Shown here: in pieces, positions 1 to 20,980 of the stretch
How the letters are laid out: each line of letters begins with the position of its first letter
Numbering within the stretch: position 1 is the stretch's first letter
Translations under genes and position numbers: made by a program
From: Candidatus Fraserbacteria bacterium
Lineage (GTDB): Bacteria; Bipolaricaulota; Bipolaricaulia; RBG-16-55-9
Assembly: GCA_037442925.1 (NCBI GenBank)
Contig: JBBIPG010000038.1
Coordinates: 1-20,980 of the forward strand
Direction: 5' to 3'
DNA length: 20,980 nt
Notes under the pieces: generated by a model
The model's input: only the letters and a program-made list of their open reading frames with translations
Told to the model about the DNA's origin: nothing
The model's database searches: none

Positions 1-146
1 AGTGGTATTGAAACCATTGGTGACTGTGGTCAATGCAGGCGGGATCAACCCTTTTAATCGAACCAGAGTGGTATTGAAACCTCACCTCGATCTCGCGGAT
101 GAAAGACCCCTTGACTCTTTTAATCGAACCAGAGTGGTATTGAAAT
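1..146 (+). CRISPR. CRISPR array, trailer end (continues off the left edge); 30-bp repeat CTTTTAATCGAACCAGAGTGGTATTGAAAC
   Basis: Partial repeat 1-14, full repeats 51-80 and 117-146 (last base C>T), unique 36-bp spacers 15-50 and 81-116. The 3' ATTGAAAC end is typical of type I-B/III repeats and implies + strand transcription; cas4/cas1/cas2 lie downstream. Confidence 0.97.
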
Positions 147-192
147 TAGAACCAGCAGTAGAGTAATCTGGTGTTGAATGGGAGGTATACTC

Positions 193-429
193 GTGGCTCA
201 ATCGGTATTGATTGAATTAGAGCTTCCTGATGATCTCTCTCGCTTAAAGCTGCCTCCCGCGCTCAACGAGCGCCTGCAGGCACTCCTCGATAAACAAGAC
301 CGAGAAGGCACGCTCACTGAACAAGAGCGCCGGGAAGCCGAAAGCCTTGTCGAGCTGGCCGAAATGCTTTCCCTCCTGAAACTGCGAGCACAACAGGCTT
401 CCAAACAGCGCCCCTCCAATGCCTCGTAG
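193..429 (+). CDS. Small helical protein (78 aa), putative antitoxin/partner of the downstream HNH nuclease
   Basis: GGAGG RBS at 181-185 precedes GTG at 193 (the ORF track starts at 178). Leu/Glu-rich helical sequence (LQALLDKQ..GTLTEQERRE..LVELAEMLSLLKLRA); overlaps the HNH start by 11 bp. Confidence 0.8.
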   Translation: MAQSVLIELELPDDLSRLKLPPALNERLQALLDKQDREGTLTEQERREAESLVELAEMLSLLKLRAQQASKQRPSNAS

Positions 430-841
430 TCCGATTCCCTCACACCTTCGCCAGCTTGTCATCGAGCGGGCAGGAAAGCGTTGCGAGTACTGCAGACTAT
501 CTCAAGAAGGGCAAGAAGCCACTTTTCATGTTGACCATGTCCACCCGGTTGCCCATGGAGGCCGAACGGAGCTGGACAATTTGGCCCTTGCCTGTGTCTC
601 CTGCTCCCTGCGAAAAGGAGCCCGCAAATCTGCGATCGACCCTCAGACGGGAGAGCAAGTACGTCTCTTCAACCCGCGCCAAGATCGCTGGGACGAGCAC
701 TTTGTTTGGACAGAGGATGTTGTACTTACCGGCCTAACCCAAATCGGCCGAGTCACTGTTGAGGCGTTGGGTTTGAATCGCCCACTCATTCAAGCGATCC
801 GGCACGTGGAGATGGAGCTGGGACGCCACCCACCTTCGTAA
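419..841 (+). CDS. Stand-alone HNH endonuclease (140 aa)
   Basis: RCEYC...FHVDHVHP..GG...DNLALACVSC..KG zinc-bound HNH core, followed by LFNPRQDRWDEHF. The last Asn of the motif is replaced by Ser (CSLRKG). Confidence 0.93.
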   Translation: MPRSPIPSHLRQLVIERAGKRCEYCRLSQEGQEATFHVDHVHPVAHGGRTELDNLALACVSCSLRKGARKSAIDPQTGEQVRLFNPRQDRWDEHFVWTEDVVLTGLTQIGRVTVEALGLNRPLIQAIRHVEMELGRHPPS

Positions 842-864
842 TCGAACCAGAGTGGTATTGAACT
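835..864 (+). CRISPR. Isolated, degenerate terminal CRISPR repeat
   Basis: TTCGTAATCGAACCAGAGTGGTATTGAACT; 24 contiguous bases (839-862) are identical to the array repeat. Confidence 0.93.
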
Positions 865-870
865 CCCGAC

Positions 871-895
871 AGCTAACAGCTATTAGCTGATAGCT
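871..895. repeat. Short 7-bp-period repeat (AGCTnnn x4)
   Basis: AGCT at 871, 878, 885 and 892 (AGCTAAC AGCTATT AGCTGAT AGCT). Confidence 0.55.
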
Positions 896-1084
896 CTCAT
901 CCTATTGCTAAGCCGCTCTTCCACCTGAGCCAGCGATTCTTCCGTTACCCCCATTCGACTCTCAACGTCATCGGCAGCCTCCCGAAGCGCTTTCTCATCT
1001 TGTATCGGCTCTCTTAGGCGAATCGACTTGCAGCAGGTGCCGTGGAAACAATAAGGTGAGGCGGCCACAAAGAGCGTTAAGACC

Positions 1085-1597
1085 ATGGACAGAATCCAAC
1101 AAGGGTCACTGAGCTACACCGGCACCCAAGTGAACTATTACCTCGTCTGCCCGAGAAAACTCTGGCTCTTCTCCCACGACGTTACCATGGAGCATACTTC
1201 TGAGCTCGTCGAGCTGGGCCAGCTTCTCCACGAAACCAGCTATCCACGAGAGCGCAAAGAGATCCAGATCGAGCGCATCAAGATCGACTTCTCCGGCAAA
1301 GAGGGCACCATCCACGAAGTCAAAAAAGGCCGCAGCCTCGAAGAAGCCCATCGCTACCAGCTGCTCTATTATCTTTACTACCTCAAGCAGAAGGGCGTTG
1401 ATGGCATCAAAGGCGAGATCGACTACCCCAAACTCCGAAAGAGAGTAACTGTTGCACTGGCTCCCAACGATGAACACGAACTCGAAGAGATCCTTAAGAA
1501 CATCAAAGGCGTTCTCATTCAGACGCAGCCGCCGCCACGTCTCGATAAGCTTTCGATTTGCAAGAAGTGCAGCTATTATGAGCTGTGCTATGTATGA
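1085..1597 (+). CDS. cas4: CRISPR-associated protein Cas4
   Basis: CPRKLW, LLHE, KIDF, HEVKK, YQLLYY and C-terminal CKKCSYYELC (RecB-like nuclease with four Fe-S cysteines); directly upstream of cas1. Confidence 0.97.
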   Translation: MDRIQQGSLSYTGTQVNYYLVCPRKLWLFSHDVTMEHTSELVELGQLLHETSYPRERKEIQIERIKIDFSGKEGTIHEVKKGRSLEEAHRYQLLYYLYYLKQKGVDGIKGEIDYPKLRKRVTVALAPNDEHELEEILKNIKGVLIQTQPPPRLDKLSICKKCSYYELCYV

Positions 1598-1618
1598 TGG
1601 AGGATGAGGTGTATCCTA

Positions 1619-2617
1619 ATGGCGCGACCCTACTACATCTTCAAAAGCGGAACGCTGCGCCGTGAACAGAATACCCTCTATCTGGAGAACGAAGAGGGAA
1701 AGTGCCCCATTCCCGTCGAAGACGTGGATTCGCTCTTTGTGTTTGGCGAAGTGTCGCTTAACACCAAGCTCTTGAGCTTCCTGGCTCAAAACGGCATCCC
1801 CGTCCATTTCTTTGACTATTACGAGAACTACACCGGGACGTATTATCCCCGCGAGCAGCTGGTGTCGGGTTTCTTGCTCGTCAAGCAAGTCGAGCATTAT
1901 CTCGATGCCAAAAAACGCATGGTGATCGCCCGCGAGTTCGTCTCGTCAGCCATCGATAACCTGCTGCGCAACTTGAAATACTACAAGCATCGAGCCCCAG
2001 AGGGCGAGAGACTGGAAGCGATCATCGCCGACATCGAATCCGATCAGAAGCAGATTGACCTTGCAGAAGACCCGCTGCAGCTTATGTCGATTGAGGGCCG
2101 GGTGCGCGATCGCTACTACCAGAGCTTCAACGTGATCCTTCAGCTCGATGAGCCTTTTCGGAAGCGGGTCAAGCGACCGCCGGACAATCCCGTCAACGCA
2201 TTGATTTCGTTTGGGAACGCGCTGCTCTATCGCACGGTGCTCAGCGAGATCTATCGGACGCAGCTGGTGCCTACCGTGAGCTATCTGCATGAACCGGGCG
2301 AGCGGCGTTTCTCGCTGAGTTTAGATATAGCAGAGATCTTTAAGCCTTTGCTGGTGGACCGGACGATCTTCAAGCTCGTCAACAATCGCATGTTGGGTGA
2401 AGATGATTTCGAGCGGGAGCTCAACTACTGCTATCTCTGTGACTCGGGGCGCAAGACGTTCGTGCAGGAGTACGAGAACAGACTCCAGCAGACGATTGAG
2501 CACCGCAAGCTCAAAAAGCACGTGTCTTATAGACACTTGATTCGGCTGGAGTGTTATAAGCTTGTGAAGCACATCTTAGGGGAGGAGCCGTATGGGGGGT
2601 TTCGCATGTGGTGGTGA
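1619..2617 (+). CDS. cas1: CRISPR-associated endonuclease Cas1, type I-B-like
   Basis: YYIFKSGTLRREQNTL start, LMSIEG, RVKRPPDNPVNALISFGN, SYLHEP..RRFSLSLDIAEIFKP, C-terminal FRMWW. ATG 1619 follows a GAGGTG RBS. Confidence 0.97.
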   Translation: MARPYYIFKSGTLRREQNTLYLENEEGKCPIPVEDVDSLFVFGEVSLNTKLLSFLAQNGIPVHFFDYYENYTGTYYPREQLVSGFLLVKQVEHYLDAKKRMVIAREFVSSAIDNLLRNLKYYKHRAPEGERLEAIIADIESDQKQIDLAEDPLQLMSIEGRVRDRYYQSFNVILQLDEPFRKRVKRPPDNPVNALISFGNALLYRTVLSEIYRTQLVPTVSYLHEPGERRFSLSLDIAEIFKPLLVDRTIFKLVNNRMLGEDDFERELNYCYLCDSGRKTFVQEYENRLQQTIEHRKLKKHVSYRHLIRLECYKLVKHILGEEPYGGFRMWW

Positions 2618-2635
2618 GGGTTGCTGAAATTGGCG

Positions 2636-2687
2636 TTGGCTGACCGGGTAAGTTTTTTCCATAATGAGTAAGGAATCTTATCCTTAC
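2636..2687 (+). promoter_or_regulatory. Putative promoter and autoregulatory operator of the AbrB-PIN module
   Basis: TTGGCT (2636-2641) / CATAAT (2660-2665), then the palindrome GTAAGGA-N6-TCCTTAC (2668-2687) just before the AGGAGG RBS. Confidence 0.6.
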
Positions 2688-2706
2688 AAGAGGAGGAAGA
2701 GCGCCT

Positions 2707-2934
2707 GTGACGATGGCTAAGCTGACCAGTAAAGGGCAGATCACCATTCCCAAGGAAGTGAGAGAAAAGTTGGGCTTGGCGCCTGGGGACAGGGTGGAAT
2801 TCATTGAGGAAGAAGGGCGCTTTGTGCTGCAAAAGAAGCTGCTGCAATCCCCGTTTGCTCGGTACCTGGGGTATCTCCAGCGTAAGAAAGGAGAAGACCC
2901 CGATGAGGTCGTCAAAGAACTGCGGGGCCACTGA
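2707..2934 (+). CDS. AbrB/MazE/SpoVT-family antitoxin
   Basis: AKLTSKGQITIPKEVREKLGLAPGDRVEF signature; its stop overlaps the PIN start (TGATG). The start could instead be ATG 2713. Confidence 0.93.
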   Translation: MTMAKLTSKGQITIPKEVREKLGLAPGDRVEFIEEEGRFVLQKKLLQSPFARYLGYLQRKKGEDPDEVVKELRGH

Positions 2935-3554
2935 TGATCACCGCGATAGATACCAATATTCTGCTGGACATCTTGATTCCCAATGCCCGCTATGCCGCAG
3001 CGTCCCAGCGGGCGCTCGAAGAAGCTCTGGCCGAAGGAGCCTTGGTGATCGGCGAGGTTGTCTACGCGGAGTTGGCTTCGCAGTTTCCGAGCCCGCAAAG
3101 CCTGGAGCGCTTTCTAGCCGATGCTCAGATTCGCTTAGAGCACGCGCCGCCGCAGGCTCTACAGAAAGCTGGAGCTGCGTGGAAAGCGTATATGAGAGCA
3201 CGCGGAGGGAAACTACGCTGCCCTCAATGTGGAAGAGAGCAGCAGGTTAGTTGTGTGAGCTGCGGGGAGACGATTGCGGTGCGCCAGCACATCTTGAGCG
3301 ATTTTCTAGTGGGGGCTCACGCTTTCGTGTGCGCTGATCGGCTCTTGATGGGGACCGCTATGACAACTAAGCCATATATAGCTGAGCTGCATGACATCGG
3401 CAAGTTGGCTGATCGAGAAGCTTTGGAGAAAGCTGGTTTGGACTTAAAATCCATCCGCCACACATATCAAAAATTCCCTTTCAAGCAACATGGCCTTACC
3501 GAGCCTTCTGCTCCTAGTTGGTGGGGACAATGGTCGGAGAGTATCAAGAGTTAG
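2934..3554 (+). CDS. PIN-domain (VapC-like) toxin with a Zn-ribbon insert; C-terminus apparently frameshifted and fused to an HD-motif fragment
   Basis: AIDTNILLD, VVYAELA, CPQC..CVSC, ILSDFLVGAHA..ADRLL. The expected TRD motif appears only in a shifted frame. Confidence 0.85.
   Translation: MITAIDTNILLDILIPNARYAAASQRALEEALAEGALVIGEVVYAELASQFPSPQSLERFLADAQIRLEHAPPQALQKAGAAWKAYMRARGGKLRCPQCGREQQVSCVSCGETIAVRQHILSDFLVGAHAFVCADRLLMGTAMTTKPYIAELHDIGKLADREALEKAGLDLKSIRHTYQKFPFKQHGLTEPSAPSWWGQWSESIKS
3360..3554 (+). pseudogene. Remnant N-terminus of an HD-motif protein (possibly Cas10/Cmr2-like)
   Basis: In-frame ATG at 3360, MTTKPYIAELHDIGKL; lower GC than the PIN part; stops after 64 aa. Confidence 0.5.
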
Positions 3555-3562
3555 TTAATCTA

Positions 3563-3606
3563 ATTCACCTAGTGAATGATTATCATTCATGATGTGAATA
3601 ATAATA
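3563..3606. promoter_or_regulatory. Tandem 22-bp repeat of palindromic sites upstream of cas2
   Basis: ATTCACCTAGTGAATGATTATC / ATTCATGATGTGAATAATAATA (15/22 identical); perfect TGAATGAT-T-ATCATTCA at 3573-3589. Confidence 0.5.
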
Positions 3607-3700
3607 CAGAGGGTCTTTCGGTCAAGTCCGCGGCGCGAGTGGGTGGTAGCCAGGCTCGTTGCTATCATCTCTTCGGTAGGAGGCTCATCCTCGAATCAAC

Positions 3701-3964
3701 ATGTACATCATCTTGGTCTACGACGTCGATCAGGAGCGCGTAGCCAAGGTCTGCAAGTTCCTCAGGCGCTATCTCCATTGGGTGCAGAACTCCGTCTTCG
3801 AAGGCGAGCTCACCGAGGCCAAGCTCGAACGAGTCAAAAGCGGCCTCAAGAAGTTGATCGACGCAGAGACGGATTCGATCTATCTCTACAAGGTCCGCGA
3901 TGAGAAGTGGATCGACAAAGAGATCCTGGGGCAGGAGCTAAACCTCACAGACACGATCATCTAA
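3701..3964 (+). CDS. cas2: CRISPR-associated endoribonuclease Cas2
   Basis: MYIILVYDV..RVAKVCKFLRRYLHWVQNSVFEGELT..DSIYLY, 87 aa. Confidence 0.97.
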   Translation: MYIILVYDVDQERVAKVCKFLRRYLHWVQNSVFEGELTEAKLERVKSGLKKLIDAETDSIYLYKVRDEKWIDKEILGQELNLTDTII

Positions 3965-4048
3965 ATAGAGTCTGTTAACGAATTCAGTTGACAACAGCGG
4001 GGTGTGGCATAGTAGACTGCATGAATCACCGAGAGTAAAGGAGCGAAC

Positions 4049-4867
4049 ATGCGGACCAAAAACATCCTTCTGGTGGGGTTAGTTGCCTTGCTCGTAAGCG
4101 GCCTTGTCACAAGCAGCGCCCTAACACAGCAACAAAAGATCGAAGTGACCGTATCCATCAGCAACGTGTGTAGCCAAAACGTGTTGACCATCCAGCTCAT
4201 CCAGCTTTCCAGCGGGACCAGCATCGACTTGCAGACCTTCCTGCCGGGTGAACAGATCAGACCGGGTGAAACAAAGGACTTCACACGAACACTCGCTTTC
4301 ACTCCCAGCCGCATGACCATACGCGGACTGATCGATGAGACGGGTTTCAGTGTGACATTCGATCCACTCGCATTGAACGCAACGCTTCGCGACAATGGCG
4401 AGGCCAGAGGCTGTCTACAAGTCATCGTCAAGACCGCAGGTGGAGGCACAACCCAGCCACCCACAGGACAGAAGCCGATCGCGGAAGGCCAAAGCCTTGA
4501 ACAAGTGCTCGGTGCCTTGCAAGGGTTAGGAGTGAGCGTAAGCCAAGAGGGCAGTCAAGCCAACCCCAAGTTCCCCAATGTGGATGATCCAATCTTTTTG
4601 CGCGCCATAGGAGGGTTCAGTGCGCAGCTTCTCTTCGTCTCTTCTCCGGGGACACTTCGCAGCGTGATCACCTGGGGTAGTCCCGCTGTCGATTTGGACC
4701 TCATCGTGATTGGCTTCGGTTTCTGCTTCCAGTTGAACCCGGCCGGCATCTTGGCAGAGACGTGTGATCGGGCTCCGTTTGGGCCTGTGCCTGGGGCCGT
4801 CTTTGCCGTGATCATCATCAACTGGTCAGCCGTTCCTCAAGCGTACGTGCTCTCGCTGTCGTCGTAA
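4049..4867 (+). CDS. Secreted hypothetical protein, two beta-rich domains
   Basis: AAGGAG RBS; signal peptide MRTKNILLVGLVALLVSGLVTSSA; GGGTTQPPTG linker; C-terminal VITW...VDLDLIV motif resembling PPC/YfaP-type domains. Confidence 0.8.
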   Translation: MRTKNILLVGLVALLVSGLVTSSALTQQQKIEVTVSISNVCSQNVLTIQLIQLSSGTSIDLQTFLPGEQIRPGETKDFTRTLAFTPSRMTIRGLIDETGFSVTFDPLALNATLRDNGEARGCLQVIVKTAGGGTTQPPTGQKPIAEGQSLEQVLGALQGLGVSVSQEGSQANPKFPNVDDPIFLRAIGGFSAQLLFVSSPGTLRSVITWGSPAVDLDLIVIGFGFCFQLNPAGILAETCDRAPFGPVPGAVFAVIIINWSAVPQAYVLSLSS

Positions 4868-4880
4868 TCGTTTCTAAGCC

Positions 4881-4935
4881 TAGAAATAGAGAGAGGGCCA
4901 TCGACAATCGTGCGTGTCGACGGCCCTCGTTTCTA
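4881..4935. terminator. Probable bidirectional terminator hairpin between convergent genes
   Basis: GAGGGCC-A-TCGACA (4893-4906) pairs with TGTCGA-C-GGCCCTC (4915-4928); outer arms TAGAAA / TTTCTA. Confidence 0.7.
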
Positions 4936-4952
4936 CTCATCGGCGAGATCGC

Positions 4953-5147
4953 CTAGAAACGTCGCCTTGGGCCACGTGGGCCACCGGAAGAACGCCTCTG
5001 CTCTCGTGCGCATTCGCGACAGTATACGGGGCGATCACCGGACGGCTGGAAAGGCAATTCGGAGATCTCCGCGCCACAACTGGCGCACTTGAGCCCTAGA
5101 TGTCGGACATCCACCATTCTCCGCTGCTGAAAGGCCACTCTTGTCAC
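4953..5147 (-). CDS. CxxC-x17-CxxC zinc-ribbon protein
   Basis: CASCG..ELPFQPSGDRPVYCREC with an Arg/Gly-rich tail. The start may be the GTG at 5138. Confidence 0.88.
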   Translation of the reverse strand: MTRVAFQQRRMVDVRHLGLKCASCGAEISELPFQPSGDRPVYCRECAREQRRSSGGPRGPRRRF

Positions 5148-5348
5148 CTTCTTTCCGTTGAAAATCGGGGCGACTTTGAATTCATGGGCCTATTCGGCAG
5201 CGTGAGAAAGACTCCCGCTCTGCATCGGACCCCATCAAAATCGTCCATATGAACTATACTACCATGTCTGGACCTCGCAAACCAAGTCGTCGTAGATGCC
5301 CCTTGGGTTTGGCCGCTCACTTTGTGTATGATAATGCCATTTACCACT

Positions 5349-6917
5349 ATGATGCGAACCGAGCCATCGCTCAGAACAGCACTAGAGCTGCACGGAATCC
5401 GCAATGTCAAACGGGTCCATTGGAATTTGTCTGTTCCGGCACTCTACGAGCAGATCGTAAGACGTGGCGAAGGGCAACTGGCTCAAGGAGGAGCGGTCGT
5501 CGTCCGTACCGGAGTTCATACCGGCCGTTCTCCCCAGGATCGGTTCATCGTTCGTGAGTCCACGACGGAAGATCAGATTGCCTGGGGGTCCGTGAACCAG
5601 CCCTTCAAACCCGAAGTCTTCGATGCTCTCCACCAACGGGTGCTCCAATATCTCGAAGGCAAAGAGCTTTTCGTCCAGGACCTTTACGTGTGCGCTCACT
5701 CGGAGTATCGTATGCCCATCCGGGTGATCACCGAACTCGCTTGGCACAACCTGTTTGCTCACAACCTCTTCATCCGCCGCGAGCTGCCTGAAACTCCGCA
5801 TGTCTTACCGGGGTTCACTGTGCTGAGCGTCCCCAATTTTGCCGCGTCCCCGGAGCGCGACGGCACGCGATCGGAAACATTCATTATGATTCACTTTAAG
5901 AAGAGACTGGTGCTCATTGGCGGCACCCACTATGCGGGAGAGATAAAGAAATCCGTCTTTAGTGCCTTGAACTTCCTGCTCCCTGTGCGGGGAATCTGCC
6001 CCATGCACTGCTCCGCCAACGCAGGCCCTGAAGGCGATATCGCTCTTTTCTTTGGCCTCTCGGGCACGGGGAAGACGACGCTTTCTACAGATGGGGAACG
6101 GCGACTCATCGGTGACGATGAGCACGGCTGGTTCCCCGAAGGCGTATTCAATTTTGAAGGCGGCTGCTACGCGAAAGTCATCGGAATCCAGCGGGAACAC
6201 GAACCGGAAATCTATAGGGCTTGCCAACAATTCAGCACAGTACTGGAAAACGTGGTGATCGATCCCGAAACCCGCGAACCCGACTTTGCCAGCGATGCGT
6301 TCACGGAAAACACCCGCGCTGCCTATCCCATCACGCATCTAAAGAACTACGTCCCTTCGGGGCTGGGAGGGCATCCGCGATCCATCTTCCTGCTGACATA
6401 CGATGCGTTTGGAGTGCTACCGCCCATCGCAAGACTCACCGTGGATCAGGCCGTGCAGTACTTCCTTCTGGGGTATACGGCCAAGGTAGCCGGTACGGAG
6501 CGCGATGTGAGGGAACCTCAAATCACGTTCAGTTCTTGTTTCGGTGCGCCGTTTCTACCGCGACCTCCTGCCTCCTACGCCCGGATGCTGCGCGAACGCT
6601 TAGAAGAGCACAAAGTGAACGTGTGGTTGCTGAACACTGGGATCACCGGTGGGCCGTACGGCGTAGGGAAGCGGATACCCCTCGCGCAGACCCGTGCGCT
6701 CGTGCGAGCGGCACTGGGAAGCACTCTGGAACGGACAGATTTCACCAAAGACAAGGTCTTTGGCTTACAGGTGCCTATACATTGTCCCGGCGTGCCAAGC
6801 GAACTGCTCCAGCCCCGCCGATGCTGGAGTGATCCCAAGGCCTATGACGCCCAAGCTCAAGAACTCTTCGCGCGCTTTCAACAAGAGATGAAACACTTTG
6901 ATGTAGGGTCCTTGTAG
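5349..6917 (+). CDS. pckA: Phosphoenolpyruvate carboxykinase (ATP)
   Basis: [55 protein letters not shown]. Start at 5349 or 5352. Confidence 0.97.
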
Positions 6918-6942
6918 GGTGGCTGTACGGGTAGTGTCGCTG

Positions 6943-7383
6943 TTATTCCTCTGTCATGCGCACCGTCATGACGGGGACGTTGGCGGAGCGCACGACTTCT
7001 TCTGCTACGCTTCCTAGGAGCACGCGATTGAGCCCACGGCGTCCATGAGTGCCCATCACAATCAAATCGATGCCATGTTCTTGCGCATAGTTGAGGATCA
7101 CCTCAGCAGGGTGACCCTCTTGAATCGCTTCTTCTACGGATAGCACTCCCGAAGTTCGAATCGTCTCCACGGTCTCTTTCACGATCTGTTCGCCCGCCTC
7201 GTGCAGGGTCTTGAGAACGCCCGCCAAGGCAATACCGGTGCCGTATTCCTGAAAGCGCGGAGGCTCTACCGCAAACAACACATGGATCTTCGCGTCGAAT
7301 TTCTTGGCCAAAGCCACGGCGCAGTTGATTGCTTCTCCAACTCCCTGGGAGCCATCGGTGGGCAACAAGATATCCTTAAACAT
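6943..7383 (-). CDS. Universal stress protein (UspA family)
   Basis: ILLPTDGS, GHPAEVIL, DLIVMGTHGRRGL...LGSVAEEVVR. Confidence 0.96.
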   Translation of the reverse strand: MFKDILLPTDGSQGVGEAINCAVALAKKFDAKIHVLFAVEPPRFQEYGTGIALAGVLKTLHEAGEQIVKETVETIRTSGVLSVEEAIQEGHPAEVILNYAQEHGIDLIVMGTHGRRGLNRVLLGSVAEEVVRSANVPVMTVRMTEE

Positions 7384-7563
7384 GGCGGACTCCTTTCACG
7401 GCTGCGCCAGGATATGGTATCACTACACGTTGGCCCATGCAATCGAGAGGATTTCCGTCCTGACGGAGATCATTGACCAATCAGCGCACTTTCTATAGCC
7501 TGTACGTCAGGCAACCCCATACTCACAGAACGATATCCATAGACGACCTGGAGGGATAGCTAG

Positions 7564-8748
7564 ATGATCGTGGGGGTCGTAAGAGAGACGTTTCCGGGCG
7601 AACAGCGTGTCGCTCTGGTGCCTACCACGATTCCCGCACTGACCAAAGCCAAGCTCGAAGTCTGGGTGGAAGCCGGAGCGGGAGCCCCTGCGAGCTTTCC
7701 CGACGCGATGTATGTGGGGAAGGGCGCGCGCATCGTCAGTGACCGCAAAGAGATCTTCCGAAGTGCGGGCATCATTCTGCAAGTGCGCAGCCTAGGAGCC
7801 AATCCTCAAGCGGGTCGAGCGGACCTCGAACTCATGCAGCCGGAGCAGCACATCATCGGTTTTCTTGAACCCCTAACGGAAATCGAGGCGATGAAACAGC
7901 TGGCAGGGCGGAAAGTCACCGCCTTCGCCATGGAATTGATGCCGCGCATCACCCGCGCGCAGAGCATGGATGCGCTCTCATCTATGGCCACGATCGCGGG
8001 CTATAAGGCCGTGATCCTTGCGGCGTCAGTTCTTCCCAAGATGTTTCCCATGATGATGACCGCCGCGGGCACGATCAGCCCGGCGCGGGTGTTCGTCGTC
8101 GGTGCCGGCGTAGCTGGACTTCAAGCCATCGCCACCGCCCGCAAGATGGGAGCTCTCGTCCAAGCGTACGACATTCGTCCCGCGGTGAAAGAGCAGATTC
8201 AAAGCTTGGGGGCGAAGTTCGTGGAACTGCCGCTCGAAACGAAGAGCACGGAAGCAGCCGGTGGCTATGCGAAGGCCATGGATGAGGAATTCTATCGCCG
8301 CCAAAGGGAACTGATGGCCAAGACCGTTGCGGAAAACGATGTCGTGATCACTACGGCGGCTGTGCCGGGCAAGAAGGCACCCGTGTTGGTTACTGCCGAG
8401 ATGGTCCGAGGTATGAACCCCGGCTCGGTCATTGTGGATCTGGCTGCAGATCGCGGCGGGAACTGCGAACTGACGCGCCCCGGCGAGACGGTTATCGAGA
8501 ATTCTGTGACGATTCTGGCCCCCCTCAACGTGGCTTCCACACTCCCCACCCACGCGAGCCAAATGTATGCCAAGAACATCTCCAATTTCCTCTTGCACTT
8601 GATAAAGGACGGACAGATTCAATTGAACTTGGAAGATGAAATCACTCGCGAGACGCTCGTGACACGCGGTGGTGAGATCGTACACCCCCGCGTACGGGAG
8701 CTGGCTGGCCTGACGCCCGCGACGACCGCGGAAAGGAGCAGTCCATAA
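7564..8748 (+). CDS. pntA: NAD(P) transhydrogenase subunit alpha, part 1 (domain I)
   Basis: EQRVALVP, RAQSMDALSSM, GAGVAGLQA Rossmann motif, GGYAK, HASQMYAKN. Confidence 0.96.
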   Translation: MIVGVVRETFPGEQRVALVPTTIPALTKAKLEVWVEAGAGAPASFPDAMYVGKGARIVSDRKEIFRSAGIILQVRSLGANPQAGRADLELMQPEQHIIGFLEPLTEIEAMKQLAGRKVTAFAMELMPRITRAQSMDALSSMATIAGYKAVILAASVLPKMFPMMMTAAGTISPARVFVVGAGVAGLQAIATARKMGALVQAYDIRPAVKEQIQSLGAKFVELPLETKSTEAAGGYAKAMDEEFYRRQRELMAKTVAENDVVITTAAVPGKKAPVLVTAEMVRGMNPGSVIVDLAADRGGNCELTRPGETVIENSVTILAPLNVASTLPTHASQMYAKNISNFLLHLIKDGQIQLNLEDEITRETLVTRGGEIVHPRVRELAGLTPATTAERSSP

Positions 8749-9025
8749 TGCCAGATTTTGTGACACTATTGACCGTCTTCGTGCTCGCCATTTTCGTGGG
8801 GTTTGAAGTCATCAGCAAGGTGCCACCCATTCTGCACACGCCGCTCATGTCAGGCACCAACGCCATCCACGGGATCGTAGTGCTGGGCGGCATGCTCGTC
8901 TTGGCGACGGCCGAGGGTCTGTGGGCCACTGTATTCGGCTTCATCGCTGTAGTCTTCGGGACGATCAACGTGGTCGGCGGATTCTTCGTCACGGATCGCA
9001 TGCTGCAAATGTTCCGGAGGCGGTC

Positions 9026-9029
<4 letters not shown>
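8748..9029 (+). CDS. pntA: NAD(P) transhydrogenase subunit alpha, part 2 (membrane)
   Basis: VPPILHTPLMSGTNAIHG, INVVGGFFVTDRMLQMF. Confidence 0.96.
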
Positions 9030-10432
<1,403 letters not shown>

Positions 10433-10512
10433 GAGAACACATTCCACTTCACGATTTGTCAGTACGCAATGCCATCGAGTAGACTCTCCTTCATTAACGG
10501 ACGAAGGAGGCG

Positions 10513-10983
10513 GTGGATGTGGAACTCTTAGTGGCAGCACACATTGCGCTAGGGGAGCTGGGAATTCTCACTTTCTTCTGGCTCATCGTGGAGCTTCTGC
10601 ATGGCCCATCGGACGCGGGGGTCCTGCGAGCCAAAGGAGCTGCTTTGGCGGGAACGATGCTCTTCTTCGCGGCCTGGCTCATCGGGGGTGTGTACTACGT
10701 CGTGCAGTATGGCAGTGTCATCAAGCCAGTCATTCAGCAGGGGACCTGGCCCTGGACAGATAGCATCTTCATGGAGACGAAAGAACACATCTTTCTCTTC
10801 CTACCGTTTGTTGGCTTCGCAACGCTCGCGCAGATCTGGCAAGGAGCCGAGCGTCTCGAACGGGATGCACGGCTAAGAGGTGCCTTGTACGTCTTGGTGG
10901 GGACAACTCTGCTCTTAGGAGTTCTCATGACGGTCATGGGCTACTTCGTCAGCAGCGGCTTCCGACACGGGTTGGTCTTCTAA
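10513..10983 (+). CDS. Hypothetical membrane protein (about 4 TM)
   Basis: AAGGAGG RBS; four hydrophobic segments; loop GGVYYVVQYG..WPW..IFMETKEH. Confidence 0.8.
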   Translation: MDVELLVAAHIALGELGILTFFWLIVELLHGPSDAGVLRAKGAALAGTMLFFAAWLIGGVYYVVQYGSVIKPVIQQGTWPWTDSIFMETKEHIFLFLPFVGFATLAQIWQGAERLERDARLRGALYVLVGTTLLLGVLMTVMGYFVSSGFRHGLVF

Positions 10984-10997
10984 AGGAGGCGAATGAA

Positions 10998-11339
10998 ATG
11001 CCGAAAGAGCCTAAAGAAGAGAGAGTCTATCTCAGTATGAGTGTGCTCTCGATCGCGATCATATTGATGGTCATTAGCGTCGTGGCCCTGACCATCGTTG
11101 CTGAATTACAGCCTTCGGTGAAGGAATTCCTCCAGCAGCTTACGGGGCATCATTGGATCACAAAGGGGCTTATGGCTCTGGCCGTCTTCACGATCACATC
11201 GGGCGTGGGAGCACTCATACGCAGGAGAGAGACGCCGGACCCTGTGGGTTGGAGTTGGCTTGCCAGCGCCACAGTCCTCATCGGGATCGTCGTGCTCTTT
11301 CTCTTCTTCCTGGGCCACTATATCGCACAACGGACTTGA
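10998..11339 (+). CDS. Hypothetical membrane protein (3 TM, GHHW motif)
   Basis: AAGGAGG RBS; three hydrophobic helices; LTGHHWITKG and C-terminal GHY. Confidence 0.8.
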   Translation: MPKEPKEERVYLSMSVLSIAIILMVISVVALTIVAELQPSVKEFLQQLTGHHWITKGLMALAVFTITSGVGALIRRRETPDPVGWSWLASATVLIGIVVLFLFFLGHYIAQRT

Positions 11340-12773
11340 TCAGCGGGGATTGTCAGCCGAAGACGGAGTCAACGGCAGGCTGAAGGTGAAGGTGGTCCCC
11401 TGCTGGGGTGGGCTCTCGACCCAGACCCGCCCACCATGCGCTTCGATGAACTGCTTAGCGATGGCCAGCCCCAGCCCCGATCCGCCGCTGCCGCGTGCGC
11501 GTGATCTGTCCGCCCGCCAGAAGCGCTCGAAGACATACGGCAGATCCTGTGGAGCGATCCCAGGTCCGGTATCTGAGACGCTTACGAGCGCATCTTCGTT
11601 CTGTCGCACCAATCGCACGTGGATCTCTCCCCCATCGGGCGTGTAGCGCTGGGCGTTGCTCAAGAGATTCAGAAGTACTTGAGCAATTCGCTCCGAATCA
11701 CAGTGCGCGATCAGGGGTTCCTCCGGCACGTCGAGCACGAGTTGAATCTTTTTGTGTTGCAGCTGAGGCTTGAAGACAGCAATGACTCGTCGAATCAATC
11801 CACGTAGATCTGTGGCTTGACGCTTAAGACGCAGTTCGCCCGCTTCTGCTAAGCTCAAATCGCGTAGATCGTTGATGATCCGACTGAGCAGCTGGCTCTC
11901 TTCGTGAAGGGAAGCGATCATTTGTGGTGTAGGCTCGTAGATGCCATCGAGGACCGCTTGCAGATTCCCCTCGATGACGGTAAGGGGTGTGCGCAGCTCA
12001 TGGGCGATGTCGGCGGTCATTTGGCGGCGTAGCTGCTCCGATGTATCCAGACGCGCGGCCATGCGATTGAAGGCCGCACTCAGCTGCCCCAGCTCATCTT
12101 GCGAGTAAACGGGTAGGCGCGGCCCTGGGCCTGAATTACCCGATGCGATCTGCTCTGTGGCTCGGGCTAACTGGCGCAAGGGAACCGTCAACTGACGCAA
12201 CAGCAAGGCTCCTACGATGAGAGCGGCCAGGGCAGCGATCAGGCTCGCAATCAAGATGGAACGGCTGATGGAGTCGAGAAAGGCTTGCTCAAGTGGGTTG
12301 AAGGCATTCTCTAGAGAACCCGCCAAGAGCGTGCCTACTCGTTGAGTTGCCGTGTTGATGGGCACGCCGTTGATGAGTGCTTCTTGAGTGAGGCGCCGGC
12401 CCACAAGTTGCTGGTTTGGCGCGAGTAGTATTGTGCCATCTTCGTCGGCCAAGATGAGATTGTAATGGTAGAGGAGCATGGCGGGGTTCATCTGGTACAT
12501 CATCTCATGGCCCATGGGAGACGGCGATCCTGTCGCGCTAAAGAAGTTTTCGATTCCACGCCAGCTGCCATTGCGTGTATAATAATCTGCAAAGAGCGGT
12601 TGCAGCTCATAGGCATGAATGATCCCGCTTTGGGTACTGTAGACCTGAAAGCCCTCGCGCAGGGCGCGCTCGACCAGCCAGTAGGCAGTAGCTCCGCCTA
12701 GGAGGATCACGGCGGCAAAAGCCCCGATGAGCTTGACGCGCAGCGGGACTCGTGCATTGATTCGTGAGATCAT
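11340..12773 (-). CDS. HAMP-containing sensor histidine kinase (BaeS-like)
   Basis: Two TM helices, HAMP (DELGQLSAAFNRMA), H-box DIAHELRTPL, N-box QVLLNLLSNA, DTGPGI, GSGLGL. Confidence 0.96.
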   Translation of the reverse strand: MISRINARVPLRVKLIGAFAAVILLGGATAYWLVERALREGFQVYSTQSGIIHAYELQPLFADYYTRNGSWRGIENFFSATGSPSPMGHEMMYQMNPAMLLYHYNLILADEDGTILLAPNQQLVGRRLTQEALINGVPINTATQRVGTLLAGSLENAFNPLEQAFLDSISRSILIASLIAALAALIVGALLLRQLTVPLRQLARATEQIASGNSGPGPRLPVYSQDELGQLSAAFNRMAARLDTSEQLRRQMTADIAHELRTPLTVIEGNLQAVLDGIYEPTPQMIASLHEESQLLSRIINDLRDLSLAEAGELRLKRQATDLRGLIRRVIAVFKPQLQHKKIQLVLDVPEEPLIAHCDSERIAQVLLNLLSNAQRYTPDGGEIHVRLVRQNEDALVSVSDTGPGIAPQDLPYVFERFWRADRSRARGSGGSGLGLAIAKQFIEAHGGRVWVESPPQQGTTFTFSLPLTPSSADNPR

Positions 12774-12844
12774 GGGTGTCCTTCAAGGCGCAGTGTAAAA
12801 GATAAAGAGGGCTGAATCAAAGCGACCCAGCCCTCGGTTTCTCG

Positions 12845-13228
12845 CTATTTCTGAGTTTCGTCCTGGGGTTGCTCTGGCGTGATAGGAGCGTCGGTCTGCA
12901 TTCCTGCGCAGTGTCCCCCGCCTTCCCCCATCATGCCACCCTGCATCTGGCCCATGCCCCCACCGCCCATCATGCCGCCGTGCATTCCGCCCATGCCGCT
13001 GCCCATGCCATTCATGTTGCCCATATTGCCCGAAGGCCCCATGCTCCCACCTTGCATCATGGGGCCCATCGATCCCATCATACCGCCCTGCTGCATCATG
13101 GGACCCATGGCTCCCGACATAGGGCTGGAAGCCCCATTGGCATTGCCCGATCCCCAACTGGTGATGCCAAGCGCGACAAGCCCCAGCAAGAGTGCACCAC
13201 CGATTACGGCTAGTAATGTATTGTTCAT
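12845..13228 (-). CDS. Exported or membrane-anchored Met/Gly-rich low-complexity protein
   Basis: AAGGAG RBS; N-terminal hydrophobic helix; about 23 Met in 127 aa; MGPMMQ occurs twice. Confidence 0.8.
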   Translation of the reverse strand: MNNTLLAVIGGALLLGLVALGITSWGSGNANGASSPMSGAMGPMMQQGGMMGSMGPMMQGGSMGPSGNMGNMNGMGSGMGGMHGGMMGGGGMGQMQGGMMGEGGGHCAGMQTDAPITPEQPQDETQK

Positions 13229-13247
13229 GATTCTCTCCTTTCGAAGT

Positions 13248-13940
13248 CTAAAGCACCTTCATGTCTACAAATGGCCCGTGCCAGGTGTAATACCAGACCC
13301 AGCCTGTGTAGCCGTTTACGCTTAGCATACTGATGATCTTATCGTCCCTCATCACGAATACATCATAGAAGCCGTAGAAGGTATCTACTTCTGCACTGAC
13401 GGTAGTTCCGGGCAGATACGCATCGAGAAAGCTTTGCGCCGACTGCTTGGCCTGTTCAGCAGTGACCGGCATCTGAGTGGTGGGCACTGTCGGCCACCAG
13501 GACCAGGGCGGACCATGCATGTGTCCCCAACCCATACCGTACTTGGTGTTCCACATCGTGTTAGGTCCAGGTTCCCAGCAGACAGATCCCGTCGTGAGCT
13601 TGTCGATGAGCAGGGTGAAGGCTCCGGCTCCGGTGCTCTTCTCTTTGACAACGACGTCAAAGTGGTTCGTGAAGTCGATCACTTTGGCCGCTACTAGATC
13701 GGGGTTGCCAACGAAGGCCAGATATTGTTGTGTGGCTACTATGGCCTGATCGATCGTGAGTGGTGTAGGTGTCTGGGGGAAACCCAAGCTCCAGAGAGCC
13801 CGGCAACCCATCATCGGCCCCGGCCCTCCTTGGCTCATAGGTCCTGCGGGTCCTCCACCACCCATCTGAGCCCAAGCTGTCACACTAAGCAACAGAGTTG
13901 CTACCACCAAGGCTATGCTACGTGCTATTGTTCTCTTCAT
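13248..13940 (-). CDS. Secreted hypothetical protein with two PepSY-like repeats
   Basis: AAGGAGG RBS; signal peptide ending AWA-Q; LTIDQA..QQYL and VTAEQA..QSFL repeats; EPGPNTMWNTKYG and LSVNGYTG.VW..WHG motifs. Confidence 0.8.
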   Translation of the reverse strand: MKRTIARSIALVVATLLLSVTAWAQMGGGGPAGPMSQGGPGPMMGCRALWSLGFPQTPTPLTIDQAIVATQQYLAFVGNPDLVAAKVIDFTNHFDVVVKEKSTGAGAFTLLIDKLTTGSVCWEPGPNTMWNTKYGMGWGHMHGPPWSWWPTVPTTQMPVTAEQAKQSAQSFLDAYLPGTTVSAEVDTFYGFYDVFVMRDDKIISMLSVNGYTGWVWYYTWHGPFVDMKVL

Positions 13941-13967
13941 GACGTTACCTCCTTCTTCCGGAACCCC

Positions 13968-14023
13968 AGCGTAGCTTGCGCAAGTGGAGGATATGTGAAG
14001 GAGTTATGGAGGTTCTATGGAGA
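13968..14023 (-). promoter_or_regulatory. Four 11-bp-period direct repeats plus a -10 box (OmpR/PhoB-type activated promoter)
   Basis: + strand GTGGAGG 13984, GTGAAGG 13995, ATGGAGG 14006, ATGGAGA 14017; minus-strand TACGCT at 13968-13973. Confidence 0.7.
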
Positions 14024-14713
14024 TGCTTCGCCGCGAGAGAACTTGTAGCCCACGCCGTGAACGGTCAAGATGTATTTTGGGGTTTTCGGGTCGGCTTCGA
14101 TCTTCCTGCGCAGGTTCTTGATGTGGGTGTCGATGGTGCGCTCAAACGTGGCGTAGGTGACGTTGTAGAGCGCCTCCATCAACTGACGTCGGCTGAAGAC
14201 CCGGCCCGGTTGCTCCGCGAGTGTGGTCAAGACGTTGAACTCGATGGGCGTGAGCGGGACGATCTCTCCTCTCAAGCGAACTTCGTGGCTGTGGAGATCG
14301 CTCACGAGCTCGCCCGCTTCGATCACGCTTGGCTTGGCTATCCCTTCTGCTCTACGCAAGACGGCGCGCACGCGAGCCAGCAACTCGCGCGGGTTGAAGG
14401 GTTTTACGATGTAGTCATCCGCACCGAGTTCGAGACCCGCCACTCGATCTGCTTCTTCTGCCCGTGCCGTGAGCATGATGATCGGAGCGTTCGACTCTTT
14501 GCGAATCGACCGAGCCACGTCCATTCCGTCGATGTCCGGCAGCATGAGATCCAACACCACGAGATCAGGCTGCTCTCTCTCAAAGAGATCGAGGGCCCCC
14601 CGCCCGTCGTAGGCGGAGAGCGCTCGAAAACCCGACTTTTCTAAATACGCTCGGAGCAAGTGGACAATCTTGGGCTCATCATCTACGACCAGAATCTTCT
14701 TCACGCTCTCCAT
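14015..14713 (-). CDS. OmpR/PhoB-family response regulator
   Basis: KILVVDDE, LDLMLP, IIMLTAR, GADDYIVKPF, RTIDTHIKNLRRK, TVHGVGYKF. Start set at ATG 14713. Confidence 0.96.
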   Translation of the reverse strand: MESVKKILVVDDEPKIVHLLRAYLEKSGFRALSAYDGRGALDLFEREQPDLVVLDLMLPDIDGMDVARSIRKESNAPIIMLTARAEEADRVAGLELGADDYIVKPFNPRELLARVRAVLRRAEGIAKPSVIEAGELVSDLHSHEVRLRGEIVPLTPIEFNVLTTLAEQPGRVFSRRQLMEALYNVTYATFERTIDTHIKNLRRKIEADPKTPKYILTVHGVGYKFSRGEASP

Positions 14714-14742
14714 GTTGGATGAAAGAGAGCTTTGGGGCAAGC

Positions 14743-15525
14743 TTACGAGTAATGGCAATCTCCCGCGCATGTCGGGCCCGGTCGCTCGCAGTGCCCAAAG
14801 ACGCACGTCAGAAAGAGCTTCCAAACCAGATCAGGCACGCCTCGCTTGACCGGCAGCTTCAGTTCCCTCAGATTCTCAAACGAGAGCGGTCGTGCGTGAG
14901 CTACATAACCTCCCGTCAAGAACTCCGCGATTGACTCTCGGTGCGCTTTGGTCATCGCTTTGTCGTCCAGGAACCAGTCGATGTAACTGCGAACCTCGGT
15001 AAGCGCCTTCTCCGCCAGATCGGCCAGCGCAATCGTCTCATCGCCGATGGAGTCAATACTCTTCTTTGCCATAATGCCGAGCAGCGAGCCTGCCGCCACT
15101 CCGTTGATTTGAGGATCGAGCGGCCCCAACACTGAAAAATTCTCCATCAAGATCTCATCGGCTGCCAAGGCAATCAACGTACCACCGCTCATGGCGTAGA
15201 AGGGCACAATCGCAGTGACTTTGGCCGGATGTTGTTTGATGGCAGAGCCGATCATCTCGGCAGCCAGTTGCAGTCCACCGGGCGTGTGAATGATCATGTC
15301 TATGGGTGCTTTCTTTGGCGTTTGATGGATTTCCATGAGGACATGTTCGGTATCTTCAATGGTGATGCTCTGCTCCTCTTCCAGCCAAGGCTCCTTGCGA
15401 TGGATGAGCGTGATGGCGCGACTGCCACGTTCCTGCTCCAACTGGTCAATGATCTTCCGGCGCTGGGCTAGGATCTGCTGCCGTAACTCCTCTTTGTCCC
15501 TGGACTGTTCCTCTGCTGCAGACAT
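14743..15525 (-). CDS. SDH-family ClpP-class serine protease (DUF114-like)
   Basis: ITLIHR, IIHTPGG, PFYAMSGGTLIALAADEI, LGPLDPQI, His in AHARPL. Confidence 0.9.
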   Translation of the reverse strand: MSAAEEQSRDKEELRQQILAQRRKIIDQLEQERGSRAITLIHRKEPWLEEEQSITIEDTEHVLMEIHQTPKKAPIDMIIHTPGGLQLAAEMIGSAIKQHPAKVTAIVPFYAMSGGTLIALAADEILMENFSVLGPLDPQINGVAAGSLLGIMAKKSIDSIGDETIALADLAEKALTEVRSYIDWFLDDKAMTKAHRESIAEFLTGGYVAHARPLSFENLRELKLPVKRGVPDLVWKLFLTCVFGHCERPGPTCAGDCHYS

Positions 15526-15540
15526 GTGCTCCTTCCTTTC

Positions 15541-16374
15541 TCACTGAACGCCAAACCGGCTTGGATCGAAGCTCGGTAGAGCTGCCGGATCAAAGATCTC
15601 ATCTGGCAGATCGAGTGTGCGCTTCTCGAGGGTGGTAATCTGGGTCTCACTGTTCTCTAGCACATTCTTGATGATGAGCTTGTTCGTTTCAAGCCGGCCC
15701 TCAAACAACTGCAGATCGCTGGCTTCGAAGACCTGCTCCAGCTTGCCATCGTCGCGCACGCCCTCTTGTCGGAGCACGATGAATTCCTCTTGATCGACCC
15801 ACATCTTGCCTGTCGGGTAGTCCACATCGGCACCCGGCTTAGCCGTAAGATTCAACACGTAGGTCGGGCGCCCCAAGATCGTGTCCTCACCCGCAAGCTC
15901 TGCGGTGTAATCGTCGGAGTAATTGGAGCGACCGACGCTATCTTGCTGGATGTTGCTTCCGGCAAAACCTGTATTGCGATCCCTCTCGGAGACCAGCTCT
16001 TTCACTTGGCCGAGCGCAGGCAAGAATAAGAAGAGCTTGATCTTTTCGAGTGGGTCAACGGGATCAATGCTGAGGAAGATTGTGCCCCTCTCCAATTCGG
16101 GTTCAAGGAAGTAAGCCAGCAACCGGTCCGGTTGATCGGGTAGATTGGTCTTGGTGAAGAAGGCGAATTCTTTATCGACTTGCGTTCCATCCTTGGCCAG
16201 AATGTGGAATTGAGCAATGGTGATGCGCCCGCCGGTGCCGAACTCACCGCGCTCATCGACCTTGACCAAGATCTGATCTCCGGTAAGCGACTGCCCTTGC
16301 CCAATCATCGCCCCGAGCGCGAGCCCGACTACGACGATTGCTACGCCCATGGATTTAAGAACTCTGAGATTCAT
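15541..16374 (-). CDS. LolA-like outer-membrane lipoprotein-sorting protein
   Basis: Signal peptide; YFLEP..RGTIFL, LFLPALG, FAGSN, YVLNLTAK motifs typical of LolA-like partners of MMPL/RND genes; ATGA overlap with the upstream gene. Confidence 0.8.
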   Translation of the reverse strand: MNLRVLKSMGVAIVVVGLALGAMIGQGQSLTGDQILVKVDERGEFGTGGRITIAQFHILAKDGTQVDKEFAFFTKTNLPDQPDRLLAYFLEPELERGTIFLSIDPVDPLEKIKLFLFLPALGQVKELVSERDRNTGFAGSNIQQDSVGRSNYSDDYTAELAGEDTILGRPTYVLNLTAKPGADVDYPTGKMWVDQEEFIVLRQEGVRDDGKLEQVFEASDLQLFEGRLETNKLIIKNVLENSETQITTLEKRTLDLPDEIFDPAALPSFDPSRFGVQ

Positions 16375-18754
16375 GGTGATCCCTCCTGGATCGTTTCAGT
16401 TTGTAGATTCGCTGTCTCTTCATGTTCATTGCGAACTGCTGAAATGAGACTCGGGTCGGCTTTGACCGTCTGTGGCACTACGGCATCGCGCCGGACAGAC
16501 GCGGGCTTAAAGCTCAGCAGCAGGGCCGGGATGATTGTAAAAGTCGCCAGGGCGCTCGTGATCATGGTGAGGCTGATCAAGAGCCCGAAGTTTGATAGAC
16601 CCTTGAAACTGCTTGCGAGCAGGATCCCGAAGCCCAGCACCACCGTGAGGGTGTTGAAGAGGATGCTCTTGCCTGCGCCGCGCATCGTGCCGGCAAACGC
16701 TTGTGAGTAATCGCCCGTCTGCTTGATCTCGAGACGAAAGCGACTGATGAAGTGGATGGCAAAATCAATGCCAACGCCGATCGCGATGCTGCTAACTAAC
16801 ACCGTCGCCATGTCGAGGGGCAACCCGAAGAAGGCCATCGTCCCCAAGCCTACGAGCACGGCCAGCAATAGGGGAATCAGACTGATGAGACCCGCCACAA
16901 GCGAACCCATCAGCAAGGACACGATCGTCCCGGCGGCCAAGGTGCTGGCCGTCAAGCTCAACACTTGATTGGGAATCATCTTTTCCAGCGTCGCTACCAG
17001 GTGCGTTCGGTTCCCACACGCTCCGTCTTCACATCCGGGAAATTGCTGCGCAAATAGGCTTCTACGTTCTCGGCGAGCTTGCGGTATCGTTGGCCGCTCA
17101 CGTTGTGGAGGCGCCCCACGACTTCGCCCTTGGAGAAGTTGGTTGTCGCCAGGTTGTCGAGACTGCCACCCTGAAACGTAAAGAGCGTCAAGAGCTGAGC
17201 AGCAAGCCGTGGGTCGTCGGGCACGGTGAAGACGGCCGGATCGTCGGAGTTGAACTTCTGATTCATGGTGCGCACGACTTCCGCAATCGAGATCGCCCGA
17301 CCCACTTCCGGTTGAGCCTCCAGGTACTCTTGCAAGGCGACCAACCGCTTGAGCAGTGTGGGATCCTTAAGACCATCCGACCTTCCGGTGTCCACCTCGA
17401 TGAGCATTTCAGAGCTGCCGCCCAGCGATTCGTCGGCGATCTCCATGGCGCGAACGGCTGAGTTTTGCGGTCCCAGAAATTCGGTCGCGCTCGTCTCGGT
17501 GCGGATCTTCGGGATCTGTCCAAGAAAGAGGATCAGGACAATGAGAGCTACCCCAGTCACCGCAATGCGTCGCCGCTCGACCAAACCCGCCAAACGCAGC
17601 AACGCACGCGTTGCGAGACCTCGATCAAATTTCTCAGGGATTTTCGGCAGCGGCAGGAGCGCTAGCACGGCTGGGATCAGCGTGAGCGAGAGAATCATCT
17701 CGAAGAACATGCCCAGGGCCGTGAAGGCGCCAAAGACCCGCTGTGGCCACAGAAACGTCACCATCAACGCCAGAAAACCGGCCATCGTCGTCAAGGATGT
17801 CATCACGACTGGGCCAGTCATCTCGCGCATGGTCTGCAAGATCATCGCTCGCTTTGATCTCTTGTTCTGTGCCACGTCTTCGTAATACCTGTGGAGGACG
17901 TGAATTCCGTCCGCCACTCCCATGGCGACCAAGATGATCGGCAGCATGGTAGAGAACGGCGTGAACGGCGAGCCAACGAGCGCCATAATGCCCAGGGTCC
18001 AGACGAGCGCGATCAAGACAATGCCTAATGGAATGAGCACACCGCGTGCGCTACGCAGCGTCACATACAGAACGACGATGATCGCTAAGATGGTGAACGG
18101 CAGGAGCAAGCGCAGATCGCGATCCATCATGTCGAAGATCTCATTGTGTATGGGCGGATGCCCGATGGCCTCCACCCTTTCAGGGCCTTGGTACTCGCGA
18201 GTGATCTCAGTGACTTGGCGCGCGATCGCTGGCTTGTCGTCTCGATAGGGGTTGACCTTCACGAAGATGGCGGCGGCCCTGCCGTCTTCGGAGACGATGA
18301 TTCCACGCAGGCGGGAATCACCTAAGACCTTCTGTTTATACGCCTCTAGCTCGTCGGCCGTCTCTGGAACCTTTTCGGCAGCTGGCTCGATGATGAGTGC
18401 CTTCTTGGTGCCACGGATGACGTCCGCAGTCGTCGGCCCTTGAACATCGTCCACACCTTCTAGCTCCTCAAACCGCTGCTCCATCTCTTGGATCTTGCGC
18501 AGAGTCTCGGTGTTGAATATCGTCTCGGGGCTTTGGATCAAGACGAGGATCCACTCTTGGGAGCCGTAGGTTGCCTCCGCCCGCTCGGTCGCCTGGCGTG
18601 CTGGCTCATCCTTGTCGAGAAACTTCGAGAAATCTGTCTCGGTCTTGATCTGCGGAATGAACACGGCTAACCCCACGGTTAACGCGGCGACCAGGACAAG
18701 GGTCAGCCAGGGATGATCGATTGTCTCTTCATACAACTTGTGCATCCAGCGCAT
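16371..18754 (-). pseudogene. MMPL/RND-family transporter split by a 1-bp frameshift near 17000
   Basis: ORFs 16994-18754 (ATG 18754, AAAGGAGG RBS; MGVADGIH) and 16371-16979 (IGVGIDFAIH) are the two parts of one RND protein. One extra C joins ...VGTERT to LVATLEKMIPNQ... Confidence 0.88.
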
Positions 18755-18837
18755 GATGCCGGCCTCCTTTACGCGATCTGGCACAGCTTGAGTTCGACCC
18801 ATTGGTTCACCTGACAAGCGCCTCCGGCGAAACCCCA

Positions 18838-18872
18838 TCCCACCTGGGGTGGGCTATGGTACAAAAATAATA
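18838..18872 (-). promoter_or_regulatory. CsoR-type operator and extended -10 upstream of the MMPL gene
   Basis: CCCACC-TGG-GGTGGG at 18839-18853, sharing 14 bp with the 20816-20839 palindrome; minus-strand TGcTATTAT (-10 at 18867-18872). Confidence 0.65.
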
Positions 18873-19101
18873 GCAGCCCGGATCGGGGTCTGCCATGACG
18901 CACGGCAGGCCTTGACATGATCCTCGTCAGTACCATCGCCTTAGCCTTACCTTGGGTACCCATAGGTCAACTCCAAGGCTCGCTGCAGCATCAGCCAAAG
19001 TGCCAATTCCGCCACGCCGAAGCCGAAATACTGGGAGCATGTTCATTGAACAACTTGAGAAGCTCTGGAATGCGTTTAGCGTTCAAGTTCTTTCATCGTC
19101 A

Positions 19102-19764
19102 TTACTTGGGCACGTCTAGCTCCTGGGTATGCTCATATCCAGCCATGCAGGGCGTGCAATCGCTTCCGTCAGGCAGCGGCCCCTCGACCATCTCTCCCTT
19201 GCCTGGATCAAGATAGAGGTTATGCCCCACGCCCTCGCCGGATTTGCGGCTGAGCTCCTCTGTGAGGCTTGCAACTCCCTTGTCTACTTGGAGTCGCCCG
19301 TCTGCCGTGAGCGTCATTTCATAGAAGGGGAGAGGTCGGGGAGCTGGGCCGCCCAGCACGCGGCCGTCACGCGCGAAGCGGCTCCCGTGGCAAGGACAGT
19401 AGGCGTGGACAACGGGATATTCCGGATTGGGTGGTCCGAAGGGTTTATATGAACAGCCCAGATGTGTACATATGCCAGAGACGGCTTGAAAGCCGTAAGA
19501 GCTACGAAAGATGTAGACCTGTTGCGCTTCGAGAAGTTTCATATCGCCGACTTGATAATCCTCCGGTCGGCCCGCGGTGAACGCACTCGATGGCTCGTAG
19601 CTCATCTTGGGCAAGATGAAGGAGGCAATGCTGGTGAAGACACCTCCGAGTGTCAAGAAGAAGGTTGTCAGTCCGATTCGGGTGAAGAGACTTCGCCGGG
19701 TGAGTTGATGGGCTTGCGGTGAGACCGAAAAATCGTCTCGATCCTGTCGGTTCTTGTGTTTCAT
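19102..19764 (-). CDS. Rieske [2Fe-2S] protein, Tat-type anchor
   Basis: LTRRSLF followed by a TM helix; CTHLGC and CPCHGS boxes; GPAPRPL. The start is uncertain (ATG 19764 or TTG 19794). Confidence 0.92.
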
Positions 19765-19790
19765 TGGCTGTAAGTTTGATCGCTCTCCTT

Positions 19791-20117
19791 TCAAGCTCTT
19801 CGCAAGTACTTCAAGACCTCCATCAGCTCGTCGATCTTTTCTTCTCCATGGCCCTCTTCGGTTGCCAGGCGTATACAGTGCTTCATGTGAGCTTCGCTGA
19901 TCGTGTTAGCCAGTTTGGTGAGCAGGGCCTGCACGGCTGCGATCTGCTTGAGGATGTCGACACAATAGCGCTCATCTTCAATCATTCGCTGGATGCCTTG
20001 GACATGTCCTACGATGATATTGATCACGCGGGCGGCGTCGTGCTTGGCTTGAGGGTGAGCGGCTAGGCTCCCCTTTCGCTCCGCTTCCTGCACTGTTGCT
20101 AACGTTGTCTTGGTCAT
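19791..20117 (-). CDS. csoR: CsoR/RcnR-family metal-sensing repressor
   Basis: [26 protein letters not shown]...HMKHCI, the Cys / His-x3-Cys Cu(I) ligand pattern; AAGGAG RBS. Confidence 0.92.
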
Positions 20118-20135
20118 AACACGCTCCTTTGCGGT

Positions 20136-20180
20136 TGGCCCGCCCCGGGTGGGACAAAGATACCCTCAGTATACTTTGTC
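20136..20180 (-). promoter_or_regulatory. CsoR-type operator and -10 upstream of csoR
   Basis: The reverse complement of 20136-20154 (TCCCACCCGGGGCGGGCCA) matches 18838-18856 at 16/19. Minus-strand TATACT at 20168-20173 lies inside the inverted repeat GACAAAG..CTTTGTC. Confidence 0.6.
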
Positions 20181-20209
20181 TTGCCTTCGTCCTCTACTGG
20201 GTTGCTGGC

Positions 20210-20395
20210 TCAGTGGCCGCTGCCAGATTTCGAGTGCCGGCCGGTGTATACGTACTCTTCTGGTGCTTTCTCGAACTTGGCCTTGCAGCCCGGCGAGCAG
20301 AAGTAGTACGTCTGGCCTTGGTATTGAGCGGTTGCAGCTGCTTTGGCCTTGTCGATGGTCATCGCGCAGACCGGGTCCTTCACTTTCTCTGCCAT
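20210..20395 (-). CDS. YHS-domain protein
   Basis: KDPVCAMTID...YQGQTYYFCSPGCKAKFEKAPEEY; GGAGGTG RBS. Confidence 0.93.
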   Translation of the reverse strand: MAEKVKDPVCAMTIDKAKAAATAQYQGQTYYFCSPGCKAKFEKAPEEYVYTGRHSKSGSGH

Positions 20396-20436
20396 CGCGA
20401 AGTCACCTCCTTTCTCTCGCGCATTTCGGGCAGGGG

Positions 20437-20481
20437 GAGGGGCAGGGTCACACGGTGCGGGGTATGGTGCCCCTGCCCCTC
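20437..20481. other. Intergenic GC-rich hairpin
   Basis: GAGGGGCAGGG (20437-20447) / CCCTGCCCCTC (20471-20481), perfect 11-bp arms. Confidence 0.6.
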
Positions 20482-20488
20482 GGGCGCC

Positions 20489-20800
20489 TCAGTGGTGTCC
20501 CGCTGGCATCGGCCGAGAGGCGCTCGTCAGGCTTTCCTCTTGAGGTCGCTCGCGATTGAAGTAGTTGTACAGGGGCACGAAGATGGCGGCGATGTAGACC
20601 CCACTGACGAAGCTCGCGATCAACCCCCATAGAAAACTACCGAAGCTCAGCCAGCGAAATCCTGGCAACACGAGTTCCCAGAACTTGTACATCAGCCAGG
20701 AGTTGGGCCAGAGCAACCCGCCCAGTACGTCTAGTACATAGGTGATGCTGAGAATGCTGCCTAGCGTGATAGCCATGGGCTTGAAATGTACCCGGTTCAT
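20489..20800 (-). CDS. DUF5676-like small membrane protein
   Basis: ATG at 20800; WELVLPGFRWLSFGSFLWGL...FVPLYNYF pattern; C-terminal HH. Confidence 0.75.
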   Translation of the reverse strand: MNRVHFKPMAITLGSILSITYVLDVLGGLLWPNSWLMYKFWELVLPGFRWLSFGSFLWGLIASFVSGVYIAAIFVPLYNYFNRERPQEESLTSASRPMPAGHH

Positions 20801-20815
20801 CGAGCTCACCCTTTC

Positions 20816-20873
20816 TATCCACCCCACCTGGGGTGGATATGCACATTCTAGCACAACTCTTCAAGGCTGTCAA
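20816..20873 (-). promoter_or_regulatory. Sigma70 promoter with a perfect palindromic CsoR-type operator over the start site
   Basis: TTGACA (20868-20873), 17 bp, TGcTAGAAT (-10 at 20845-20850); TATCCACCCCA-CC-TGGGGTGGATA at 20816-20839. Confidence 0.88.
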
Positions 20874-20980
20874 GTGCTCGGTGGTCCCTGCGCCAAGAGA
20901 TCGTTACCAGGGGGAAGTGTGGCGCTGGCTCAAGAAAGCAGGCATCCTCTCTTGGATACGGCTCTGGAAGAGCGTTCAAG

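Follow-up and report, generated by a model that had tools for sequence, protein, structure and literature searches.

A toxin–antitoxin-like gene pair at the trailer end of a CRISPR array in Candidatus Fraserbacteria, probably a cassette inserted into the terminal repeat

The window analyzed here, a stretch of 20,980 nucleotides, is the start (from base 1) of contig C38 of the Candidatus Fraserbacteria assembly GCA_037442925.1 (genome G000; contig accession JBBIPG010000038.1). It opens within a CRISPR array on the forward strand. The 3′ part of a repeat cut by the contig start (1–14) is followed by a 36-bp spacer (15–50), a consensus 30-bp repeat (51–80), a second 36-bp spacer (81–116), and the last full-length repeat (117–146), which agrees with the consensus at 29 of 30 positions and has T instead of C as its final base. 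The next repeat sequence, in the same orientation, begins only after an interval holding two genes. This right unit (839–862) is an exact copy of repeat positions 5 to 28 (24 of the 30 bp), and the core of the last full repeat (121–144) is the left copy of this 24-bp duplication. The stop codon TAA of the second gene (839–841) forms the first bases of the right copy, and the bases preceding 839 are that gene's own Pro-Ser codons. The original prediction had described co-oriented repeats at 117–146 and 835–864 that bracket 688 bp, compared to 36 bp for the spacers. Orientation and distance were confirmed, but the right unit is not a full-length repeat, as an ungapped alignment of the full repeat to 835–864 gives 5 mismatches in 30 positions.

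Neither a spacer nor a repeat was found in the window 3′ of position 862, and the region beyond it encodes cas4, cas1, an AbrB/PIN pair, and cas2. Elsewhere in genome G000, the repeat occurs only at the end of contig C6, where its copies, one of them identical to the consensus copy at 51–80, follow a leader that is preceded by cas6, an AbiEi/AbiEii pair, a ParE-family gene, cas3, a Cas8-like gene, cas7, and a Cas5-like gene. Since the leader and the cas6, cas3, cas8, cas7, and cas5 genes are at the end of C6 and no repeat occurs past 862, we infer a C6–C38 join, in which the array most likely runs from C6 into C38 with the gene pair at its trailer end. In relatives, too, the terminal repeats depart from the consensus at their 3′ ends, which fits this orientation. 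Thus, the pair follows the last full repeat and is not located inside the CRISPR array, as had been proposed. On C6, a degenerate repeat with 4 mismatches is present in the leader (L094, 168–197), 117 bp upstream of the first repeat; judged by its sequence, it could be a mini-array, and the guide search found no target for it.

The two genes were found as originally described. A ribosome-binding site (GGAGG, 181–185) precedes a 78-aa ORF (193–429) with a GTG start at 193, 46 bp past the repeat, and this ORF overlaps by 11 nt a 140-aa ORF encoding an HNH-fold protein (419–841; Pfam HNH, E 6e-13), all on the forward strand. The 188 homologues of the small protein are all unnamed or annotated as "hypothetical"; no family match was obtained in Pfam, NCBIfam, or PADLOC, and the ESM Atlas returned unnamed clusters only. 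Its structural model (pLDDT 86) shows an extended N-terminus and two helices (22–38 and 43–71), and a fold search with this model gave no match at E 0.001. The protein is a candidate antitoxin or partner.

The HNH-fold protein carries the motif CxxC...DH...N...CxxC, comprising D39, H40, N54, and four cysteines, and D39, H40, and N54 are invariant in an alignment of 62 sequences. Its NCBIfam matches are all far under the cut-off. The spacing of positions 39, 40, and 63 equals that of D839, H840, and N863 of SpCas9, residues given as the catalytic triad in a passage of PMC6706240. In the alignment to the Cas9 HNH domain, Ser63 sits after the last CxxC, where Asn or His is usual as the second metal ligand. 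Serine occupies this position in 105 of 107 partner-linked homologues, compared to Asn or His in all 34 homologues that have upstream room and no match to the small partner. Because the usual second metal ligand is replaced by Ser, nuclease activity of the entire partner-linked subfamily is, on alignment evidence, doubtful, and with it the proposal of an HNH nuclease toxin. Among homologous loci, 84 intact pairs with a gap of −11 to +25 (most commonly −4) and varied neighbours exhibit the layout of type II toxin–antitoxin (TA) systems. No known toxin or antitoxin family matched the small protein, and the HNH match is generic only. By gene order and spacing, the pair is TA-like in layout.

Downstream on the same strand, cas4 (1085–1597, profile match) and cas1 (1619–2617; TIGR03641, 466 bits against a cut-off of 304, type I-B) are followed by an AbrB/MazE antitoxin and PIN ORF (2707–3554) and by cas2 (3701–3964), the last two assigned by family matches. 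The tail of the PIN ORF (3360–3554) encodes a 64-aa piece resembling the Cas10 N-terminus (PADLOC, E 5e-8), and as cas1 and cas2 are separated by a type III module in a relative, G015, this piece may be a remnant of such a module. The cas6 gene on C6 is intact. The effector genes there (L094, 355–6107) are divergent, with a Cas3 bearing a C-terminal HD domain, a DevR-type Cas7, and weak Cas8a and Cas5a matches, and they accompany a clear I-B Cas1. Further along the window, 5322–6917, 7564–10432, and 11340–14824 presumably encode PEP carboxykinase, NAD(P) transhydrogenase subunits, and a two-component system, respectively.

In relatives, other gene pairs occupy the position ahead of cas4. Repeat intervals in these relatives measure 35–41 bp in 39 of 40 cases, and the arrays of G012, G018, G020, G021, and G032 are regular among the matches listed. 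Lone repeats occur in G023, G029, G033, G025, and G006, and no further long interval was present among the loci returned. One long interval was found in a congener, G001 (L213, contig C70, 2543–4778), in which two full repeats 2,176 bp apart, on a short, scaffolded contig, enclose a Gp49/RelE-like and HTH pair and an AAA_14/DUF4143 ATPase, with a 5′ piece of cas4 fused to the second repeat. In G012, a congener of G015, a lone degenerate repeat lies upstream of cas4. In G029 (L219, contig C77, 1420–1550), two repeats face each other head to head in opposite orientation; TTGAAA in the forward repeat lies 17 bp before a TATAAT, which gives the following gene a ready-made promoter.

The gene pair is common outside CRISPR loci. 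Among the 80 best of 94 genome loci, 38 carry both genes, as do 72 among the 80 best of 249 metagenome loci, which makes 110 of 160 homologous loci combined. None of the 160 loci had a CRISPR array next to the pair or matched the cas proteins of G000, with probes from this one system and flanks of at most 2.5–3 kb, often shorter, as many of the loci are short. Three loci flagged in the repeat scan (L035, L139, and L167) contained, on inspection, a coding repeat and interspersed repeats rather than CRISPR. No Cas family was recognized among 118 neighbouring ORFs of the 38 genome loci, whose named neighbours are mostly housekeeping genes. The expectation that homologous pairs elsewhere would be repeat-flanked was therefore not borne out, and a conserved array module is not supported. 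A search of the phage collection recovered no copy of the pair; viral contigs gave one HNH match (49%), plasmids one match (39%), and no viral contig contained the exact 24-bp repeat core.

Within the phylum of the window, 5 of 184 genomes had a match to the small protein, four of them strong (G000, G004, G009, and G015). The HNH gene of G004 is cut short, and the pair of G009 sits between genes that, read from their sequences, are ffh-like and SDR-like. In G015, the pair immediately precedes cas4, is flanked on each side by a 69-bp copy of the cas4 5′ end, and has an upstream promoter (TTGACG-17-TATAGT), so that two of the four strong phylum copies (G000 and G015) directly precede cas4. In the G015 congener G012, this cas4 piece and promoter recur ahead of a DUF2281/PIN pair, and the small protein has no match there; the copy of G015 was not found in its congeners G012, G022, and G028. 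As G012 has the site without the pair, the comparison points to a separate insertion in G015. In a tree built from 25 of the 62 pairs, the window groups with G015, G009, and L095 (support 99/96), but a clade of the window and G015 is not resolved (85/55). Window and G015 share 69–75% identity in the pair and 64 and 73% in cas4 and cas1, and the non-CRISPR copies L095 and G009 are equally close to the pair of the window. Homologues far from CRISPR also end in His-Pro-Pro-Ser-stop.

Duplications around other copies of the pair were scored by comparing 300 bp of upstream sequence with 315 bp of downstream sequence and taking the best ungapped match, with a threshold of at least 16. This score was reached by 7 of 39 genome loci (the window included; L039 and L070 dropped for a short flank or missing stop) compared to 2 of 64 shifted controls, and by 9 of 56 metagenome loci (16 of 72 dropped for the same reasons) compared to 4 of 66. 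With the window left out, direct repeats bracket 15 of the 94 scored copies, some of them near-duplicates, and 6 of 130 controls; the other 79 scored copies had no detectable duplication. The duplicated DNA corresponds to the beginning or end of a gene or to a terminator-like stretch, never to a CRISPR repeat.

Similar arrangements were found throughout genome G000, in which 59 direct-repeat pairs lie 400–2300 bp apart and 10 of these, from 8 sites, flank a unit of two genes. Apart from the window, TA-type families are present at six sites: AbiEi/AbiEii, VapB/PIN, unknown/PIN, and HicB/HicA, together with DUF433/DUF5615 and DUF5678/aspartyl protease, which we take to be TA-type pairs. These six, on contigs C1, C6, C17, C26, and C42 (L223–L226 and L094), have duplications of 30–152 bp and no transposase inside; a C23 row flagged as a cassette, without a Pfam check, is left out of this count. 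AbiEi/AbiEii is bracketed by a duplicated cas6 3′ end, and in the C26 cassette the stop codon abuts the copy, as in the window. The AbrB/PIN pair of the window has no bracketing duplication (best score 9), so not every cassette shows one. In G015, three copies of the cas6 3′ end surround inserted genes. More broadly, repeated duplications of the 5′ end of cas4 and the 3′ end of cas6 surround inserted cassettes in G015 (L092, contig C17, 9600–11000 and 16880–18960) and G012 (L183), and a near-identical promoter follows the cas4 piece in both genomes.

For the window, the boundaries of the exact duplication delimit an inferred inserted cassette of 694 bp (145–838, forward strand), and the simplest reading is that this cassette lies between two 24-bp target copies, the last two bases of the left repeat being supplied by the cassette. 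It encodes only the two ORFs and no transposase and so does not classify as an insertion sequence. Its GC content (0.558 at 147–834) is close to that of the genome (0.560).

A consensus scan of positions 1–1200 found no sigma-70 promoter on the forward strand, in agreement with the original prediction. The 5′ leader of the cassette (149–178) contains a −10-like TAGAGT (159–164) and no properly spaced −35. The same TAGAGT is, read by eye, the apparent −10 of the promoters of related cassettes; the TTGAAA of the repeat lies only 13 bp from it, and TTGAAA-18-TAATCT is a weak alternative promoter. Because no intact promoter was found, transcription of the pair by read-through from the array appears likely. 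The leader also bears a weak, collinear likeness to the two halves of the repeat, with extra bases between them, a post hoc observation equalled in 26 of 2000 shuffles and in 58 of 20,000 genome windows.

The repeat is predicted to fold into a hairpin of 4 bp, with the base of the stem 8 nt away from the 3′ end, which places the Cas6 cut sites correctly at 138 and 856, as had been expected. In context at 37°C, the probability of the outer three pairs is 0.85–0.94 in the repeats at 51 and 117 (0.86–0.91 in the left copy flanking the pair) compared to 0.01–0.25 in the right copy, and this gap persists at 55 and 65°C; both copies fold the hairpin in isolation. These values are fold predictions, and translation could change the local fold. 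A stable hairpin is predicted just after the right copy (868–898; fold z −2.9 for 862–930). Hairpins disrupted by their context were left uncut by a cyanobacterial Cas6, according to part of PMC5741207. Thus, of the proposal that the pair is expressed from the pre-crRNA, read-through is plausible, but release of an mRNA by Cas6 at both ends is not supported, as the right copy is predicted not to form the hairpin in context. Six candidate guides (two spacers, a part spacer, and three repeat-adjacent segments, most of the array being unassembled) gave no convincing seed match in the cassette leader; the best candidates were 10 seed matches located within the C6 cas locus and a match at 22 of 36 positions on C25.

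Taken together, the trailer position, the 24-bp duplication whose ends are not repeat ends, the stop codon fused to the right copy, and the six like sites in the same genome make insertion the most likely origin, and we consider it probable that a TA-like cassette was inserted into the terminal CRISPR repeat with duplication of 24 bp of its target. The original prediction had held a rare insertion in reserve; this fits, and bracketing of the pair by duplicated target DNA recurs at non-CRISPR sites. According to this model, a widespread two-gene cassette would have inserted into the terminal repeat and duplicated 24 bp of it, the join perhaps being aided by a short likeness between the natural end of the gene and the start of the repeat. 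The cassette would retain its −10-like hexamer without a matching −35 and would likely be transcribed by read-through from the array; Cas6 would trim the 5′ end near 138 and would probably not cut near 856. The small protein would bind the HNH-fold protein, probably a weak or inactive nuclease, in a selfish or stress-type pair. The link to CRISPR would be one of place and not of mechanism, and the pair is probably not a dedicated CRISPR module. Some observations count against insertion. An empty site for this locus was not seen, the contig of the only congener starting inside cas4; most scored copies elsewhere (79 of 94) lack a duplication, and 6 of 130 controls also reached the threshold; two of the four strong phylum copies precede cas4; and G001 has its own gene-bearing interval between full repeats.

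Several other explanations have to be weighed against this insertion. Repeat-driven misassembly is very improbable, even though the window opens at a contig end within an array. When contigs from four of the eight listed sequencing runs (X1, X2, X3, and X6) were compared with the window, a single X1 contig covered 116–2486 without a difference at an even depth of 17, X6, from a second sample, spanned 719–884, and X2 and X3, which look like one data set, contained 192–362 and 419–585 without a difference; no contig in the four runs skipped the insert. X1 may be the source sample itself. Run X1 also has a loose end at window position 1117, where a contig carries a cas4 start almost identical to the upstream cas4 copy of G015, and a G015-like organism may co-occur in that sample. 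In another scenario, Cas1–Cas2(–Cas4) integrated the 688 bp as one of the first spacers, growth of the array shifted it to the trailer, and the right repeat subsequently degenerated at its two ends. The left boundary at the repeat end would suit such an acquisition, one substitution and two indels suffice to align the right unit with the full repeat, and long intervals between repeats are known from Sulfolobus solfataricus locus F (899 bp, as described in part of PMC4390879) and from G001 (2,176 bp between full repeats). We regard it as unlikely, since the duplication is exact over 24 bp and its boundaries do not coincide with those of the repeat, the mismatches fall in conserved codons of the HNH gene, and the length set by the system is 35–41 bp (39 of 40 intervals in relatives) compared to 688 bp. 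Moreover, the insert is a whole cassette that elsewhere inserts with duplications, and the phage collection yielded no copy of the pair, with single matches of 49% (viral HNH) and 39% (plasmid) in mobile DNA.

About equally improbable is a rearrangement in which the pair resided before cas4, as in G015, and recombination or deletion brought the array and a stray piece of repeat around it. The pair–cas4–cas1 order common to G015, pair identities (69–75%) similar to those of cas4 and cas1 (64 and 73%), the lone degenerate repeat upstream of cas4 in G012, and the cas4 piece fused to a repeat in G001 are consistent with it. They are outweighed by the G015 copy being bracketed by its own cas4 duplication and not found in G012, G022, and G028, by non-CRISPR copies (L095 and G009) that are equally close, and by a right copy that is identical at 24 of 24 positions and fused to the stop codon. 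Still less likely is a selected array-embedded module whose mRNA is freed by Cas6 cuts at 138 and 856 and which safeguards CRISPR-Cas or acts in abortive infection. Although the missing promoter, the intact cas6 on C6, the hairpin sequence kept by both copies and folding in isolation, and the enrichment of TA genes near type I-B cas genes (part of bioRxiv 10.1101/2023.03.03.530964) would favor such a module, the arrangement was seen once and at none of the 160 homologous loci, the right hairpin is predicted to be disrupted, Ser occupies the metal-ligand position, and no spacer or mini-array guide gave a convincing seed match to the cassette leader.

Insertion of a cassette into the terminal repeat would have implications beyond this locus. 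"Giant spacers" could arise without Cas1–Cas2 when small, target-duplicating cassettes land in a repeat, and whole compared to partial flanking repeats would separate Cas1–Cas2 acquisition from cassette insertion. Genome G000, with seven clean TA-type cassettes between target duplications, should be useful for studying how transposase-free TA pairs move. The pair itself belongs to a common, unnamed family in which the HNH protein no longer has one of the usual metal ligands. The gene-bearing interval of G001 hints that repeats may be more than random targets. A speculative and rather unlikely extension is that in this genus repeats are recurrent landing pads for protein-coding cassettes and that the pair rides on the CRISPR transcript, with Cas6 setting the 5′ end of its mRNA and leaving a crRNA-like handle that Cascade could bind, so that expression would be tied to CRISPR activity. 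If this were true, a protein-coding mRNA would be matured by crRNA processing.

A literature search found nothing on the gene pair or its repeat-bracketed arrangement, and several known systems share some of its features. Stand-alone Zn-binding HNH proteins (PF01844, with PtuB, IscB, and the Cas9 HNH domain as distant relatives) have the same CxxC...DH...N...CxxC motif, but the protein described here has Ser at the position of SpCas9 N863. Insertion sequences are found inserted within CRISPR arrays. Like oversized array inserts such as the 899-bp plasmid-like fragment in S. solfataricus locus F (described in part of PMC4390879), the cassette places hundreds of bases between co-oriented repeat sequences; in contrast to these, its right unit at the trailer comprises just 24 bp of the repeat, and it is an intact chromosomal cassette with no transposase. 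CreTA and the mini-arrays encoding cr-like RNAs likewise combine repeat-like sequence with an accessory module in a type I locus. CreTA, as presented in part of bioRxiv 10.1101/2023.03.03.530964, is an RNA-only system that acts by Cascade-guided promoter repression, whereas here there are two proteins, an undiverged piece of repeat, and no match between a guide and a promoter. A further comparison is with TA pairs in cas gene cassettes. Passages of PMC4390879 describe vapBC pairs interspersed in the cas gene cassettes of Sulfolobales, and those of bioRxiv 10.1101/2023.03.03.530964 describe TA cargo hotspots in class 1 loci, with enrichment near mini-arrays in types I-B, I-D, I-E, and I-F1. The locus described here is likewise of type I, with a small overlapping gene pair in a variable slot, and it also holds AbiEi/AbiEii, a ParE-family gene, and AbrB/PIN. 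Unlike those pairs, this one belongs to no named TA family, and the slot that it occupies is the terminal repeat itself.
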